Shown here: positions 1-64,000 of the stretch, piece after piece
How positions within the stretch are numbered: position 1 is the first letter of the stretch
Layout: each line of letters starts with the position of its first letter
Assembly: GCA_046350935.1 (NCBI GenBank)
Contig: JAXLZK010000010.1
Span: 18,569 to 82,568 of the forward strand
DNA: 64,000 nucleotides
Direction: 5' to 3'
Source: Thermodesulfovibrionales bacterium
GTDB lineage: Bacteria; Nitrospirota; Thermodesulfovibrionia; Thermodesulfovibrionales; Dissulfurispiraceae
The notes under the pieces: model-generated
The model's input: the letters and a program-made list of their open reading frames with translations, nothing else
What the model was told of the DNA's origin: nothing
Database searches by the model: none
Translations under genes and position numbers: made by a program

Positions 1-1102
1 CCGCCACTTTCCGGGCGAACCCCGCAGCGGCCTTCCACGGGTAGGCAACGGCGTCCATGAGCTCCGGCGGCGCCGCTTCCATCTTTTTGCCCCTCCCCCT
101 CACTGCGGCGACCGCTCCCCGTACTGCCAGGGAGGCGGTGCTTTTCGGGTTGAGCAGGATGTCGAGGACCTCGATGAGCACCGCGACGGCCAGCCTGCCC
201 CTCCCGAGCCTGCATTCCATCGCTTCCAGAGCCTTTTTGTGGTACTCCCAGAACTGCCTCTCCCTGAAGGAGAGCACGCTCTTCCCCAGGAACCGGTAAT
301 ACTCGTTCAGCTTCGCCTCCCACCGCTTCCCGAACTCCTCGGCCGGGAGGTAGACGGGTCCGTACTTTTTGAGCAGATACAGGTAGCCCGGCATATAGGT
401 ATTGAGTCTCCGCGCCAGGGAGGTCATCGCCTCGCTGCCCCTCCGCGTATACGAAAGCACCTGGTGCACATACCCGAAGTCGGAATCCTCCAGGACCTCG
501 AAGCAGACTTCCGTATCCGCATGGAAGTTGCTCTCGTTGTAGAATCTTTCCCGCATCCTGATGAGGGAGGAGCGCAGGAGGAGCGTGGTGGGAGACCCGA
601 ACACGTAGAGCTTTTCCGTGAGAGTGCGCACGCAGATCTCTCTTCCCGGCACCACCGTGCTGGGATAGGGCAGCCCGTCGCAGTTCACCCGCGTATCGTC
701 GATCCGGTAGGCCCCCACGATCGCCACCGAGGGGTTCTCCTCGGCCACCTGCACCATCTTCATCAGGCACTCGGGAAACAGCCAGTCGTCGGCATGCACC
801 ACTTTCACGTACGTGCTCCCGCGGGAGATCTGGCGCAGCGCATGGTTCCAGTTCTGCATGATGGGCAGAAAGCTCCCGTTGTGGTGGATGCGGATGCGCC
901 GGTCGCGTTGTGCGTACTCCTCCATGATGCCCGGAGAAAGGTCGGTGCTGCAATTATTGACGATGATGTACTCCCAGTTCCGGTAGGTCTGGGCAAGGAC
1001 GCTCTCGATGCACTCCGCAAGGTGCTTCTCGCAGTTGTACACTGGTGTTACGACGCTGACAAGGGGCTGTCGGCTGCTTTCGATCGTATCGTCCCGGTTC
1101 AT
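1..1102 (-). CDS. Family 2 glycosyltransferase (3' end lies beyond the window start)
   Basis: Absent from the ORF track because it runs off the edge. My reverse-strand translation from ATG 1102 reads MNRDDTIESSRQPLVSVVTPVYNCEKHLAECIESVLAQTYRNWEYIIVNNCSTD..., the classic GT-A/GT2 N-terminus. The frame stays open to position 2. Confidence 0.8.
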   Translation of the reverse strand, partial: MNRDDTIESSRQPLVSVVTPVYNCEKHLAECIESVLAQTYRNWEYIIVNNCSTDLSPGIMEEYAQRDRRIRIHHNGSFLPIMQNWNHALRQISRGSTYVKVVHADDWLFPECLMKMVQVAEENPSVAIVGAYRIDDTRVNCDGLPYPSTVVPGREICVRTLTEKLYVFGSPTTLLLRSSLIRMRERFYNESNFHADTEVCFEVLEDSDFGYVHQVLSYTRRGSEAMTSLARRLNTYMPGYLYLLKKYGPVYLPAEEFGKRWEAKLNEYYRFLGKSVLSFRERQFWEYHKKALEAMECRLGRGRLAVAVLIEVLDILLNPKSTASLAVRGAVAAVRGRGKKMEAAPPELMDAVAYPWKAAAGFARKVA

Positions 1103-1173
1103 AGGGGGAGCACCTCGTGCCGTAGGGGTTCCCGGAGCGCGGGGCAGCCCACCCTGCTCCGCCTGCATACCTC

Positions 1174-3033
1174 TTATCTGCCGTCGAGGTATATCCTGCA
1201 CCAGAGCTCGAAGCTGAGGAGCGCGGTGATTTTGGCGCCCGTGTTGCTCATCCGGCTGCCGCCGTTCCTATGCTCCTCCAGCAGCCCGGCCACTGCTCCG
1301 GGGTTCCAGAAGCCCCTTTCCCGCGCCTTCGGCGAGAGCAGGATCGTCTCGGCCCAGGTGCGCAGGTCCCGCTTGAGCCATGTATCGTAGTCCACGTAGA
1401 AGCACTTCTGCCCCGCAGCGAGGAGCCCCCCTGTCAGCCGCGAGAGGAAGCGGCGCCGGCGCAGCCTCTTTTCGTGGCTCCGCATCTGGAGATGGGTGGC
1501 GTCCAGCGGCAGCCCTCCGGTCGTCGTCGCCGGGATCCTCGCCATGGAGGGGGCGGCCTGGAGAAGCACCCGCCGGTAGAGCGAATTCTCCCCCCAGCGC
1601 AGCGAGGGGGGGAGCGTCCCGGCGAAATCGACGACGTCGTTATCGAAGAAGAGGGGCCTGAACTCGAGGGTGTCGGGGAACAGTGCCGCCAGCCGCGCGT
1701 AGAGCCGCCGCTGCTGCTGCCGCATGCCCCAGTAATCGACGCGGTGGGACACGTGGGCGGAGCGGTACTTGCCGAAGTCGGCATGGAAGCGGGCCCTGGC
1801 CAACCCCTTCACCTGCCGGAAGAGGGACGGGGTCACCAACTGCTGCACCTCGTTGTCCGTGGTCACGCTCTTCATATCGTAATAGCGGTCTGCCGTGAAC
1901 CCCTTTCCCCAGAAGCGGCTCCGGGGGTCCTTGTTGAAGTGGCCGAAGATATCCTCCCCCACCGAACCCGTCGTGAGGGCATCCACCTGGAGCGCAACCT
2001 CGTCGTAGATGCTGATCCCGTGGAACTGGTTACAGTTGATGAGGTCCTCCGTGCGCTCGATTCCCGCTGCGGCAAACGTTTTGAGATAGTCGGGCCGTAT
2101 CTCGTGGAAGCTATGGAACACATTGGCTGCCTGCGCCGCCATGCGTGCATACTGCACGTCGGGGCAGAGCGGGACCCCGAAGGTAAAGGTCTTGAGCGCA
2201 TCCTTCCGGAGCACGCTTAGTACGATCCGGGAGTCCATCCCCCCGCTCAGGAGGAACCCCATCCGCAAAGCGTCCCCCTGTCTTCTCTCGGCCGACTGCC
2301 GGAGCAGGAAAAGCAGCTCCTCCAGGTAGGCGTCGGGGGAAATACCCGTCTCCTCCTCCTCGAAGGCGATATCCCAGTATTTGCGCCACGAAACCCGGTG
2401 TCCCTGGCAGATCACCATGCTTGCGGGTTCCAGCTCATCGATCCCCGCGAACATCGTGTCGTTGGACTGGGGGACGCCCAGGCACAGGAAGTCGGTGAGG
2501 GCGGCATGGTTCACGGTGCGCGGAAAGCCGCTGTCGGCCAGGATGGCTTTCGGGGAGGAGGCCCACAGGTATTTCCCATTCCTCCGCGCGCAGTAGAGGG
2601 GGCGCAGGCCGTACCGGTCGTTGGCGATGATCAGCTTCTCCTTCCGCGCGTCCCATAGCATCAGGGAAAAGCTCCCGTTCAGCGCGCGGACAAAATCGTC
2701 CCCCTTTTCCTCATACAGGTGCGCGGTCAGCTCCGCGGGGCTGTCTTCCGAAAAGCGGTGCCCCTCCCGCTCGAGCGCCCTTCTCACCGCCCCGGCCCCG
2801 AAAAGCTCGCCGTGGAACAGGACGCAGACGGTCTTTTCCTCGTTCCACGCCGGTTGGGGCGGGCGGTTGATCAGCGCCGGGCGGCAGCGCCCCATGCTGA
2901 AGCCGGGCCCGCTGAACCACTCCACCGGCCCCTCGCGGTCGCTCCTCTTCAGGTGGGCGCACATATGCACCACGGCGGGCTCGCTCTCCTCCCGCCTGCA
3001 CTCCGGGTCGTAGAGGGCCGCTAGTCCCGCCAT
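1174..3033 (-). CDS. Asparagine synthase-family amidotransferase (exosortase/EPS-locus type) with a degenerate glutaminase N-terminus
   Basis: Intact 619-aa ORF. It has the PP-loop FLLSGGMDSRIVLS and an AsnB-like glutaminase-domain fold (..VLFHGELFG..LNGSFSLMLWD..NDRYGLRPLY). The N-terminus is MAGLAALY instead of the canonical MCGI. Confidence 0.85.
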   Translation of the reverse strand: MAGLAALYDPECRREESEPAVVHMCAHLKRSDREGPVEWFSGPGFSMGRCRPALINRPPQPAWNEEKTVCVLFHGELFGAGAVRRALEREGHRFSEDSPAELTAHLYEEKGDDFVRALNGSFSLMLWDARKEKLIIANDRYGLRPLYCARRNGKYLWASSPKAILADSGFPRTVNHAALTDFLCLGVPQSNDTMFAGIDELEPASMVICQGHRVSWRKYWDIAFEEEETGISPDAYLEELLFLLRQSAERRQGDALRMGFLLSGGMDSRIVLSVLRKDALKTFTFGVPLCPDVQYARMAAQAANVFHSFHEIRPDYLKTFAAAGIERTEDLINCNQFHGISIYDEVALQVDALTTGSVGEDIFGHFNKDPRSRFWGKGFTADRYYDMKSVTTDNEVQQLVTPSLFRQVKGLARARFHADFGKYRSAHVSHRVDYWGMRQQQRRLYARLAALFPDTLEFRPLFFDNDVVDFAGTLPPSLRWGENSLYRRVLLQAAPSMARIPATTTGGLPLDATHLQMRSHEKRLRRRRFLSRLTGGLLAAGQKCFYVDYDTWLKRDLRTWAETILLSPKARERGFWNPGAVAGLLEEHRNGGSRMSNTGAKITALLSFELWCRIYLDGR

Positions 3034-3124
3034 GCCGTGCTCCCGTTCCGGGGCGCGCCTTTCTTCACCCGTCGCCCCATTATGCAGCCGTCCTTTCCGC
3101 CGTCTCCCGCACCGGCTGCCCGCC

Positions 3125-4387
3125 CTATCCGCTCAGCATGCCGGAGAACCGGGCAAAGGCGTCCTGCCGCCTCCGGTCGATCCCCCGCAGTCCTCGGTAG
3201 TAGAGATCGTTCACCAGCCTGTCCAGGACGAGGCTCCGCCCCTTCCGCCGCAGCCGCCGCAGCGCGCTTTCCGCTTTCGCTCCCGAAGGGGGGGAAGAGC
3301 ACGCCCTGTTCATCCTTTCGAAGTTCCTCCACGCCACGTCCCGCGCAAGCTCCAGGGGAGGGATCTCCAGTTTTTCAGACACTTTCAGCAAACGCGCCAC
3401 CTTTTCCGCAAAGATCCCCTCCACGGTCCGCCGTATCTCGGCGTGGCCGAACCCGAGGGAAGACATGCGGGAGCTGAGGACGGCGCCGCAGTTCGCGACG
3501 AAGTCGGGCAGGCAGAACACTCCCCGGCTGAGGAGTATCTTTTCGGCCTCTGGAGTCAGGGGTGCGTTGGCGGCGGGCACGATCATCCGCGCTGCGACGC
3601 TCCCCGCGTTTTCCGCATCGACTGACCAGGTTCGCGCGCACGGCACGAGGATCTCCACGGGGAGGCCCAGCAGGTCCCTCTGCGCGATTCGTTCGGCGTT
3701 GAGATAGTGGAGCACCAGTCCGCTCCCGTACGCTTTCCGCAGGAAGCACAGCAGCCTCACGTCCAGCCCCGCAGGGTTGTGTAGCGCCCCGTCCGCAGTG
3801 GATACGGCGACGAGCTTCACCCCGGCCTGCTCGAGCATCAGGGCGAGCTCCGCCCCCACTTTACCGAACCCCTCTATCGCCGCCGTCGCTGAGGAGAATC
3901 CCGCGCCCCTGAACAGTACTCCCTGCCGTATCGTCTCGAAGACGGTCAGGGCCGTGTACCCGACGCCCTCCCCGCCGGAGGCATGGAGGGGGTTGCCGAG
4001 GGCTTCCTGCATAGCGTTGATATCGTCCGGTGTCGTTCCCATGTCCTCGCCGAAGAAATAGACATGCTTCTTTACCAGAATGCCCAGGTTCCGGCCGAAC
4101 GCCGCCATGACGTCCTTCCGGCGCTGCTGAACAAGGGAGTCCGCGACAGTGATGCCCGCCTTCGCCCCTCCATGGGGAAAATTGAGAAAGCCGAACTTCA
4201 AGGTCATCACCCGCGCAAGCTGGGCAATCTCCGCCACCGACAGCCCCGGGGCCAGCCGGATGCCCCCGCCGCAGGGGTTCGCCCCCACGGTGCGGTCGAT
4301 CACCAGGTAGCCAAGGGAGCCGAGCTCCCCGTCAATCACCTGACAGACCATCTGGGGGCGAAAATCGTCGATCGTTATCGGTTCCAT
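3125..4387 (-). CDS. Glu/Leu/Phe/Val dehydrogenase-family protein
   Basis: Intact 420-aa ORF. It carries the family signature region GGIRLAPGLSVAEIAQLARVMTLKFGFLNFPHGGAKAGI, including the catalytic Lys context. A Rossmann segment GFGKVGAELA follows. Confidence 0.8.
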   Translation of the reverse strand: MEPITIDDFRPQMVCQVIDGELGSLGYLVIDRTVGANPCGGGIRLAPGLSVAEIAQLARVMTLKFGFLNFPHGGAKAGITVADSLVQQRRKDVMAAFGRNLGILVKKHVYFFGEDMGTTPDDINAMQEALGNPLHASGGEGVGYTALTVFETIRQGVLFRGAGFSSATAAIEGFGKVGAELALMLEQAGVKLVAVSTADGALHNPAGLDVRLLCFLRKAYGSGLVLHYLNAERIAQRDLLGLPVEILVPCARTWSVDAENAGSVAARMIVPAANAPLTPEAEKILLSRGVFCLPDFVANCGAVLSSRMSSLGFGHAEIRRTVEGIFAEKVARLLKVSEKLEIPPLELARDVAWRNFERMNRACSSPPSGAKAESALRRLRRKGRSLVLDRLVNDLYYRGLRGIDRRRQDAFARFSGMLSG

Positions 4388-4414
4388 ACTGTCTCTCCCT
4401 GTTTCTGTCGGTCG

Positions 4415-5590
4415 TTACGGCGCGAGGAAGGGGATGGTATTCCTGAGCTTCCGCGCGGTCTTCCTGAGCTTCAGGCGGAGCTGATTCCGCACCAGGCAGA
4501 CCTGCAGCGCCCGCACCCACGAGGCCGTGAGGGAGCGCCGCTTCGCATAGGTGAGGACCCGCTGGAGCTCCGCTATTTTCAAAGCATCGAGCCCCCTGAG
4601 CCCCGCGATCTGGCTGTCGCTGGCATCGTGCTCGAAGCAGCCGGGGAGGGCCAGGCCGAGCACCCGGAAATTCAGGATCGTCCGGATGCATTTCTCGCAC
4701 ACATTGCAGTTCCTGTCCTCCTCGTCCTCCTTACCGATCATGCAGACGCGGAGATGCTGCAGCGCCTCTTTCCACTCCGCGATCACCCCGACCTTCTCGA
4801 CCCGCGAGAAGGAGGCCCCGTCATGAATGATCCGGAACGAGTCGCCCGACAGCATCCAGTCCGTCACCGGGTTGGAGCCCCAGGGCAGCACCAGGCCGTT
4901 GTACGGCTCGGTGCTCGGGATAATGCCCGCTGCAAAGCCGCGCTGCAGGAGGGACAGGCACGAGGCGGGCGCTGCGCCGTGCATGTCCCACCAGGGCTCT
5001 CCCAGATCTCTCAGGTTGGTGGCCATGGAAATAAACTCAATCCCCAGGCTCTTCACCATGCCCTCCGCACGCTCGGCGGCGCGGTGAAACGCCCCGGCGC
5101 TCTCCAGGGGAATATCGAAGCCGTGGATCATCAGCCCCGCCTCGAGGTCCAGGTTCTGCCTTCCGCAGAGGCCGTTGCGGTAGCGGTAGGCGGTAAACGA
5201 TGAATCGACACCCCCTGAGAAGAGGGTGACGGCGCTGCCCGGCCCCCCGGCGCAGGGATGCTCCCTCTCCGCATCGGCCGTGATCTCCACCTTCACGTAC
5301 CGTTCCGGACGCCAGCACGCCCAGGCGGCCTGGAACTCGTCGAGGTTCCGCAGAAGGGAAGGCGATACTTCTCCGTGCATATGCAGATCGGTGGGGATGC
5401 GCATGGCGGTGAAAAGCATCACCAGCACATAGGGGTCGCCGCTCGCGGTGATAAGGCCGCCGTACCGCTCGGGCACCCGGTACCAGATGCGGACGCGGTC
5501 ATGCTGCGGACCCTCCACGACAACGCCCGCGGTGACCGCACCGCCGCTTCTCACCGGCTCTTCAGGCCACAAATGGGTCTTCCCTGTCAT
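4415..5590 (-). CDS. PP-loop (adenine-nucleotide alpha-hydrolase superfamily) protein, function unknown
   Basis: Intact 391-aa ORF with the SGGxDS motif (VTLFSGGVDSSFTAY) and a C-terminal Cys cluster (NCNVCEKCIRT). It is tightly packed between neighbouring genes, with gaps of 7 and 27 nt. Confidence 0.55.
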   Translation of the reverse strand: MTGKTHLWPEEPVRSGGAVTAGVVVEGPQHDRVRIWYRVPERYGGLITASGDPYVLVMLFTAMRIPTDLHMHGEVSPSLLRNLDEFQAAWACWRPERYVKVEITADAEREHPCAGGPGSAVTLFSGGVDSSFTAYRYRNGLCGRQNLDLEAGLMIHGFDIPLESAGAFHRAAERAEGMVKSLGIEFISMATNLRDLGEPWWDMHGAAPASCLSLLQRGFAAGIIPSTEPYNGLVLPWGSNPVTDWMLSGDSFRIIHDGASFSRVEKVGVIAEWKEALQHLRVCMIGKEDEEDRNCNVCEKCIRTILNFRVLGLALPGCFEHDASDSQIAGLRGLDALKIAELQRVLTYAKRRSLTASWVRALQVCLVRNQLRLKLRKTARKLRNTIPFLAP

Positions 5591-5597
5591 TGCCGCA

Positions 5598-6287
5598 TCA
5601 CCTCGTTCGCTCCGCCATTTCGCTTCTCATTTTTACCACGCGCGCCGGCACGCCGACGGCGACACCCCCTGCGGGAACGCTGCGCGTCACCACTGCGCCA
5701 GCGCCGACAACGGCGCCCTCTCCGATCTCCACGCCGTCGAGCACGACCACGCCGAACCCGATCCAGGCGTCGTCTCCGATGCGGATCCCCCCCTTCGTCG
5801 TCAACTCCTGCCTGCTGATAAGCTCTCCCGGGGCAAAGCCGTGGGCGTAGGAGTAGAAGGCGCAGTTCGGCCCGATCTGCACGCCGCGGCCGATGCGGAT
5901 CGGCCCCTTGTACCCCATGATCTGGCAGCGCGGCTGTATGTAGGTGTCGGCCCCTATGGACACGGAGCCTCCTGCTCCGGTGGCGACGGCGGTATCGCGG
6001 AGGAGATGGACCCGGTCGTCCAGGCTCACCGGGCCGCCGCCCCGCGCCTGGTTGATGACGACCCGGTCGCCGATGAAGACATGGGCGCCCAGATGCAGAT
6101 CGTTGTGGTAGATAATCGAGTTCGGATCGATATACCCCTGCGGGTTCATAAGGGCAAGGGGATACCGCGCGCTGTGCGGCGGCGCACACCATGCGGCAAG
6201 GCGGGTGGAGAAGCGCCCCCAGCGGGACAGCCCCGCCTGCCGCATCCAGAACCGTATCCAGGCCGACCGTAAACGGGTGCGCGGCAT
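5598..6287 (-). CDS. Hexapeptide-repeat (left-handed beta-helix) acyltransferase
   Basis: Contains imperfect hexapeptide repeats: IGDRVVIN..VSIGADTYIQ..IRIGRGVQIGPNCAF..IRIGDDAWIGFGVVVLDGVEIGEGAVVGAGAVV. The start codon is uncertain and an internal Met is possible. Confidence 0.8.
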   Translation of the reverse strand: MPRTRLRSAWIRFWMRQAGLSRWGRFSTRLAAWCAPPHSARYPLALMNPQGYIDPNSIIYHNDLHLGAHVFIGDRVVINQARGGGPVSLDDRVHLLRDTAVATGAGGSVSIGADTYIQPRCQIMGYKGPIRIGRGVQIGPNCAFYSYAHGFAPGELISRQELTTKGGIRIGDDAWIGFGVVVLDGVEIGEGAVVGAGAVVTRSVPAGGVAVGVPARVVKMRSEMAERTR

Positions 6288-6294
6288 AAAAGCC

Positions 6295-7896
6295 CTACAA
6301 GAGCAGATCGGGTAGGCTCTCCAGCAGGAGGTTTCCCATCAGCAGGCAGTTCGTCCGCCCCAGGACGGACTTCAGGAAGCCGTGGAGGCGGGCCTTTACC
6401 AGCACGCGCACCAGCAGCGCTCTGAGCGGACCGTTCCCGCCCCGCGGGTTGATGGGCTCCTGCAGCAGCTCGGGCCAGAAGCGCTCGATGAGCCTTTCCT
6501 GCAGGGCGTACTCGGGGGGCCTCCTGTATTGTTCGTCCACCGAGAGCATGCCGGCCAGGAGCGCACGGCAGTTATAGGGAACGAAGACCTCCTGCACGAT
6601 GTCCCACTCCAGCTGGCTCATCGCCTGCCAGTTCCCCTCCCTGTTCTCCCACTTGAAAAGGTCCAGAAGAGTGGGGGTACGCCATTTCTTCGCCCCCCCG
6701 AGCCATTTTTCGAACGCCCGCCGGGCGAAGGCGCTGTCTCCCATCCCTGTCAGTTCGGCGAGCGTGGCGTCCGTGACCTCTTCACCCCGCCTCTCCGGAG
6801 GCAGCATATACGTGTAGATGCTTTTTGCGATCCCCGCGGCGTTCCCCTTGACGCACACCTTCTCCTGGGGGTAGCTGCGGAAGAGCCCCTGGGCAATGGC
6901 GCCGTAGGCCTCCCGCGCCGTTGTCACGTTCCTCCGGTAGATGCTCCCGAACTCTTCGTCCATCGAGGGGGGACACCGGATCACCGTGTGTTTCAATCCC
7001 AGCCTGCGCAGGAGCGATGACGGGACCCTGATGTCCGGGCTGCTCTTCTTCAGGTCCCAGTACATCAGGGTGAAGCAGTAGACCTTCCTGCTCGCCTCCT
7101 TCAGGGACGCCAGCAGGAGCCGCGTGTCGCGCCCCGCTGTCAGGGACAGGGCGAGCTCGAAACGGTGTGACGCTCCTTTGACAAGCCCGGAAAGGAGCTC
7201 TCCCGTCGCATGGACCGCCTCCTCGAGAGAGAGGCGTGCAGTGTCCCCCGCGGGCCAGAACCTGCCGACGGCTCCGGTCTTCAGATCGAGGAAGTGGTTC
7301 GGGAGCAGGTGGAGGACTTCCCGGTAAAGGGAGCTGTCCCCGGGCCACCAATACTCCTTTTCCCGCTCCGAAAAGGAGCGGATGAACTCGAGCGCCTTCC
7401 TGTCCGGCTCCAGCGAGAGGAGATCGGCGATCAGCCCCGGCTGGGAAGCGCACCACAGCCCGCCCGCGAGGCGCGCATCCGAATAGAAGACCTGCCTGAA
7501 CCCCACGGCATCGTTGAACAGGCGCATCTCTCTGCCGTCGTCCACCAGGAGGACCCACCTGCCCCCGAGTTCATAGGTGTGCGGGAAGAAGGCGTCCGCG
7601 GTATCGAGGCGCTCCAGGAGCCCCTGCACCACCTCCCCGTCGGTATGGAGCGGGTTCCGCGGGTCTATGAGATACCCGAGCAGGGTAACGGACTTCCCGT
7701 GCCGCTCCGCCCGGTATACCGGGAGGTCGGGATGCGCGGCAAGATGGAGCCCCTCGCGCAGGCGCAACCGCCTCCATGAAGGGAAGCCTTCCGGCAGGCG
7801 GGGGCCGAGGAGGAACTGGCGGCGAAAGAGCAGGCGCTCCCTGCCCTCTTCAGTCAGGACCCTTCCTGCGGACATCATTCCGCCGCCCGTCTGCAT
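6295..7896 (-). CDS. Hypothetical protein, distantly asparagine-synthase-like (degenerate motifs)
   Basis: Intact 533-aa ORF. The segment ALSLTAGRDTRLLLASL sits where AsnB-type enzymes carry SGGxDS. No N-terminal Cys nucleophile is present. It lies within the operon. Confidence 0.45.
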   Translation of the reverse strand: MQTGGGMMSAGRVLTEEGRERLLFRRQFLLGPRLPEGFPSWRRLRLREGLHLAAHPDLPVYRAERHGKSVTLLGYLIDPRNPLHTDGEVVQGLLERLDTADAFFPHTYELGGRWVLLVDDGREMRLFNDAVGFRQVFYSDARLAGGLWCASQPGLIADLLSLEPDRKALEFIRSFSEREKEYWWPGDSSLYREVLHLLPNHFLDLKTGAVGRFWPAGDTARLSLEEAVHATGELLSGLVKGASHRFELALSLTAGRDTRLLLASLKEASRKVYCFTLMYWDLKKSSPDIRVPSSLLRRLGLKHTVIRCPPSMDEEFGSIYRRNVTTAREAYGAIAQGLFRSYPQEKVCVKGNAAGIAKSIYTYMLPPERRGEEVTDATLAELTGMGDSAFARRAFEKWLGGAKKWRTPTLLDLFKWENREGNWQAMSQLEWDIVQEVFVPYNCRALLAGMLSVDEQYRRPPEYALQERLIERFWPELLQEPINPRGGNGPLRALLVRVLVKARLHGFLKSVLGRTNCLLMGNLLLESLPDLLL

Positions 7897-7925
7897 GCGT
7901 GCGCTTTCCGCATGTCTGCCATCGT

Positions 7926-10032
7926 TCAGGGGAGAGCGTTATACCACAGGTCCGCCATGGATTGGTATCCTATCCCGTCGGGATGGGTGGTATCGGAGAA
8001 CTCTTCGGGGTGAGCGGAAAAATAGGAGTACATGTCGGGGCCCGGCATGGTGAGCTTGTTCGCCTTTACCAGCTCATCAATGACCTTGTTGTAGTCCCTG
8101 ATCAGGACATTTCGCGCCGCATTCTGCGGGTCCGTATACCACGCGCAGCTCGGGCAGTCGCCGTACACGACGGGGATCTTTGCGATTACCGGGTCTTTCC
8201 CGCAGCAAGGACAGCCGTGATGATGCGCTGCATATAGTCCTTGTACGAGTTCGTGTATCCCTGGCTTCCCGGTTGCAGGCCGAGCCCGCTCGGGATCTTC
8301 GATGCGGAATCGTTCGTCCCGTACATGATCAGGAAGTATTTCGAGTTAGGGTGTTTTGCGAGGACCCCCCGACGGAGCTCGCCCCGTCGTAGGAGCGGGT
8401 GGAGTCGACTCCTTCGTTGACGACCGTCTGCGGATAGCCGTGATACGCCGTCTGAAGATTATTGAGTATGGGCTCGTAGCCCCCTCCGCTGTTGCGGCCG
8501 TCATCGGAGATGTCGTCCTGTGGATAGTCGTCGGAATCTCCATAGGTAATGCTGTCCCCCATCGCCACGTAATAATCACCGATGCCCACCTGTATCTTCC
8601 TGTCATGGGTGAAGGTGCCGGGGACCTCATTGTCCGCCGCATCGAGAAGGGAGGCGTCGAGGGTTTGTTCGCTTCTGGACACCCCGGTAAAGGTTACCTC
8701 ATAGGGGTTTGTGCCGTCGGTAAGCGCCCTCTCGCCCGAAGTACCCTTGTCGAGGACGAATTTCACCTTCCACCCCCTCCAGGTTACTGGCTTCCGCCTT
8801 CGCCGTGAGAGAGGTGCTGCCCTGGAGGTCGTAGTTGTCCGGCTGGATGATGCCGACGAAGGGCTGGTTGGTAAAGACGAATTTCACCGCATCCGCGCTG
8901 AAGCTGTTTGAATAGGCATCCCCGCGGTGAGGGTGACCGTCCCCCCTTCGCCGCATCGAAGCTGTACGTCCCCAGGTAGTTCCACTGCCCCCCGTTCGTC
9001 TGCTGATTCACCCGCACCGTGGCCGACCCGCTGTCGTACTGGATCGTCACCGGCGCATTGTCGGAGCGGGGACGGATACTCCGTCCACCACATATACACC
9101 TCGTAGGCCCCCGCCTGCGGCAGGTCGGCATGCCAGGTGTAGGTGGCCGTTTCGCGGCTGTAGAGGGAGTCCTTTCCATAGGGGTTCGCTCCCGCCGACA
9201 CCGCCCAGAGTCCGGTGAAAGAGGTCCCCGCATCCCCGTTGTCCACAATGACCTCCGCGGGGGCCTGCTCCACCGTCAGGCAGTGTGCTCACCTCGGAGG
9301 ACCAGGCCCCGGTATTGTCCTGGACTTTAAAGTAAATGGTATGCATTCCCTCGGACAGGGCCGAGGTGTTCAGGGAGGCGGTGGTGCCGAGGCTCCCGTC
9401 GATGCTGGAGCGCCAGGAATAGCCGGTCACCGTCCCGTCGCTGTCCGTGCCGTGGCCCTTGAGGGTCACCGTATCCCCGACCTGCGCGGGGCTCGGAGAA
9501 ACAGAGTCGATCACCGCGGTCGGCGGCTGATTCGTCCCGCTCACCAGGACAAACTTCACTGCATCCGCACAGTAGGTCGCCGGAGAGGGCGATTCAGCCG
9601 TCAGCAGCACTGTCCCCCTGGCGGAGGCACTGAAGCTGTACGTCCCCAGGTAGTTCCACTGCCCCCGTTCGTCTGTTGGTTCACCCGCACCGTGGCCGAT
9701 CCCCCACTGTAGGTGATCTTCAACGGGGCGCTCCTGGATCGGGTGGAGGTCACCGTCCACCACGCATATACCTCGTACTTTCCCGCTTGCAGGAGACTCG
9801 CCTTCCACGTATACTTCGCCCCTCCCTGGCCGTACAACGAGTTCTTCCCATAGGGATTCGCTCCCCCCGACACCGCCCATGACCCCGTGTGCGACGTCCC
9901 CGTCCCCCCGTTGTCCACAATGACCTCAGTAGCGGCCTCTGCCAGCGCTTCCATCGTGGAAAGAAGCAACAGAACAGCGCACAGAAAAAGCAGAAAAATA
10001 TGCACTCCGACTTTCATCCTCTCCCGCTTCAT
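7926..10032 (-). pseudogene. Secreted multidomain SGNH/GDSL hydrolase, reading frame interrupted several times. Domain order: signal peptide, carbohydrate-binding-like module, PKD-like domain, second module, Ig-like domains, GDSL esterase.
   Basis: The gene is pieced together from five track ORFs in different frames.
- 9601..10137: MKRERMKVGVHIFLLFLCAVLLLLSTMEALA signal peptide, then the first module EVIVDNGGTGTSHTGSWAVS..VRVNQQTNGG.
- 9047..9880: GQWNYLGTYSF.. followed by the PKD-like stretch TVTLKGHGTDSDGTVTGYSW.
- 8884..9273 and 8784..9248: second copy of the module.
- 8329..8766: GDSL block YYVAMGDSITYG.
- 7926..8168: C-terminal SGNH part.
ATG 10032 is preceded by GGAGGGGAAAG. Confidence 0.7.
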
Positions 10033-10055
10033 CTTTCCCCTCCACGGTGCAGGCG

Positions 10056-11222
10056 TCACGACTGAATGCCTGTTATGATGCGTTCGTATTCTTCCGCAAA
10101 ACTGGCCCTGGTGTGGTGCTTCCGTGCGTAGTCCCATGCCTTCCGGGCTCGCTCCTCTCGCTCAGCGGGCCGGAGAGAGGCGATCCGGTGCAGGGCTTCC
10201 CGCAGTGCATCGGGGGAGCTTTCCCTGAGGAGAATGCCGAAGTCCTCCACATCCACCCCCGATTCGTAGCTGACCAGGGGGATAAGCCCCTCGTGCATGC
10301 AGGTGACCACGCTCCCTGCCTGCCCCTCCGAGCAGGAAGGGTAGAGAATCCCGGCGCACTTCTCCGTTATCTCCCGGAAGGCGGGGCTGTCGATCGAGAC
10401 CCATCCGACGGTATGGATATTGGGCGTAGCGTACAACTCGCGGGCGTACTCCTTCTCGAAGTCCCGCTCCTTCCCGACCGGCCCGCAGACATACAGGGTG
10501 AAATCGGGCATGCCGGCGAAGACATCGAGCACGAGGTCGAGCCCCTTGTGCACCAGCCCCCCGCTCCCCAGCCACAGGAAGCTCCTCCCGCAGGACGCGA
10601 AGTCTTTCCCCTCCGGCCAGGGATAGACCATGCAGGCAGGCACATGGGTGCGGAAGAGCGGTTTGCGGGCATACGCGTACGTCCCGAGGGTAAACTCGTT
10701 GCCCAGCACCGTGGCATAGTCCGCGTGCTCGATCGCCAGGTTGGGCTCCACGATCCGCACGCCCCCCAGCGTTACCCCCCTCCGCTGCTGCAGGGAGAGG
10801 GCGCGGCGGTAGGAGGCCCCGTTATTGAAGAGCCAGTGGGCCGTATCCAGGTTCGCCACCTTGATGCAGTCCCGGTTCAAAAGCCGGGCAATGCGAGCGA
10901 AATTGGTGCGGGCCGAGACGAAAAACGAGTAGTCCCTGTCCGGGGCATAGGTCCTGTTGCGGTAGTCGATGGCGTCCACTGCGTAGCCCAGGCGCAGGAA
11001 AGCCGCCGCGATTTCGAGCGACTCCCCGAAATGGGTATGGGTGACCGGGAGAGGCTCCCCCTCCCTCAGGAGAAAGGGGGCCATGATATACGCCAGGAGA
11101 GCCCTGCCCCTTTCGGCCCCGTGCGGACGCAGGGTCACCCGTTCCGGGCCGCCGGAGTCCGGCAGGCTCCTCCGTATCTCCACCCCGAAGCGCAGCGCAA
11201 GGCCCTTCAGGAGCGTCTTCAC
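10056..11222 (-). CDS. GT1/GT4-family glycosyltransferase
   Basis: Intact 388-aa ORF. The C-terminal GT-B donor-binding region reads FLWLGSGGLVHKGLDLVLDVF..YVCGPVG..AGILYPSCSEGQAGSVVTCMHEGLIPLVS (EX7E-like). Confidence 0.8.
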   Translation of the reverse strand: MKTLLKGLALRFGVEIRRSLPDSGGPERVTLRPHGAERGRALLAYIMAPFLLREGEPLPVTHTHFGESLEIAAAFLRLGYAVDAIDYRNRTYAPDRDYSFFVSARTNFARIARLLNRDCIKVANLDTAHWLFNNGASYRRALSLQQRRGVTLGGVRIVEPNLAIEHADYATVLGNEFTLGTYAYARKPLFRTHVPACMVYPWPEGKDFASCGRSFLWLGSGGLVHKGLDLVLDVFAGMPDFTLYVCGPVGKERDFEKEYARELYATPNIHTVGWVSIDSPAFREITEKCAGILYPSCSEGQAGSVVTCMHEGLIPLVSYESGVDVEDFGILLRESSPDALREALHRIASLRPAEREERARKAWDYARKHHTRASFAEEYERIITGIQS

Positions 11223-12070
11223 GACTCCCTCCGCACCCTCCTCACCAGCCGCGCTATCGCCTCGCGGAGGTGGTCGGCCGTCAGGGGGGCCTTCCGGGGG
11301 CCGCTCCCCGGTTCGCTGTACTGCCGCATCTTGATCATGTTCAGGGGGAAGATATGTCCGTACGAGGCATCGCCCCCGGTGCCGTCCCTGTCCTTCATGA
11401 ACGACTCTTCGTTAAACCACTCCCAGTCGCCGTACCAGGTCCAGCATCCGTTTTTCTTATAGACGTCCTTTGCCGTCCTCCCCGCCGCCTTGTTCGTCTT
11501 CAGCGTCACGTATTCGGAGGTGAACCCGGACACGTACCGCAGCATGAGCGGAAAGGACCTGTTGCTGCAGTAGTTGGAAAACCAGAGTGTATAGCCCACT
11601 TCCCCCTGGAGCTCCTTCACGGCCCTGTATACCTGGACATGCTCGGCGTGCCCGTATTCACCCCAGGGGTTATGGGTGAACACGTTCCGGCACCCTTGCA
11701 GCCGCGGCCGGAGCTGCTCCTTCAATTTCCGGTAGTTGCTGCTGTATATCTCGTGGGCGGAGGCGGCGTGGGTGATCTCGATGCCGTACGGGGTAATCAC
11801 CGGGTTGTTCCAGTCGGGGCCGTGAAAGGTCTCGGACTCGTGCAGACCGAGGCAGACGATGTTTTTTATCGGGTGCTCCTCGATGCTCTTCCTCCGCCCC
11901 GCGCCCCAGTGCGGTTTCGACGCGCACTCCAGAAAGCAGAGCACTACCGCGTCGGCCTTGCCGACAATGGAGCTGAAGAACAGCACTTCGTCGTCGGGAT
12001 GCGCGGAGACGATAACGGATTTATCGAGCATCAGCATCTGACGGGCTACGCGCGTGGAGCGGAATTTCAT
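11219..12070 (-). CDS. PIG-L/LmbE-family deacetylase
   Basis: AHPDDE motif (VIVSAHPDDEVLFFSS) lies near the N-terminus. The track ORF extends to 12154, but ATG 12070 (MKFRSTRV) has a GGAGG Shine-Dalgarno and avoids overlap with the upstream gene. Confidence 0.75.
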   Translation of the reverse strand: MKFRSTRVARQMLMLDKSVIVSAHPDDEVLFFSSIVGKADAVVLCFLECASKPHWGAGRRKSIEEHPIKNIVCLGLHESETFHGPDWNNPVITPYGIEITHAASAHEIYSSNYRKLKEQLRPRLQGCRNVFTHNPWGEYGHAEHVQVYRAVKELQGEVGYTLWFSNYCSNRSFPLMLRYVSGFTSEYVTLKTNKAAGRTAKDVYKKNGCWTWYGDWEWFNEESFMKDRDGTGGDASYGHIFPLNMIKMRQYSEPGSGPRKAPLTADHLREAIARLVRRVRRES

Positions 12071-12138
12071 TGTCGGCCTCCCGGGAAACGGCACCTTTCT
12101 TCCTGTCCCCCTCCCCTTCTTTTTCCTCACTCCGTGCT

Positions 12139-13212
12139 TCAGGCTCCCCCCCATCTCTTTACCACCCTCTTCAGGGGCTCCGGCATGCTTCTTCTCAACC
12201 GCGAAGGAAGGGATTCCCTCCTGATGACCACATTCCTGTTGAAACGCTCCGTGACGCCGAAAGAGAGCTTATACTCCTCCCTGCCCGCCCCGAAATCGAA
12301 GACACGGAACCCGTTCTCAACGGCATACCGGATGCAATACCCGACCATGACCCTCCCCGGCGAGAGCTTTGCAAAAGCTTCATTAAACCCCATGATATAT
12401 CCGGTGAAAGTGCCTGTCCTGCGGTCCAGGAACGCCGCGGCCCCTGCCAGGGGCTCCTTGCCGTTCCACAGGACCGGGAGCAGCAGGCTGTTCCCCTCAA
12501 AGCAGCGCCGCAGGAGAGTCCGGATACGGGGCAGCTCGTCTGCCCTCTCCCTCCCCCACCGCGCCTTCCAGAGGGTCAGGAGGGTCCCGATATGCTCTTC
12601 GAGCGTCCCCTTTTCCGCATGGGTGACACGGAAGTCCCTGAGACCCTCCACTTTCCGCATATGGTATTTCAGGTCCTTCCGCGTAGCCGTGCTGAGAAAA
12701 TCCCGGAGGTACTGCTCCCAGGTATCGGGCAGAAGGATGCGGGGACAGGGGACACGGCCGACCTCATGTACGCGGAAGAGTCCGCCGGGGAAATGGACAA
12801 GGAAGGAGTCGAGCCGCCGGTCCGCCACGTGCCAGAGGGCGAAAGCATTCCACCGCATCTTCTTCTGCACAAAACGGGCAAAAGTTGCGAGGTCGCTTTC
12901 AGCGTACCCCGGTGCGCAGACGAATCCCGTGTTGTCCGCCCAGGGCTCCCCCCCGATCACCAGCTTGCGGAAGACCTTGAGCCGTCCTCTCCGGACAGCG
13001 TGCATGCCCAGGGGCAGAAAGGAGCGGTAGGAGGAAGCTCCCCGCTGCCGCAGGGCCAGCACGCTCCAGGAATACGGAGTAATCTCCATCCATCCCCGCT
13101 GCCATTCCCACGAGGCAAATATCGTCGCCTCCGTGTCCGACGCATATACTTCGCTCCAGTTTTTTCGTATCTTCTCGAAATCCTCGCTGCGGGTGATGAT
13201 ATCGACCTGCAT
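12139..13212 (-). CDS. FemAB/CelD-like GNAT acyltransferase (PEP-CTERM-locus FemAB-related type), copy 1
   Basis: Intact ORF reading MQVDIITRSEDFEKIRKNWSEVYASDTEATIFASWEWQRGWME...GYIMGFNEAFAKLSPGRVMVGYCIRYAVENGFRVFDFGAGREEYKLSFG. This is the typical CelD/BioF2-like acetyltransferase C-terminus. The start is taken at ATG 13212. Confidence 0.7.
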   Translation of the reverse strand: MQVDIITRSEDFEKIRKNWSEVYASDTEATIFASWEWQRGWMEITPYSWSVLALRQRGASSYRSFLPLGMHAVRRGRLKVFRKLVIGGEPWADNTGFVCAPGYAESDLATFARFVQKKMRWNAFALWHVADRRLDSFLVHFPGGLFRVHEVGRVPCPRILLPDTWEQYLRDFLSTATRKDLKYHMRKVEGLRDFRVTHAEKGTLEEHIGTLLTLWKARWGRERADELPRIRTLLRRCFEGNSLLLPVLWNGKEPLAGAAAFLDRRTGTFTGYIMGFNEAFAKLSPGRVMVGYCIRYAVENGFRVFDFGAGREEYKLSFGVTERFNRNVVIRRESLPSRLRRSMPEPLKRVVKRWGGA

Positions 13213-13334
13213 GGTTTCCGGCCCCCTCGTATGGCAGCTTGTTCTTATCCGATATATTCCGCGCACCCTGCGCCCTTCGTACAGGGGCGGAAGAAGAAAG
13301 AGAATACGATGGAAAGGGGATCAGCACTTCTGTT

Positions 13335-14401
13335 TCACCGCATTACCAGCTTCCGGATCACCCGTTTCAGGGGGGACGGGACGCTGTTTTTCATCCTGAC
13401 GAAGATAGGCTCCCTCTTGATGAAGAGGTTCCTGTTCGTGCGCTCCCGGGTGCCAAACGAATATTTGTATTTCTCGCCCCCCGCCCCGAAATCGTAGATG
13501 CGGAAGCCGTTTTCGATGGCATGCCGGATATGGAAACCCGTCATGACATTTCCGGGGGACAAGGAGGCGAAGGCATGATTGAATCCGGTGGTATACCCGC
13601 TGAAGACCCCCTGCTTCCGGTCGGTAAACGCCGCCTCCGCCGCGAAAGGGGCATTCCCCTCCCAGAGGGTGGTCAGGCAGAGCGTCCCGGCTGCCGCGCA
13701 CCTGCTGAAGAGCGTACGGTACACGTTCAGGACAGCTTCCGGCGCAGCCCCCCAGCGCGCCTGCCAGAGCGCCAGAAGAGCATCGATCTGTTGTTCGAGA
13801 TTGTCCTCCCGCGTATGCACCGCCCGGAACCCGCTGAGGCGCTCCGCTTTTTTCATGTAGTATTTCAGGTGCTTCCTCGTGCACGGGCCCAGGAACTCCC
13901 GGAGGTATCTCTCCCACGAATCGGGCAGAAGGACATGGGGACAGACGGTCCCCGCCACCTCTCTCGTGTAGAAACTCTCCGGGGAGAAGCGGGACAGAAA
14001 GAGGTCCAGGCGGCGATCGGACACGTTCCGCATATCGAAGAGGTCCCACCGCAGGTGATGCTGCATGAACACGGCGAAAGCGGGGAGTGCGCGCTGCGCA
14101 CTGTCCGGGGCGCAGACGAAACCTGTATTGTCCGACCAGGGCATCCCGCCGATCACCAGCTGCCGGATCTCTCCCCCCATTCCTGACGGTCTCGCCCCCG
14201 AGGGGCAGGAAGGCGACATAGGGCGACCGTTCCGTTTCGCGGGCCGCCAGTACGAACCTCTCGTACGGCGCACTCTCCAGCCACCCGCGCATCCACTCCC
14301 AGGAGACGAACACCGTCGCCTCCGGGTCGGCGGGCGCCGCGCTCCAGGCCTCCGCGCACCCCCTCGATCTGTTCACTGTTCCTGAGGACGCTGATGCGCA
14401 T
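13335..14401 (-). pseudogene. FemAB/CelD-like GNAT acyltransferase, tandem paralog (copy 2), at least two frameshifts
   Basis: Colinear with copy 1 across three frames.
- MRISVLRNSEQIEG from ATG 14401, with a GGAGGAG SD.
- CAEAWSAAPADPEATVFVSWEWMRGWLESAPY..AFLPLGGETVRNGG in ORF 13321..14376.
- EIRQLVIGGMPWSDNTGFVCAP...YDFGAGGEKYKYSFG in ORF 13335..14273.
The frame changes fall at G/C homopolymer runs near 14367 and 14170. Confidence 0.7.
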
Positions 14402-15749
14402 TATATGCTCTCCTCCTGTCGTTTTCCTTCTCCCACAGGATGCGCCGCGGTGCTCCACTTCAGCAGGGGCCTGATAACCCCCGGCATGGACCCTGTCCAG
14501 TCCCCCCGCGCGGAATCTCCCTCCAAGCTGTCCGCCACCCTGGAAGGAAACCGCATCGGACGCCGTAAACTGGCAGCTCCGCGGGTTCAGGGTGAGCAGG
14601 GCCGCCTCCACGAAGAGCATGCCTTCCGCGAGGAGGTTCCCGGGTATCCGGGCGCTGCTGGTGTAGACCCCTTCGGGCCGTGGCCTGCCCCGCCATGCGG
14701 GGTCGTTGTCTATCGTCGTGAAAAGGAGACCCCCTCCTCGGTGTCGATATTGAAGTGGGGCGCCAGGACATACCCCGGTTTGAGCACCTCGTATTCCATT
14801 TCGAGGCTGACGGGCCTCCGGATGTCGAGGACCTCCCTGACCCGCCCGTCCTCCCCCCTGACCCGCACCGCGTTGAGGCGGACGATGTCGCCCGAGGGGC
14901 CTGCGCCGGATCGGGCCAGACCCGCTCCGCGATGGTGCTGTCCGCAGGGTTCAGGTAGGCGTTGACCACTTTGTCCGCCGGCCCGTCCTGTACAACCACG
15001 CCCGCATCGAGGAGAATAGCCCGCCTGCAGAGGCGGGTGATCGCCCTCATATTGTGCAGGGAGGGCGCGCGCGCGCAGAGACGAGGAGAGAGACGGTTCG
15101 TCCGTGCTGCCCCACGTCGTGCATCTTGTTCAGGCATTTCTTCTGGAAGTTCGTGTCCCCCACCGCCAGGACCTCGTCCACGATGAGGATCTCCGGTTCG
15201 AGGTGCGCGGCCACGGCAAAGGCGAGCCGCAGGTACATGCCGCTTGAATAGTGCTTCACCGGGGTGTCGATGAACTTTTCCACTTCGGCGAAGGAAACTA
15301 TTTCGTCGAATTTCCGTTCTATTTCGGTCCTTCTCATCCCGAGGATGGCGCCGTTCAGGTAGATGTTCTCGCGTCCGGTCAGCTGCGGGTGGAAGCCGGT
15401 GCCGACTTCGAGCAGGGAGCCCACCCTGCCGTGGATCTCCGCGCTTCCCTTCGTCGGCTCCACGATACGGGAGAGCACCTTGAGAAGGGTGCTTTTTCCC
15501 GCCCCGTTGCGCCCGGGATGATCCCCACCACCTCGCCCCTTGATGTCGAAGGAAACATCTGGAGCGCTCAGAACTTTTCGTTCAGCCCGTCCACCGCCGC
15601 GCGGCCCTGCCGGCCAGCAGGTGGGCCGCCTTAAGGAAGGGATTTGAACGAGTCGATCAGCGTCTCCTGCAGGGTCGGTAGGTCGCGCCGTTTCCCTATG
15701 TGGTATTCCTCTCGAGCCCCTCCACCCGGATGGCAATGGAGCTGTCCAT
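14401..15749 (-). pseudogene. wzt: Polysaccharide ABC exporter ATP-binding protein (Wzt/TagH type with C-terminal glycan-binding-like domain), at least four frameshifts
   Basis: - The gene starts at MDSSIAIRVEGL (ATG 15749).
- The ABC core lies in ORF 15047..15976: GRNGAGKSTLLKVLSRI (Walker A), HYSSGMYLRLAFAVA (signature) and ILIVDEVLAVGD (Walker B).
- The C-terminal domain is scattered over three frames: ..AYLNPADSTIAERVWPDP.., ..LFVEAALLTLNPRSCQFTASDAVSFQ.. and ..DSLEGDSARGDWTGSMPGVIRPLLKW.
- The TAA stop overlaps the next ATG (TAATG at 14401). Confidence 0.75.
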
Positions 15750-15750
15750 G

Positions 15751-16571
15751 CTACACCACGTCCGCGAAGGTCTCTCGAACCCGTACGGCACAGGCCGCTG
15801 ACGAGCAGGAGAAGGGCCGCCAGCGAGGACCCGATGAGCATGGGGCCAGGCGAGGTATCGGCGCCCAGCAGCGCCCACCGGAAGCCCTCCCACACCGCCA
15901 TGGGGTTGATCCCGTACACGGTCCTCGAGGCTCGAGAGCCTGGCCGGATAGGTGACCGGGCGTCGCGTAGAACCACAACTGCATCAGGAAACCGGTGGCA
16001 TGCCCCACGTCCTGGAACTGCACGTTCATGGCGATATCAGAGGGAGAGCGCGAGAGCGCTGACAAAGGCCAGCGCCATGAGAAACGGCAGCCATACCATG
16101 TTGGCGGTTGGGACGATGCCGTAGAACAGCATCATGCAGACCAGCGTGGCGAATGCCAGGACGAAGTCCACCACCCCCGACAGGACCGCCGCGATCGGGA
16201 TCGCGAGGCGGGGAAAGTAGACCTTCCTGATAAGGTTGGAGTTCCCCACCAGGTTGTGCGCCGCCCTCCCCCAGCCCTCCGGCGAAAAGGTCCAGGGCAC
16301 CAGGGCCGCATAGCTGAAGATGGGGTACGGGACGCCGTCGGAGGGCATCTTCACCACCGCTCCGAAGATGACGCTGAAGACCACCATCGTGAAGAAGGGC
16401 TGCACCACCGCCCAGGCGGCCCCAGCACCGTCTGTTTCCGCGCACCTTGATATCGCGCCACACAAGAAAATAGAGCAGCTCGCGGTACTCCAGCAGGTCG
16501 CGCAAGTTGAGGGGAACCCATCCCCCGCGAAGGCTGGATGCGGATGACCGACGCTCCGGGGTGGTAGACAT
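15751..16571 (-). pseudogene. wzm: Polysaccharide ABC exporter permease (ABC-2/Wzm/TagG type), at least three frameshifts
   Basis: - The gene starts at MSTTPERR..LLEYRELLYFLVWRDIKVR, in ORF 16026..16856.
- It continues with VQPFFTMVVFSVIFG..GVPYPIFSYAALVPWTFF..IRKVYFPRLAIPIAAVLSGVVDFVLAF, in ORF 16037..16927.
- The C-terminus is ..MQLWFYATP...RVRETFADVV, in ORF 15751..16065.
- ATG 16571 is preceded by GGAGGCGGGG. Confidence 0.7.
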
Positions 16572-16649
16572 CCCCGCCTCCTTCTTTCCTTCTGCGTAAA
16601 GAGCGCTCTCTCCTTTTTTCTCTTTTCGGGCCGCCGCGGGAGTCGCCGC

Positions 16650-17341
16650 TCCTTGGCGTTGTCGGCCGACGTAGCGGCCTCTCGGCACGATGTCGGTGAG
16701 CTCCCGCGGTTCTCCTCCATGCGGGCATTGACGACACTGCGGCGACATCTTCGGGCTGCATAAGCCCGCCTCTGCGGCCGGTAGGGGCGCCCCTGCCGTG
16801 GATGGCGGCCTGCATGAGAGTGCGGCTGGTCCCTGCCCCGGGTAGACGCTGAGCACCCGGACCCCGTCAATTCACACCCGCAGGCTGTCGGCAATGGCCT
16901 TGAGGCGCGTGCTTGGACGCCACGCATACTGGCTTACCGCCCGCGCTCCAAACGCTCAGATTGATGAAGACGATCTGGCCGCGGCCGGCTTTGAGAAGGG
17001 GCAGCGGCACGGGTCAGCAGGTAGGGGCGATGAGCCCGGTCGAACTCTTCAACGGGCGAATCTTCGAGGCCTGGAGCACTTCGGCAGTGGACAAGGACAA
17101 GGCGCGCGTCCGGTACGATGCTCCGCCCGAGCTCCGCGATCCCACTCCCCGCAGGACAGGTCGGTCTGATAGCAGTGTACAGCGGCAGCTCCAGGCCCGG
17201 TAAGCTCAACGCAGTCTCCCCAGCGCTGTCCTCCCGGCAGGTAGGCGCCATGCCCTCTTCAGCGAGGGAGAGGGCAACCGCCCTGCCGATCCCCGGCTCG
17301 CCGGTGACCTGGCGACATCCTTGAGCTGGCACCGGCGCCAT
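16650..17341 (-). pseudogene. Short-chain dehydrogenase/reductase (SDR), heavily frameshifted; boundaries approximate
   Basis: - The Gly-rich NAD motif is VTGEPGIGRAVALSLAEEG, in ORF 16934..17437.
- SDR-like pieces appear in other frames: ..AGRGQIVFIN.., ..ASKHA..IADSLRVE.. and ..VRVLSVYPG.
- The C-terminal pieces are ..LMQPEDVAAV.. and ..EVTDIVPRP.
No clean stop could be placed: all three frames stay open between about 16571 and 16700. Confidence 0.45.
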
Positions 17342-17344
17342 TCG

Positions 17345-18664
17345 TGCCTCCTGGCCGCCAGGGTCGCCCTTGCGGTCGAAGAAATTGATCTCCGCGACTC
17401 CCGGGAGGGAAAAGGCACCGTCCGAGAGATTCAGCACCCATAGAGGGCGAGCTCCTGCGCCCTTTTCTCCCCCTGGCCGCCGGGGTAGAGCCCCCTCCTT
17501 CCCAGCTGCGGCTCGCCCCGGGGAGAGAGGTTTTCGTATTTGCCGTCCCCCTCCAGCACCTGCAGAAGGGAGGCGCAGAGGGCGAAAGACCCGGCAAGGG
17601 CCCCGCCTTCACCAGGTCCAGGTTGTCCGCCGAGGTGTGGTATTCAGGATAGCACCCGTGCGGCGTCCTCATCAGGCAGCCCACCGGCAGGCTGATTCCG
17701 GGAGAACAGTATTGCCGCTCGTCATAGCCCACCGGACTGAAGTCCACCACCGTGTACGGCTCTCCCGAATCCTTCAGCGCCCGCAGCATCGTTCCGTCGA
17801 TCTCGTCGCCCCGCCGGCTCCTCTTATAGGTGAACCCTCCCGCATCGCCCACCCCGGCGAGCACGAGGCCGTGCCGTATCCTGGAGAGGCTCTTCTCGTT
17901 CCGGGAGAGCCAGGCGAGGGGGCTGATGGTGCCGGGAAGGAACAGGAACCGGTAGGAATAGCGGAGAGGCGCCCTACCGGGATGCCCGGCGGAATGCCCG
18001 GCGAGCTGTTCGGCAAGAAGCGCGGCGACGGCGATGCCGGACAGGTTGTCGTTACAGAGGGACGGGTGGCAGACATGGCACGAGAAGACGATCTCCAGGG
18101 GCTCCCGCCCCTGATGAAACACTCTCCGTAGGTGAGGGAGCCCTCGTCCAGCGAGGCGTCGATGCGGACCTCGTATTCACCTCCTCGTCAAGCTCCAGGA
18201 AGCGGGCGTGGCTCATGCAGAAGCCCCAGTTCCGCCGGTAGTAGGAGGTGCGGTAGGGGATCCAGTCCGGGTGCTCCGGCAGGGTGAAGAGGTGCTCCTT
18301 CAGTTCCGCGAGGAGACCTTCGCGTGCACCGGCGCGCTGTAGCCCACGACGTGGAGGTTCGGACTCCCTGAAGTCCACCACCCTCTCGCCCGCCGCGTTC
18401 TTGACATAGGCATCCCGCACGTTCCATTCCGGGGGCACCGTCCAGTCGAACACCTTCGTGCCCGACGGGACCTCGTGCAGCTCGAGAGGGATGCGTTCGG
18501 CGATACGGGCGAGGGTCCCGCGCACCCCGTCGCCGGTGATACTGCGGCAGAAGGTACAGCGAGGCCGCGAAGCGGTACAGCTCTTCGCCGGCGGTCCCTC
18601 GACAGGACGGCATGCTCTTTTCAGATAGGTCGTTTCCATGGGTATGAACCTCCCGGGGGGCCAT
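17345..18664 (-). pseudogene. Aminopeptidase-like DUF4910/DUF2172-type protein common in glycan loci, frameshifted; boundaries approximate
   Basis: - ..GEELYRFAASLY.. is in ORF 18188..18664.
- CRSITGDGVRGTLARIAERIPLELHEVPSGTKVFDWTVPPEWNVRDAYV is in ORF 18052..18888.
- IVFSCHVCHPSLCNDNLSGIAVAALLAEQL..YSYRFLFLPGTISPLAWL..GLVLAGVGDAGGFTYKRSRRG..YPEYHTSADNLDLV is in ORF 17259..18122.
- The C-terminal ..GEPQLGRRGLYP.. and VLNLSDGAFSL pieces are in further frames. Confidence 0.55.
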
Positions 18665-18728
18665 GCCGCCGCTCCCCGAATGCTGCGCGGACGGAGGAAA
18701 AGAGAGCGAGGGGAGAGAGTGCCGGGGG

Positions 18729-19329
18729 TCAGCGTCTTTTCCAGTACTCGGCGTGCTCGGTGCCGGGAAAGGGGAGAGTGGAATAGGCGCTGTATTTCTG
18801 CGGGTCGTAGTCGCGGTAGCTTTTGTCCCTTTCCGAAATCACCTTTACCGCAAGGGGCCAGCGGATGCCGAAGGCGGGATCGTCCCACCTGACCCCTCTC
18901 GCGGAGTCGGGCCGGTAATACTCGGACATCTGGTAAAAGACCTCCGTATCGTCACGCAGCGTGAGGAAGCCGTGGGCGAAGCCCTCGGGGATATAGAGCA
19001 TCGTCCCGTTCTCCCCGCTGAGGGTCGCCGGAAGCCATTCCCGGAAGGTAGGGGAGCCGGGTCTCAGGTCGATGATCACGTCGTAGAGCCTTCCACGGAG
19101 GCACCTGACCAGCTTGGTCTCTCCGTACGGCTCCTCCTGGTAGTGCATGCCCTGCAGAGTGCCCCGCCTCCGCGTATAGGAAATATTGCACTGTGCGAGG
19201 CGCGGGTTGAGCCCGCGGCTCTCGAACTCCTTCCGGCACCAGGTGCGGGAGAAATAGCCGCGTCTGTCCTCTATCCTCTCCGGCTCGATGAGGAACGCAC
19301 CCCTTCAGTCTCGTCTCCCTGAAAATCAC
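18729..19329 (-). pseudogene. rfbC: dTDP/NDP-4-dehydro-6-deoxyhexose 3,5-epimerase (RfbC/cupin), one frameshift near 19296
   Basis: A GTG start at 19329 gives VIFRETRLKG. After a +1 shift the frame reads FLIEPERIEDRRGYFSRTWCRKEFESRGLNPRLAQCNISYTRRRGTLQGMHYQ. This continues into ORF 18729..19148 (..KLVRCLRGRLYDVIIDLRPGSPTF..MLYIPEGFAHGFLTL..). The start overlaps the upstream stop (GTGA). Confidence 0.8.
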
Positions 19330-20560
19330 CGGACCGTCACCTCGGGGACGAACGTGACGAACCTGCCCCCCACTCCCGTATGCACGCCATCTGCTCCATC
19401 ACCTCCTCCTTCAGGTTCCAGGGGAGGATCAGCAGTAGTCGGGCCTCGTCTCCCGCACCCCTCTCCGGGGCGCAGATCGGGATGCGCGAGCCCGGGAGAT
19501 AGCGGTTCTGCTTATACGGGCTCCGGTCCACCGTATAATCGATGAAGTCGGTCCTGATTCCGTGCAGTAGTTCAGGACGGTGTTCCCTTGCCGGGGCTCC
19601 GTACCCGGCAATGGACTTCCTCCCGCTTGCCCGCACCATGAAGTCGAGGATGGACCGCTTCGCTGCCCTCACCTTCTCCCCGAAGGAGCGATAGCGCTCC
19701 ATCCTGTCGAAGCCCGCGCCCGTCCCTTTCCCGCAGCTCCCCCACCCGCTCTCCCACGGCCTTCGCGGGAGTCCTCCGCGTGTGCGCGCGTAGATGCGGA
19801 GCGAGCCCCCGTGCGTCGGGAGCTCCTCCACATCGAAAAGGGTGAGGCCGTACCGCGAATACTCCCTTCTCGACGGTAAGGAAGGAGAAATAGGAAAAAT
19901 GCTCGTGGTAGATGGTGTCGAACTGGTTCTCCTCCATCAGCCTCAGCAGATGGGGAACTCCCATCGTGATGATCCCCTCCGGCTTCAGGAGGACCTTCAT
20001 CCCCTGCACGAAGTCGGTCAGCCCGGGCACATGGGCGAGAACGTTGTTCCTGATGAGCAGGTCCGCCCTCTTCCCCTTTGCGGACAGGGCTTCCGCCTGC
20101 TCCGTACCGAAAAACGCGGCAAGGGTGGGAATCCCCTTTTTGCGCGCCGCCTCCGCAACGTTCCGCGCAGGCTCGATCCCGAGGACCGGAATGCCCCTCT
20201 CCAGGAAGTACTGAGGGAGGTAGCCGTCGCTGCTCGCGTAGATCTCGACGACGTAGTGGCGGGCGGTGAGCCCGAAGCGCTCGGTCATCATCTCCGCGCA
20301 GCCGGGCGTGGGCCAGCCAGCTGTCCGAATAGGAGGAGAAGTAGGCATAGTCGCTGAAAATCTCCTCAGGGGCCCCAAAGACCGAGCTGGACGAGGTAGC
20401 ATGACGGACAGACATATGCGTGCAGCGGATAGAAGGGCTCCATTCCAAGGAGCTGGTCCGGCCTGAGATAGGAATTCGCAAGGGGCGACACCCCGAGGTC
20501 GGCGAAGGTGTCGGACAGCGGGCTATCGCAGAAGCGGCATCGTATTTCGCTTGTGGTCAT
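19326..20560 (-). pseudogene. NDP-hexose C-methyltransferase-like SAM methyltransferase (N-terminal Zn ribbon + class I MTase + C-terminal domain), at least four frameshifts
   Basis: - The Zn ribbon is MTTSEIRCRFCDSPLSDTFADLGVSPLANSYL..YPLHAYVCPSCYLVQL, in ORF 20366..20560.
- ..EEIFSDYAYFSSYSDSW.. is in ORF 19669..20481.
- VEIASSDGYLPQYFLERGIPVLGIEPARNVAEAA..ADLLIRNNVLAHVPGLTDFV..DTIYHEHFSYFS is in ORF 19572..20402.
- GGSLRIYA..KSIAGYGAPA..LLHGIRTDFIDYTVDRSPYKQNRYLPGSRIPI is in ORF 19337..19831. Confidence 0.65.
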
Positions 20561-21660
20561 TTTTCGACTCCTGTAAGGGTATTAGGTACACACGCGTACG
20601 CATTATGCCTCCTCGCAGTGTGCGTCCATTCCAGGTTTTCGTTCAGCAGCCCGTCGCTCCGCAGCGATCGCAGGACCATGAGCCGCCGAAGCGGGAGCTG
20701 CGGAAATTGTCGTCCCTGAAGCGCATGGCATCCAGCCCTCCCGCAGCCCGCCGATGACGGAGATCAGGTCCTCCTGAGGCTGAAAGCTGGGCGCCAGCTC
20801 CCCTGAAAAGCCCGAAATCCACCCGGTACGAGCGCTTGTCCGGCGGAGCGTCCCCGTTGACGGATATTTCCACCCCGGGGACCACCTGCGCCACCGCCTC
20901 GGCAAGCTCACGCACCCGGTAGTTCCACGCATCACCCCTACATTCACCGCCACGAACGCACCCCTGCTGCCGGGGCCTCTCCGGACGGCCCAATCGATGG
21001 CGCGCGCCATGTCCCGCACGGGGATCAGGGGCCTCCAGGGCGTCCCGTCGCTCAGGGATCGTGATCTTCCGGGAGAGGCGATGGCGCCCGCCACAAAGTC
21101 GTTGAGCACCAGATCCAGACGCAGCCTCTCGCTCATTCCGCAGGCGGCAAAGCGCAGTGGCTCGTTACCGTAAAAGGAGCTGTCGGCGACTCCCTCCAGC
21201 TCTTTTCCGCATACACCTTGACTGCGCATAGGCGGTAAGGGGTGGGAGGGGGGAATCCTCTTCGCGGACTATCGTCCGCACATCCGTACATGCTGCAGCT
21301 CGACGCGTAGACGAACGCTTTCACCCCCGCCTCTTTCGCGCTTTTCGCCAGGGCCACGCTGGTTCGATAGTTGATATCGAGCGTGACCTTCAAAAGTGCT
21401 GCCCATGGGATCGTCTGAAATGGCGGCCAGGTGAACGAGGGCGTCCACCCCTTCGAGGAGACCCTCTCCGGCCTTTCGCACATCCCCGAAATGCTTGGAC
21501 GTCCACCCGACACTCGGGGAGAATGCAGGCGCCGGGTGAGACAGCTCGCGAAGAAGCCGGTATCGAGGCCGATCAGGGCGGCGCCTGGATAGGAGGAGCG
21601 GAGGCGCTCCACCACGCACGGCCCGACATACCCCATGTTGCCGGTGATCAGTATTTTCAT
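20557..21660 (-). pseudogene. NAD-dependent sugar epimerase/dehydratase (extended SDR), at least four frameshifts
   Basis: - The N-terminus is MKILITGNMGYVGPCVVERL, from ATG 21660 with an AAAGGAG SD.
- ..DALVHLAAISDDPMG.. lies in another frame.
- ..DINYRTSVALAKSAKEAGVKAFVYASSCSMYG.. follows.
- ..LRFAACGMSERLRLDLVLNDFV.. is in ORF 20603..21229.
- The predicted stop overlaps the next ATG (ATGA at 20557-20560). Confidence 0.65.
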
Positions 21661-21758
21661 GGTCGGCGCTCCTTTCTTCCCGATGTTCCGGCCGCTGTTC
21701 CGGGGACCGGATGAGCTCTCGCCTCCGCTCGTGCCGGAAAGGCACGGCGTCAGCACAG

Positions 21759-22831
21759 CAGGAGGTTCTTACAAAAAGCGGGCTATTGCAGGGGCGGCCG
21801 TCAGTCCCGGCGACTGATGCCCACCATGTTGACGAACCCGGGCAGATCCTCACTGATAAGGAAGTCCCGGAAGCCTTCCCCCTTGCCTGGAGTTTCGGCC
21901 TGATGCCGGACATATCGGGGACGATGTCCTCCCTGCGGAGAGAGGGCAGAAACTTGACTGCGGAGGCATAGAACGCGTCCGCCGTCCTCCCCGACGACCC
22001 GGTAGTCCTCCACCCTTTCGGTGTAGACGGCATCCGGGCCGAGCCGCATGCGCCCGGCCAGGTCGAGGGTGAGATGCACGCCCAGCCCCGCATGGTCCTC
22101 TTCAGGCACCGGGTAGACCAGCCTGCCGACCATGCCCTCGTTCGCGCCGGCGATGCTGAAATAATCGCCTTTGCAGTAACGCAGCAGGTAGTGTTTGCCC
22201 AGCATGCGGGCCACCGCGTCGGACTGCAGGCCCGCAGCATTGACGACTCTCTCGGAGGTAAAGACGAAATGCTCTCCCTCCGCATTGACGGTGGTGATCC
22301 GGTAGCTCCCGGACACCCTCTCAATCCCGATCACGAGGGTCCCACGCGATCTCGGCGCCCCGCCTTTGCCGTGTACAGGAAATAGTCCATGAGGGCATGG
22401 GCGCTCAGGATGCCCGTTTCCGGTGAACAGAGTGCGGCGAAGGCCTTGATATTCGGCTCCAGCGCCCGCACCTCCTTCCTCCAGCAGGGAGACGGACTCC
22501 ACCCCGTTCCGAGCGTTCCTGGCAGCTGCTCGATCTTCGCCCCCTCGCCCTCGGAGGCGGCGATGAGCAGCTTCCTGCCCTCTCCGGGTGGGGAAGGTTG
22601 TTCTTCCTGCAGATTTCATACAGCATCTCCTCCTCAACGTGCAGAGCCGCGCCTTCAGCGAGCCGAGGATAGTAGAGCCCCGCGTGGATCACCTCGCTGT
22701 TCCGTGAGCTGATCCTCGCCGTGGGATTCGTTTTTCTCGAGGATGTAGAGGGCCGACTTTCCGTCGGCCAGCGCAGCGGCCACGGCGAGCCCCACCACTC
22801 CCGCCCCGATGACCGTTATTTCGGCATCCAT
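21759..22831 (-). pseudogene. FAD-dependent oxidoreductase (DAO / L-2-hydroxyglutarate-oxidase-like), at least four frameshifts
   Basis: - The dinucleotide-binding N-terminus is MDAEITVIGAGVVGLAVAAALADGKSALYILEKN, from ATG 22831 with a GGAGG SD.
- SEVIHAGLYYP is in ORF 22405..22692.
- Later segments sit in ORFs 21801..22637 and 21269..22324.
- The predicted C-terminus is ..SPGLTAAPAIARFL, with a stop at 21759. Confidence 0.6.
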
Positions 22832-22878
22832 TGCGCTTCCTCCGCCTCCCGCAGGCGTTCTTTGCTGCGCCTTCCCTG

Positions 22879-23653
22879 CTACCATACCTTCCACGGAGGC
22901 GATCCCGAATTCCAGAGCTCCAGGAGATAGACCTTGTCGCTCAGGTGTCCATGGACTGCCAGAAGCCGTAATGTTTGTAGGCGGACAGCATTCCTCCGTC
23001 CCGCGCCAGCCTCGTCAGGCTCTGCTCCCATATCGTCATATCATCGTCGATGTAGTCGATAACGGCCGGTTCGAGGACGAAAAGCCCCCAAGTTGATCCA
23101 CGCCCTGTCTCCCCTTCGGCTTCTCCCGGAAGCTGGTGATCCTGTTCTCTCCCGCTCTCAGGCTGATGGCGCCGAAACGGCCGGGCGGCCGGACGGCGGT
23201 CAGGGTAGCCAGGGTGTCCTGGAGCCGGTGGAACTCCACCAGCTGCCTGATATCGATGTCGCAGACTCCATCCCCGTAGGTGAAGCAGAACGTCTCGCCT
23301 CCGATATAGTCCTCACCCTTTTGAGGCGTCCGCCGGTCATGGTCTTCTCCCCGGTGTCCACCAGCAGAGTCACTTTCCATGTCTCCGCACCGTTCTGGTG
23401 CACGGTGAATTTATTCCGCTTCATATCGAAGGTGATATCGACATATGGAGGAAGTAGTCGGAAAAGTATTGCTTGATCATGTGCCCCTTGTGGCCGCAGC
23501 AGATAACGAACTCGTGGAGCCCGTGCGCATAGTAAATCCTCATGATATGCCACAGGATAGGCCTTCCTCCTATTTCCACCATGGTTTCGGACGGGACGCC
23601 GTCTCTTCGGAGAGACGGGTCCCAAGGCCCCCTGCGAGAATCACCACCTTCAT
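22879..23653 (-). pseudogene. rfbF: Glucose-1-phosphate cytidylyltransferase, at least three frameshifts
   Basis: - MKVVILAGGLGTRLSEET.SRPKP starts at ATG 23653 with a GAAGGAGG SD.
- ..GRPILWHIMRIYYAHGLHEFVICCGHKGHMIKQYF.. lies in a shifted frame.
- ..FCFTYGDGVCDIDIRQLVEFHRLQDTLATLTAVRPPGRFG.. is in ORF 23036..23380.
- The C-terminal piece is ..YGFWQSMDT..RDKVYL.ELW. Confidence 0.75.
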
Positions 23654-24138
23654 GACAGGACCTCCTTCGGGAAGAAAAAGGAAGGAAAGTGGGAAATGAG
23701 AGAGAAAAGACTCAGAAGCAGAAGATTCCTCTGCCTGCTCCTCATCAGGCACCTGCCTTTGCTCTTCGGACTTACTTCTCAGTTCTAAACTTTTTTTCAA
23801 TGTTCGCCTTTCTCGTCACAGAGGCGTAACTGGAAGGCACTTTCCTCAGAGCGCGCAGCAGAATGCCCGGGCCGGACCGGATATCCCAAAACGGCTCATA
23901 CCAGCCGCCGGCAGGTTGAAAACCGTCTGCGGGGAGCTATGTCTGCTTCTTTTTTTCTGTCTCTTTTCCGCCGACTGCGCAATGACAGGAGAGCGTCCAA
24001 CTGGAGCGCTCTTCCTGAGTCCTCTTTCTGCCTTACTCCCGCAAGCGGAGCGCTGCCGTCACCCGCTCACTCTGTCGATCGCGGCCATACCGTTCCGGAC
24101 ACGGAATGACGTGAACCGGAATGGTTCATTTTTGCCGA

Positions 24139-24589
24139 CTATTCCGTCGTTGAACAGGAACTACACCGTCTCTTCGTTTTGACGAGAACGCCCCCTCGGC
24201 CCCCTTCAGCGGCCCCCTCTACCCTTGACCCGCGCGCCCTCCCGGAGGTGAGGGTAGATGTCGAGCTCCGATCCGCTTTCGACCAGGATCCTGAGGGACC
24301 GACCTCCTCAGGGGGCACCGGGCTTGGGACACCCGGCTTTGCGGAGAGGAGCGCGACGGCGCCCCGCGTTTTCAGCACGGCCACGAAGTCTTCCGACAGG
24401 GGGATATGCACGAAGCAACATCCCGGGAAGAGGGGAGCATCCACCATCTTCCTCCCGTCCTTCCACTGCCTGCACTGCCGGAGGGCCGGGAGATAGGTGT
24501 CGACCCTTCCTCAGCAGCTCGTCCCGGGTGACGAACTCATGCCTCGACCTCACGTGCAGCGCGTACCAGTGCATTTCTTCCGCCGTCAT
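24139..24589 (-). pseudogene. NusG-paralog (RfaH/UpxY-like) transcription antiterminator, at least two or three frameshifts
   Basis: - The NGN-domain start is MTAEEMHWYALHVRSRHEFVTRDELLRKG, in ORF 24308..24589.
- It continues with VDTYLPALRQCRQWKDGRKMVDAPLFPGCCFVHIPLSEDFVAVLKTRGAV, in ORF 24139..24447.
- A KOW-like ..GAEGVLVK.. region is garbled by G-run frame changes.
The 3' end is uncertain. Confidence 0.6.
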
Positions 24590-24609
24590 CGGTGCCCTGT
24601 CCCTTTTCC

Positions 24610-25777
24610 TTAAAAGCCGAAGATGCGGCTGAAAAACCCCCGTCTCCGGTGGCGCGGGCCCTCGTTCCGCGAAGGGGTGCCCACCAGCGCGGGAGAGAGC
24701 TCCACGACCTTGCGCGTGAGGGAGGTAAGGGACTCGTCCGTCTTGCGCATGTACTCCCTCATGAACTTCTCGAAAAGGTCCACCCTCTTGCTCACATCCA
24801 CCGGTGCGAGCGGGTCGCGCCCTTCAGCGCTCTTTTCTACGGCGTCGAGGCGGAGATTCATGCCGCTCAGCAGGCGCTTCATCTCCTCGTAGTACCTCTT
24901 CTCCTCCTCCCCGAATGCCCGCTGCGCCGCCTCCCCTGGACCCCCTTGAGGGCCGTTCTGAACTCCCAATACCTGTTTTCCAGCTCGAGGTCTCCGATGA
25001 TGTCGCGCACCATATCGGCGCTCAGGTCCTTCGTTTCCTCGACGAAGGCGGAAAGCAGGATGAAGTCGCAGATGACGTTGAGGAGCCGCGGGATCCCCCT
25101 GCTGTAGTGATAGATGATGTCGAGGGTCTCCCCGGAGAAGTGCACCGCGTCCCTGTTTCCCGCCACCTCCAGCCGGTGGAGGATGTACTCCTCCGCCTCC
25201 CCGCGGGTGAGCGGGGAGATGTGGCAGTTGATATTGATGCGCTGCCGCAGCTGCTCAAGCTCCGGGAGGGAGATGGTCTTCCGCAGCTCCGGCTGGCCGA
25301 CGAGGATGATGTGCAGCAGCTTCGCGCTGTCCGTTTCGAGGTTGGACAGCATCCGCACCTCTTCGAGGAGCTCCGGCCCCAGGTTCTGCGCCTCGTCGAT
25401 GATCAGCACCGAATGGTACCCCTTCGCGTAGTGCCGGATCAGGAAGTCGTTCAGCTCCTTCAGCATCTGCACCTTGTCCTTGCCCTTTGTCCTGAGGCCG
25501 AAGTCCTCGTTGACCAGGGCTATCAACTGCTCGGAGCTCACCTTCGTGTTGAAGACCTTCGAGACGGCGACCCTCCCTCCAGCTTCTTTACAAGGTCCCT
25601 GATGAGCGTGGTCTTTCCCGAACCCACCTCGCCGGTGAGGAGGATGAACCCCGCCTTTTCCTTGATGCCGTAGTCCAGATAGGTGACGGCCTTCTTGTGC
25701 GCCTTGCTCAGGTAAAGGAAGTCGGGATTGGGCACCAGCTCGAACGGCTTCGCCTTGAAGTTGAAGAAGCTCTCACA
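24610..25777 (-). pseudogene. ExeA/GspA-like AAA ATPase (PEP-CTERM-locus putative secretion ATPase), frameshifted
   Basis: - ESFFNFKAKPFELVPNPDFLYLSKAHKKAVTYLDYGIKEKAGFILLTGEVGSGKTTLIRDLV is in ORF 25538..26116.
- ..VLIIDEAQNLGPELLEEVRMLSNLETDSAKLLHIILVGQPELR.. is in ORF 24879..25541.
- The C-terminal extension is in ORF 24610..24969.
- ATG 25777 is out of frame by 1 nt (ATGtGAGAGC), consistent with an indel. Confidence 0.7.
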
Positions 25778-25781
25778 TGCT

Positions 25782-26630
25782 CTATGCCTCTCTCTCGGGC
25801 TGCGCTTCGATCCCGGCGTAGCTGTGGTAATACTGCGGAACGCTCGGCCCCGCCGTTTCCAGACCGTTGTAGATGATACCGAGGAGCCTGCTCTGCTGCA
25901 GGATCCCCAGGGAGTCGGAAACGCTCTGCAGAGAGGTCTTCCCTCCTTGACCACGAAAAGCACCCCGTCGACCATGCAGCTTATGGCGTGGGTCTCGGCA
26001 AAGGGGAGGAGAGGAGGCGTGTCGATGATGATGTACCGGTCCGGATACCGCGCCTTCATCTCGACGATCAGCTCCTTCATCCGCTGGGAGGAGAGGAGCT
26101 CCACGGGGTTGCTCACCTTTTTGCCGGCGGGCAGGAACGAGAGCTTGCCGATCCCCGTTTTGATGAGGGAGCCCCCCAGGTCGATTTCGTCGGTGAGGCA
26201 GTCGGCGAGTCCGAACTCCGGCTTGATATTGAAGTAGCCATGCAGGGAGGGCCTCCGAGGTCCGCATCCACCAGGAGGACCGTGTAGTCGTATTCCTGAG
26301 CAAGGGTAACGGCAAGGTTCATGGCCGTGAGGGTCTTTCCCTCCCAGCTCAGGGAGCTGGTGACCATCAGGGTATTTGAGAAGTCCCCTGGTGGGTGATC
26401 TGTACGATCATGGACTTCAGCTTCCGGTACTCTTCGGAGGCGGGGGAGCCGGGGTCCTTCAGGGTGATGATGTAGGGGTTGTCGACGGCAAGAATCTCCT
26501 CGGCGTCGAACACGCTCTCCTTGATGCGCTCACGGACGCGCTCCCTGACGGGCGCCGGGTCCCTGAGGCTCTCCTCTCTGCTGTCCCGAAGCTGCACCGC
26601 TTTTTCGAGGGCCTTCTCAATTCTGCTCAT
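25782..26630 (-). pseudogene. Exopolysaccharide tyrosine autokinase-like P-loop ATPase (BY-kinase, PEP-CTERM-locus type), at least three frameshifts
   Basis: - MSRIEKALEKA...YRKLKSMI is in ORF 26367..26630.
- ..LMVTSSLSWEGKTLTAMNLAVTLAQEYDYTVLLVDADL (Walker A-like) is in ORF 26113..26367.
- ..LSFLPAGKKVSNPVELLSSQRMKELIVEMKARYPDRYIIIDTPPLLPFAE..DGVLFVVKEG is in ORF 25538..26116.
- The C-terminal piece is in ORF 25782..26315. Confidence 0.7.
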
Positions 26631-26698
26631 TCTCTCTCTCCTGTTGTGGTAGTGCGGTGAAAAGACATGCCACGGCGTATCCTGCCCCGCCTCCTCCC

Positions 26699-28248
26699 CT
26701 AGAAGATGCTCTTCAGGTGCCCCGGCAGGCTGACGACGGCGCTGATGAAGTCGTCCACGTAGGAGACGCCCAGCAGCTCCAGGGTGAACACCGCGAGGAT
26801 GCCCGCCATATACGCCCCCGCAAACGTGTAGAGCCGTTTGTCCTTCTTCCGCTGCTCCGCGGTTTCTTCGGGGTTCTGGATGCTCGGGATGACGGCAATC
26901 ACCGGGACCCCGAAGGATTTGAGGAGTCGACCGTTTTCACCGACCTGTCCACGGAGTCGAGCAGGACGACGAGGCCGAAGCCCCCCGCCAGCCCGGCAAG
27001 GATGCCGAACAGCATGATCTTCACCCTGTCGGGGCTCACCGGCTTCATCGGCAGCACCGCGGGGTCCACGATCCGGAAGGTGGAGGCCTTGTCCTGCACC
27101 TCCATCTGCTTCGACACCTCCGCCTGGCCGAGGCGGGCCACGAGCTCCTCATAGATGTTCTTCGTGGTAGCCCGCGCCATCTCGAGGTCGGTAAGGCTCT
27201 TCTTTTCGGCAGGCATGCTCCGCAGATAGGTCTTCTTCGATTCCATGAGCCTCCTGAGCTGTTCGTCCTTTGCCGTAAGGGCCGCCAGCTCGAGGTCTGC
27301 CCTCGTCATCTCCTCCCGCAACTGCTGGAACACCGGGTTCAGCAGCGCCACTTCGCCGTCGGCTGCGCCCGCATCGCTTGCCAACGGGGCCTGCCCGCTC
27401 GCCATCTGGCCCTTCAGGGTCTCTATTTCCGTCCTGACCCTGATCACTTCCGGGTAGTTCGGCGTATAGGTCAGCAGCAGGTCGGTCAGCTTCCTCTGGA
27501 GCGTCAGGACCCTCTCGCCGGGGTCGCCCGACCCTTTCCCCATGATGGCGGCGGTGTAGGGCCTCTCCCCTTCATCTGCCTGAGCATCGTCTTTTTCCGC
27601 GCTTCCAGCTCCCGCCTCTTCATCCTGACCCTTTCGAGCCCTTCCTCCGCCGTTTTTATCTCCTCAACCACCCTGCGGTCGTCCAGCGCGACGAAGATGC
27701 CCTTCTCCTTCCGGAACCTGATGATTTCGTCGTCCGCCCTGTCGAGCTTTTCCTTGAAGAATTTAATCTGCTCCGTGAGGAAGCGGCTCGCGCCGTAGGT
27801 CTCCTCCCTCTTCTCCGACACGTTCTCCTCGATGTACCGCCGCACCAGGGCGTTGACGTAGTCCCGGGCGAGCTGGGGTCCGCATTCCGGAGGAGACGAT
27901 GAAGAGGCCGTTCTCGCTCTTCATCGTGATGTCGGTGTTTTTCTGGAAGTCGGAGACGACTTTTTCCACCTCGGACTGCTTCTTCCTGTTCACCGGAAGG
28001 CCGAGGTCGTCCGCCACCTTCAGGAGGAGGTTCCTGCTGCTCATGGTGTAGGACAGCACCTTGAGCTTCTCCTCAAGGGAGGGGGTGACGGCGATGCCCT
28101 TGATGATCGTGTTGATCATGCTCCGCTCGATGAAGACCGTGCATTTCGCCTCATACTCCTTGGGGAGGAAGTAGCTGGTCAGCACCACCAGGGTGATGAG
28201 GAGAGCACGGAAAGGATGAACACGTACTTCCGCTTCGCTATGAGCTGC
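26699..28248 (-). pseudogene. Polysaccharide chain-length determinant (Wzz/PCP family, PEP-CTERM-locus type), at least four frameshifts
   Basis: - The gene starts at ATG 28248 (MQLIAKRKYVFIL..).
- YFLPKEYEAKCTVFIERSMINTIIKG.. is in ORF 27763..28188.
- The coiled-coil middle is in ORFs 27504..27845 and 26899..27543 (..FRIVDPAVLPMKPVSPDRVKIMLFGILAGLAGGFGLVVLLD).
- The terminal TM segment is in ORF 26699..26902. Confidence 0.7.
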
Positions 28249-28289
28249 ATATACCTTTGAGGTCCACTCCCGACGGTTCCATGCCCCTC

Positions 28290-29087
28290 CTAAAAGATCC
28301 CTTCCTTGACCACGATGTAATCACCGGGCTGAAGCTTCAGGTTCTCGCTCAGCTTTCCGTCCTGGAGCAGGTCCTTCACCTTCACCGTCCGGGCGACCTT
28401 CTGTCCGTCCTTCTGCGTGAAGAGGACGACGTCGTTCTGCTTGGCGAATTCGGAGAACCACCCGGCTGCCAGGATCGCGTCCATTATGGTGATCCCGTCC
28501 CTGTATTCGATGAACTTTGGGCTGTTTACCGCGCCGGCGACATAGACGTTCCGGGAGTCCAGCTCGGGGATGAAGAGGACGTCGCTCGATTCGATCACCA
28601 TATCCTCGGAGACGTCGCCCTCGATAAAGAGCCGGTAGAGGTCCTCCTTCACCTTCTTGCCGCTCCGGAGCACGTACGCCCGGCGCAGGTCGGCGAGCCG
28701 CACCTCCCCGATCTGGCAGAGAAGCTGCAGCAGCGTAGTCCTGCGGTTGAGCTCGTAGACGCCGGGCTTTACCCTCCGCCGAAAACGTACACCTTGCTGT
28801 TGGTAATGCCTTCCACGATCACCGTCACCACAGGGTTACGCACCAGGTCCTTCAGCTTGGCGGTGAGCTGCTTCTGCAGCTCCTGGGGCCAGGCCGCTCG
28901 CGGGCACTTCCCCCAGCGCGGGGATCGTGATCTTCCCGTCCGGCCTCACCTTGACCGAAAGCGAGAGGTCCTTCACCCCCCAGACGGAGATAAAGAGCGT
29001 GTCGCCGTCCCCTATCACGTACTCTCCCGCAAAAGCGGCGGCGGGTGCCAGGAGTCCCAGGAGCAAAAGAATCGCGAGTGCTTTCAT
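28290..29087 (-). pseudogene. Polysaccharide export protein (Wza/Poly_export + SLBB), at least two frameshifts
   Basis: - [61 protein letters not shown] starts at ATG 29087.
- The middle part lies in another frame.
- The C-terminal 137 aa are in ORF 28290..28703 (..VLFIPELDSRNVYVAGAVNSP..LQPGDYIVVKEGIF).
- The ATGA overlap at 29084-29087 couples it to the upstream gene. Confidence 0.75.
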
Positions 29088-30463
29088 ACGTCCTCCTCTA
29101 TCTCCCCCCGTTTGAGCAGGACCACCTTTACCGTCTCCAGGATGATCAGGAGGTCGAGGAAGAGAGAGATGTTTTTGATGTAAAAAAGATCGTAGCGGAG
29201 CTTTTCGATCGTATCCTCCACCGATGCCCCGTAGGGATACTTGATCTGCGCCCACCCGGTGATGCCCGGTTTTACCGTATGCCTCTCCGAATAGTAGGGG
29301 ATGACCCTCTTCAACTTTTCCACGAACTCGGGCCTCTCGGGCCGCGGCCCCACAAAGGACATATCCCCCTGAGCACGTTGTAGAGCTGCGGCAGCTCATC
29401 GAAGCGGTATTTCCGCATGAACCTGCCCACCGCCGTCACGCGCGGGTCGTCCTTCTTCGCCCAGACCGCGCCCGTTCCGCTCTCGGCGTCCCGGCGCATC
29501 GTCCTGAACTTGTACAGGACGAAGTTCCTCTCCCCTGCCCCACCCTGAGCTGACGGAACAGCACCGGCGAGGAAGGGGACTCCATCTTGATGATCAGGGC
29601 GGCGAGCGGGATCACCGGAAGCGCCAGGGTGAGTCCGGCAAGCGCCAGGGGGATGTCGAACGCTCTTTATAGAGCCGCTTGAAGGCGGTCAGCCGGAACC
29701 CGTCCGAAAAGATGAACCAACTGGGGGTTATGTTCTCGATCAGCAGCTTCCCGGTTATCTGCTCGTAGAAGGAGGGTGCGTCCACCACGTCGATGCCGCT
29801 CAGCTTGCAGGCAAGCACATCGCGCAGGGGGAAGACGCCCCGCCTCTCGGACAGCGAGATGACGATTTTATGAGCCTTTTCCTTCTTTGCGGTCTCGATG
29901 AGCCCCCCTCCCGTCTCCCACCACCGTATGGGGAGGCACGAACAGCGGCTCGCGGGGGCAGTTGACGTACCCGGCGAGCACGTAATGGTGGTTCGTCGTC
30001 GCCAGGACTCCCCGATCTGTTTCGCCAAGGGGCCGGTGCCGAGGATGATGACCCTCCGCACAAACCCGGTGAGGGAGAGGAACGCCTTGTGCCCCGCGTG
30101 CCAGAGGGGAAGGAGGAGGCCGGACAGCGCAAGGGATGCGGCGAGCATTCCCCTGTCGAACCGGAAAAAAGGCATAAGGTAATAGAATGAGGAGAGAATG
30201 AAGACGGAAAGCACCAGCGAGATGAAGACCCTGATGAAGATCTCCTTCCGGGTGGTGTTCCCCTCCTGGCTGTACAGCCCGACGAAAAAGAGCGAAAAAA
30301 GGACGACCAGCACGAAGAAGGAAACCCGCGCCGCATTGGATGCCAGCAGGCTCCCCGCATTCGCCGGTTTCCCGGCGGACAGGTACAGCACCACGGAGGC
30401 GGATGCCGCCGAAAGAAAGGCGTCCCCCGAAAGGAGCATCGCGATGAGGAGCCGCACGCTCAT
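29084..30463 (-). pseudogene. Undecaprenyl-phosphate sugar phosphotransferase (bacterial sugar transferase, EpsB/WbaP-like priming enzyme), at least three frameshifts
   Basis: - The N-terminal TM region and CoA-binding-like linker are in ORF 29612..30463.
- ..[34 protein letters not shown] is in ORF 29311..29499.
- [60 protein letters not shown] is in ORF 29084..29362. Confidence 0.8.
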
Positions 30464-33381
30464 CTGCCTCCCCTCAGCTCCGCAAGAAGCACTCTCGCGG
30501 CGCCGGCTTCGGGAAAGTCGCCGGTGCGCACGGCCCTGCTGAGGAGCTCGACGGCCCTGCCCTTGTCGCCCCGCTCCTTCAGGGCAAGGGCCGCATGATA
30601 CTGCACCGTAGGATTGCCCGGGAGGAGGGAGGCGGCCTTTTCGAGCATTTTCGACGCTTCCTCCGTCCTGCCCTTCTTGAGAAGGAGGTATCCCAGGGTA
30701 TCCATTACTTCGGCGTTCCCCGGTGCGATCCGGTATGCCTTCGACGCGAGCGCCAGCGCCTCCTCACTGCTGCCGTGCCCTTCCGCGTACAGGAAAGCGA
30801 GGTTGTTCAGCGCCGGGACATGATCCCCGGACTTCCCGAGGAGCTGGCGGTATTTGGCGACCGCCTCCTTCTTGTTCCCCATGAGGTCGTATACGGTCCC
30901 CATCCCGAACAGGACCGCCACATTCCCCGCATCACGCTTCAGCAGGGACTCGTAGGCGCCGAGGGCAAGGGCGTACTCCCCTTTTCTCGTATAGAGCAAC
31001 GCGAGGGAAGTCCTCACCGCCGCGTCGTCCCCGCTCATCGTGAGCGCCTCTTTCAGGACGCCGATCGCCTTATCCAGATCGTTGCCGCTCTCGAGGACGG
31101 AGGCAAGGACCCGGTAGCCGTAAGGAGAACCGGGCTTCTGCCTGATGAGGGCCGACGCCGTTTCCTCGGCTTTCCGCCGGTCCCCCATCAGCAGGTGCAG
31201 ACGCGCTGCTTCCGCGGCGAGGTCGTCCCTTCCCGGCTGTCTCTGCAGCCTGTCTTCGACTTTCTTCAAGGCCGTCTTGTACTCTCCCGCCTCGATGCAG
31301 GCGTTCACGATCAGGGGAAGGGCCCTGTCGGGATCGTAGGCCTCGATTTTTCCGAATGCGGACAGGGCGTCCCGGTATCTCTTCTCTCCCAGGCGGATCT
31401 TTCCCTTGAGCTCCAGCGCCTCGCTGCTGCGCGGGTCGGCCTGTATCGCTTCGTCCAGCGTCTCGAGCGCCCTGCCGGTGTCCTTTTTCCTGAGATAATA
31501 AGAGGCAAGGGCAAGGACCCCCTGCGCCTGCCTCGACTCGTTCGCCTTCTTGTATACGGCGAGGGCCTCCTGCTCCTTCCCCTTTGCCTCAAGCAGCGCC
31601 GCACTCCCCAGGAGGGCGGCGAGGTTCCCGGGAGAGCGGCGCAGCACCGCCCGGTATTCATCGAGCGCGCTTTCGGAATCGCCTTTTGCGGCGTGATACG
31701 CCGCGATGTTGAAATAAGGGGTGAGATAGTCGGGGTCCGCCTCCTTCGCCTTCCGGAGCTGCCGGAGAGCGTCCGCAGACCTGCCCGCCGCCATGAGGGC
31801 GGCGGCCATGTTGTTATACAGCACCGCGTCCGCCTTGCCGCCCCTGAGCCCTTCGCGCAGGGTCTTCTCCGCCTTCCCGTACTCCTTCGTCTTCAGATAA
31901 TACGAGGCCAGGACCAGGCGCGTATTCAGCACGTCGGGAGTGATGCGCACGGCAGTGCTCAGCTCTGTTTCCGCCTCGGTGAGCCTGCCCCTGTTGAGGT
32001 GGTACAGGCCTTTCTTGATGTGGATTTCCACCAGTTTCGGGTCGAGGGCCGCCGCCTTGTCCAGCTCCGCCATGCCCTCGTCGTAGAGCCCCTTTGCCAT
32101 ATAGGCGCTGCCGAGGATATTGCGGGCGAGGGCGTTGTCCCTGCCGTCCCCGAGCGCCTTTTTCGCCTCGGTGATGGCGTCGTCCGTCCGCTTCTGCTGC
32201 AGGAGCACCAGGGCGACGAGTATCCGGGCCTGGGTAAAGGAGGGGGTGAGGTCGAGGGCCCTCTGCAACTGGCTCAGGGCCTGCTCCGGCTCGTTCCGGT
32301 AGTAGTGGCTGAGCCCCAGGAAATAATATCCGCCGCTGCTGGGAGAGAGGGACAAAGACTTCTGGAGGGCGATGACGGCGTCGTTGAACTGCTTGCGGTA
32401 GAAGAGCGCCATCCCTTTCAGGCTGTATCCCTGCGCGTCGTGCGGGAAGTCCCGGATGAGGGCCTCCGACAGGGCGAGAGCAGGCCCGTGCTGCCCTTTC
32501 CCTATCAGGAGCACGCCCTTTTTGAAAGGAGCATCCACAAGGGAGGGATGCGCCGCAATAATCCTGTCGTACGTCGCCAGCGCCTCGTCGGTCGCATGCT
32601 CGGAGGTCTGGATGCTTGCTAGGAGGAACAGGGCGTCTTTCTGGGCGGGCTCCCTGCGGAGTACGTCCGCGATCTGGCGCTTCGCCCCGTCCTTCTCCCC
32701 CCTCATCAGAAAGACCCGGGCAAGGGCCACGGCCGCGGAGCTCCTGCCGCCGTCCTGCCGGAGGCTCCTTCTCAGAAGCTCCACCGCCTCCGGGAGCTCC
32801 CCTTTCAGGGCGCGTGCCCATCCGGAGATCTCGAGGACCTCCGCCGCGGAGGCGGCGTTTCCGCCGAGCGCGCCGAGCTCGCGCAGCGCCTCGTCAGGCT
32901 TGTTCTTCTGTACATGGATGCGGGCGAGCTCGATGTGCGCCTCCGGGAAGGAGGGGCTCTGCAGCACCACCTTTCCCAGCTCCCTCTCCGCGGCGTCGTT
33001 GTTTCCCGCACGGGCGTACGCACGGGCAAGCTGGAAGCGGGCCTCGAAGAAATTCGGGTCCTCCTCCAGGGCGTTCCTGAGGAGCACGACGGCGCCACGG
33101 GGGTTGTTCTCCTGCAGCATCTGCACTCCCTTCCTGAAGAGCTGCTCCTTGCCCCCGCTCCCTTTTTCTGAACAGCCCGTGCCGAGGAGGAGCAGGAAAA
33201 GGACCGCCGAGGTGAGTGCCGAGAGCGTTCCGGCAGTCCGCTGAAAAACGACTGTAGTGTCATTGCGAGGAGCTTTTTTGCGACGAAGCAATCTCCAACC
33301 GACCGATTTCATCAGAGGCGGGATTGCTTCGCTCCGCTCGCAATGACGGAAGAACGACTTTTTCAGCGCCCTGCTAGACAA
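30460..33381 (-). CDS. prsT: PEP-CTERM system TPR-repeat lipoprotein (PrsT-like)
   Basis: Intact 973-aa ORF made almost entirely of TPR repeats. The lipobox is LLLLGTGCS. Its stop overlaps the next start (ATGA at 30460-30463). The start is ambiguous: TTG 33381 overlaps the upstream stop, and ATG 33312 is the alternative. Both lie in or upstream of a palindromic element. Confidence 0.85.
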   Translation of the reverse strand: MSSRALKKSFFRHCERSEAIPPLMKSVGWRLLRRKKAPRNDTTVVFQRTAGTLSALTSAVLFLLLLGTGCSEKGSGGKEQLFRKGVQMLQENNPRGAVVLLRNALEEDPNFFEARFQLARAYARAGNNDAAERELGKVVLQSPSFPEAHIELARIHVQKNKPDEALRELGALGGNAASAAEVLEISGWARALKGELPEAVELLRRSLRQDGGRSSAAVALARVFLMRGEKDGAKRQIADVLRREPAQKDALFLLASIQTSEHATDEALATYDRIIAAHPSLVDAPFKKGVLLIGKGQHGPALALSEALIRDFPHDAQGYSLKGMALFYRKQFNDAVIALQKSLSLSPSSGGYYFLGLSHYYRNEPEQALSQLQRALDLTPSFTQARILVALVLLQQKRTDDAITEAKKALGDGRDNALARNILGSAYMAKGLYDEGMAELDKAAALDPKLVEIHIKKGLYHLNRGRLTEAETELSTAVRITPDVLNTRLVLASYYLKTKEYGKAEKTLREGLRGGKADAVLYNNMAAALMAAGRSADALRQLRKAKEADPDYLTPYFNIAAYHAAKGDSESALDEYRAVLRRSPGNLAALLGSAALLEAKGKEQEALAVYKKANESRQAQGVLALASYYLRKKDTGRALETLDEAIQADPRSSEALELKGKIRLGEKRYRDALSAFGKIEAYDPDRALPLIVNACIEAGEYKTALKKVEDRLQRQPGRDDLAAEAARLHLLMGDRRKAEETASALIRQKPGSPYGYRVLASVLESGNDLDKAIGVLKEALTMSGDDAAVRTSLALLYTRKGEYALALGAYESLLKRDAGNVAVLFGMGTVYDLMGNKKEAVAKYRQLLGKSGDHVPALNNLAFLYAEGHGSSEEALALASKAYRIAPGNAEVMDTLGYLLLKKGRTEEASKMLEKAASLLPGNPTVQYHAALALKERGDKGRAVELLSRAVRTGDFPEAGAARVLLAELRGGR
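33241..33370. repeat. Imperfect ~130-bp palindromic (MITE/REP-like) element inside the 5' end of prsT
   Basis: - The outer arms are CTGAAAAACGAC..GTCATTGCGAG (33241-33269) and CTCGCAATGAC..GTCGTTCTT..TTTTTCAG (33337-33366, with mismatches).
- The inner arms are GAAGCAATC (33286-33294) and GATTGCTTC (33322-33330).
- On the minus strand it translates as ..FFRHCERSEAIPP..RRKKAPRNDTT.. Confidence 0.6.
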
Positions 33382-33754
33382 TGTTGTATCCCCCCTGGAT
33401 GGTGCTCAGTTCTCCGTCCATCACCTGCCGCACCAGAAGCCGGAACTTGCGGTAGTCGAGCGGCTTGATCATGCAGTAGGAATTGCAGAAGCCTTCGAGT
33501 ATGCTGATAAGGTCTCCGTTAATGTGGTCGGAGAGGATTATGGTGGCGATGTTCTGCCGTTTGATTTCCTCGAAAATGAAAATGCCGTAGGGATAGCTGG
33601 TAATGATCAACCCGAAGTCCCTGTCGTTCAGACGCACGCCGATCCCGTTCGCATCGGTCGCCGCCTCTATACCGTAGCCTTCGAACTCGAGAATTGCCGA
33701 ACAGATGCGGGAAAAGCCCTCCTCATCGACGATGAGTATCTTTTTTTCTCCCAT
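33374..33754 (-). CDS. Stand-alone receiver (REC) domain protein lacking the phospho-acceptor Asp
   Basis: MGEKKILIVDEEGFSRICSAILEFEGYGIEAATDANGIGVRLNDRDFGLIITSYPYG...MIKPLD has a CheY-like fold pattern. The conserved Lys is present (KP). The DxxMP acceptor position reads ITSYP. The start is taken at ATG 33754; the track ORF extends to 33892. Confidence 0.7.
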   Translation of the reverse strand: MGEKKILIVDEEGFSRICSAILEFEGYGIEAATDANGIGVRLNDRDFGLIITSYPYGIFIFEEIKRQNIATIILSDHINGDLISILEGFCNSYCMIKPLDYRKFRLLVRQVMDGELSTIQGGYNIV

Positions 33755-34118
33755 AGACACGGGGAAGAGCAAGATCGATGCCTGCGGGGAGCGGGAAAGC
33801 GCCGTCATGCCGCACGGAGCGGGACAATGCAGGGAAAACAGCGCCTTGGGAAGCAAAAGACAGCGGGCGTCCTGGACAGGCAGCGCCCGCACTCCTCTCT
33901 TTCCGCAGCTCCGCTGCGGAATCGGGGGCTTTGGAGAGCCCTTCTCCGCTCTCTCCTGTTTCCATCGGATACAGCGAGAACAAACCTGTTGGAATATATG
34001 AGCGTAATAATGTATCTTTCGGACACAGCATCCTCCGGAAGCGGCATTTTCCTTCTTATAAGCGCCAAAAGTGTTTCTGAGGGAAACAAGAAGGGGAGGC
34101 GGTGGAAGCGGGGTGCTC

Positions 34119-35468
34119 CTACGGGAGCGGGAGGTCCCGCAGCTTCTTGTAAAAGGCTTTCCGCGAGATCCCGAGCATTCGGGCTGCCTTCGACTTGTTG
34201 CCGTTGCATCTGTTCAGGGTCTCGCGGACCGCGTGGACTTCGAGCTGTTTCAGGGTGCGGAGGGGTACGGAGAGCTCCCGGTGCCTCCGGGTGCGGAACT
34301 CCTCCGGGAGCTCACGGGAGGTTATCATCTCTCCTTTCACCAGGACGACGGCCCTCTCGATCACGTTTTTCAGTTGTCGTATGTTGCCCGGCCACGGGTG
34401 TTCCCTGAAGAGCCGCATCACCTCGTCCGCAATTTTGATTGCCTTCTTCTCCCGGATGCAGAATTCGTTGAGAAACTCCGCCGCCAGCAGCGGGATGTCG
34501 TCCCTCCTCTCCCGGAGAGGGGGGACGTCGATATGCACCACGTTGATGCGATAAAAGAGGTCCTCCCGGAAGGTCCCCTCCCCCACCTCTTTCAGCAGGT
34601 CGCGGTTGGTGGAGCAAATGAGCCTGAAATCGGCCTTTATCTTCCGGTTGCTCCCGAGCCGCTCGATCTCTTTTTCCTGGAGGGCGCGGAGCAGCTTTGC
34701 CTGAAGGGAGAGCTCGAGCTCCCCTATCTCGTCGAGAAACACCGAACCGCCCGCGGCCTCCTCGAACCGCCCGATTCTCCGCGCCACCGCCCCGGTAAAC
34801 GCACCCTTCTCATACCCGAAGAGCTCCGATTCGATCAGCTCCTTGGGGATGGCTGCACAGTTCACCGCGATGAACGGGTTGCTTCCGCGGGTGCTGCTGT
34901 AGTGAAGAGCGCGGGCGATCAGCTCCTTGCCCGTTCCCGTTTCCCCGGTGATCAGGACACTGCTGGAAGAGTCTCGCACCGCCTCGATGGTTTCGATGAT
35001 GCCCAGCATGACGGGCGCGTTGCTGATAATGCGGACGGAAGGGCTTTCCGACGAGAGCTTCCGCCGCAGGTTCTCCAGCTCCCTCTTCAGCCGCCGCTGC
35101 TCCACCGCCCGGGAAAGGATGCTCTTCAGCTTTACGTAGTCGGGGGGCTTGATGAAGTAGTAGAAAGCCCCGTGGGTGATGGTCGTCACCGCGGACTCCA
35201 CGGTGCCGTATGCGGTGAGAAATATCACGGGGATGTCGGGGTGTGTATCGGAGACGTACTGAAAAAACTGCATCCCGTCTCTCCCCGGCATTTTCAGGTC
35301 CGTGATGACCGTATCGATATCCTCGGAGGCGACGACGGAGACGGCTTCGTCCACCTCCCTCGCCTCGAAAACACTGTATCCGCCGTCCGAAAGGATCGCC
35401 GAAAGGACCCTGCGCGCATTGGGGTCGTCGTCGATGATCAGGACACGTCCGTTGCAGCTCTCGTTCAT
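34119..35468 (-). CDS. Sigma-54-dependent response regulator (NtrC family; PrsR-like candidate)
   Basis: - Intact 449-aa ORF.
- The REC domain has [19 protein letters not shown].
- The AAA+ module has [21 protein letters not shown] and the [15 protein letters not shown] loop.
- The C-terminal Fis-type HTH is [22 protein letters not shown]. Confidence 0.9.
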
Positions 35469-35660
35469 TGCCTTCTCCTTGCGGCGCGTCAGGTGCGGCC
35501 TGTCTCGTACGAATGCGCTCTCAGGGCGCGGTCCCGTCCTGCAGGGTGCGGGGATGCGAAGCCGGAGAGGGAAAGGAGCAGACGCCCTTCCCTCCGCGTC
35601 CGCCCTGCCGGGGGTTCCGGAGAAGAGTACGATGCGGGGTGCGAATGTATTCCCTTTGCA

Positions 35661-36806
35661 TTATGGCCGGTAGTCCGCGGGGTGCGTCCTGTCTCTGTCC
35701 TGTGCCGGAAAATACAGACGCACCACCGTACCGGCATCCTTCTTGCTCTTGATTTCCATATGCCCCTTGTAGTACTGGATGATTTCACGGGTGATGAAAA
35801 GTCCGAACCCCCTTCCCTTGTCCCCGGAAAGGCCGGCCTCCCTGTTTTCGGAAATGCCCGGACCCGTATCCGTGATCTCCACGAGGACGAAATCGGTATC
35901 GAAGCGCTTTTCATGCGCTGTCCTGATGGCTAGGCGCCCGCCCGGGCTCATGGCCTCTATGGCGTTGTTGATCACGTTCAGGACCGCCTGCTCGAACTGG
36001 AAGGCCTCGATGGTTACCAGGGGGATGTCCCCGTATTCGTACACCGTCTCGATGTTTCCCGCATAGGCCTGCATGGAGGTGAACACTTCGATCCTCTTCA
36101 ACAGCGAATTGATGTCCGACCCGGTCAGCGCGGCGTCGGGGACGGAGGCGCTGAGGAAGCGCGAGATGAAATTGTCGAGGCGCGATATCTCGTCCTCCAT
36201 GATCCGGGTGAACTCGATAAGGGTCTGCTCGCTGGCGTATTTCTCGCGGAGGTGCACCACTGCTCCCTTGATCGCATTCAAGGGGTTTCTGACGCCGTGG
36301 GCGAGCGTCGAAGCCGTCTTGCCGATATCGATGATCCGCTGCAGGTTCTGGAGCTTGATCGCCATGAGACAGGTGGAGTAGGGAAAGAAGGAGACCATCA
36401 GGCTCCTGACCTTGCCGTGCATGTCGCGCACCGGCTCGACAGAGACGTCGGCATCGATCTGCCCGTGCAGGCAGTTGAAGGAGTACCGCTTGAAGGCCAA
36501 CGCCTTATTCCTCTTTACCGCGGTGGAAAGCGCGTCCCTCTCTTCCAGGACGATGCGCGGGAGCACCTCGAAATACTTTTTCCCCATTGCGGTCAGGGGA
36601 GGTCGTCCTGTCAGCTCGGCAATCCGTTCGTCCCAGACGCTGATACGCAGTCTGTTGTCCGTATAAAAAGTGTATGATTGCCCCGCCCTGCCGCTTTTCT
36701 GAATCGAACACTGTGCCGTAGAGGATACCATCAGTCCGTGCTGGAGCACTTCGCAACCCCGTTTTCGCAGTATTTTTACGCCTGTCCCGCACCGGATGCG
36801 GAGCAC
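35661..36806 (-). CDS. Cytoplasmic PAS-domain sensor histidine kinase (NtrB-like)
   Basis: The H-box is TLAHGVRNPLNAIKG. The ATP-binding domain has NVINNAIEAM, ITDTGPGI and GRGFGLFITREII. No TM segments are evident. The start is uncertain: 36806, or ATG 36731 (MVSSTAQ). Confidence 0.8.
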   Translation of the reverse strand: MLRIRCGTGVKILRKRGCEVLQHGLMVSSTAQCSIQKSGRAGQSYTFYTDNRLRISVWDERIAELTGRPPLTAMGKKYFEVLPRIVLEERDALSTAVKRNKALAFKRYSFNCLHGQIDADVSVEPVRDMHGKVRSLMVSFFPYSTCLMAIKLQNLQRIIDIGKTASTLAHGVRNPLNAIKGAVVHLREKYASEQTLIEFTRIMEDEISRLDNFISRFLSASVPDAALTGSDINSLLKRIEVFTSMQAYAGNIETVYEYGDIPLVTIEAFQFEQAVLNVINNAIEAMSPGGRLAIRTAHEKRFDTDFVLVEITDTGPGISENREAGLSGDKGRGFGLFITREIIQYYKGHMEIKSKKDAGTVVRLYFPAQDRDRTHPADYRP

Positions 36807-37067
36807 ACAGGGCCTCGGGAGGGGGCGACCGCCCCTCTACTAGATAGTACAAACCATATATATCAACTTTAGCCGAAAATGGGAAAAAGTCAAGCTGGAG
36901 ACTCGCGAAAGGGCATTCCCCTTCTGCCGGAAAACCGGACACTTCTCTTTTGGTAAAAATTAGGACATTTCTAAATTGGCTTGACAACATTCCATTTTCC
37001 TCTTGCAAATCCCCTCCTCCATTCATAAAATAATGCTCTTACCGTTTGAGAAGATTTGTTGCAGTAC

Positions 37068-37084
37068 AGGCGATCATTTTGCAT
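37068..37084 (+). promoter_or_regulatory. Candidate sigma-54 promoter upstream of the radical-SAM gene
   Basis: The site is aGGCGAtcattTTGCAt. GG (37069-70) and GC (37081-82) are separated by exactly 10 nt and the -12 TTGCA is perfect. The -24 half is weaker (GGCGA against GGCAC). It lies about 80 nt upstream of ATG 37161. Confidence 0.4.
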
Positions 37085-37160
37085 TTTGCAATGACAAGGG
37101 ACGACGCACCGGGTGAACAGACCCCATCCCGGCACTTTGTACCGAAGAGGAGAACAGGGA

Positions 37161-38612
37161 ATGCCGCCGCAAAAACCCGAAATTACCTTTATTTCGCCGT
37201 ACGAGGACATCACCGCATACAGCGTACGGCTGCTCTCTGCCGTCCTGCGGGAGCAGGGGTATCCCACCCGGATCGTCTTCGCCCCTTCCATTCTCGAGGA
37301 AGGGGGCTCTGAGCAGGCGTCCCTGGAGAAACTTGCCGGAGAGATCCGGCAGGTGGCCGCCGGGTCCTCCCTCATCGGGTTCTCCTTCTTCTCGTGCCAT
37401 CTGCCCTTCGTCGCCGCTCTGAGCAGGGAGGTGAAGAAGAGGATAAGCACCCCTCTCCTGTGGGGAGGCAAACATATCACCGCCCAGCCGGACGACGCGG
37501 CGGGATACGCAGACATGGTCTGTATCGGGGAGGGGGAGCTCTCCCTGACAGCGCTCCTGCAGGCCGTCGGAAACGGCGGGGACCCCTCTTCCCTCGCCGG
37601 CATCTGGCCGGTCCGGGACGGGACGGTCACGAAAGGCCTGATCGCCTCCATCGTCCGGGACCTCGACTCCCTTCCCTTCCCCGACTTCTCGATGGAGGGG
37701 CACTATCTATGGGACAACAGCACGCTGGTAGAGCTGTCGGCGCCCCTCATGGAGGAGCAGATCCGGAAGAGCTGCCGTGACAAGACCCTCTACTACCAGA
37801 CCATGGCTTCGCGGGGCTGCTCCTATAGCTGTTCCTATTGCTACCATTTCAAGGAGCTGTACAAGGGGCAGCACTACCTGAGGAAAAGGAGCCATGGCAA
37901 CGTGATCGAAGAGGTCCGTTCGATGCTGGAGAAGTTTCCCTTTTTCGAGGAAGTCTGCCTCTCGGACGACAACTTCTTTTCCCATGACACTGCGCAACTC
38001 CGGGAGTTCGCCGCCCTGTACCGTGAGAAGATCGGAAAGCCGCTCCGCTGCCTGGCCCATCCTCACGAAATCAACAGGGAGAAGCTCGCAATCCTGACAG
38101 ACGCCGGTCTGCAGGAGCTCCAGGTGGGCATCCAGACGGGGAGCAGGAGCACTCTGAAGCTGTACCGGCGGGGACCCTCGCCCGAGAAGGTCCTGGAAGC
38201 GGTTGCTATCGTCAACGAATTCAAGGACCGGCTGACGCCCTACTACGACTTCATCATCGACAACCCGTATGAGGAGAGGAAGGATGTCCTGGAGACCCTG
38301 CGCCTGATCACCCGCTTCCCGCGCCCCTATCGCCTCAACGTCTTCTCCCTCACCTTCTTTCCGGGCACGGAGCTGTACGGCAAGGCGCTCCGGGACGGGC
38401 GGATTGCGGACAGCACCAAGACCTGGCAGTTCAGCGGGAAAAGCTATCTCAATTTTCTCTTCCTGCACATCTTCACCCGCTCCTTTCCCCAGTGGCTCCT
38501 CCGTCTCCTCCTCTCGAAGCCCGCCGTCGCCCTGCTTGACAACAAGCCGGCCGCCTCCCTTCTCTACTCGCTGAAGGGATTCCTCAAGAAAACGCTGCAC
38601 CGGGCTTCCTAG
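37161..38612 (+). CDS. B12-binding-domain radical SAM protein
   Basis: The N-terminal part is cobalamin-binding-like (ITFISPYEDITAYSVRLLSAVLREQGY..). The radical SAM cluster motif is RGCSYSCSYCYH (CxxxCxxC). ATG 37161 has a GAGGAG SD; the track ORF begins at 37113. Confidence 0.8.
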   Translation: MPPQKPEITFISPYEDITAYSVRLLSAVLREQGYPTRIVFAPSILEEGGSEQASLEKLAGEIRQVAAGSSLIGFSFFSCHLPFVAALSREVKKRISTPLLWGGKHITAQPDDAAGYADMVCIGEGELSLTALLQAVGNGGDPSSLAGIWPVRDGTVTKGLIASIVRDLDSLPFPDFSMEGHYLWDNSTLVELSAPLMEEQIRKSCRDKTLYYQTMASRGCSYSCSYCYHFKELYKGQHYLRKRSHGNVIEEVRSMLEKFPFFEEVCLSDDNFFSHDTAQLREFAALYREKIGKPLRCLAHPHEINREKLAILTDAGLQELQVGIQTGSRSTLKLYRRGPSPEKVLEAVAIVNEFKDRLTPYYDFIIDNPYEERKDVLETLRLITRFPRPYRLNVFSLTFFPGTELYGKALRDGRIADSTKTWQFSGKSYLNFLFLHIFTRSFPQWLLRLLLSKPAVALLDNKPAASLLYSLKGFLKKTLHRAS

Positions 38613-38746
38613 CGGGTGTATTTCTGTAAAGTCTTCCGTCGCGTGTAAGAATATCCGCCGCCCTTTTATCGGAATTGTTTACAGATATGCCCCGCTGCGC
38701 GGAGGGCGCCCCCGCAATTCCCTTCCACATCAACCCTCTGCGTAAC

Positions 38747-38762
38747 TGGCATGGGGATTGCT
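38747..38762 (+). promoter_or_regulatory. Sigma-54 (-24/-12) promoter upstream of the PEP-CTERM protein gene
   Basis: The site TGGCATggggaTTGCTt is a near-perfect match to TGGCAC-N5-TTGCW, with GG and GC 10 nt apart. It lies about 170 nt upstream of ATG 38931, in an otherwise non-coding gap. Confidence 0.7.
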
Positions 38763-38930
38763 TTTAAATTGCTGACGGATGCTCTTCGATTGCTGTCAGC
38801 GGTGAAAGAGAACCTGAGCCGGCCCCTGCGTCTTTCCTTCCCCTCCCCTCGCGCATCGAAAATCATCGCCCTTGAACAAAGCGGCCCTTTTCAAGGGCCG
38901 ACCATTCAAGCACAAAAGGAGGTGAGAAAG

Positions 38931-39773
38931 ATGAAAAAAACATCTGTTGTATGCGCAGCCGTCCTTGCGGTCTTTCTGACCGCTGCAGCTGCGCCGCATG
39001 CACAGGCAGCGCCCCTGCTCGGTATCGATCCGACGGGCAGCGGGGCCTACAGTGTGCATACCGATCTTATGACCCATATGACGGACACCGGGCTCCTCAC
39101 ATCCGGAGCACAGAACACGATGGAGTTCATCTACCAGGGACGCGTCGGCACCCTGCAATTCACAGGGACACCGCTCACTCCCGCCGCACTGAACAACTCC
39201 TACGAGCTCACTATTCAGACACGGCTGCCCGAATCCATCACCAACCAGGTCTCCCTCGCCGATTCGCAGGGAGCGGTCCATCAGACTACCCTGCTGGGCA
39301 GTGCGCAGAACAGTGAGGCACTGGTGGAGATGTTTTTCGATTCCTCGCCCGATGCGAACCCGAAAAACGGCTCCGGCTACGGCGACGGGGTAAAGGTGCT
39401 CACCGGGCGTCTGCAGAGCATGGATGCCCTCCTCGATACCGTTGCCGCACCGCAGGGAGCGAGGACCTCCAACGGCTCCTTTACCGCCCATTTCACTATC
39501 GATACGGTCAACGGGGCATACCTCGACATCACCAACGCCGGCATCACCGGCCTCACCATGACAGGGACGATGAATGAGCCTCCCTTCTTTACGCCCGCCT
39601 CCCTCTGGGACGGTACTGCGTCGGCAGGGGGGACCCTGGTGAAGGTGGATGCGTCCACCTCTTTTACCGCCTCCGGGCCTTCCGCCGTCATCCCGGAGCC
39701 CTCCACCCTCCTGCTCCTCGGAGCGGGAATGCTGGGCCTGCTCGGGGCCTCGCGCAGGAGGAAGAGTACGTAG
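38931..39773 (+). CDS. PEP-CTERM sorting-domain secreted protein
   Basis: - The strong SD AAAGGAGGTG lies 7 nt before ATG 38931.
- The signal peptide is MKKTSVVCAAVLAVFLTAAAAPHAQA.
- The C-terminus VIPEPSTLLLLGAGMLGLLGASRRRKST has the PEP motif, a TM helix and a basic tail. Confidence 0.9.
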   Translation: MKKTSVVCAAVLAVFLTAAAAPHAQAAPLLGIDPTGSGAYSVHTDLMTHMTDTGLLTSGAQNTMEFIYQGRVGTLQFTGTPLTPAALNNSYELTIQTRLPESITNQVSLADSQGAVHQTTLLGSAQNSEALVEMFFDSSPDANPKNGSGYGDGVKVLTGRLQSMDALLDTVAAPQGARTSNGSFTAHFTIDTVNGAYLDITNAGITGLTMTGTMNEPPFFTPASLWDGTASAGGTLVKVDASTSFTASGPSAVIPEPSTLLLLGAGMLGLLGASRRRKST

Positions 39774-39788
39774 GAGACGCCCTGTTCA

Positions 39789-39814
39789 GGACGACGCCGG
39801 AAGCGGCGTCGTCC
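39789..39814 (+). terminator. Strong GC hairpin after the PEP-CTERM gene (terminator or mRNA-stabilising stem, no U-tract)
   Basis: GGACGACGCCG-GAAG-CGGCGTCGTCC forms an 11-bp perfect stem with a GNRA-type loop. It starts 16 nt after the stop and is followed by GCTCTCC, not a T-run. Confidence 0.45.
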
Positions 39815-39827
39815 GCTCTCCTCCCGT

Positions 39828-39857
39828 TTGACAGGAGCCACATTCTACTGATTTAAT
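39828..39857 (+). promoter_or_regulatory. Candidate sigma-70 promoter for ilvE (would give a leaderless or near-leaderless mRNA)
   Basis: TTGACA (39828-33), an 18-nt spacer, then TTTAAT (39852-57). Only 7 nt separate the -10 from ATG 39865, and no Shine-Dalgarno is visible. Confidence 0.35.
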
Positions 39858-39864
39858 AAAACGT

Positions 39865-40782
39865 ATGATCAACAAGACGGAAAAAATATGGATGAACGGA
39901 AAACTGATCGATTGGGAGAGCGCCACCGTCCATATTATGACCCATACCCTCCATTACGGACTCGGCGCCTTCGAGGGCATCCGCTGCTACAAGACCCCGA
40001 AAGGCCCCGCTATCTTCAGGCTCGATGAGCATGTGCGGAGGCTCTTTCATTCCGCGCACATCTTCCTTATGGAGATCCCCTATTCGGAGGAGGAAATCAG
40101 AAAGGCGCTCGTAGAAACGGTGCGGGCGAACAGACTTGAGGAGTGCTACCTGCGGCCCCTCGTGTATATCGGGTATGGGGCGATGGGCCTCTACCCAAGA
40201 GGGAACCCTATCCAGGTCGCTGTTGCCGCATGGCCGTGGGGTGCGTATCTGGGCGAGGACGGGCTCGAGAAAGGCATACGGGTAAAAGTATCGTCCTTTG
40301 TCCGGAACCATGTCAACTCACAGATGTCCCGCGGCAAGATCTGCGGCTACTATGTCAATTCCCAGATCGCGAAAAAGGAGGCCGTCTCCTGCGGGTACGA
40401 TGAAGCCCTGCTTCTCGATACTGAAGGCTATGTGGCTGAGGGGAGCGGGGAGAACATCTTCATTGTGCGGAACGGAATCCTGAAAACCACCCCCCTCACC
40501 TCGGTCCTGGAAGGCATCACCCGCAGCAGCATCATGAGCCTCGCAAAGGACGCGGGGATGGAAGTACGGGAGGAGCGGTTCACCCGCGATGAAGTCTACA
40601 TCTGCGACGAGGCGTTCTTTACCGGCACCGCTGCGGAGGTCACGCCTATCAGGGAGCTGGACAGCAGAACGATCGGAGAGGGCAGGGCGGGCACCGTGAC
40701 CCGGAAGCTGCAGAAGCTATTCTTCGATGCGGTAAAGGGCAGGAACAAAAAGTACGGCTCCTGGCTCACGTATGTGAAGTAG
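39865..40782 (+). CDS. ilvE: Branched-chain amino acid aminotransferase
   Basis: Intact 305-aa ORF reading [80 protein letters not shown]. This is the class IV aminotransferase pattern. Confidence 0.9.
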
Positions 40783-40807
40783 TTGGGAGGCGCGGCAGGA
40801 ATAAAAA

Positions 40808-40836
40808 GGGCGGCCGTACGGTCGCCCCTTTTTTGT
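40808..40836. terminator. Bidirectional Rho-independent terminator between ilvE (+) and the cytochrome gene (-)
   Basis: GGGCGGCCG-TA-CGGTCGCCC forms a stem with one G.T pair. It is flanked by AAAAA on the left and TTTTTTG on the right, so both transcripts end in a U-run. Confidence 0.75.
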
Positions 40837-40850
40837 GCTGCTCTGCCACT

Positions 40851-41168
40851 TTATTTCTTGTGGCACTTCGCACAGTTGTCCTTGTCGGTGGTGTTGAAGG
40901 CCTTCGTGCCGTCATGGCATGCACCGCAATTCTTGCCTTCCTTCATCTCCGCCATCGTTAGCTTGGCGGAGCCCTTCTTCATCTGGAAGATCTTGGTGTG
41001 ACAGTCATTGCACTTCAGGCCCTTGTCGGCATGAGTCTTCCCGTCAAAGGTGACCTTCCCCGCCCCGCCGCCGGCGAACTCCACAACCTTGCCCGGAGGA
41101 ACAGCCATGGCGCTTCCGATAAACACCACAGCGATCAAAACAGTTAAAATTGCCGCAAAAATCCTCAT
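40851..41168 (-). CDS. Periplasmic triheme cytochrome c (c7/c3 family, PpcA-like)
   Basis: The signal peptide is MRIFAAILTVLIAVVFIGSAMA. Three CxxCH motifs are present (CNDCH, CGACH, CAKCH) in about 80 mature residues. ATG 41168 has a GGGGGTGA SD; the track ORF extends to 41225. Confidence 0.85.
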   Translation of the reverse strand: MRIFAAILTVLIAVVFIGSAMAVPPGKVVEFAGGGAGKVTFDGKTHADKGLKCNDCHTKIFQMKKGSAKLTMAEMKEGKNCGACHDGTKAFNTTDKDNCAKCHKK

Positions 41169-41202
41169 GTACTCACCCCCTTTCCCTTTTGGAATAGATA
41201 TT

Positions 41203-41218
41203 AGCAACAAACGTGCCA
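41203..41218 (-). promoter_or_regulatory. Sigma-54 (-24/-12) promoter for the cytochrome gene
   Basis: The minus strand reads TGGCACgtttgTTGCT, a perfect consensus. The -12 GC lies about 36 nt upstream of ATG 41168, leaving a leader of about 23 nt with its SD. Confidence 0.75.
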
Positions 41219-41354
41219 CCCGCATTCCCCTTAAGTCTACTACATTTTTCGCGGGAGCAAAAGCTCTTTTTTCCCCTTTTGGGGAGGTGTCTCTCCGAAA
41301 AGGAAAGCATGCCCCGCCTCTGTGCGCGCCCGGAGCGGGGAATTCCCTTCCGGA

Positions 41355-42809
41355 TCAGCGCAGCTTCTTCTTCAGGAGCTCGTTCAGCAGTTGAGGGTTT
41401 GCCTTGCCTTTCATCGCCTTCATCACCTGTCCGACGAAGAAGCCCATCAGTTTCTCCTCCCCGGCGCGGAACCTCTCCGCTTCCGCAGGGTTCTTTGCGA
41501 TGATTTCGTCCACGGCAGCCTCGATGGCCCCCTCATCGCTTATCTGCACCAGCCCCTTTTCCTTCACCACCGCCCCGGCATCTTTACCGGTGCGGTACAT
41601 CTCCTCGAACACCGTCTTCGCGATCTTGCCGCTGATGGTCCCGTCGTCGATGAGCTGCAGCATGCCGGCAAGCTGCGCAGGCCTGACCGGGCAGTCTTCG
41701 ACGGCTTTCCCCTCCTCGTTGAGCAGCCGCATCAGCTCCCCCATCATCCAGTTCGATACCGCCTTGGGCTGCCCCCCCGCCTTTACCGCCTCTTCATACC
41801 ATCCGGCGATGGACCTCTCGGAGGTGAGCAGGTCCGCATCGTACTCGGGAAGTCCGTAGTCGGAGACGAAGCGTCCGCGCCGGGCGTCGGGGAGCTCGGG
41901 CAGGGAGGAGGCGGCCGCCTCGATGGTTTCCGGCGCGGTCACGAGAGGCACCAGGTCGGGATCGGGGAAATAGCGGTAGTCGTGCGCTTCCTCCTTCGAC
42001 CTCATGGAATGCGTCACTCCCGCAGCGGAATCCCAGAGCCTCGTCTCCTGGACGACCTTTCCCCCGTCCTCCAGCACCTGTATCTGGCGTTTTATTTCGT
42101 ATTCCAGCGCCTTCTCCACGAACCGGAAGGAGTTCATGTTTTTCAATTCCGCCTTCACCCCGAACTCCTTCCGCCCAACCGGACGCACCGAAACGTTCGC
42201 GTCGCACCGGAGGGAGCCCTGCTCCATGTTCCCGTCGCAGACACCGAGGTACCTGACAATGCTCCGCAGCTTCCGCATATACTCCGCCGCCTCGCGGGGG
42301 CTCCTGATGTCGGGCTCGGACACGATCTCCATGAGGGGGACTCCGGCCCGGTTCAGGTCCACGAGGCTGTAATTTCCCGCGCCCTCGTGAATGTTCTTCC
42401 CTGCGTCGTCCTCCATATGGATCCGGGTGATGCCGATCCTCTTCACCGCGCCGTCCACAACGATCTCCACGAACCCTCCCTCGCACAGGGGCAGCTCGTA
42501 CTGGCTTATCTGGTATCCCTTGGGGAGGTCGGGATAGAAGTAGTTCTTCCGGGCGAACCTGCTGTACGGCGAGATCCTGCAGTGCGTGGCAAGCCCCGTC
42601 TTGACGGCGAACTCCACCGCTTTCCTGTTCAGAACGGGGAGCACTCCCGGCATGCCGGTGCAGACGGGGCACGTCTGGGTGTTGGGTTCCGCGCCGAATT
42701 TTGTGGAGCACCCGCAAAAAAGCTTCGTCTCCGTGAGCATCTGCGCGTGGACTTCCAGCCCGATGACCGCTTCGTAGGCATCGAAAATTCCCGCTGCTTC
42801 CGTTCTCAT
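41355..42809 (-). CDS. gatB: Asp-tRNA(Asn)/Glu-tRNA(Gln) amidotransferase subunit B
   Basis: [50 protein letters not shown].. with a C-terminal GatB/YqeY domain. ATG 42809 overlaps the gatA stop (ATGA). The track ORF start at 42941 lies inside gatA. Confidence 0.9.
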
Positions 42810-44260
42810 AGAGAGGGTCTCCTCGCACGCCATTCCGTGCTCTGCTCGTAGGCGTAGGCGACTTTCAGAATAGCCTCTTCGTCGAAATGCCTCCCGATGA
42901 TCTGGAGGCCGATGGGGAGGCCCCCGCCCGTGAACCCGCACGGGACCGAAATGGCGGGAACGCCGGCAAGGTTGACGGAGATAGTGAAAATATCCGAAAG
43001 GTACATCCGGAGCGGGTCCGTCGTCCTCTCACCGATCCGGAAGGCGGCGCCCGGAGCAGTGGGGGTGACGAGCACGTCCACCTGCTCGAAGGCTTTTTCG
43101 AAATCCCGCTTTATCAGCGTCCTCGCCTGCTGGCCCTTCTTATAGTAGGCTTCGTAGTAGCCGGCGGAGAGGGCATAGGTGCCGAGCATGATCCTCCTCT
43201 TCACCTCCGCGCCGAACCCCTGCGCGCGGGTGTTCCGGTACATCTCCATCAGGTCCTTCCCCTCCGCCCTGAAACCGTATTTCACCCCGTCATAGCGTGC
43301 CAGGTTTGAAGAGGCTTCCGAGGTGGCAAGGATGTAGTAGGTCGCGACAGCGTACCCGGTGTGAGGGAGGGACACCTCCACCGGCACCGCCCCCAGGGAC
43401 TCCAGCTTCCGGAGGGCGGCGCGCACCGCGTCCTCCACCTCCCTGTCCATTCCCTCGATGAAGTATTCCCTGGGGACGCCGATGCGCATCCCCTTTATCT
43501 CCTGTCCGAGCACGCGCGCGAAATCGGGGACCTCCACCGGGGCGGAGGTGGAGTCGAAGCGATCGTGCCCAGCAATGGCGTTCAGCATGATGGCGGAATC
43601 CTCCACCGTCCGGGTGAGGGGGCCGATCTGGTCGAGGGACGACGCATACGCCACCAGCCCGTACCGCGAGACCCGCCCGTAGGTCGGCTTCAGACCGACC
43701 ACTCCGCAGAGGGAGGCGGGCTGCCGGATGGAGCCTCCCGTATCGGACCCGAGGGCGGCGATGCATTCGCCCGCGGCCACTGCAGCCGCCGAGCCGCCGC
43801 TGCTGCCTCCGGGCACCCGCTCCGTGTCCCAGGGGTTCCGCGTCGTGTGGAACCGCGAGTTCTCGGTGGAGGAGCCCATGGCGAACTCGTCGAGATTGGT
43901 CTTGCCGACCAGCAGGTAGTGCTGCTCTTTCAGCTTTCCCGTCGCCGTGCTTTCGTACGGGGGGACAAAAGTATGGAGTATCTCCGACGCGCAGGTGGTG
44001 AGCACCCCTTTGGTGCACATGTTATCCTTGACGGCAACGGGTATCCCGGTCAGAAGGGATGCCGTGTTGCCGAGGATGGCCTGCTCCGCGGCGTCAGCCA
44101 TCGCGTACGCATTGTCCCGGGTGACGGTAATGTAGGCCTTGATCCGGTCCTCCACTGCGTCGATCCGCCCGTATACGTCATCGAGGACCTCACGGGGCCT
44201 GACCTCCCTGTTGTCGAGGAGCCTGCGCACCTCCGCTATGGTCAACTCATTGAGCTTCAA
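42806..44260 (-). CDS. gatA: Glutamyl-tRNA(Gln) amidotransferase subunit A
   Basis: The amidase signature is [49 protein letters not shown]. The likely start is TTG 44260 ([11 protein letters not shown]), 7 nt after GAAGGAGG. The track start at 44287 is also a TTG. Confidence 0.9.
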
Positions 44261-44387
44261 GGTAATGCCTCCTTCATTGGTGCACAAGACGCGTCCCGGG
44301 GACGCTGCGTGCTGCCGGCTGCAGCAAAGGGCTGTGAAAGGCGACTGTTTGTTAATGTATCACTCTGGTATACTATTTGGCAAGGAT

Positions 44388-45404
44388 ATGAAGAAAGAGG
44401 AAGCAGATACTCCCCCGCCGTCCGCAGGGGAAGCCCCTCCCGCTTCCGGAAGCCTCCTCCCGGTCGAACCGCAGGACGTTTCAAAAAGGCTCGATATCTT
44501 TGCCGCGGAAAAGACGGGGAGCACCCGCTCGCAGGTGCAGCGGCTGATACGGGACGGCTCTATCCTGGTGAACGGGGAGGCCGCCCGCCCGAACCATGCG
44601 GTGAGGAGGCACGATCTCATCGAAATGGCGATGCCGGAACGCACGTCCCTTCCTCATGGAGACATACTCGTTCCTGAAAATATCCCTCTTACGCTCCTTT
44701 ATCGCGACGGCGCCGTCGCCGTGGTGGACAAGCCTGCAGGGCTGGTCGTATACCCTTCCGCGGGCCATGAGCGGGGGACCCTGCTCAACGCCCTCGCGTT
44801 CCACTGCAGGAAGCTCGCCACCATCGGAGGCCCCCTGCGCCCCGGCGTGGTGCATCGGCTGGACAAGGATACATCGGGGGTAATGGTGGTCGCCCTCAAT
44901 GACAGCGCATATTATTGCCTGGTCGAACAGTTCAGGGGCAGGACCATCAACCGGAAGTATCTCGCCCTGCTCTACGGAACACTGAGAGAGGATTCCGGGG
45001 AGGTCGCGCTGCGGATAGGCCGCTCGGAAGCGGACCGCAAGAAAATGTCCACCCGCGCCAGGAGGGGGAAGGAGGCGGTGACCCGGTGGAAGGTGCTCAG
45101 GAGATTCGGCGCCGCCACCCTGATCGAGGCAAAGCTCGGCACGGGGAGAACCCACCAGATCAGGGTTCACCTCTCCGCGATCGGACATCCCGTACTCGGA
45201 GACGCAACCTACGGAAAAAAGACTTTCGTGGAAATCGGAAGAAAGCGCATCTTCTTCCCCCGCCAGATGCTCCACGCGGAAACGCTGGGGTTTGCCCATC
45301 CCGCGACCGGCGCTTGCCTGGAGTTTACCAGCCCGGTTCCGCAAGACATGCAGGAATGCATAAGACAGTTGGACGCCCTCTGCGGGCTGACACCCATGCG
45401 GTAA
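44388..45404 (+). CDS. rluD: RluA/RluD-family 23S rRNA pseudouridine synthase
   Basis: The S4 domain is RLDIFAAEKTGSTRSQVQRLIRDGSILVNGE. The catalytic motif is VHRLDKDTSGVMVVA, followed by GRTHQIRVHL. ATG 44388 is used because the track ORF start at 44139 lies antisense inside gatA. Confidence 0.85.
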   Translation: MKKEEADTPPPSAGEAPPASGSLLPVEPQDVSKRLDIFAAEKTGSTRSQVQRLIRDGSILVNGEAARPNHAVRRHDLIEMAMPERTSLPHGDILVPENIPLTLLYRDGAVAVVDKPAGLVVYPSAGHERGTLLNALAFHCRKLATIGGPLRPGVVHRLDKDTSGVMVVALNDSAYYCLVEQFRGRTINRKYLALLYGTLREDSGEVALRIGRSEADRKKMSTRARRGKEAVTRWKVLRRFGAATLIEAKLGTGRTHQIRVHLSAIGHPVLGDATYGKKTFVEIGRKRIFFPRQMLHAETLGFAHPATGACLEFTSPVPQDMQECIRQLDALCGLTPMR

Positions 45405-45410
45405 GAGCAG

Positions 45411-45431
45411 AGCGCCTCCCGGCGCTGTTTT
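45411..45431 (+). terminator. Rho-independent terminator after rluD
   Basis: AGCGCC-TCCC-GGCGCT followed by GTTTTAAAA, beginning 7 nt after the stop. Confidence 0.5.
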
Positions 45432-45513
45432 AAAAGCCGGCTTCCCGCCTCCGTCCGGGGCAGTATCGGTGAGGTTGCGAAAACCCTTCCCCACCTGATA
45501 AAATTAAGGTTGT

Positions 45514-45587
45514 GCGCCCATAGCTCAGCTGGATAGAGCGTCAGACTACGAATCTGCAGGCCGGGGGTTCGAATCCCTCTGGGCGCG
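45514..45587 (+). tRNA. tRNA-Arg (anticodon ACG)
   Basis: - Hand-folded cloverleaf.
- The acceptor stem pairs GCGCCCA with TGGGCGC.
- The D arm is GCTC-AGCTGGATA-GAGC.
- The anticodon loop is CT-ACG-AA.
- The T arm is GGGGG-TTCGAAT-CCCTC.
- No CCA is encoded. Confidence 0.9.
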
Positions 45588-45608
45588 TTGATAAGACCCT
45601 TAAATAAT

Positions 45609-45644
45609 GGGGATTCCTGCATTCAGGATATCCCCGTTATTTTT
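45609..45644 (+). terminator. Rho-independent terminator after tRNA-Arg
   Basis: GGGGATTCCTG-CATT-CAGGATATCCCC forms an 11-bp stem with one bulge. It is followed by GTTATTTTT. Confidence 0.65.
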
Positions 45645-45738
45645 GCCCTGTTTACTGCGGTTCACTACATTTTCTGTGCGCCGGCCCCTGCACTCACCTC
45701 TTCAGCGCTCCGGGGGAGAGCCGCATCCAGGGGTAGGA

Positions 45739-46119
45739 TCACCTGCGCGTCCATCCCATGAATCTTCGCACCAGCAAATAAATTCCGATCCCCACGCCAT
45801 CCGCTCCGATGTCGAAGAGTGAAAATTCCCGGTACGGCAGAAAATACTGCACCAGTTCGATGAAAAGGCCGTAGGACAACAGAAGCGCCCCTTTCTTCAG
45901 AAACGATCCGGGATACGCGCCATCGATCAGGAATCCCAGAGAAATGAACGCCAGGATATGGCTTGCCTTATCACCCAAGCTCTCGCTCACCGGATTGCTG
46001 TCAATGGAAAAGGCAAGATACGAGATGACCGCGAGAGTTATCCAGAATAGGGCTCTGAGGACCCTCTGATTGCGGTCTGTGAGGGTCCTGAACCATCCGC
46101 CACGGGAAGAGGGAAGCAT
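45739..46119 (-). CDS. VanZ-like membrane protein
   Basis: 126 aa with four predicted TM segments and the VanZ-type pattern ..DKASHILAFISLGFL..ELVQYFLPYREFSLFDIGADGVGI.. Confidence 0.6.
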   Translation of the reverse strand: MLPSSRGGWFRTLTDRNQRVLRALFWITLAVISYLAFSIDSNPVSESLGDKASHILAFISLGFLIDGAYPGSFLKKGALLLSYGLFIELVQYFLPYREFSLFDIGADGVGIGIYLLVRRFMGWTRR

Positions 46120-46151
46120 AGAGGGTCTCTCCGGGTGCGCTCTTTCCGCTT

Positions 46152-46547
46152 CTACAGGACAAGCCCGAACAGCACGCCGATCCCGATCAGACCGAGGCTG
46201 TCGAACAGCTTTCTGAGCAGATTCGGCTTGTTTTCCTGCAGCGCGTGCTCGTAGGACTTCTTCTGGTAGTCGATCAACTCCTGGTACTGCTTCAGCGCAT
46301 CCCTGCCGAGGAGGAGCTGCTCTTTCTGGAGGGCGACCATCTCTTTCAGGTATCCCACCTGCCTCTCGAGCTCGCTGTTCGCCTGCCGGTACAGCTCGAT
46401 TTGCTCCTCGTAATTCCTGCCCCGCTCCAGATCCACCACAAGCCTCTGCGCGTCCTGCTCGGTGAAGCAGATATCACCCGCATACGCTGCAGAGGAGCTA
46501 ATCAACAGGCTTATAGCCAAGACTCTCCAGGCGTGCCCTGATCTCAC
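46152..46547 (-). CDS. Hypothetical secreted/anchored coiled-coil protein
   Basis: The signal peptide is MRSGHAWRVLAISLLISSSAAYA. A heptad-rich middle and a C-terminal TM segment (LGLIGIGVLFGLVL) follow. I recognise no family. Confidence 0.5.
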   Translation of the reverse strand: MRSGHAWRVLAISLLISSSAAYAGDICFTEQDAQRLVVDLERGRNYEEQIELYRQANSELERQVGYLKEMVALQKEQLLLGRDALKQYQELIDYQKKSYEHALQENKPNLLRKLFDSLGLIGIGVLFGLVL

Positions 46548-46872
46548 TCTTCCCCTCCGGTTTCTTTATCGCAGCAGCCTCCTTCTCCCTGATCCGTATC
46601 CTCCCGGCAATGCCCTTGTAGCGCTCCTCGGAAAACCGCAGCCGCTCCCCGAGCTCCGCAAGACGCCGGTCCCTCTCCCGCAACTCCGCCTCGTAGCGGG
46701 CGCGGATCCCTTCTTCCGCCAGCTTTACGGCGCGCTCGACCGCTTCCGTGCCGGACTGTCTGCCCGCTGAGAAGCCCCCCGCCAGCACGGCAAGAAGCGC
46801 AGCAAACGCCGCAGCAATAACAGGCGCCCGCCCTGCTCCGGCACGCTGTCGTGTGCTCTCTTTCTCCTCCAT
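46498..46872 (-). CDS. Hypothetical membrane-anchored coiled-coil protein
   Basis: From ATG 46872: MEEKESTRQRAGAGRAPVIAAAFAALLAVLAGGF (TM segment), then a charged helical region. It overlaps the next gene by 50 nt. The track ORF extends to 46998. Confidence 0.4.
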   Translation of the reverse strand: MEEKESTRQRAGAGRAPVIAAAFAALLAVLAGGFSAGRQSGTEAVERAVKLAEEGIRARYEAELRERDRRLAELGERLRFSEERYKGIAGRIRIREKEAAAIKKPEGKSEIRARLESLGYKPVD

Positions 46873-47077
46873 GACCCCTATTATACTGAAAGAGGCACTG
46901 TTTGCAAGGAGTTTCTGAATAAGCACGGATAAAGTGCCCTCTCCGCACCCTGCCTGGCGGTACATTCCCGCACGGAGACAGGAAGGTTCAGGACACATAA
47001 ATTCCGCTGCCGTTCAGGAAGGAGAGAAACCGAACCGGGGGAGGGAGAGCGGCCGCTTTTCAGAGCGGGACAAAGGG

Positions 47078-47206
47078 TTATTCGTCGATGAAAAAATTTC
47101 CCAGAAACAGGGATACGGTCATCAGCAGGAGCATCAGAAGATACAGGAATCTATTCATGATGTCATTCGCCACGTCGATAAAGTGCAGAAACATTTCACT
47201 ACCCAT
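47078..47206 (-). CDS. Possible 42-aa small membrane protein (below the track's size cut-off)
   Basis: My translation is MGSEMFLHFIDVANDIMNRFLYLLMLLLMTVSLFLGNFFIDE. An AGGAG lies 9 nt upstream of ATG 47206. The evidence is composition and SD only. Confidence 0.3.
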   Translation of the reverse strand: MGSEMFLHFIDVANDIMNRFLYLLMLLLMTVSLFLGNFFIDE

Positions 47207-47505
47207 TTACAGCTTTCTCCTCTTGCTACATCTCTACGGCACGAGGGCCTTCCGGCCCTGCATGCTTTCCTACCGGGGCATGCAGCCTGAATGTCCTTCC
47301 GACAGGCGATCACCCCCCATGAACGATAGCCCATCGGGTCTTTCTTTTTCAAGTCGCGAGGAGCGTTTTCCTCCATTTCAACGGGTTATAGTGAAAATGC
47401 GCGATCGCGGCAGATCTGCCGGCAGAGACCGGAAGCTCCCCCGCGCAGCTCTCCCACACTCCCTCTGCAGGCAGCAGCGTATCATATGCTGCTCTCCGTC
47501 TCCTC

Positions 47506-47844
47506 CTACGGCAGCCTCTTGCGCAGGGAGCCGACAGGAGCCCAGCCGTCCTTTCCCCTGCAATCCCCGTCCAGTATCCGCACCCGCATGAAGTCGCCCA
47601 TGAAGGTAGTACGGCTCCGCGACTCCTCATCGATCTCCACCAGCGTTCCGTCCAGCGCCTCGCACATTGTGGCGGTGTTGATATTGCCACGGGAAACGCC
47701 CGCTTCGATTTCCTCCACGCTCTCGTACACCGGGACCACCCCTCCGCCCGGGGCGCTCAGGTACCCTAAGGAAACGGCCAGGGCGGCCTGAAGCAAGGGC
47801 ATGAGCAGCAGCGCTCCCACCGCCAAAAAACACCCTCCTTTCAT
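47506..47844 (-). CDS. Hypothetical small secreted protein
   Basis: From ATG 47844, preceded by a GGAGGGAG SD: MKGGCFLAVGALLLMPLLQAALA signal peptide, then about 90 aa. I recognise no family. Confidence 0.5.
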   Translation of the reverse strand: MKGGCFLAVGALLLMPLLQAALAVSLGYLSAPGGGVVPVYESVEEIEAGVSRGNINTATMCEALDGTLVEIDEESRSRTTFMGDFMRVRILDGDCRGKDGWAPVGSLRKRLP

Positions 47845-48277
47845 ACTCCCTCCTCGCTCCGGGTCGTCTCCGCACCGCGCGTCTGCTGCGGCGGGCTGCA
47901 GAAGGCTCGTGACGAAACACGCTGCGCGCACGACCGGACATTTTCTATCTTAATCGTATCACGGAACCCTCTCCTGTTCACCTCCGGGACGGCAGCCCTC
48001 CCCCTCTGCATGGTGGCATCACAGTGCATTTTCGCGAGTGCGCTGCGCCCGCAGCAAAGCGGGAAAACGCTCCGCGTGCGCCGCGCATCCCGAAGGCCCC
48101 ACCCTGCCCCGGGCCGTCTCCCTCTCCTGGTATGTATCTTGAAATACCGGTATGAACAGCCCTCCGTAGAGGAGAAAAGAGCTGAAATGGGGCGATTTGC
48201 CCCCAAAACAGGGTGATTTCACCCCATCCGGCGCCTGCTCAGGGGAAGAGGCCCGAACCGGAGCCTTCAGGGGGGGT

Positions 48278-48475
48278 ATGCATCTACGGGTCGTTTACCA
48301 GAATGAAAAATACGACTACATCAAAGGTACGCTCCTCGACAGTCTCCTCAGGTCGAAAAAGATAAAAAAATTTTTTCGGCCTTCGCACGGCTGGGTCCTG
48401 GTGGGCCAGGATCCTCTCCGCGGTGCGGGCGGAACCTACACCGGTCCTGAACGAAGGGGAAGGGAAAGCTTTTAG
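48278..48475 (+). CDS. Small conserved hypothetical protein (resembles the Geobacter GSU3473-type small proteins, from memory)
   Basis: MHLRVVYQNEKYDYIKGTLLDSLLRSKKIKKFFRPSHGWVLVGQDPLRGAGGTYTGPERR is 65 aa. I recall this pattern (..V.Y.N..YD.VK...LD.L....KI..F.R..GW..VG.DP.R....Y.GPERR) from small deltaproteobacterial proteins. No search was run to verify this. Confidence 0.45.
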   Translation: MHLRVVYQNEKYDYIKGTLLDSLLRSKKIKKFFRPSHGWVLVGQDPLRGAGGTYTGPERRGRESF

Positions 48476-48626
48476 GGTGTGCAGGCGGATTGTGTTTGCG
48501 GCGAGGCCGGGCGCCCGGCACACGGACAGGGCGACCGCAGCAGAACAGTCTTTCTGCATATCCTGACGGCACGGTACTTGCTCCTTTTACCGTCCTGTAT
48601 CCGACACCCTGAAAGGGAGGTATGCT

Positions 48627-49256
48627 ATGGAAAGAGGGGATATCATGTTCTTCATCAGGTATGGATCGCGTCTCCTGCGCAGCAGGTCTCTCCGCTCCGT
48701 CCTCTCCAGGCTCCTCGCCGCTGCATCGGGAATACATGCCGCCTTTGCAGGAAACGCACGCATTCTTCCTTCCCCCGGACCGCGTCGCGCCCTCGGGGCG
48801 CTTTTCCTCACCGTCGCACTGCTCATCGGCGCGGCCGCGGGGACAGGGAAGGGGAAAATGCCTTTCCCAGACGGGAAGCAAACACTTGCTGCAGGAGTGA
48901 CGAATGAGGCCGGGCAAAAGTCCCTCAGTGAGCGGCTCGAGGAGTACGTGTTCGACAGGATAGGGGAATTCACCGCGTACAACCCTGTTCCCGCCCAGAC
49001 CGGCCCCCTCCCCTTCCTGATGGCGTCGGGCAAATACGTGTACGAGAAAGCCCTTGCCTGTCCAGAAAAATACACCTTCGGCACGAAGATCCACATCGAC
49101 GGACTCGGTGTTTACATTTGCGAGGATAGAATGGCCCAACGCTTCCGCAATAAGGAGAATTTCGATATCCTCATGTTTTCTGTGGACGAAGCGAAAAAAT
49201 TCGGGAGGCGGCTGCTGAAATTCAGGATCGTCCCGGAAGCCGCCGCTGCCCGCTGA
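48627..49256 (+). CDS. 3D-domain (MltA/RlpA-like double-psi barrel) secreted protein
   Basis: An N-terminal hydrophobic signal is followed by EFTAYNPVPAQTGPLPFLMASGKYVYEKALACPEKYTFGTKIHIDGLGVYICEDRMAQRF..FDILMFSVDEAKKFGRRLLKFRIV. This is the typical 3D-domain layout. Confidence 0.6.
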   Translation: MERGDIMFFIRYGSRLLRSRSLRSVLSRLLAAASGIHAAFAGNARILPSPGPRRALGALFLTVALLIGAAAGTGKGKMPFPDGKQTLAAGVTNEAGQKSLSERLEEYVFDRIGEFTAYNPVPAQTGPLPFLMASGKYVYEKALACPEKYTFGTKIHIDGLGVYICEDRMAQRFRNKENFDILMFSVDEAKKFGRRLLKFRIVPEAAAAR

Positions 49257-49292
49257 AAGAATACCGGAGGCCGGAGTGCGTACCGGGCGGCA

Positions 49293-49532
49293 TCAGGGGT
49301 GGCGCCGTGCGATTTCCTGCTTCCGCCCGGTCCATTCCCTGATCTTCTCCTGTATGCCCTCGCCTTCTTCCTTCAGGCTGTCGGCCTTGTCGGCAACCAC
49401 GTTGATAAGGGCCTGAAGGAACGTCCCTGCATCTCCGCTCAGCGAGCGCAGAAATCCGCCTCCTCCGCTCGCCAGCGCGAAAATAATGAACAGCACCCAT
49501 ACGACAAGAAACTTCCTCGCGATCCTTCCCAT
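49293..49532 (-). CDS. Hypothetical small membrane protein
   Basis: From ATG 49532: MGRIARKFLVVWVLFIIFALASGGGGF.. (one TM segment), then a charged tail. The track ORF extends to 49607. Confidence 0.4.
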   Translation of the reverse strand: MGRIARKFLVVWVLFIIFALASGGGGFLRSLSGDAGTFLQALINVVADKADSLKEEGEGIQEKIREWTGRKQEIARRHP

Positions 49533-49705
49533 ACTCTCTCTCCCCGAAAATCCGCCTTTGCATAATTCTACACGGCGGATGCGGAGGGAGTGGGTGATGC
49601 AGATCACACTTCAGCGCTTTTTCGAGGCACGTATTCATTGCGGCCAGGGGCGAACGCCGAGGAGGGGCGGCAGAAGACGCCGGAAAGAGCACCCGGCAGG
49701 GCCGG

Positions 49706-50503
49706 TCAGGAAAAGAAAGGCGGCTTCAGGAGGATGTTCCTGCTCTCCAGGATTTCGATCTTCCCCTCCCTGATGAGCGTGCTCAGAATGCGGGTCACCG
49801 TCTCCCGTGAGACCGAGGCGTATCCGGCGATATCCTGGTGGGTAAGTTTCACGGTAAGAATGGTGCCCCGCCCGTCTTGCGCGCTATGCTGCAGGCTCAC
49901 CATTTTGAGCACCGCTCTCACCCTCTGCGCCGCTTCGGGCAGACTCAGCACTTTGAGCACCATCCAGGACTCTCTCAGGCGGGCGCAGAGCAGGGAGATC
50001 AACTGTTCGCAGGCCTTTCTGCTCTGCAGGAGGTACCCCTGGAAATCACCCCGCGAGATGAGCACGATCTCGGAATCCTCCATGGCCACCACCGAGGCGG
50101 GAGCGGTCTTCCCGTCGAGAAGCGCCATCTCCCCGAAAAAGTCCCCTCTCTTATGGATCGCAAGGATGTGCTCTTTGCCGTCGGGACTGAAGTGGACCGC
50201 CTTCACCTTGCCGGAGAGGATTATGTACATATACTGATAGGTGTCCTCTTCGGACAGGATCACCTTGCCCTTCGGGAAGCGCCTTTCATGGCAGATATGC
50301 CGCAGCGCTCCGAACTCATCGTCTGAAAGACAGGCGAAAAGAGGAGTTGTCCTTACCAGCCTCTCATTGCGCGCCTCCCTGCTTCTTGACAGAAAGCGTT
50401 CTTTAGGAGAAACGGCAGAGGAAGGAGAAAGAGAGAGAGCACGTTTCATCCTGCGGTCGTCCGCCCTGTGCATGATCCTCCTCCTCTCTCTCCCGGGATA
50501 CAC
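49706..50503 (-). CDS. Crp/Fnr-family transcriptional regulator
   Basis: The cNMP-binding domain is FPKGKVILSEEDTYQYMYIILSGKVKAVHFSPDGKEHILAIHKRGDFFGEMALLDG. The C-terminal HTH is LTHQDIAGYASVSRETVTRILSTLIREGKI. The start is uncertain among 50503, 50473 and 50446. Confidence 0.85.
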   Translation of the reverse strand: MYPGRERRRIMHRADDRRMKRALSLSPSSAVSPKERFLSRSREARNERLVRTTPLFACLSDDEFGALRHICHERRFPKGKVILSEEDTYQYMYIILSGKVKAVHFSPDGKEHILAIHKRGDFFGEMALLDGKTAPASVVAMEDSEIVLISRGDFQGYLLQSRKACEQLISLLCARLRESWMVLKVLSLPEAAQRVRAVLKMVSLQHSAQDGRGTILTVKLTHQDIAGYASVSRETVTRILSTLIREGKIEILESRNILLKPPFFS

Positions 50504-50579
50504 ACCGCTTCACCGCCGCCGCCTCACCGCGTGGAGCAGCGGTCTCGCTCCGAAGACCTCAGGCTACATACCTTAGCGC

Positions 50580-50590
50580 ATTATATCACA
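50580..50590 (-). promoter_or_regulatory. Candidate extended -10 promoter for the Crp/Fnr gene
   Basis: The minus strand reads TGTGATATAAT (TGn + TATAAT), about 75 nt upstream of the first possible start. The -35 is weak (TTCTCC). Confidence 0.35.
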
Positions 50591-50874
50591 TTTCAGTGCA
50601 GCAGGAGAAAACAGTGCCGGCGGCGAAAGGGGGGGGAGCGGTCAGGTTTTACGGGGAGAGAGAAACCTGACCGCCGCCGGAGAGGTATAGTGCCCGTAGA
50701 GTAAATGTTTTTCCCCGGAAGGGGAAAGGGAAAATTCACCTCACGGCGGGCGGCGGCAGAACCACTTCTCGATGCAGGGTAAAGCGGGGCGTTCCGGCCG
50801 GTGTCACCGCTTGCCCCGGCCCGGCCGGAATGACGACCTCCCCGCCGGGCCGACGATGCCCAGCGTGGAGGTGC

Positions 50875-51735
50875 TCATATCTCAATCCTGAATTCCGCTC
50901 CCTCCCCGGAATTCCGCGCGGTGAGCCTCTCTTGCATATTTTTCTCTATAATGGTTTTGGCTATATAGAGCCCGATTCCCGTCCCCTTGCCCGGGTCCTT
51001 CGTGGTGAAGTAGGGATCGAAAATCCTCTCCCGGATTGCCTCAGGAATGCCTCCCGCGTTATCCCGTATGCTGACAACAGCTTTGCCGCTGCTTTCGGAG
51101 ACTTCCACGGATATCTTTCCGGAGTCGCTCTTTGAGAACCGGCCCTTCGCCACCGCCTCCAGGATAGCGTCCTTCCACCCTTCTTCGTTCGTCAAAAACA
51201 GGAACGCACACCGCGACCGCCAGGGGCCTGTTTCCTACGATGAGCTTGAAAACCGTGGAAACATAAGGGCTCCAGGTGAGGCTGGTCCCTTTATACCAGT
51301 CACGATCCGATAAGTCCTTTCCGAGAGCTTCGGGAAATTCAGGATAGTTTGCCCAGAGAACGCCTCTCTCGTCGGTGATAAACGACAGATCCATCTCCCC
51401 GTTTTTTTCTTGAGATCAGCCATATGCGTACGAGCCCGGGCAACATCCTTTTTTTGCACTGCAGCGACGAACGCGGAACGGGAGGCATATGACTCAAGGA
51501 TCCCTATGGTTGCTTTTTCATGCTCCCTGAGGAGCTCAGCGAAGATGTCTGCTGCGGTTCTGTCGGAGAGAAGGGCATTGTCCAGGGCGGTCCTGAACCG
51601 TTCGCACTCTATCAAGGCCGTTCCTCCCGCAATCAGGAGAAACAGCCCGATCAGTATGCTTGCCACCACAGAGCGCGGTGCACTCCCCTCTCCCGCCAAA
51701 GGAGCCTCTTTCATGTGGACAGACCTGTCTTTCAA
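50875..51735 (-). pseudogene. Sensor histidine-kinase remnant. It keeps a TM segment, a periplasmic Cache-like sensor and the HATPase_c C-terminal half. The HisKA/H-box region is missing and there are two frame changes.
   Basis: - The TM segment and sensor start are in ORF 51235..51735.
- MDLSFITDERGVLWANYPEFPEALGKDLSDRDWYKGTS..AVAVCVPVFDE is in ORF 51059..51394.
- ..EGWKDAILEAVAKG..ISVEVSESSGKAVVSIRDNAGGIPEAIRERIFDPYFTTKDPGKGTGIGLYIAKTIIE.. is in ORF 50875..51195.
- No H-box or second TM segment appears in any frame. Confidence 0.5.
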
Positions 51736-51922
51736 AATGCGCCCCTCACCGCTGATGCGTCGTGGCAGCTCCTATGATAAACTATTACGAGAACGGGGTT
51801 GGAGGGCGATGCCGGCCGGTCAGGGCAGAGCGGGAAACAAAGGTAAAGGTAAGGGAATGCACGAACTGCGTATTTATTGCGTAGTCAGGCAGGAAGCTAA
51901 AAGAGAGTAAAAGGTAAGTTGC

Positions 51923-51977
51923 TGAAATAAAGAGTGGAGCTGAACGGGATCGAACCGTCGACCTCTTGAATGCCATT
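51923..51977. repeat. Left direct repeat of the integrated element: displaced 3' part of tRNA-Ala plus about 12 nt of flank
   Basis: TGAAATAAAGAG-TGGAGCTGAACGGGATCGAACCGTCGACCTCTTGAATGCCATT matches 59189-59244 except for one A in a homopolymer. It covers tRNA positions ~33-73, from the anticodon loop to the 3' end. Confidence 0.9.
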
Positions 51978-52135
51978 TACCTACATGTATCCCCTGTATT
52001 TTGTCCCCTGTCTCATCTTATTTGCTCTTATCTGTTTCTTCTAGTCCTTACTGATAAATTGTTCCTTCATATTATCCCTTGTTTTACCTTATCAAGTATA
52101 CAAAAACTATACACAACAAAAGGAGAACTAAAATG

Positions 52136-52161
52136 GAGGGCTTCGGCCCTCTCTCTTTTTT
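52136..52161 (+). terminator. Rho-independent terminator-like hairpin at the left edge of the element
   Basis: GAGGGC-TTCG-GCCCTC followed by TCTCTTTTTTG. It overlaps a 19-codon mini-ORF (MEGFGPLSFLLTLGTKCLE) that has an AAGGAG SD. Confidence 0.5.
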
Positions 52162-52162
52162 G

Positions 52163-52190
52163 TTGACTCTTGGGACAAAATGCTTAGAAT
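52163..52190 (+). promoter_or_regulatory. Candidate sigma-70 promoter of the cargo operon
   Basis: TTGACT (52163-68), a 16-nt spacer, then TAGAAT (52185-90). It lies 25 nt upstream of ATG 52216, which has an AGGAGG SD. Confidence 0.5.
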
Positions 52191-52215
52191 AGGTGAAAAC
52201 ACTCAGGAGGTTGCC

Positions 52216-52668
52216 ATGATGAAAGGACTGATTACACTTCTACTATGCTGTATGCCTGTTGTCGCTTTTGGGTTTGATTTGGAGACACTGGACGACGACT
52301 TTGATCCTAGGGATTTAAGGAATTACAAAGGGGCAACACTGGCAGTCTGCAATATAACTGATACCAAGGGAAAGATGGTCACTACTGCCAAAAAAGGGGA
52401 TACCATTACCTTTGCAAACTACTTTATTAAGACGGATTCCGAGCTTGTTGATTATGACGTTGATATAAGTTATCCCACTTCTAACTCAGGAAAATTCAAC
52501 ATGACAGCTAACTACAAAGGACAGTTGTATATAACAGGCAGTAGTAAGATCCAAATTGTTGCTCTATATTTTGTAATCCCAAATAGTTCCTATTCTTCAG
52601 GAACATTGACTGTGACGGCAACTGTTTCCTCATTCGGAACGTGTTCAAAAAGCATTACTGTAAATTAA
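52216..52668 (+). CDS. Cargo gene 1: small secreted protein of unknown function
   Basis: The signal peptide is MMKGLITLLLCCMPVVAFG. About 130 aa of beta-rich, Ser/Thr/Asn-rich sequence follow. I recognise no family. The track ORF starts at 52180. Confidence 0.6.
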   Translation: MMKGLITLLLCCMPVVAFGFDLETLDDDFDPRDLRNYKGATLAVCNITDTKGKMVTTAKKGDTITFANYFIKTDSELVDYDVDISYPTSNSGKFNMTANYKGQLYITGSSKIQIVALYFVIPNSSYSSGTLTVTATVSSFGTCSKSITVN

Positions 52669-52682
52669 TAGGAGGGGATTCC

Positions 52683-53108
52683 ATGAAAAAAGGGGTATCG
52701 GCAGTTCTAATTCTCTTTTTCTTATCTGCATGTGCAACAAGTCCTGACAGCATCCAGAGCGCGTATGTTTCTCCATTGCAGTACAAAGGATATGACTGTG
52801 ACCAGATCATTGAAGAATCCTCGCGCGTGGCCCGAAGAGTAGGCGAGCTGAATGGAAGCCTTACTAGAAAGGCAAGTAATGATGCCGTAGCCACAGGCGT
52901 AGGACTGGTATTGTTCTGGCCTGCTCTTTTATTTATTAAAGGGAACGGGCCTGAAGCGCAAGAATTTGCCCGAATGAAAGGTGAATATGAGGCATTAGAG
53001 AAAACTGCCATAGAGAGGAAGTGCAATACCGCAATGATGCCCAAAATACAATTGCAGCAGCCTGAGCAAGAAAAAGTAAACATCTCTAGTACAGTACCAG
53101 GTATTTAG
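52683..53108 (+). CDS. Cargo gene 2: lipoprotein of unknown function
   Basis: ATG 52683 is preceded by a GGAGGGG SD. The lipobox is VLILFFLSAC. The pattern YVSPLQYKGYDCDQI..GVGLVLFWPALLFIKGNGPEAQEFARMKGEYEALEKTAIERKC matches a widespread uncharacterised lipoprotein family, as far as I remember. Confidence 0.6.
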   Translation: MKKGVSAVLILFFLSACATSPDSIQSAYVSPLQYKGYDCDQIIEESSRVARRVGELNGSLTRKASNDAVATGVGLVLFWPALLFIKGNGPEAQEFARMKGEYEALEKTAIERKCNTAMMPKIQLQQPEQEKVNISSTVPGI

Positions 53109-53227
53109 ACGAGTTTCTATCCTATAAAAAGAGAGAATTACAGGGGATAGGGTAGCTCCCGAAAAGCCGCACTCCGCGGCCTTCCCCTGATCAATTCCGG
53201 AGAACCACGTCGGAGAGGTGGAACGAA

Positions 53228-54235
53228 ATGGAAAAGATTTTTGCCCGCAAGAAGGATTTAATCATAAGAGACCCCGTATACAGGAGTGCTAATAAATTGC
53301 TCGCTAAGATAGTTGCTGCACGGTGTGAGAACGGAGAGAACATTTTAGCACCGCACGCTACGTACGATCCTATTTTTGATGAAATAGGAAGATATTATGC
53401 TACTTCCTTTTGTCCCGATAAAATCCGGGACCAGCATGAAAAAGAGCATCCTGATTATTGGGAGCTTTTTCGGCTAACCGGAGAGATAGGCAGTAAGTGG
53501 CGTGTGCATGTGGAGATCAACTTTGCAGAAAAGGAGATATCTGTTGCGCCATACACCCATGACGAAGCAATATGGGTGGGATGCCCTCCTTTTGATAAGT
53601 ACGCAACGCATAACGCCTCTGTCCACTATCCTCAATTAAAATGGACTCCATACCCCAATCCTTTCAACAAGCCACCAATTTTGGCAGATATCAACGAATT
53701 TACCACTCCAGGGTACAAATGTCCAGGGAACTGGATACCAATTTTAATTAATGCCTCCCGACTGAATTATCAGGACGCTAAAGAGATAAAAAAGCGAATA
53801 TGGGAGTTTGTTGAGAAGCGTTTGACTAAAGGTAAAGACACGTCCCCGGAGCATGAATACCTGGAATGCGCTTTCCTGTACAGCACAAAGGAGAGTACCT
53901 TTAAAAATTATTTGCGATGGTATGATCTTCATGTCAATGAAAAGATAAGTATTCGCTTGATTGCTCACATTGAAAGCAATCCGGGGAAGGCAATAGAAAC
54001 CCTGCAACGACTTAATCACGGCAAAATAAAATGGGGCCTTACCATCGCCGGAGAGGATAAGATTCAAAAAGGGGTAGCCAAGGTCTTTAAAGCAATTCAC
54101 CGGAAAGACTATACAAAAGAGGATGTGATGGAAGAATATAATTGCCCGTCTCATGGAAGTAATTGTCCTCAAAAATGTTCCTACCTGAAGGAATGGGAGG
54201 GAAAGTTCAACCGACTATTTCCAAGTAATATTTAA
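53228..54235 (+). CDS. Cargo gene 3: 335-aa cytoplasmic protein of unknown function
   Basis: Intact ORF with AT-rich codon usage like the rest of the element. There is a possible HTH-like segment (YLRWYDLHVNEKISIRLIAHIE). A C-terminal Cys/His cluster reads NCPSHGSNCPQKCSY. I recognise no family. Confidence 0.55.
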   Translation: MEKIFARKKDLIIRDPVYRSANKLLAKIVAARCENGENILAPHATYDPIFDEIGRYYATSFCPDKIRDQHEKEHPDYWELFRLTGEIGSKWRVHVEINFAEKEISVAPYTHDEAIWVGCPPFDKYATHNASVHYPQLKWTPYPNPFNKPPILADINEFTTPGYKCPGNWIPILINASRLNYQDAKEIKKRIWEFVEKRLTKGKDTSPEHEYLECAFLYSTKESTFKNYLRWYDLHVNEKISIRLIAHIESNPGKAIETLQRLNHGKIKWGLTIAGEDKIQKGVAKVFKAIHRKDYTKEDVMEEYNCPSHGSNCPQKCSYLKEWEGKFNRLFPSNI

Positions 54236-54344
54236 AAGCCCCTGAATTAAAAAGAGAATAAAAGCACCCCCTCTTTTTTTCGGATTTTTCGTAGGTAGGA
54301 GAGCCTGGCTCTCCTGCGAAACGAAACCCGAGAAGGAGAGTGGA

Positions 54345-54599
54345 ATGAAGGAAAAACAGTTTCATACCGGTGATGTCTATGTCGCCGCCGCCGTAACCCT
54401 CCAGATTGGCAAGCCGCCAGAGTTCAAGACAGAGAAACAGAAGGTCCTTTTTGTTTTCCCTATCAGCGATGAGCTGCATAAGGCACTTAACGCATTCAGC
54501 AGTGGTGTCTCACTCAATGCCTATGAATTCGCTCAGATGATTAAGCGCTTGCGCGCCGAAATGCTGATGAGGAAGGGACAGGCAGGGAGTACGAAATGA
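54345..54599 (+). CDS. Small protein, DUF5659-like (from memory)
   Basis: The 84-aa sequence ..TGDVYVAAAVTLQIGKPPEFKTEKQKVLFVFPISDELHKALNAFSSGVSLNAYEFAQMIKRLRAEM resembles small proteins found next to replication genes of phage and islands. Its stop overlaps the next ATG (ATGA). Confidence 0.4.
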   Translation: MKEKQFHTGDVYVAAAVTLQIGKPPEFKTEKQKVLFVFPISDELHKALNAFSSGVSLNAYEFAQMIKRLRAEMLMRKGQAGSTK

Positions 54600-55123
54600 T
54601 AAAGCCGGACCTATCGCAGGTGATCGAATCCGAGGGAATAATCCTCCGACAGCGTGGTAAGGACTTCTGGGCCTGTTGCCCTCTCCACGGAGAAAAAACC
54701 CCTAGCTTCAAGGTTGACCCAGACCGGCAGACATTCTATTGCTTCGGTTGCCATGAGCACGGGGACGTGATTTCTTTTATCCAGAAACATAGGGGTCTTT
54801 CTTTCAAAGATGCAATCCGCTACCTGGGCATGACCACCGGACCCCTCACACCGTCCCGCCGGGCAGAGATCGAGCTGCAACGCCGGAAGAGGGAAGCGAC
54901 ACAAGAGTTCCGGGCCTGGGTAGACGAATACCATCGAGAGTTGTGCTCGCTGTATCGCTGCTTACAGACAGCCAAAAGAAAAGCCCGAACCCCGGAAGAG
55001 GTGGAGAGGATAGCACCTTCGTATCACAAAGAAACCGAATGGATTCGGCGGCTGGACATTCTGGAATCCGGCAGCGATGAGGAGAAATTCAGGTTATGGA
55101 AAGAGGTGAAGACGGATGAGTGA
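54596..55123 (+). CDS. CHC2 zinc-finger (DnaG-type primase N-terminal) protein, no TOPRIM domain
   Basis: FWACCPLHGEKTPSFKVDPDRQTFYCFGCHEHGDVISFIQKHRGLSFKDAIRYL is a canonical zf-CHC2. The protein is only 175 aa. Confidence 0.8.
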   Translation: MIKPDLSQVIESEGIILRQRGKDFWACCPLHGEKTPSFKVDPDRQTFYCFGCHEHGDVISFIQKHRGLSFKDAIRYLGMTTGPLTPSRRAEIELQRRKREATQEFRAWVDEYHRELCSLYRCLQTAKRKARTPEEVERIAPSYHKETEWIRRLDILESGSDEEKFRLWKEVKTDE

Positions 55124-56048
55124 TTTTGACCTGGGGAACCAGCTTCTGAAAGAGCAGCGCGGCTTAAAGGCAGTAAGCCTTACTGAGATTCTCGCCATGG
55201 AGTTTCCTCCAAGGGAGAACATTCTTTACCCATGGCTTCCTTCTCAGGGGCTTGCAATGCTTTACGGAACAAGAGGCACGGGGAAAACTCATGTTGCCCT
55301 GGGAATCGCCGTAGCTGTAGCGAGTGGGGGGAGCTTTCTGAAGTGGACCGCCCCGAAACCGCGCGGTGTTCTTCTTCTTGACGGTGAGATGCCCGCCGTA
55401 ACGCTTCAGGAGCGGCTGAGCGCCATTATATGCAGTAGCGACAAAGAGCCGGTATCACCTCTTACTATCATCACACCTGACCTTCAGAAGGAGGGCATGC
55501 CAAATCTTGCACATTCAGACGACCAAGAAAATATTGAAGAGCACCTTAAAAATATTTCCCTTGTGATTGTCGACAACCTTTCCACTCTTTGCCGGTACGG
55601 GCGGGAGAATGAGGGAGAATCATGGCTACCAGTGCAGGAGTGGGCCTTACGTCTTCGTACCATGGGAATCAGCGTGCTTTTCATCCACCACGCAGGAAAG
55701 GGGGGACAGCAGCGCGGTACCAGCCGCAAAGAGGACGTGCTGGATACGGTCATTGCGCTGAAGAGACCCGCCGATTACCGGCCCGACGAGGGAGCCCGTT
55801 TTGAGGTCTACTTTGAAAAGGCCAGGGGAATCTATGGGGACGAGGTGAAACCCTTTGAAGCACGGCTTACCACCACACCGGAGGGCGCACAGATATGGAC
55901 CATGAAGGACCTGGAAGATTCTTTGACAGAACGCATTGCCGAAATGCTCAACGAGGGCATACCGCAGAGCGAGATACCGGAGTTCTTGGGCGTGGGGAAG
56001 GCGACGGTTTCAAGGCACAAGCAGAAGGCAAGGAACGAGGATTATTGA
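55116..56048 (+). CDS. RepA-like AAA/RecA-fold ATPase (AAA_25 type) with C-terminal HTH
   Basis: Walker A is LYGTRGTGKTHVALGIAVAVASG and Walker B is LVIVDNLSTL, followed by ISVLFIHHAGKGGQQRGTSRKEDVLDTVIAL. The terminal HTH is IPEFLGVGKATVSRHKQKA. It overlaps the upstream gene by 8 nt. Confidence 0.75.
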   Translation: MSDFDLGNQLLKEQRGLKAVSLTEILAMEFPPRENILYPWLPSQGLAMLYGTRGTGKTHVALGIAVAVASGGSFLKWTAPKPRGVLLLDGEMPAVTLQERLSAIICSSDKEPVSPLTIITPDLQKEGMPNLAHSDDQENIEEHLKNISLVIVDNLSTLCRYGRENEGESWLPVQEWALRLRTMGISVLFIHHAGKGGQQRGTSRKEDVLDTVIALKRPADYRPDEGARFEVYFEKARGIYGDEVKPFEARLTTTPEGAQIWTMKDLEDSLTERIAEMLNEGIPQSEIPEFLGVGKATVSRHKQKARNEDY

Positions 56049-56062
56049 AGGGGTAATGAGTT

Positions 56063-56266
56063 GTTCCGCTGTTCCACTCTCTAGGGAATGGAACGCGGAA
56101 CAAAACACAGGAAAACGAGAAACAAGGAGCGGAACACCATGGAACAGAACGGCATAAAAGCCTTAGCACTCAAGGTAATACAGCGGAACAACCAGCGGAA
56201 CATGAACGGAACAGAGGGCGAAATAGAGCGGAACAAAACGCATAATCACGGAACAGACCGCGGAAC
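56063..56266. repeat. Iteron array (candidate replication origin): at least 10 copies of (G)CGGAAC
   Basis: - Seven direct GCGGAAC copies begin at 56095, 56129, 56183, 56195, 56228 and 56260, plus CGGAAC at 56207.
- A further CGGAAC begins at 56249 and GGAAC at 56141.
- Two inverted copies (GTTCCGC and GTTCC) lie at 56063-56075.
- The array starts 15 nt after the RepA-like gene. Confidence 0.65.
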
Positions 56267-56513
56267 GCTCCAGAAAACTTTTGACTCTCTCTTCCGGGAG
56301 CACATGGCATTTCTCCGGGGACATTCTACGACCCTTGATGAGATTAGACGGCATGACCCGGAAATAGCCGAAGAACTCCTCTCTCTTTCACGGGCGATGG
56401 ATGCGGCATGGCTCAGGGAAGACCTTCCGGCCTTCAGGGAGAGTATGCAGCGGCTGGAGACGCGGTATCTTCAGGCGCACAGGTGGATTACAGCAGTCCG
56501 TCTCTTAACCTAA
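56139..56513 (+). CDS. Hypothetical protein of the element
   Basis: ATG 56139 has an AAGGAG SD 9 nt upstream. The track ORF starts at 56088. The first ~40 codons overlap the iterons, which read as repeated R-N dipeptides. The C-terminal part is helical. I recognise no family. Confidence 0.45.
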   Translation: MEQNGIKALALKVIQRNNQRNMNGTEGEIERNKTHNHGTDRGTLQKTFDSLFREHMAFLRGHSTTLDEIRRHDPEIAEELLSLSRAMDAAWLREDLPAFRESMQRLETRYLQAHRWITAVRLLT

Positions 56514-56544
56514 ATTAACCGCAACCACGGTAAACGGAGGAATA

Positions 56545-57135
56545 ATGCGAAAGATTGACGATAGCAAACTTTTAGAAATGATTGAGGACGGTAAATCTCA
56601 AAAAGACTGTGCTGCATTCTTCAATGTCAGTGAACCGGCAATCACGAAACGCTTAAAGAAGCTAAGAGCTTGTGTGCTCCCGGAATCAGTGAAGCGGCTA
56701 ACGGGCAAAGAACAGCGCTTTGTACTCGCTCTTACTCAGGGGAGAACCCAAACGGCGGCAGCAATGGAAGCCTTCGATGTAACGAGCCGTGACAGTGCAA
56801 AAACTATAGGGAGCCGACTTGCTAAAGAGCCGGAAATTAAGGCCGCTATCACGGACCTGCTAAGCATGAAAGGTGCTTCCCCGGGATGGGTGGCGGAGAG
56901 ATTCAAATTCTGGGGGGATGCTCTGGACCCGCAGGCATCACTAAGGGCGGTGGAGAATGTGGCGAAGCTTCACGACCTCTACCCCGCATCCAAGAGCATG
57001 AATATGAACATCGACATGGCAACTCTTGTGAAAGTCGATCTGAGCGAGTACGAGAACCCGGAGCCCATCTCCATACAAGGTGAGACAGGGATTAACTGTC
57101 CTGAAAATTGTAACGCGTCCGAGGAGGAGAAATGA
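56545..57135 (+). CDS. Terminase small-subunit-like DNA-binding protein (extra N-terminal HTH)
   Basis: LTGKEQRFVLALTQGRTQTAAAMEAFDVTSRDSAKTIGSRLAKEPEIKAAITDLL follows the Terminase_2 pattern LT.KQ.rF..eY....N.tqAa..AGYs...A...g.rLl....i..aI. The N-terminal HTH is GKSQKDCAAFFNVSEPAITKRLKKL. Confidence 0.55.
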   Translation: MRKIDDSKLLEMIEDGKSQKDCAAFFNVSEPAITKRLKKLRACVLPESVKRLTGKEQRFVLALTQGRTQTAAAMEAFDVTSRDSAKTIGSRLAKEPEIKAAITDLLSMKGASPGWVAERFKFWGDALDPQASLRAVENVAKLHDLYPASKSMNMNIDMATLVKVDLSEYENPEPISIQGETGINCPENCNASEEEK

Positions 57136-57205
57136 TATTTATTGTCTCCTGGGAGTCCCTGTTGCCCCCTCCCCCCTGGGGCCTGGAGGTTGGAGGTAAA
57201 TAGCA

Positions 57206-57508
57206 TTGAAAATTGAACTCGAAGGGCAAGACATTGAGGCAGTGGCGTTAAGAGTGGTTGAACTCATAAGACCCGCTCTTGCTTTACTCAGTAAGCAAGA
57301 GGATGATACCATCTATGACCCTGAAAGCCTTGCACAGTATCTCAGGGTAGATGTTTCATGGATATACAAGAAAGTATCGCTTAAAGCTATCCCATACTTC
57401 AAAAGCGGGAAATATACAAGGTTCAGGAAGTCCGCAATAGATAAATGGATCGAGATGCAGACGGTGAAGCCAGTCCACTTTATAAAGCAGGGAAAAGGGC
57501 AGGGGTGA
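57206..57508 (+). CDS. Excisionase/AlpA-like helix-turn-helix protein
   Basis: The gene uses a TTG start. The C-terminal half SLAQYLRVDVSWIYKKVSLKAIPYFKSGKYTRFRKSAIDKWIE matches the HTH_17/excisionase pattern. Confidence 0.6.
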   Translation: MKIELEGQDIEAVALRVVELIRPALALLSKQEDDTIYDPESLAQYLRVDVSWIYKKVSLKAIPYFKSGKYTRFRKSAIDKWIEMQTVKPVHFIKQGKGQG

Positions 57509-57602
57509 GCACTTGATAATATATCATGAAACCTTGGGAAAAAATAATAACAAATCAGTACCATTTAGTCACCTGTATAGTGAATTGTATACTTCATTCA
57601 TC

Positions 57603-57632
57603 TTGACAACATCTAACTTAGTTAGGCATAAT
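57603..57632 (+). promoter_or_regulatory. Promoter with embedded palindromic operator, giving a leaderless XRE transcript
   Basis: TTGACA (57603-08), an 18-nt spacer, then CATAAT (57627-32). The spacer contains the perfect palindrome CTAACT-T-AGTTAG (57613-25). ATG 57639 lies 6 nt after the -10 and there is no SD. Confidence 0.55.
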
Positions 57633-57638
57633 TTGAAC

Positions 57639-57872
57639 ATGAAGGAATGGACGAAAGAGGAAATCAAACAGTTCAGAGAGTGCCTAGAGCTTTCGCAACC
57701 TGCTTTCGGAAAGCTTATAGGGGTAACAGGGAATTACGTCTATCTAATTGAAAAGGGGGTGAAGAAACCTAGCAGGACATTAGTGCTTTTGCTCAACTGT
57801 ATTGAGGAGAAGGCATCAACAAAGAAAAAGGAAAGGGTGGTAACTAGTTATGGACTGGCAAGAGAAAATTGA
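57639..57872 (+). CDS. XRE/Cro-CI-family HTH regulator
   Basis: MKEWTKEEIKQFRECLELSQPAFGKLIGVTGNYVYLIEKGVKKPSRTLVLLL is an HTH_3 pattern. The track ORF begins at 57513, upstream of the promoter. Confidence 0.75.
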   Translation: MKEWTKEEIKQFRECLELSQPAFGKLIGVTGNYVYLIEKGVKKPSRTLVLLLNCIEEKASTKKKERVVTSYGLAREN

Positions 57873-58062
57873 GGAGCATTTGACGTTGCTGTTGGTCTCC
57901 TTTTTGTTGTCTCGTATATCTTTGAAAGTGTTAGGGGATGGCTGCAAGAGAATCTAGTCCTTGTGCTCTCTACGCTAATTGTAGTAGCCGTTATAGACTT
58001 GAAAAATCACATTGATGGCGCTGCAACGCGGTACTTCTTAAATCATGAAAGGGGAATGAACT

Positions 58063-59173
58063 ATGGCGAAAGGGATATATAAGCGTGGGAGTATTTTCTG
58101 GATTCGCTATGCAGGACTAGACGGAAAGATTGTTTTTGAAACTTCCGGCTCTAATAAGTTTAAAGATGCCGAAACCCTACTTATCAAGCGGAAGAACTCT
58201 ATCAAGGAAGGTAAGCAGCCGGAAATTAAGAAAATAGGGAATCATACCTTTAATGAGCTTGTCGACCAGTACAAGAAATGGGCTGAACGGCAGCGGAGCT
58301 TTAAGAGCAAAGAGTACCTTATAGATCAATTAGCAGAAAATTTCGAAACCTCCCTTTACGGCGCTTCAACACCATGCTTCTTGAACAGTTCCAATCCGAA
58401 CGTTTACAGAAGGGTAAAGAGCGAGAAGTGAAGCCGGGATATAAGCCGATAGCAGTTACAGGGAATAAGCCTGCTACGGTTAACAGGTTTATTGCTACAA
58501 TCTCTCATATGTTCACCAAGGCCGTAGAATGGGACATGGTGGAAGAGAAACATTAAGACGTGTTCGCAAGGTAAAGCTTCTCCTGAGAACAATAAGCGGC
58601 TCCGATATCTCTCAAAAGAGGAATGCCAAACACTGATAGAGAAGTGCGATACACATTTAAAGCCTATCGTCATTACGGCTCTTAATACCGGAATGCGGAA
58701 GAGTGAAATACTTTTCCTCAAATGGGATAACGTAGACCTGAAGCACGGCTTTATCCTACTGGACATAACGAAAAATGGCGAACGTAGAGAGATACCCATC
58801 AATAATACCCTGAAAGCCTTACTACAGAGCATTACACGGCGTTTAGACGTACCTTACGTGTTCTTTGAGCCTTCCACTGGGAAGCCTTACGGTAATGTGA
58901 AAGAAGCTTCAATACGGCCCTGGAGGAATGCAAAGATACGGGACTTTCATTTTCATGACCTACGGCATACCTTCGCATCTCATCTAGTAATGGCGGGAAT
59001 AGACCTTACGACAGTAAAGAACTCTTAGGGCACAAGGATATTAAAATGACCTGAGATATGCCCATCTTGCACCGGCGCATAAGGTGAAAGCTGTAGATAT
59101 TCTAGATAACGCACTGTCTGGAAAGCCAACTATACAAAAAGTATACAATCAGGTGGTTGGTGGAGAATTTTAA
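58063..59173 (+). pseudogene. int: Tyrosine recombinase/integrase of the element, at least four frameshifts
   Basis: - MAKGIYKRGSIFWIRYAGLDGKIVFETSGS.. is the Arm/SAM-like N-terminus, in ORF 58063..58431.
- ..MLLEQFQSERL..NKPATVNRFIATISHMFTKAVEW is in ORF 58374..58556.
- ..ALNTGMRKSEILFLKWDNVDL..FHFHDLRHTFASHLVMAGIDLTTVK is in ORF 58693..59028.
- ..LLGHKDIKMT.RYAHLAPAH..VVGGEF lies in other frames.
The catalytic R, HxxR and Y contexts are all present. Confidence 0.8.
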
Positions 59174-59188
59174 TGGTAGGCAAGTGGT

Positions 59189-59274
<86 letters not shown>

Positions 59275-59294
59275 GTGTGCCCGTGTGAAAGTTA

Positions 59295-59324
59295 AGAATA
59301 TCATCTCCTGCTTGTAGTTGTCAA
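59295..59324 (-). promoter_or_regulatory. Candidate sigma-70 promoter of tRNA-Ala
   Basis: The minus strand reads TTGACA (59324-19), an 18-nt spacer, then TATTCT (59300-295). It lies about 20 nt upstream of the tRNA 5' end. Confidence 0.35.
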
Positions 59325-59409
59325 GAACAATGCCCCTCGTGGTTGCCGAGCATCGAGAGGAGCAGCGAACACGTTGCTCAACCAACATTTATTTTGATAT
59401 AGTGTAATT

Positions 59410-60738
59410 ATGAATAAGCGCATATCTCTTTTCTTGCTTCTCTTTCTGCTGGTTCCTCTTTATGCCGATGCAGCATCCCTTGCTTCTTCCATCAGGGAGT
59501 ATACCCTGCAAAACGGGATGAAAGCGCTCCTTCTGGAGGATCATAAGGCCCCCCTCGTCACTCTGCAGGTTTGGTACAAGGTCGGCTCGGTGGACGAGCC
59601 CATCGGCAGGACCGGCATGAGCCATCTCCTTGAGCACATGATGTTCAAGGGGACCCCCAAGTACGGGTCGAAGGAGTTTTCCGCCATCGTGCAGCGGAAC
59701 GGCGGCATGGACAACGCCTATACCACCAAGGAATACACCGTCTACTTTCAATCCATTGCGTCGGACAGGGCGGGTATTCCCATAGAGCTGGAGTCGGACA
59801 GGATGTCCAACCTCCTGCTGGACCCCAAGGAGATCGTATCAGAGAGGAGCGTGGTGATGGAAGAAAGGCGCATGCGCTATGAGGACGACCCGCAGAACCT
59901 CCTGCACGAAGAAGTGACGGCCATGGCTTTCAGTGCGCATCCCTACCGCTGGCCCGTTATCGGCTGGATGTCCGACATCGCCTCCATCGAAAGGGAGCAG
60001 CTTTACCCCTATTATAAAAAATACTACTCGCCCGATAACGCTTTCATCGTAATAGCAGGAGACATAACTCCGGACGCCGCGCTCCCTCTGCTCGAAAAAA
60101 ACTTCGGAGCCGTTCCGCGCGCTGCAGCCACGCCTTCTGAAGCACCCACAAAGGAACCGAAGCAGCAGGGTGAGAAAAGGCTGGTCATGAAGAAAGAGGC
60201 AGCGGAGCTGCCGTACATCCTGATCGCGTATCATGTCCCTTCCTTTCCCCACGAGGACAACTATGCTCTCGACGTATTGTCCTCCGTCCTTTCGGGAGGA
60301 AAGAGCTCCCGCCTCTACAGGGACCTTGTCTATGAAAAGAGGCTGGCCCTCAGCGCCTTTACAGATTACAGCAGCTTCTACCGGGATCCGTTCTTCTTCG
60401 TCCTCGGGGCCACCGCAGCCCCCGGAAAAGAGATCGAAACAGTAGAAAAGGAGCTGTATGCGGAGATCAGGAGAATCGCAGACGAGCCGCCCACCGGCCG
60501 CGAAGTCCAGAAAGCGAAGAACGACATCGAGGCGTCCTTCATCTTTGCGCAGGATTCGAACTATACGAAGGCCCAGTATGCGGGCATCTTCGAGATGATG
60601 GGGGGCTGGAGACTCATGGACACCTACCTCGAAGGGATCAAAAAGGTCACTCCCGCTGAAGTGCAAGCGGTGGCCAAGAGGTATTTCAGCGATGACAATA
60701 AAACGGTGGGGATACTCCTTCCCCTGAATAAACAGTAA
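59410..60738 (+). CDS. M16-family zinc peptidase (active subunit)
   Basis: A signal peptide is followed by the inverted zinc motif HLLEHMMFKGT (HxxEH). The 442-aa ORF is intact. Confidence 0.85.
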   Translation: MNKRISLFLLLFLLVPLYADAASLASSIREYTLQNGMKALLLEDHKAPLVTLQVWYKVGSVDEPIGRTGMSHLLEHMMFKGTPKYGSKEFSAIVQRNGGMDNAYTTKEYTVYFQSIASDRAGIPIELESDRMSNLLLDPKEIVSERSVVMEERRMRYEDDPQNLLHEEVTAMAFSAHPYRWPVIGWMSDIASIEREQLYPYYKKYYSPDNAFIVIAGDITPDAALPLLEKNFGAVPRAAATPSEAPTKEPKQQGEKRLVMKKEAAELPYILIAYHVPSFPHEDNYALDVLSSVLSGGKSSRLYRDLVYEKRLALSAFTDYSSFYRDPFFFVLGATAAPGKEIETVEKELYAEIRRIADEPPTGREVQKAKNDIEASFIFAQDSNYTKAQYAGIFEMMGGWRLMDTYLEGIKKVTPAEVQAVAKRYFSDDNKTVGILLPLNKQ

Positions 60739-60791
60739 GTTACGATCAAAAACAGCAAGAAGAGCCGGCGCAGGGGAGAGAAGAAGAGCGA

Positions 60792-62183
60792 ATGACGAAC
60801 AGAGGAATGAAAAAGAATAGAAGCATTGCAGGCATTATAAATCTCATCGGGCTTCTGGTGCTCCTGGTCTGTGGGATGCTGCCTGCCGAGGCGTCCGCCC
60901 TCGATGTTAAGAGGCATGCGGCCCAAAACGGCAGCATCGTGCTCCAGGTGGAACGGCACAGCCTTCCCGTGGTCATGGTGACTCTTCTCATCAAGGCCTC
61001 CCCGCTGGACGAACCGCCCGGCAAGGCAGGAGTCGCCAACCTCACCTCGAAGCTCCTCACCGAAGGTACTGCCCGGAGGAGCGCGGCGGACATCAGCGAG
61101 GAAATCGAATTTATCGGGGCCTCCCTTGATGCGTCCACCACCTCCGACTTCACCACCCTTTCCCTTTCCGTCCTGAAAAAGGATGTGGAAAAGGGATTCG
61201 ATCTTTTTGCCGATATCCTGCTGAACCCCGTGTTCAAACAGGAGGAGCTTGTCAGGAAGAAAGAGCTGATAAAGGGGGGCCTGCGGCAGAAAGAGGAAGA
61301 CCCCTCCTTTGTGGCAGGCAAGTCCTTTATAAAAGAGGTGTTCGGCTCTCATCCCTATGGAAGGCTCGTCGAAGGGAGCATCGAAAGCGTTGAGGGGATA
61401 ACCAGAGACGATGTGGTGGCCTTCTACCAGCGCCACTATCTGCCGGGGAATGCCATCCTCTCCGTCGTGGGGGACCTTACCCCGCAGGAACTGGACTCCC
61501 TGATGAAGAAGTATCTTTCCGGATGGAAGGGGAAGCCCCCGACAGGGAGCACTGCTGCTTCAGTAGCCGCAGCCCGGTACCCCCACTATAAAGGGATTCA
61601 GACCGTCGTAATCAACAAGGATGTCACCCAGGCGAACATTGTGTTCGGCAACGTAGCCATCTCACGGGAGAACCCCGACTACTATACCGCGTCCGTCATG
61701 AATTACATCCTCGGGGGAGGAGGATTCGCCTCCCGCCTGATGCGCGTGGTGCGCGATGAGAAGGGGCTGACCTACGGGATCAACAGCGCTTTCATCGCCA
61801 ATAAGGAGCCGGGCCAGTTCGAGGTGGGAGTGCAGACGAAAAATGAATCCGCAGGAGTGGTGATCGAAGAGATTCTCAGGCAGATACGGAGGATCCAGAC
61901 GGAGCCGGTGACGGACCGGGAGCTGGCTGACGCCAAGGCGTATCTGACCGGAAGCTTTCCGCGCAGACTCGAGACCAGCAGGAAGATTGCCGACTTCCTC
62001 ACTGCGGTGCAGTTCTATCGTCTCGGAGATGACTACATCGAGAAATATCCCGGTTATATCAACAGCGTGACGAAGGAAGAGGTGCTGCGGGTCGCACAAA
62101 AATATCTGACGCCGGAAAATGCGGTGCTCGTCGTCGTGGGCAACAAGGACCTCTTACGCCTGCCGCAGCTTCAGGCTCCGTAA
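60792..62183 (+). CDS. M16-family peptidase, non-catalytic partner subunit
   Basis: The fold and length match the upstream gene, but the motif position reads NLTSKLLTEGT, with no HxxEH. This is the typical paired M16B arrangement. Confidence 0.8.
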   Translation: MTNRGMKKNRSIAGIINLIGLLVLLVCGMLPAEASALDVKRHAAQNGSIVLQVERHSLPVVMVTLLIKASPLDEPPGKAGVANLTSKLLTEGTARRSAADISEEIEFIGASLDASTTSDFTTLSLSVLKKDVEKGFDLFADILLNPVFKQEELVRKKELIKGGLRQKEEDPSFVAGKSFIKEVFGSHPYGRLVEGSIESVEGITRDDVVAFYQRHYLPGNAILSVVGDLTPQELDSLMKKYLSGWKGKPPTGSTAASVAAARYPHYKGIQTVVINKDVTQANIVFGNVAISRENPDYYTASVMNYILGGGGFASRLMRVVRDEKGLTYGINSAFIANKEPGQFEVGVQTKNESAGVVIEEILRQIRRIQTEPVTDRELADAKAYLTGSFPRRLETSRKIADFLTAVQFYRLGDDYIEKYPGYINSVTKEEVLRVAQKYLTPENAVLVVVGNKDLLRLPQLQAP

Positions 62184-62867
62184 GATGGACATCAGCTCCG
62201 CAACGGAGAGCTGGCCCGGAGCCGAGGGCATGCCGATATACCCGTAGGTGATGAGGGACCCGAAAAGAGGACTGAATATCCGCGAGGGGAGCCCGATATC
62301 CCCCATCGACATGGTGATCAGCCCTTTCTCCCTGTTTCGCAAGGTGTAGAGCATCAGCCTTGTCACGTCCTCCCTGTCGTTCGGCATGGCGGCGATCTTG
62401 ACGATATCGGCCCCCAGCTCCTTTCCCCGGAAGACAATTTCGTCCAGGGAAGGATCGTCGGGAGTAGCGGTGAAGTTGTGGTAGGAGCCGATCAGGAGTT
62501 TCCGGGAGGCGGCGCACCATTCTTTGACCTCTTTCAGCAGATCCGCGTTGCGCACCTCCACGTCGACCGCATCGGAAAGAGGGACGACCGCCCTGTAGAG
62601 GGAAGCCCGGCCGGATATCTCCTTCCGCCCCCCTTCCGCCGTATCGCGGATCGTGGCAATCACCGGCGTATCGACCCTTTCCCTGACCGCCCTAAAGACT
62701 TCTTCTACACGATCACGGGTGAGGGTGTCGAACATATCCACCCGCAGCTCCAGAATATCCGCGGCATGCAGCAGATCCGGAGGAGTGTTCATGACATCGG
62801 TGTCATTCACCGCACCGGCAACGACAGGGGTCTCCCCCAGCTTAAGAGAGCGCAAATAGAGTTCCAT
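62154..62867 (-). CDS. aroD: Type I 3-dehydroquinate dehydratase
   Basis: ..ADILELRVDMFD..PVIATIRDTAEGG..DAVDVEV..LIGSYHNFTATP..GADIVKIAAMP.. is the AroD type I pattern with the Schiff-base Lys in VKIA. It overlaps the convergent M16 gene by 30 nt. Confidence 0.8.
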   Translation of the reverse strand: MELYLRSLKLGETPVVAGAVNDTDVMNTPPDLLHAADILELRVDMFDTLTRDRVEEVFRAVRERVDTPVIATIRDTAEGGRKEISGRASLYRAVVPLSDAVDVEVRNADLLKEVKEWCAASRKLLIGSYHNFTATPDDPSLDEIVFRGKELGADIVKIAAMPNDREDVTRLMLYTLRNREKGLITMSMGDIGLPSRIFSPLFGSLITYGYIGMPSAPGQLSVAELMSILRSLKLRQA

Positions 62868-62912
62868 ACCTCCACCCGAAAAAAATTCGTTATTATACTC
62901 TTTGAGAAAAGG

Positions 62913-62962
62913 AAAAAACGAACACGGCCGGTTTCAGCAAACCTTCCGGAGCAAACCGGCCG
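62913..62962 (-). terminator. Terminator-like hairpin spanning the U32 stop codon
   Basis: On the minus strand, CGGCCGGTTT and AAACCGGCCG form a 10-bp stem with an 18-nt loop that contains an inner TCCGGA palindrome. The sequence TGTTCGTTTTTTCC follows. Confidence 0.45.
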
Positions 62963-64000
62963 GGGCTTCCCTTTGCTCTGCCTCCCCGGAGGCCTTTTCC
63001 CTCCTGATCAGATCGTTGCTCCTGACCCCCTCGGGTACGGGCATGAGAATGACATCTCCGTTCCGAGCAGTAGACAGGGAAGAGCCCTCCCCGTCCCTCA
63101 TGAATTCTACCCTGAAGCGCTCCTCTTCGATCCCGGGAGACAGGTATTCGATTTCGTCTCCTTCGTCGATGCGGTTTCGCAGGGCGATGCGTGCCATGCC
63201 GCCGTCGATCTCCTTCACCACCCCTACCAGCTCGCGGCTCATCACGTAGCTCTCTCCATCGAAGGTATAAGCGCTGTCGGGCTGCTTTCCGAAATACATT
63301 CCCGTGGTATATCCCCGGTTGCTGAAGAGAGAGAGCTCCCTCAGCCACCTCCGCGGCACCGTGTACGGTTCGCCGGAAGAGAGGGCGTCAACCGCCTCAC
63401 GGTAGGTCTTCACCACTCCTGCAACGTAGTTGATCCCCTTCATCCGCCCCTCGATCTTGAAACTGCTCACGCCGGCCTCTGCAAGCAGGGGCAGGTGCTC
63501 GACCATGCAGAGGTCCCGGGAGCTCATGATATACGTCCCCCGGTCATCCTCGAACACGGGCAAATATTCTCCCGGCCTCTTTTCCTCCATCAGCGTATAG
63601 TTCCACCTGCAGGAGTTGGTGCACTCGCCCCGGTTTGCGCCCCGGGAGGCGAGAAAACTGCTGAGATAGCATCGCCCCGAGTAAGAAACGCAGAGGGAGC
63701 CGTGGACAAAAGCCTCCAGTTCGATCGAGGTGTTCCGGCAGATCTCCCGTATCTCAGCGAGAGAGAGCTCGCGCGCAAGCACCAGCCTCTGTGCGCCGAG
63801 CTCCTCCCAGAAGCGTGCGGATTCCACGTTCGTGACATTGGCCTGGGTGCTGATATGGAGGTCGATTCCCGGGGCCTCCCGCCTGAACATCATGAAGAGG
63901 CCCGGATCGGAGAGAATGACCGCATCAGGCCCGGCCTCCCTGAGCAGTTGGATGTGGTCCCGTATCGCCGGGAGATCCCTGTTATGGGGAAAGATGTTCA
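62934..64000 (-). CDS. U32-family peptidase (5' end beyond the window)
   Basis: ..IDLHISTQANVTNVESARFWEELGAQRLVLARELSLAEIREI..LEAFVHGSLCVSYSGRCYLSSFLASRGANRGECTNSCRW is the U32 signature E-x-F-x2-G-[SA]-[LIVM]-C-x4-G-x-C-x-[LIVM]-S. The frame continues upstream of the track's Met at 63893 (..DAVILSDPGLFMMFRRE) to the window end. Confidence 0.85.
   Translation of the reverse strand, partial: NIFPHNRDLPAIRDHIQLLREAGPDAVILSDPGLFMMFRREAPGIDLHISTQANVTNVESARFWEELGAQRLVLARELSLAEIREICRNTSIELEAFVHGSLCVSYSGRCYLSSFLASRGANRGECTNSCRWNYTLMEEKRPGEYLPVFEDDRGTYIMSSRDLCMVEHLPLLAEAGVSSFKIEGRMKGINYVAGVVKTYREAVDALSSGEPYTVPRRWLRELSLFSNRGYTTGMYFGKQPDSAYTFDGESYVMSRELVGVVKEIDGGMARIALRNRIDEGDEIEYLSPGIEEERFRVEFMRDGEGSSLSTARNGDVILMPVPEGVRSNDLIRREKASGEAEQREAPAGLLRKVC

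Follow-up and report, generated by a model that had tools for sequence, protein, structure and literature searches.

Among the described systems closest to the locus reported here, PICIs have a core set of int, a regulator, pri-rep, a capsid-morphogenesis gene and terS, with four of the five accepted, and Proteobacteria or Firmicutes host more than 99.9% of the PICIs detected by SatelliteFinder (PMC10085698). VEIMEs (virion-encapsidated integrative mobile elements) are marine and were found from environmental sequence (PMC9618062), and PICMIs are elements of about 6 kb with an int, alpA and primase core (PMC10803314). More generally, terminase genes are read as a sign of phage mobilisation (PMC11389934). 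Within the 64-kb window, the whole stretch of DNA that was analysed, we find in a Thermodesulfovibrionales (Nitrospirota) genome an island that qualifies as a credible, as yet unproven, phage satellite, a type with no earlier report in this phylum; the reading is credible because genes for integration, self-replication and a TerS-like protein are present and virus-particle genes are absent. We consider it probable that the island is a PICI-like, helper-dependent minimal satellite belonging to an undescribed family in Nitrospirota and other environmental bacteria.

The island is a real mobile element that occupies 7.3 kb (51925–59244) inside a tRNA-Ala gene, and it is bigger than the span that had been flagged (54345–59173), which left out its left 2.4 kb. 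It is bounded by a 53-bp exact direct repeat (repeat family D1; 100% identity, spacing 7267 bp), which bears out the size of about 7.3 kb and the tRNA-Ala location given in the original prediction. The GC content of the island is 0.39–0.54 versus about 0.58–0.60 in the flanks, and all of its genes share a single strand. The two copies of another repeat, 90% identical, are tentatively put forward as arm-type recombinase or RDF sites, with the caution that two-copy repeats may be chance products.

Table 1 Features of the island, in window coordinates.
Feature	Position	Strand	Description
attL	51925..51977	.	Left 53-bp repeat copy; duplicate of a tRNA-Ala 3' fragment
Candidate arm-type recombinase or RDF binding site, copy 1	52093..52113	+	TATACAAAAA(C/G)TATACA, repeat family D12
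Terminator-like hairpin	52135-52152	+	Upstream of cargo genes; 52135..52190 together with promoter-like site
Promoter-like site TTGACT-16-TAGAAT	52163-52190	+	3' of hairpin, 5' of cargo genes
Cargo gene 1	52216..52668	+	150-aa secreted protein
Cargo gene 2	52683..53108	+	141-aa lipoprotein-like protein, lipobox LSAC
int-alpA RNA motif (Rfam RF02996)	53140..53203	+	41.4 bits vs gathering score 35.8
orf335	53228..54235	+	Orphan 335-aa protein, syntenic core gene of island type
84-aa protein	54345..54599	+	DUF5659 match weak, below threshold
CHC2 zinc-finger protein	54596..55123	+	175 aa, DnaG-type zinc-binding domain and helical C-terminal half
RepA-like AAA_25 ATPase	55116..56048	+	Putative replicative helicase and initiator, C-terminal HTH
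Iteron array, putative replication origin	56062..56267	+	Ten CGGAAC copies, nine direct and one inverted
Small ORF over iterons	56139..56513	+	N-terminal motif LKALAxKVL common to relatives
TerS-like protein	56545..57135	+	196 aa, two HTH domains
AlpA/excisionase-type HTH_17 protein	57206..57508	+	Pfam, PHROG and NCBIfam matches
Promoter-like site TTGACA-18-CATAAT	57603..57632	+	6 nt 5' of XRE ATG; 11/12 matches
XRE-family regulator	57639..57872	+	Weak HTH_3/HTH_31 matches
Tyrosine integrase	58063..59173	+	Six frame segments in window; homology to L002 integrase
Candidate arm-type site, copy 2	59127..59147	+	Repeat family D12, near opposite island end
attR	59192..59244	.	Right 53-bp repeat copy, overlaps 3' part of tRNA-Ala(GGC)
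tRNA-Ala(GGC)	59201-59274	-	3' part overlapped by right repeat copy

The left part of the island holds two surface-protein genes and orf335, for which we propose cargo or core functions. Family searches (Pfam, PHROGs, NCBIfam, PADLOC) gave no match for the first cargo gene, which has a homologue of 90% identity in a Dissulfurispiraceae island (L031). The second gives a weak match to phrog_13472 (E 1.2e-3), and a role in superinfection exclusion would be speculation. The RNA motif that follows (E 4.5e-6 in an island-wide search) is found in the relative L003 as well, at 47-112. The product of orf335 has no match in the same four family databases or in the PDB, and a Foldseek search with its AF2 model (pLDDT 61) returned nothing; it has seven relatives at 37–47% identity, and in two of the islands (L086 and L088) the gene lies 5' of a small gene, a replicase and a TerS-like gene.

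In the replication module, the gene described as DUF5659-like in the original prediction is present, but its match is weak, at 18.8 bits versus a cut-off of 23.6, and its slot in relatives is filled by small non-homologous genes. The CHC2 protein matches Zn_ribbon_DnaG (Pfam, E 1e-27) and is spanned along its full length by phrog_11992, and a search for Toprim at E<=0.1 gave no match. The claimed domain content of a primase-like zinc finger lacking TOPRIM thus holds; its reading as a loss needs nuance, since the split layout of zinc-finger-only protein and RepA is conserved, recurring in at least two further elements (L003 and L005), and other relatives have complete primase-helicase fusions in its place. 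The RepA-like protein matches AAA_25 (E 4e-29), with weak Pfam matches to HTH families at its C-terminus, and has homologues of 50–71% identity at 30 genome loci in several phyla. It is followed by iterons, as had been noticed: the ten CGGAAC copies compare with about 0.2 expected from the background of 65 copies on both strands of the 64 kb. The array in relatives is likewise 3' of repA, and its motif co-varies with the RepA clade (CGGAACA, GGAAAC(C/T) or GCGCAAC). The small ORF over the iterons is 65% identical to its L003 counterpart.

Matches to small-terminase profiles were found in Pfam, PHROG and structure-profile searches. The TerS-like protein has an N-terminal HTH_28-type HTH (residues 10–41), a Terminase_2-type DNA-binding domain (residues 52–107), a helical region to about residue 145 and then a disordered tail. 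Its assignment as a small terminase is moderately supported overall and firm for the DNA-binding domain only. The Terminase_2 score of 26.1 bits is exactly the Pfam cut-off, and the match covers only profile positions 1-53 of 141. PHROG terS families 641 (E 3e-9) and 51 (E 4.5e-9) are also matched, and 83 of 140 representatives of the family match Terminase_2 (E<=1e-3). The family profile matches the DNA-binding domain of SF6 TerS (E 3e-4) and aligns over 112 residues with the Pam5 small terminase (E 1.8e-3), taking in helices beyond the DNA-binding domain; the C-terminal half has a weak match to one solved TerS. The AF2 model, with a mediocre pLDDT of 69, drew no Foldseek match in the PDB; against BFVD "Terminase small subunit" made up the majority of named top matches. 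Over 47 residues, the DNA-binding domain shares 45% identity with the TerS of a phage contig (L089) with a TerL-like ORF 3' of that gene, and the N-terminal HTH is 55% identical to a protein just 5' of a gpA-type TerL on a second phage contig (L036). The limits of the TerS similarity count against the satellite reading, as do the absence of BLAST-level relatives from 50,697 GenBank phages and the finding of IMG/VR relatives at the level of the DNA-binding domain only.

The island might instead be an integrative, self-replicating element that travels by a non-phage route (oriT-only mobilisation, vesicles or transformation), its TerS-like protein being a DNA-binding regulator or partition-type factor made from a terminase DNA-binding domain. 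We regard this as unlikely, though it accommodates several observations: the strong terminase-profile match is limited to the HTH DNA-binding part, and the protein has two HTH domains, as in bipartite DNA binders. AAA_25 helicases of RepA type are also present in plasmid-like replicons, RSF1010 RepA being an example. The 46 host ORFs of the window match no phage structural family, so that a helper is not seen within it, which counts against a satellite, and oriT-only IMEs, which are difficult to detect, have been described (PMC11389934). However, relaxase (Pfam, PHROGs, NCBIfam, PADLOC) and coupling-protein and T4SS families (Pfam, PHROGs, NCBIfam) are all unmatched in the island, where no oriT was identified either, and RepA gives two weak matches only in 72,556 plasmids. 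The Pam5 alignment reaches past the DNA-binding domain, and the best phage relatives of both HTH domains sit at the TerS position beside TerL. The closest relatives of the island are chromosomal, tRNA-linked islands and not plasmids. Full-length TerS-like relatives occur at 49 metagenome loci within small islands that carry Int, AlpA and XRE, and the replicases of these islands are interchangeable (AAA_25, zf+Toprim+AAA_25, PrimPol+DnaB_C, DnaD+DnaB, Toprim+DUF3631); a constant TerS-like gene beside swapped replicases is the pattern expected of a transfer function. The proposal that an Int–repressor–replication–TerS set marks a satellite is partly supported overall, with TerS profiles matched and no mobilisation gene found.

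As previously claimed, no capsid, portal, tail, TerL or lysis family is matched in the island (Pfam, PHROGs, NCBIfam, PADLOC). Temperate phages also have genes for integrase, XRE, excisionase, replication and TerS-like proteins, as would suit the remnant of a larger prophage stripped of its structural genes, yet we find this very hard to credit for a compact 7.3-kb unit bounded by exact att repeats and free of structural or lysis gene fragments. Many relatives match it in compactness of gene set and in size; one of them (L077) is a 9-kb contig whose ends overlap by 127 bp, closing it into a circle.

The predicted AlpA/excisionase-like HTH is well borne out, by HTH_17 (40.4 bits, above cut-off) and the NCBIfam model "excise" (33 bits versus 28.8). 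The XRE gene follows a promoter-like site that no other in the island equals; the spacer of this site contains a near-palindrome, CTAACTTAGTTAG, as a candidate operator. As this site ends 6 nt before the ATG, the leaderless transcript suggested earlier is plausible. The family matches of the repressor itself are weak. One A is missing from the window at 57825, which alters the XRE C-terminus; an independent contig gives a protein of 69 aa.

The integrase is 63% identical to the intact L002 integrase and reaches 113.7 bits with Phage_integrase after frame correction, which upholds the original call; unnoticed in that call were five frame breaks, near 58345, 58546, 58582, 59020 and 59051, each a successive -1 correction. 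These five disruptions within 1.1 kb, together with window deletions at 57825 and 57885, could mean that this copy is a decaying, immobilised island whose integrase is a true pseudogene, and the assembly is not generally error-prone, because the window and an independent contig agree perfectly elsewhere over 2988 bp. We nonetheless judge decay improbable. Logan contig L035 (run SRR26348421), assembled independently from the same sample, reads intact at the first frameshift and the two other indel positions and has no substitutions in 2127 bp; three indels to no substitutions is unlike pseudogene decay. All five shifts have the same direction, four of them look like a single base lost from a run of at least two identical bases, the catalytic-region segments all remain 60–75% identical to the L002 integrase, and every other island gene is intact. 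The frame breaks are probably assembly errors, since the first is intact in the independent assembly; it is the only one of the five seen to be absent from another assembly, and the disrupted integrase is counted against the satellite reading.

If the island is a satellite, its cycle might run as follows. The integrase would have placed the element at the 3' end of tRNA-Ala, in keeping with the flanking att repeats and with the homology of this enzyme. XRE, whose strong promoter probably yields a leaderless transcript, would silence the upstream operon until repression is relieved by some cue, presumably a protein of the helper phage, and the HTH_17 AlpA/Xis protein and integrase would then produce an excised circle, consistent with the circular 9-kb relative. 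The RepA-like helicase may bind the adjacent 3' iterons through its C-terminal HTH and drive replication, in line with an array whose motif varies in step with the RepA clade; the zinc-finger-only protein could be an accessory that recognises the template or associates with the helicase, primers coming from host or helper. Finally, the TerS-like protein may recognise satellite DNA and recruit the large terminase of the helper, so that this DNA, possibly as concatemers, is packaged into helper capsids.

With P4-like satellites, the island shares a tRNA-linked integrase, primase-helicase type replication and helper dependence as general logic. The P4-like label of the original prediction finds no support beyond this, as sid, psu, delta and epsilon homologues and cos-site evidence are absent from the island, and P4 itself lacks terS. 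Like iOriT elements, which are relaxase-less IMEs (PMC11389934), it is small and integrative and encodes excision and replication but no machinery for its own transfer; it differs in having a terminase-small-subunit homologue. PICMIs of Vibrionaceae are similar in minimal size, int, alpA, a replication core and the absence of capsid-remodelling genes; they differ in having no terS, a DUF3987/DUF5906 primase and integration beside fis (PMC10803314), where the island has a TerS-like gene, AAA_25 RepA with iterons and a tRNA target. The resemblance to PICIs/SaPIs extends to a terminal integrase, site-specific integration, regulation by an AlpA- or repressor-type protein, an initiator-helicase gene with an iteron origin directly 3' of it, a terS of Terminase_2 type, peripheral accessory genes and the lack of structural and lysis genes. 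The island is, however, about half the usual PICI size, lacks a capsid-morphogenesis gene (ppi, cpm, rpp), replaces the usual Pri-Rep with AAA_25 RepA and a zinc-finger-only protein, has all genes co-directional with XRE and int last, carries an extra N-terminal HTH on TerS, and resides in Nitrospirota. The pri-rep profiles of SatelliteFinder may fail to detect an AAA_25 RepA of this sort. By gene content it is also likened to VEIMEs, which are small and integrative with a tyrosine integrase, AlpA and a primase/helicase, and with TerS homologues in some modules (PMC9618062), although habitat and hosts differ. VEIMEs were defined by recovery as concatemers from virus particles, whereas for the island helper induction and packaging are predictions from its sequence. 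The proposed extension of host range is therefore one of phylum and not of concept, because small satellites with Int, AlpA, primase-helicase and TerS, the VEIMEs of marine viromes, were already known.

The boundaries of the island are marked by an exact 53-bp direct repeat whose two copies are spaced 7267 bp apart, the right one overlapping the 3′ part of a tRNA-Ala(GGC) gene. Between the repeats the GC content is 0.39–0.54, compared with ~0.58–0.60 in the flanking DNA and a maximum of 0.67 in the rest of the window. Together, the repeats, the tRNA overlap and the fall in GC are characteristic of an island that integrated site-specifically and duplicated the tRNA 3′ end. The span flagged in the original prediction, 54345–59173, does belong to a mobile unit, but covers only the right two-thirds of the larger element at 51925–59244. 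Just inside each end lies a copy of a 21-nt direct repeat, TATACAAAAA(C/G)TATACA, a candidate arm-type binding site that could also have arisen by chance. The second tRNA gene of the window, tRNA-Arg(ACG), has neither an associated island nor a GC anomaly. Logan contigs of one sequencing run gave no information on a circular junction, as the contig concerned (L092) breaks inside the att repeat.

The genes of the island are all co-directional. The absence of virion genes was correctly predicted: no island ORF matches a capsid, portal, tail, large terminase, lysis, relaxase or T4SS family in Pfam, PHROGs, NCBIfam or PADLOC. The assignment of the 84-aa gene to DUF5659, on the other hand, fails, as the match is sub-threshold in the window and missing from the positional equivalents in relatives. 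Defence-system cargo was considered and rejected, PADLOC yielding domain-level noise only. An int-alpA RNA motif sits between the lipoprotein gene and orf335, with a second copy in the closest split-replicase relative. This motif has been described mainly from proteobacterial Int/AlpA elements, and the match in a Nitrospirota island would link it to that element class.

Features of the island (window) and of related loci
Feature	Locus	Position	Strand	Evidence or content
53-bp repeat, attL	window	51925-51977		
21-nt repeat, left copy	window	52093-52113		candidate arm-type site
Cargo, secreted protein	window	52216-52668	+	no family match
Cargo, lipoprotein-like	window	52683-53108	+	no firm family match
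int-alpA RNA motif, RF02996	window	53140-53203	+	41.4 bits (gathering score 35.8)
int-alpA RNA motif, second copy	L003	47-112		
orf335, orphan 335-aa gene	window	53228-54235	+	no family match
84-aa gene	window	54345-54599	+	DUF5659 sub-threshold only
CHC2 zinc-finger protein, 175 aa	window	54596-55123	+	Zn_ribbon_DnaG E 1e-27, without Toprim
AAA_25 RepA-like ATPase, 310 aa	window	55116-56048	+	E 4e-29; C-terminal HTH matches weak
Iterons, CGGAAC, 1 inverted and 9 direct	window	56062-56267	+	~0.2 expected at window-wide frequency
Small ORF overlapping iteron array	window	56139-56513	+	
TerS-like gene, 196 aa	window	56545-57135	+	Terminase_2 at gathering score; PHROG terS
HTH_17 / 'excise' protein	window	57206-57508	+	HTH_17 40.4 bits; NCBIfam 'excise' above cut-off
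Near-palindrome CTAACTTAGTTAG	window	57613-57625		candidate operator
XRE regulator	window	57639 onward	+	HTH_3/HTH_31 matches weak
Tyrosine integrase	window	58063-59173	+	Phage_integrase 113.7 bits, frame-corrected
21-nt repeat, right copy	window	59127-59147		candidate arm-type site
53-bp repeat, attR	window	59192-59244		
tRNA-Ala(GGC)	window	59201-59274	-	overlaps attR
tRNA-Arg(ACG)	window	45513-45588		
Related island, Nitrospiraceae	L001			fusion-RepA, iteron ORF, TerS-like, Int
Related island, Nitrospiraceae	L002			small gene, AEP-like+RepA fusion, iterons, HTH protein, AlpA, cargo, XRE, Int, tRNA-Val
Iteron array	L001	1346-1543		
Iteron array	L002	10913-11078		
Iteron array	L003	2992-3147		
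Iteron array	L039	5024-5212		
Iteron array	L007	10929-11028		
orf335 family member	L086	1270-2343		
orf335 family member	L088	10001-11155		
IS21-type pair and/or group II intron	L001	8916-11093		intron by Rfam
IS21-type pair and/or group II intron	L002	3175-5500		intron by Rfam
Phage primase-helicase region	L036	951-6032		zf-CHC2+Toprim+AAA_25
Tandem TerS-like genes	L065	1193-1642, 2228-2563		

The predicted integrase is indeed of the tyrosine type once its frame is corrected, but it does not form a single ORF in the window. Alignment to the intact integrase of the Nitrospiraceae relative L002 (63% identity) resolves it into six collinear segments, with the frame stepping −1 five times, near 58345, 58546, 58582, 59020 and 59051. 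Two Logan contigs from run SRR26348421, independent of the window assembly, each cover part of the island. One (L092) is identical to window 51934–54921, with 0 differences over 2988 bp; the other (L035) spans 56388–58508 with 0 substitutions and carries an A at 57825, TGCC at 57885 and a G at 58345 that the window lacks, the last of these being the first integrase frameshift. The four remaining frameshift sites lie outside all other contigs. The deletions, all of a single base but one of four bases, are confined to the 1.3-kb XRE–integrase region, and four of the five integrase shifts look as if a single base had dropped out of a short homopolymer. Three indels without a substitution, the common direction of all shifts and the homopolymer-like appearance of four of them make a local assembly or polishing artefact likely, rather than decay. 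It is quite improbable that the integrase of this copy is genuinely dead; such a defect would modify the other readings of the element rather than compete with them.

The TerS-like gene matches small-terminase profiles, as the satellite proposal demanded. Its product scores 26.1 bits, exactly the gathering score, against Pfam Terminase_2 (PF03592), with residues 52–106 aligned to profile positions 1–53, the DNA-binding domain, and no match past position 53. PHROG terS families 641 and 51 match the same ~55-residue region (~47–107, E ~3e-9). A word-indexed search with the protein returned only 12 proteins, and a profile search of 1.84 billion representatives returned 170 at E<1e-30 and 3712 at E<1e-3. 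Terminase_2 is matched individually by 83 of 140 family representatives; the other matches among the 140 are all to generic HTH families and fall on an extra N-terminal HTH. The family profile also aligns with solved TerS structures, namely the Pam5 small terminase (112 residues, through residue 120, E 1.8e-3) and the SF6 TerS DNA-binding domain (E 3e-4). The AF2 model has low confidence (pLDDT 69), with helices at 96–145 followed by disorder. A Foldseek search with it against the PDB gave nothing below E 0.4, a blank that probably reflects the flexible, all-helix monomer model; against BFVD, the named top matches are mostly 'Terminase small subunit' (E 1e-3 to 1e-1). Among IMG/VR phage contigs, L089 encodes a TerS, with a TerL-like ORF downstream, that shares 45% identity over 47 residues with the Terminase_2-type domain, and L036 encodes a protein, directly upstream of a gpA-type TerL, that shares 55% identity with the extra N-terminal HTH. 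A tblastn search of 50,697 GenBank phages found no relative. Homology to TerS DNA-binding domains is solid; the remainder of the protein, where a TerS has its central helical oligomerisation domain and C-terminal TerL-binding region, could also be of this kind.

Phage contigs L036 and L085 encode a zf-CHC2+Toprim+AAA_25 primase-helicase, as well as a 192-aa protein that has an N-terminal HTH like that of the island's TerS-like protein and overlaps the beginning of a large terminase of the gpA type. Such phages could represent a lineage of candidate helpers or donors.

Apart from the DUF5659 assignment, the replication module is as first described, with a primase-like protein that has a zinc finger and no Toprim, followed by a RepA-like ATPase and ten CGGAAC copies. 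RepA homologues (50–71% identity) were found in 30 genome loci, which belong to Nitrospirota, Desulfobacterota, several Proteobacteria classes, Acidobacteriota, Chlamydiota and Verrucomicrobiota. The iteron arrays lying 3′ of repA in relatives are built alike, with direct copies preceded by one or two inverted ones, and their motif varies by RepA clade (CGGAACA, GGAAAC(C/T) or GCGCAAC), a co-variation that supports a functional initiator–origin pair. Because RepA has just two plasmid matches, both weak and partial, an origin of the island as an integrated plasmid is disfavoured. A recent deletion of the Toprim domain was rejected as an explanation for the split replicase. The Dissulfurispiraceae island L031, which holds the closest TerS relative, carries a TerS-like protein 89% identical and a cargo gene 90% identical to those of the island, but has a different integrase and an unrelated 663-aa zf+Toprim+AAA_25 replicase without tblastn similarity to window proteins. 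Since this replicase is unrelated and the split zf-CHC2/RepA pair is kept in Nitrospirales and Nitrospirae MAGs (L003 and L005), the arrangement points to module exchange, not deletion.

Among the regulatory genes, the AlpA/excisionase-like HTH of the original prediction is well founded in HTH_17 and NCBIfam; it has no match to Phage_AlpA (PF05930), and the model for PICMIs counts PF12728 as AlpA (PMC10803314). The XRE repressor had been called leaderless. A leaderless transcript is plausible because no Shine-Dalgarno sequence is visible and the ATG lies 6 nt past the −10 hexamer of the island's best promoter-like site, TTGACA-18-CATAAT. The near-palindrome CTAACTTAGTTAG lies within the spacer of this promoter and is a candidate operator for XRE autoregulation.

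A metagenome scan for the TerS-like family returned 49 loci, in which the full-length relatives lie within small islands. At least 15 of these islands have a same-strand tyrosine integrase and many have AlpA or XRE, while their replicases are variously AAA_25, PrimPol+DnaB_C, DnaD-like loader+DnaB, Toprim+DnaB_C or Toprim+DUF3631. No recognisable TerL or structural gene adjoins a full-length relative in these loci. One of the contigs, L077, is 9,040 bp long with a 127-bp terminal overlap, indicating a circular assembly, and encodes a replicase, a PDDEXK-like protein, TerS-like, HTH_17, XRE, Int and surface-protein cargo; it is a candidate for a related element in its excised state or in the course of replication. 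Another contig, L065, has two tandem TerS-like genes.

Seven relatives of orf335 were found, always in the same place, upstream of the small gene and replicase of such islands, where orf335 heads the replication operon, and because this position is fixed we regard orf335 as a core gene and not cargo. The family's invariant residues include an FLY...YLxWYD...R.IA block. The protein has no match in Pfam, PHROG, NCBIfam, PADLOC or PDB sequences, and a Foldseek search of the PDB with its AF2 model (pLDDT 61) was blank. Beside the related Nitrospiraceae islands L001 and L002 lie an IS21-type pair, judged by eye to be 524-aa transposase-like and 257-aa IstB-like ORFs, and a group II intron.

The most economical reading of the island is a PICI-like satellite, a reading made wholly from sequence. 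The element would integrate at tRNA-Ala and be kept silent by XRE until a helper phage derepresses it; Int and Xis/AlpA would then excise it, and RepA and the iterons would drive its replication, in which the zinc-finger protein would assist while the host or the helper makes the primers. Finally, the helper's TerL would package the DNA under the direction of the island's TerS. Directly seen are the att sites, the identities of the domains, the iterons with their co-variation, one circular relative and the setting of the family; we infer the regulation, helper and packaging parts of the cycle. Outside the island the GC content of the window is uniform, and no helper prophage is seen there, the 46 host ORFs matching no PHROG family for head, tail, packaging or lysis (best 25 of 27 families). 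It is unlikely that the island instead moves by a non-phage route, for example as an oriT-only mobilisable element, given that no relaxase family is matched in Pfam, PHROGs or NCBIfam, that plasmid relatives are scarce and that the TerS-like gene stays constant while replicases swap. A prophage remnant is far less likely still, as the compact unit recurs in many genomes. Within the satellite reading, and with slightly less than even confidence, we propose that the island belongs to a family of minimal 'TerS-only' satellites of ~7–9 kb that is widespread in the environment, and is its first recognised member in Nitrospirota. The family would be defined by a two-HTH TerS, the orf335 family and freely exchangeable replicase cassettes, and its elements would redirect packaging by their own TerS alone.

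If this is correct, phage satellites extend to Nitrospirota and, judging by the spread of TerS-like and RepA relatives, to many uncultured sediment and groundwater lineages, and would provide a gene-transfer route in slow-growing anaerobes. The near-minimal set of Int, Xis/AlpA, XRE, Rep with its origin and TerS would make a compact model for packaging hijack by TerS alone, and the two-HTH TerS family a marker for mining such elements in metagenomes. Both orf335, a conserved orphan whose position suggests a core role, and the zinc-finger-only DnaG fragment would be worth following up. Should the satellite reading be wrong, the island would remain a clear case of modular replicase exchange in a replicative island that targets a tRNA gene.

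PICI-like elements of 'Type C' are already known in their thousands. We know of no phage-satellite system for slow-growing anaerobes, and no paper that pairs 'phage satellite' with Nitrospir* turned up in a full-text literature search. SatelliteFinder defines PICIs by five components, accepts four (Type B), and places >99.9% of them in proteobacteria or firmicutes (PMC10085698). Judged by function, the island has four of the five: an integrase (five frame breaks in the window copy, the first intact in an independent contig); a regulation module (alpA, merR or stl homologue) in its HTH_17 protein and XRE regulator; a putative functional analogue of the primase-replicase in zf-CHC2, AAA_25 RepA and iterons; and a small terminase, for which support is strong in the DNA-binding domain and weak in the rest. 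It has no capsid-morphogenesis gene of the ppi/cpm type (no such family in Pfam or PHROGs), nor, in any ORF searched against these databases, the forbidden tail, holin, portal or head-tail connector components. The 'P4-like' part of the original prediction is not supported, since the core genes sid, psu, delta, epsilon and alpha are unmatched in any ORF (Pfam, PHROGs) and P4-like satellites share only int and an AlpA-type HTH with the island. Of the relaxase and/or oriT that mark an IME, no relaxase family is matched (Pfam, PHROGs, NCBIfam). PICMIs carry int, alpA and a DUF3987/DUF5906 primase, lack terS and integrate next to fis (PMC10803314), whereas the island has an AAA_25 replicase, a tRNA-Ala site and a TerS-like gene. 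As read from sequence, the island follows the same logic as TerS-bearing PICIs/SaPIs and as some marine VEIMEs, in which a tyrosine integrase, AlpA, primase-helicase and TerS also occur together (PMC9618062). What sets the island apart is its very small size, a one-strand layout ending in XRE–Int, the two-HTH TerS, a zinc-finger-only DnaG fragment, an orphan core gene and its host phylum.

Follow-up and report, generated by a model that had tools for sequence, protein, structure and literature searches.

What is the function of the dense cluster of short repeats that lies at 56062–56267, directly 3′ of a RepA-like ATPase gene, and which protein reads it? We addressed this question by a computational analysis of the window, that is, the whole 64-kb stretch of DNA in which the cluster occurs, and of loci related to it. 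An earlier note on the window had claimed an iteron-type origin bound by the adjacent initiator, and our data support that claim. At a probability of roughly 70%, we propose that 56062–56267 serves a 7.3-kb island as its cis-acting replication origin, read by the helicase's own C-terminal helix-turn-helix (HTH). Binding, melting, self-loading and origin activity itself are functions that we infer.

Composition and layout of the repeat array

GGAAC occurs 12 times in 56062–56267, in agreement with the at least 10 copies of the heptamer or its core that had been claimed for ~200 bp. As also claimed, two copies at the 5′ edge are inverted and the others are direct. In counts made over 56040–56290, the inverted copies of GGAAC start at 56063 and 56071, and the ten direct copies start at 56090, 56097, 56131, 56141, 56185, 56197, 56208, 56230, 56250 and 56262. 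The longer words CGGAAC and GCGGAAC were found in the same interval eight and six times in direct orientation, respectively, and once each inverted. The consensus of the array is CGGAACA. The distance of 15 nt from the ATPase stop codon was likewise confirmed, the stop codon occupying 56046–56048 and the first copy beginning at 56062/56063.

To evaluate the enrichment of the motif, we used 100 first-order Markov simulations of 64 kb as the null model and recorded the maximum per 204 bp. The simulated maxima were 5 (GGAAC) and 4 (CGGAAC), whereas 12 and 9 copies, respectively, were observed. The runner-up 250-bp window of the 64 kb contained four GGAAC, and only three copies of CGGAAC lie outside the array within the 7.3-kb island. 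The array stands out from the rest of the window, and the motif is not equally frequent elsewhere. The copies occupy reading frames 0, 1 and 2 as well as both strands. Because the motif occurs in all three reading frames, we consider the array to be a DNA signal.

The 5′ core of the array is an imperfect palindrome, denoted '<< CTAG >>' (56061–56103), with its CTAG centre at 56081–56084. The left arm comprises two inverted iterons on the minus strand, TGTTCCG (56062–56068) and TGTTCCA (56070–56076); the right arm comprises two direct iterons on the plus strand, TGGAACG (56089–56095) and CGGAACA (56096–56102). The inverted pair thus faces the direct pair, and the remaining copies are all direct. 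As single-stranded DNA, 56061–56103 is predicted to form a hairpin with a dG of −16.7 kcal/mol (z = −7.2), and none of 200 shuffled sequences folded as well. The palindrome is a candidate for a symmetric loading or melting site.

Two phased triplets follow on the plus strand. The first (56118–56146) consists of AGAAACA (56118–56124), CGGAACA (56130–56136) and TGGAACA (56140–56146), of which AGAAACA is a degenerate site with two mismatches that was placed by the grammar described below only. The second (56184–56213) starts 44 bp after the final site of the first and consists of three copies of CGGAACA (56184–56190, 56196–56202 and 56207–56213). Three distal direct iterons, also on the plus strand (56229–56267), complete the array: CGGAACA at 56229–56235 and 56249–56255, and CGGAACG at 56261–56267. 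Further downstream, TCTTCCG at 56290–56296 has one mismatch and is a possible degenerate terminal inverted copy.

The successive spacings in the array are 8, 19, 7, 34, 10, 44, 12, 11, 22, 20 and 12 bp. The range is therefore 7–44 bp rather than the 12–54 bp given previously. Nor is the spacing irregular, as had been stated: the array fits a conserved grammar with ~11-bp phasing.

The AT content is 50% in the array, 56% in the central spacer and 53.6% in the island. We searched for an AT-rich unwinding element in the array and spacer of the window and in a grammar-anchored profile of the family, and found none; the family-averaged AT profile was ~0.50 versus a background of 0.46. A promoter and terminator scan of 55800–56700 yielded nothing within the array, including no sigma-70-like promoter, and counts were at the level of shuffled sequences. 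In an Rfam scan of the island, the array matched no RNA family, the only hits being a tRNA and int-alpA, both located elsewhere.

The helicase gene and its primase-like neighbour

The gene upstream of the array (55116–56048, plus strand) encodes a putative initiator-helicase, comprising a RepA-like RecA-fold ATPase and a C-terminal three-helix HTH. The protein matched Pfam AAA_25 (E = 4e-29), and its Walker A (GTRGTGKT) and Walker B (LVIVDN) motifs are invariant in the family alignment. RepA of RSF1010 was both the only PDB sequence match of the ATPase (1g8y, E = 3.5e-8) and the top fold match of its model (TM 0.69–0.71, normalised to the target), followed by DnaB, RadA and KaiC. In the monomer model, the C-terminal helices (residues 266–279, 284–291 and 295–307) had pLDDT values of 82–90 and formed a three-helical HTH with no wing. 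The recognition helix corresponds to residues 295–307 (KATVSRHKQKARN) and is encoded at ~55998–56036. Matches to the HTH include KorA/TrfB and MarR-type regulators.

The start of the helicase gene is overlapped by 8 nt by a gene for a primase-like protein of 175 aa (54596–55123, plus strand). This protein consists of a Zn-ribbon only, with a CHC2 finger at residues 5–79. It matched Pfam Zn_ribbon_DnaG (E = 1e-27), PHROG DNA-primase families and the N-terminal part only of TIGR01391 (dnaG); in the Pfam and TIGR01391 matches, the catalytic primase domain was absent. Relatives of the helicase carry fused primase domains of four types: Toprim_3, Prim-Pol, PriCT_1/AEP or Zn-ribbon. No RepC-like gene was found in the gene set of the island or its Pfam matches.

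The integrated island

The island (51925–59244) spans 7.3 kb between 53-bp direct repeats and is inserted in a tRNA-Ala gene. The left copy of the repeat, attL (51925–51977), is an exact match to the attR repeat (59192–59244), which overlaps tRNA-Ala(GGC) on the minus strand (59201–59274) according to ARAGORN, Rfam tRNA and a repeat search. The repeat corresponds to the 3′ part of the tRNA. Between the two copies, the GC content drops from ~0.59 to 0.39–0.54.

Three further genes on the plus strand are of the types carried by mobile elements. The first encodes a small-terminase-like protein (56545–57135), in which Pfam recognised HTH_28 and the N-terminal portion of Terminase_2 with an E of 1.5e-5, exactly at the gathering score, and which also matched the PHROG terminase small subunit (E = 3e-9). 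The second encodes an excisionase/AlpA-type HTH_17 protein (57206–57508; Pfam HTH_17, E = 3.5e-10; TIGR01764 excise), and the third a tyrosine integrase (58063–59100; Pfam Phage_integrase at 58693–59028). The island also carries an HTH_3 gene and the int-alpA RNA motif. It is most likely a satellite/PICI-like integrative element. The integrase is split over at least three reading frames, and the frame changes are visible in a three-frame translation. This copy of the island may therefore no longer excise or replicate.

The array and its grammar in related loci

At E < 1e-10, the helicase family numbers over 5,900 proteins in the database. We examined ~110 relatives from Nitrospirota, Desulfobacterota and Proteobacteria, and found a clear array directly past the stop codon in approximately two-thirds of them; by a simple 6-mer count, arrays were weak or absent in about one-quarter to one-third of the related loci. 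When arrays were scored as the top 6-mer count in the 430 bp after the stop codon, the median was 9 in 75 genome loci and 7 in 38 viral-contig loci, versus 3–4 in control windows. These 430 bp were the strict maximum of their own locus in 54 of the 75 genome loci and 21 of the 38 viral-contig loci.

The arrays of the relatives comprise 7–19 copies of 6–7-mers, and the repeated word varies by locus (GGAAAC, TGCAAC, CGCAAC, TGGGAC and others). Conservation of the array in related islands, which the earlier note had proposed to check, thus takes the form of an array that is kept, each locus having its own word. The opposite pattern, in which relatives keep the Arg-Asn peptide and lose the nucleotide motif, was not seen: the encoded residues are GN, RN or AT, depending on the class.

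Where exact iteron copies could be matched, their arrangement followed a common grammar. An inverted pair ('<<', 7–8 bp) is followed after 17–21 bp by a direct pair ('>>', 7–8 bp) and, after a further 20–21 bp, by three direct copies spaced by 12 and 11 bp; a gap of 43–44 bp then leads to three more direct copies, again spaced by 12 and 11 bp. Across the family, spacings peak at 8, 11–12, 21–22, 32–34, 43–44, 54–56 and 67 bp. The '<<' pair with its 7–8-bp spacing recurs across iteron classes, and most loci keep the 43–44-bp gap and the 12- and 11-bp steps after it. By exact-copy matching, the '< ... >>' core was present in 49 of 79 loci with at least seven copies. A CTAG/TATAGG-like palindrome centre is visible in most aligned relatives, and many have additional inverted copies at the 3′ end. 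The array of the window fits this family grammar.

Apart from the helicase gene, the array has no conserved neighbour; homologs of TerS and of the downstream ORF (orf141) each occur near related ATPases in 3 of 80 loci. A close relative of the ATPase was found neither in 72,556 plasmid records nor in a phage-isolate database, so there was no annotated origin to borrow. In the literature on AAA_25 with iterons, satellites or primase, on tycheposons/VEIMEs and on self-loading RepA helicases, we found no description of the helicase family or of the array.

Co-variation of the iteron word and the recognition helix

Across ~60 loci, the iteron word follows the recognition helix of the HTH and not the phylogeny of the helicase core. 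More specifically, GGAAAC pairs with K-G-T-V-S-K helices, TGCAAC and CGCAAC pair with K-S-(T/N)-V-S-R helices, and CGGAAC pairs with K-A-T-V-S-R helices. Within bands of core identity, the motif was shared in 70–97% of the pairs with the same helix key versus 6–33% of the other pairs, these statistics resting on non-independent pairs. In the window, the core domain of the helicase is nearest to that of GGAAAC-class loci (74%), and helix 3 is identical at 13 of 13 residues to that of L003 (core identity 69.5%), the only other CGGAAC locus.

According to the co-variation, the motif class tracks residues 296, 297 and 300 of the helix, irrespective of core identity. S296 is found with 37 of 38 GCAAC arrays, and the median fraction of C before GCAAC is 0.93 with N297 versus 0.32 with T297. 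Four loci fetched later carried a GCAAC-type core word, as predicted from their helices, and not GGAAAC or CGGAAC. A strict rule, in which N297 reads C and T297 reads T, was rejected: out-of-sample loci had mixed T/C, indicating a tendency and not a code.

The earlier note had offered the array as a possible binding site for the C-terminal HTH of the ATPase, as an alternative to an origin. Through the co-variation of word and helix, this is the best-supported part of its account, and it is not an alternative to an origin because the two are the same mechanism. The best reading of these sequence comparisons is that the iteron specificity is likely set by the C-terminal HTH of the helicase.

The downstream ORF and the peptide encoded in the spacer

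A downstream ORF (56139–56513, plus strand) begins within the array, overlapping it with its 5′ end, and encodes 124 aa from the ATG at 56139 or 141 aa from the ATG at 56088. An AAGGAG Shine-Dalgarno sequence at 56123 precedes the ATG at 56139, which is provided by the iteron TGGAACA (56140–56146). The Arg-Asn run that had been noted in this overlap corresponds to encoded ERN, QRN and TRN tripeptides. Conservation of the ORF starts at D57 of the 141-aa reading (~56256), and its C-terminal helical bundle (residues 58–140) was modelled with a pLDDT of ~90. The model had no fold match in the PDB, and the protein had no match in Pfam, PHROG or NCBIfam. A search of 5.8 billion proteins returned only four homologs. 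Across loci, the C-terminal domains of the downstream ORFs do not track the iteron class.

The central spacer segment (56154–56180, plus strand) encodes I-K-A-L-A-L-K-V-I. The family consensus of this peptide is S-L-K-A-L-A-x-K-V-L, and it is present in 38 non-redundant loci representing most iteron classes. The codon-position entropy of the spacer is 0.94/0.60/1.41, and synonymous codons are freely used. The spacer peptide is conserved family-wide under protein-level selection. The origin candidate is thus embedded in the 5′ end of the downstream gene, and the 44-bp spacer encodes the conserved N-terminal helix of its product. Because the array lies in a translated region whose spacer is selected as protein, the conserved spacing could partly reflect coding constraints. 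We did not find a description of this peptide.

Discussion

In the mechanism that we propose, the product of the gene adjacent to the array would be a RepA/DnaB-type hexameric helicase carrying a C-terminal three-helix HTH. After excision of the island, the HTH domains would read the CGGAACA iterons. The palindromic core, '<< CTAG >>', would provide a symmetric site at which helicase rings could assemble in opposite orientations, and the ~11-bp phasing of the two direct triplets would align numerous HTHs along the same face of the DNA. These HTHs would concentrate and orient the protein, and would strain the duplex until it opened. The helicase would then self-load, and its co-translated Zn-ribbon primase-like partner would prime synthesis for the host polymerase, a role that fused Toprim, Prim-Pol or AEP primases may fulfil in relatives. 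Self-loading by the RecA-fold superfamily is an extrapolation, since RSF1010 RepA needs a separate initiator. We put at even odds the broader possibility that these loci represent a large, uncharacterised class of self-loading RecA/SF4 helicase-initiators. In such a class, the recognition helix and an N-G-N-N-A-C word would change together within a fixed grammar that has no AT-rich element, and the spacer peptide would suggest that origin firing is coupled to a helicase-docking or regulatory peptide.

The same array might instead be an operator, through which the ATPase-HTH controls the ORF that starts inside it together with the TerS, Xis and Int genes, and have no role as an origin. The array covers the Shine-Dalgarno sequence at 56123 and the start codon at 56139, an iteron providing the ATG, and the resemblance of the HTH to KorA/TrfB and MarR-type regulators is consistent with such a role. 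The co-variation of HTH and iteron supports binding but is silent on what binding achieves. Nevertheless, no sigma-70-like promoter was found inside the array, and 10–19 phased sites with a palindromic core far exceed the needs of an operator. Moreover, the DNA-binding domain is in every case fused to the fold of a replicative helicase, and frequently to a primase as well, while the body of the would-be regulated gene varies between loci. We therefore regard a purely regulatory array as unlikely, although regulation and origin function could coexist, by analogy with iteron plasmids.

Type II plasmid centromeres, such as parC of R1, are arrays of ~11-bp-phased repeats. This resemblance would suit a centromere-like or copy-control (handcuffing) array, in which HTH-bound repeats pair or segregate excised copies. 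However, ParA, ParM and TubZ were not seen in the island of the window or among the genes of four related loci, the binder is a helicase, and a palindromic core is no feature of centromeres; this explanation is accordingly very improbable. Likewise very improbable is a pac- or cos-like packaging site read by the small-terminase-like protein (56545–57135), whose gene lies 280 bp downstream. Terminase sites often lie beside or within terS and this protein has an N-terminal HTH, but the motif tracks the helix of the ATPase. A TerS-binding pac site was rejected, since just three of 80 related ATPase genes are followed by a TerS homolog, whereas the array is present in most loci. Finally, the repeats could be a chance cluster or a coding repeat, with the ORF specifying an R-N-rich low-complexity peptide. 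The array is indeed translated, giving ERN and QRN tripeptides. Its enrichment is far above simulation, however, and we attach negligible probability to this explanation; the coding repeat was discarded on the grounds that the motif occurs in three frames, that inverted copies lie upstream of the ORF start, and that the encoded residues change with the class.

The origin reading invites comparison with SaPI and PICI, an analogy drawn in the earlier note that is apt for layout and logic; the helicase superfamily differs and the AT-rich centre is absent. SaPI Reps load themselves as helicases, reading 6–12 penta- or hexanucleotide iterons immediately 3′ of rep through a C-terminal winged helix (PMC9371898), and PICI pri-rep-ori segments replicate autonomously (PMC6092414). 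Replicons of this type are induced by helper phage. As in the origins of these elements, which include the pathogenicity islands of Staphylococcus aureus and Gram-negative PICIs such as EcCICFT073, the array lies directly 3′ of the helicase gene (PMC9371898, PMC6092414). The iterons are short (5–7 nt) and some are inverted, the 12 copies of the window falling within the 6–12 range. Specificity resides in the C-terminal DNA-binding domain of the helicase, in the present case as judged from co-variation. A primase is adjacent or fused, and a small integrative island carries the replicon along with int, an xis/alpA-type HTH and, in some cases, terS. By contrast, SaPI Rep is an AAA+ protein of SF3 or SF6 with a winged-helix C-terminal domain, whereas the motor of the window has a RecA fold with a tri-helical HTH. 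The SaPI/PICI iteron sets flank an AT-rich region, presumed to be where melting occurs, whereas the triplets of the window flank a ~37-bp spacer of 56% AT. In those origins, at least two iterons per side are oppositely oriented; in the window, the inverted pair faces the direct pair in the 5′ core, and TCTTCCG (56290–56296) is the one candidate for an inverted copy at the 3′ end. The window family is further set apart by its fixed grammar of a palindromic core and two phased triplets, by the location of the array within a translated ORF with a conserved peptide, and by its hosts, which are Nitrospirota, Desulfobacterota and diverse Proteobacteria.

Other replicons share individual features with the window. 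RSF1010 (IncQ) is a mobile element with its own helicase, primase and iteron origin, and the ATPase core of its RepA (PDB 1g8y/1nlf) is homologous to that of the window. Helicases of the RepA type (AAA_25, SF4-like) are hexameric rings that act 5′–3′. No DNA-recognition domain is part of RSF1010 RepA, which depends on a separate initiator, RepC, that binds 20-bp iterons beside an AT-rich region; the primase is RepB′. In the window, the HTH is instead fused to the helicase, the iterons are 6–7 bp long and a RepC-like gene is absent. In phage lambda, the ori iterons lie inside gene O and adjoin an AT-rich region; O, which is no helicase itself, brings in host DnaB via P. The window shares with lambda the location of iterons within a translated gene, but this gene is a downstream ORF and not that of the initiator itself. 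In the alpha protein of P4, a tRNA-integrated satellite, a primase and a hexameric helicase are united with a C-terminal DNA-binding domain for short repeated words (Ziegelin and Lanka 1995, as cited in PMC6092414). The island likewise has counterparts of these three parts in one polypeptide or operon and is tRNA-integrated, but the alpha helicase belongs to SF3, the iterons of P4 lie in two separate regions, ori and crr, and the site grammar differs. Unlike the origins of classical iteron plasmids (Rep_3/RepA), which have iterons of 17–22 bp, a WH1-WH2 initiator, DnaA boxes and an AT-rich DUE, the window has iterons of 6–7 bp, a helicase as candidate initiator and no AT-rich element.

If the origin reading is correct, the design of an initiator-helicase with adjacent iterons, known from the AAA+ proteins of SaPI, PICI and P4, also arose on a RecA-fold DnaB/RepA scaffold, and would be widespread among the integrative islands of Nitrospirota, Desulfobacterota and many Proteobacteria. 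A natural recognition table would result from setting residues 296, 297 and 300 of the helix against iteron positions 1, 3 and 4, and it could serve to predict to which incompatibility groups islands belong. The conserved grammar, lacking an AT-rich element, bears on the loader-free loading of an SF4-type ring, and the conserved peptide encoded inside the proposed origin presents a concrete puzzle. The helicase-HTH together with its array would also be a practical marker for satellite-like elements in environmental genomes; curated models label the helicase-HTH family only 'AAA family ATPase'.

An iteron array directly follows the ATPase gene

To characterize the repeats that the earlier note had described as a dense cluster immediately 3′ of the putative initiator-helicase gene (55116-56048, + strand; hereafter the ATPase), we counted them across the window. 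The cluster was confirmed: GGAAC occurs 12 times within 56062-56267, with ten direct copies (+ strand; 56090, 56097, 56131, 56141, 56185, 56197, 56208, 56230, 56250 and 56262) and two inverted copies at the 5′ edge of the array (56063 and 56071). The iteron consensus is (A)GCGGAACA. No more than four GGAAC fall in any 250 bp elsewhere in the 64 kb, and 100 Markov-1 simulations yielded maxima of 5 GGAAC and 4 CGGAAC per 204 bp vs the observed 12 and 9. Within the integrated island that carries the array, CGGAAC occurs just three times elsewhere. The original description of the array held except for the spacings, which range from 7 to 44 bp (not 12-54 bp) and are not irregular.

The direct copies fall in frames 2, 0, 1, 2, 1, 1, 0, 1, 0 and 0 of the overlapping ORF, and the opposite-strand copies lie upstream of it. 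Because the copies occupy all three frames as well as the opposite strand ahead of the ORF, the repeat is a DNA-level signal rather than a peptide repeat. The 5′ core of the array is an imperfect 43-nt palindrome (56061-56103) centred on CTAG, predicted to form a hairpin as single-stranded DNA (ΔG −16.7 kcal/mol, z = −7.2). A CTAG/TATAGG-like palindrome centre also recurs in most related loci that were aligned, irrespective of their iteron word. No AT-rich centre was found in the array (50% AT vs 53.6% for the island; family profile ∼0.50 vs 0.46).

Position and grammar of the array are conserved

Loci encoding ATPase relatives were collected from 78 IMG/VR contigs and from 264 GTDB genome stretches, of which 80 were kept. 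For 75 genome loci, the commonest 6-mer in the 430 bp past the ATPase stop had a median of 9 copies vs 3 in 3,252 control windows, and this segment was the strict locus maximum in 54. In viral contigs, the medians were 7 vs 4, with a strict maximum in 21 of 38. The word itself varies: most Nitrospirota and Desulfobacterota loci use GGAAAC, and TGCAAC, CGCAAC, TGGGAC, TGCGAC, TGCACC, TGAAAC, TGGTCC, GTGAGAA or others occur elsewhere. The register N-G-N-N-A-C accommodates most of the common words.

Where exact copies could be scored, the site grammar was strongly conserved between word classes. An inverted pair (7-8 bp apart) is followed after 17-21 bp by a direct pair (7-8 bp apart), after a further 20-21 bp by a triplet (12 and 11 bp), and after 43-44 bp by a second triplet (12 and 11 bp); extra sites follow at 11 or 22 bp, often with inverted copies last. 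Adjacent spacings accordingly peak at 8, 11-12, 21-22, 32-34, 43-44, 54-56 and 67 bp. By exact 6-mer matching, the core of inverted and then paired direct copies was recovered in 49 of the 79 loci having at least seven copies. The window array matches this grammar site for site, the exception being a degenerate AGAAACA at 56118 as the first member of the first triplet. Conservation of the array in related islands, which the earlier note had proposed to check, extends to its position and grammar but not to its word. One Nitrospiraceae locus (Ngb-4; L026) has 19 GGAAAC copies, 6-324 nt past the ATPase stop, because part of the array was apparently duplicated ahead of the canonical core; arrays can therefore expand.

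The ATPase is a RepA-like helicase whose HTH co-varies with the iteron word

The ATPase belongs to Pfam AAA_25. Its sole PDB sequence match was RepA, the hexameric replicative helicase encoded by plasmid RSF1010 (E = 3.5e-8); RepA was also the best fold match of its AlphaFold model (target-normalised TM 0.69-0.71), followed by DnaB, RadA and KaiC. Residues 266-307 are confidently modelled as a three-helix helix-turn-helix (HTH), in which helix 3, the recognition helix, spans residues 295-307 (KATVSRHKQKARN). The family comprises at least 5,958 proteins at E < 1e-10 among 8,000 candidates scored. No curated NCBIfam model names it, and it was not found in plasmid or isolated-phage collections. 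Many relatives carry this helicase-HTH as a fusion with a primase domain (Toprim_3, Prim-Pol, PriCT_1/AEP or Zn-ribbon). These fusions place the family in replication.

The ATPase is the only gene always found with the array. Homologs of TerS and of the ORF starting within the array were each present in 3 of 80 loci, and the C-terminal domains of the downstream ORFs vary even among loci with a common word. The word instead tracks the recognition helix: GGAAAC corresponds to K-G-T-V-S-K (G296 in 17/19, K300 in 19/19), TGCAAC and CGCAAC to K-S-(T/N)-V-S-R, CGGAAC to K-A-T-V-S-R, and TGGGAC to E-T-G...K-S-(T/K)-V-x-R. S296 is present with 37 of 38 GCAAC-core arrays; the base preceding GCAAC is C at a median fraction of 0.93 with N297 and 0.32 with T297.

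In a tree of the ATPase core, word classes interleave. Across the three bands of core identity, pairs identical at residues 296, 297 and 300 had a common word in 52/74, 74/99 and 38/39 cases, vs 24/401, 82/570 and 25/76 for pairs differing there; as pairs are non-independent, the effect size rather than a p-value counts. The window ATPase core is nearest to those of two GGAAAC-class loci (L001 and L002; 74%), and its helix 3 is identical at 13 of 13 residues to that of L003 (core 69.5%), the only other CGGAAC locus among those examined. Four further homologs were picked by helix sequence and their loci fetched afterwards. In all four, the array followed the canonical grammar and was built on a GCAAC core rather than on GGAAAC or CGGAAC. 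The choice of T or C at iteron position 1 was less clean. We regard the co-variation together with these four loci as strong, though indirect, evidence for binding of the iterons by the HTH and for inheritance or swapping of HTH and array as one unit. We consider such binding, taken by itself, somewhat more probable than the origin function discussed below.

The array lies in a satellite-like island

The island (51925-59244) is a 7.3-kb, low-GC element (0.39-0.54 vs ∼0.58 in the flanking chromosome) delimited by two identical direct repeats of 53 bp (51925-51977 and 59192-59244) that correspond to the 3′ part of tRNA-Ala(GGC) (59201-59274, minus strand). All of its genes are on the + strand. 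Two small overlapping ORFs of 162 and 155 aa (52180-53108), with signal-peptide or lipoprotein-like N-termini, occupy the lowest-GC part (0.39-0.43); no homologs were found in related loci, and they are possible accessory cargo. An int-alpA RNA motif (Rfam RF02996; 53140-53203, + strand; 41.4 bits vs a gathering score of 35.8, E = 4.6e-6) lies just upstream of a 335-aa ORF without assigned function (53228-54235). The island also encodes a weak DUF5659 match and a CHC2 Zn-ribbon primase-like protein (54596-55123; Zn-ribbon residues 5-79) that lacks a Toprim or AEP catalytic domain and whose C-terminal half is uncharacterised. The stop of this gene is overlapped by the ATPase start by 8 nt. In relatives, the helicase is fused to complete primase domains. 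The array and its embedded ORF are followed by a small-terminase-like gene, an excisionase/AlpA-type HTH gene and an HTH_3 regulator, in that order. The tyrosine integrase (58063-59100) is split into at least three frames (58063-58431, 58374-58556 and 58693-59028, plus a shifted tail), reflecting either a decaying gene or assembly indels; this copy of the island may thus be decaying. The other genes are intact. This gene content is that of a phage-satellite or PICI-like element.

The array as a candidate replication origin

The helicase and array have the same layout as SaPI/PICI replicons, and P4 alpha is a further analogue. SaPI/PICI Rep is a helicase that loads itself; its C-terminal winged helix recognises 6-12 iterons of five or six nucleotides lying directly 3′ of rep (PMC9371898), and PICI pri-rep-ori fragments replicate autonomously (PMC6092414). 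By analogy, we propose that the array is probably the replication origin of the island (probability ∼0.7), as the earlier note had suggested; family-wide position, grammar and HTH-word co-variation all support this interpretation. The HTHs of helicase rings would fill phased sites on one DNA face, with the palindromic core as a symmetric entry point; the duplex would then open and the helicase load itself together with its primase partner. The system differs from SaPI/PICI in that its motor is RecA-fold (SF4-like) rather than AAA+ SF3 or SF6, its array lacks their AT-rich centre and the proposed origin is translated.

That the array is instead a regulatory operator array is unlikely, as this would leave the number and phasing of the sites and the obligatory helicase/primase fusion unexplained; a regulatory role may nevertheless coexist with origin function. 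A centromere or handcuffing site is more improbable still, no partition ATPase having been seen in the island or among genes called in four related loci. The rarity of TerS contradicts a TerS pac site. A coding repeat or chance cluster is refuted by the frame distribution, the class-dependent encoded residues and the simulation maxima.

Satellite-like islands in which an iteron origin follows the initiator-helicase gene are a kind of system already known. In the literature searched, we found no description of a helicase of this superfamily in this role, of a fixed grammar without an AT-rich element, of a helix-to-word correspondence or of an embedded conserved peptide.

The central spacer encodes a conserved peptide

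Read in the frame of the downstream ORF, the 43-44 bp that separate the two triplets specify the peptide S-L-K-A-L-A-x-K-V-L-x-(R/G)-N. We compared the window (I-K-A-L-A-L-K-V-I, 56154-56180) with the equivalent spacer in loci L001-L090, L159, L161 and L162; the peptide is kept in 38 non-redundant loci spanning most iteron classes. Codon-position entropy is 0.94/0.60/1.41, and synonymous codons are freely used (Leu CTG/CTT/CTC/TTG/TTA; Ala GCA/GCC/GCG/GCT). As judged from this codon pattern, the spacer shows selection for the peptide and not just for DNA.

In some loci, an iteron itself provides the start ATG of the downstream ORF (aTGgaaac, aTGcaac), as in the window (ATG 56139, with AAGGAG ahead). 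In many others, the ATG overlaps the ATPase stop, in agreement with public gene calls. The C-terminal domains of these ORFs are unrelated between loci, several are Cys-rich and none matched Pfam. That of the window is a confidently modelled helical bundle with just four homologs and no match in a fold search. A possible role of the conserved N-terminal helix is docking to the helicase or primase; alternatively, it may link expression to origin firing.
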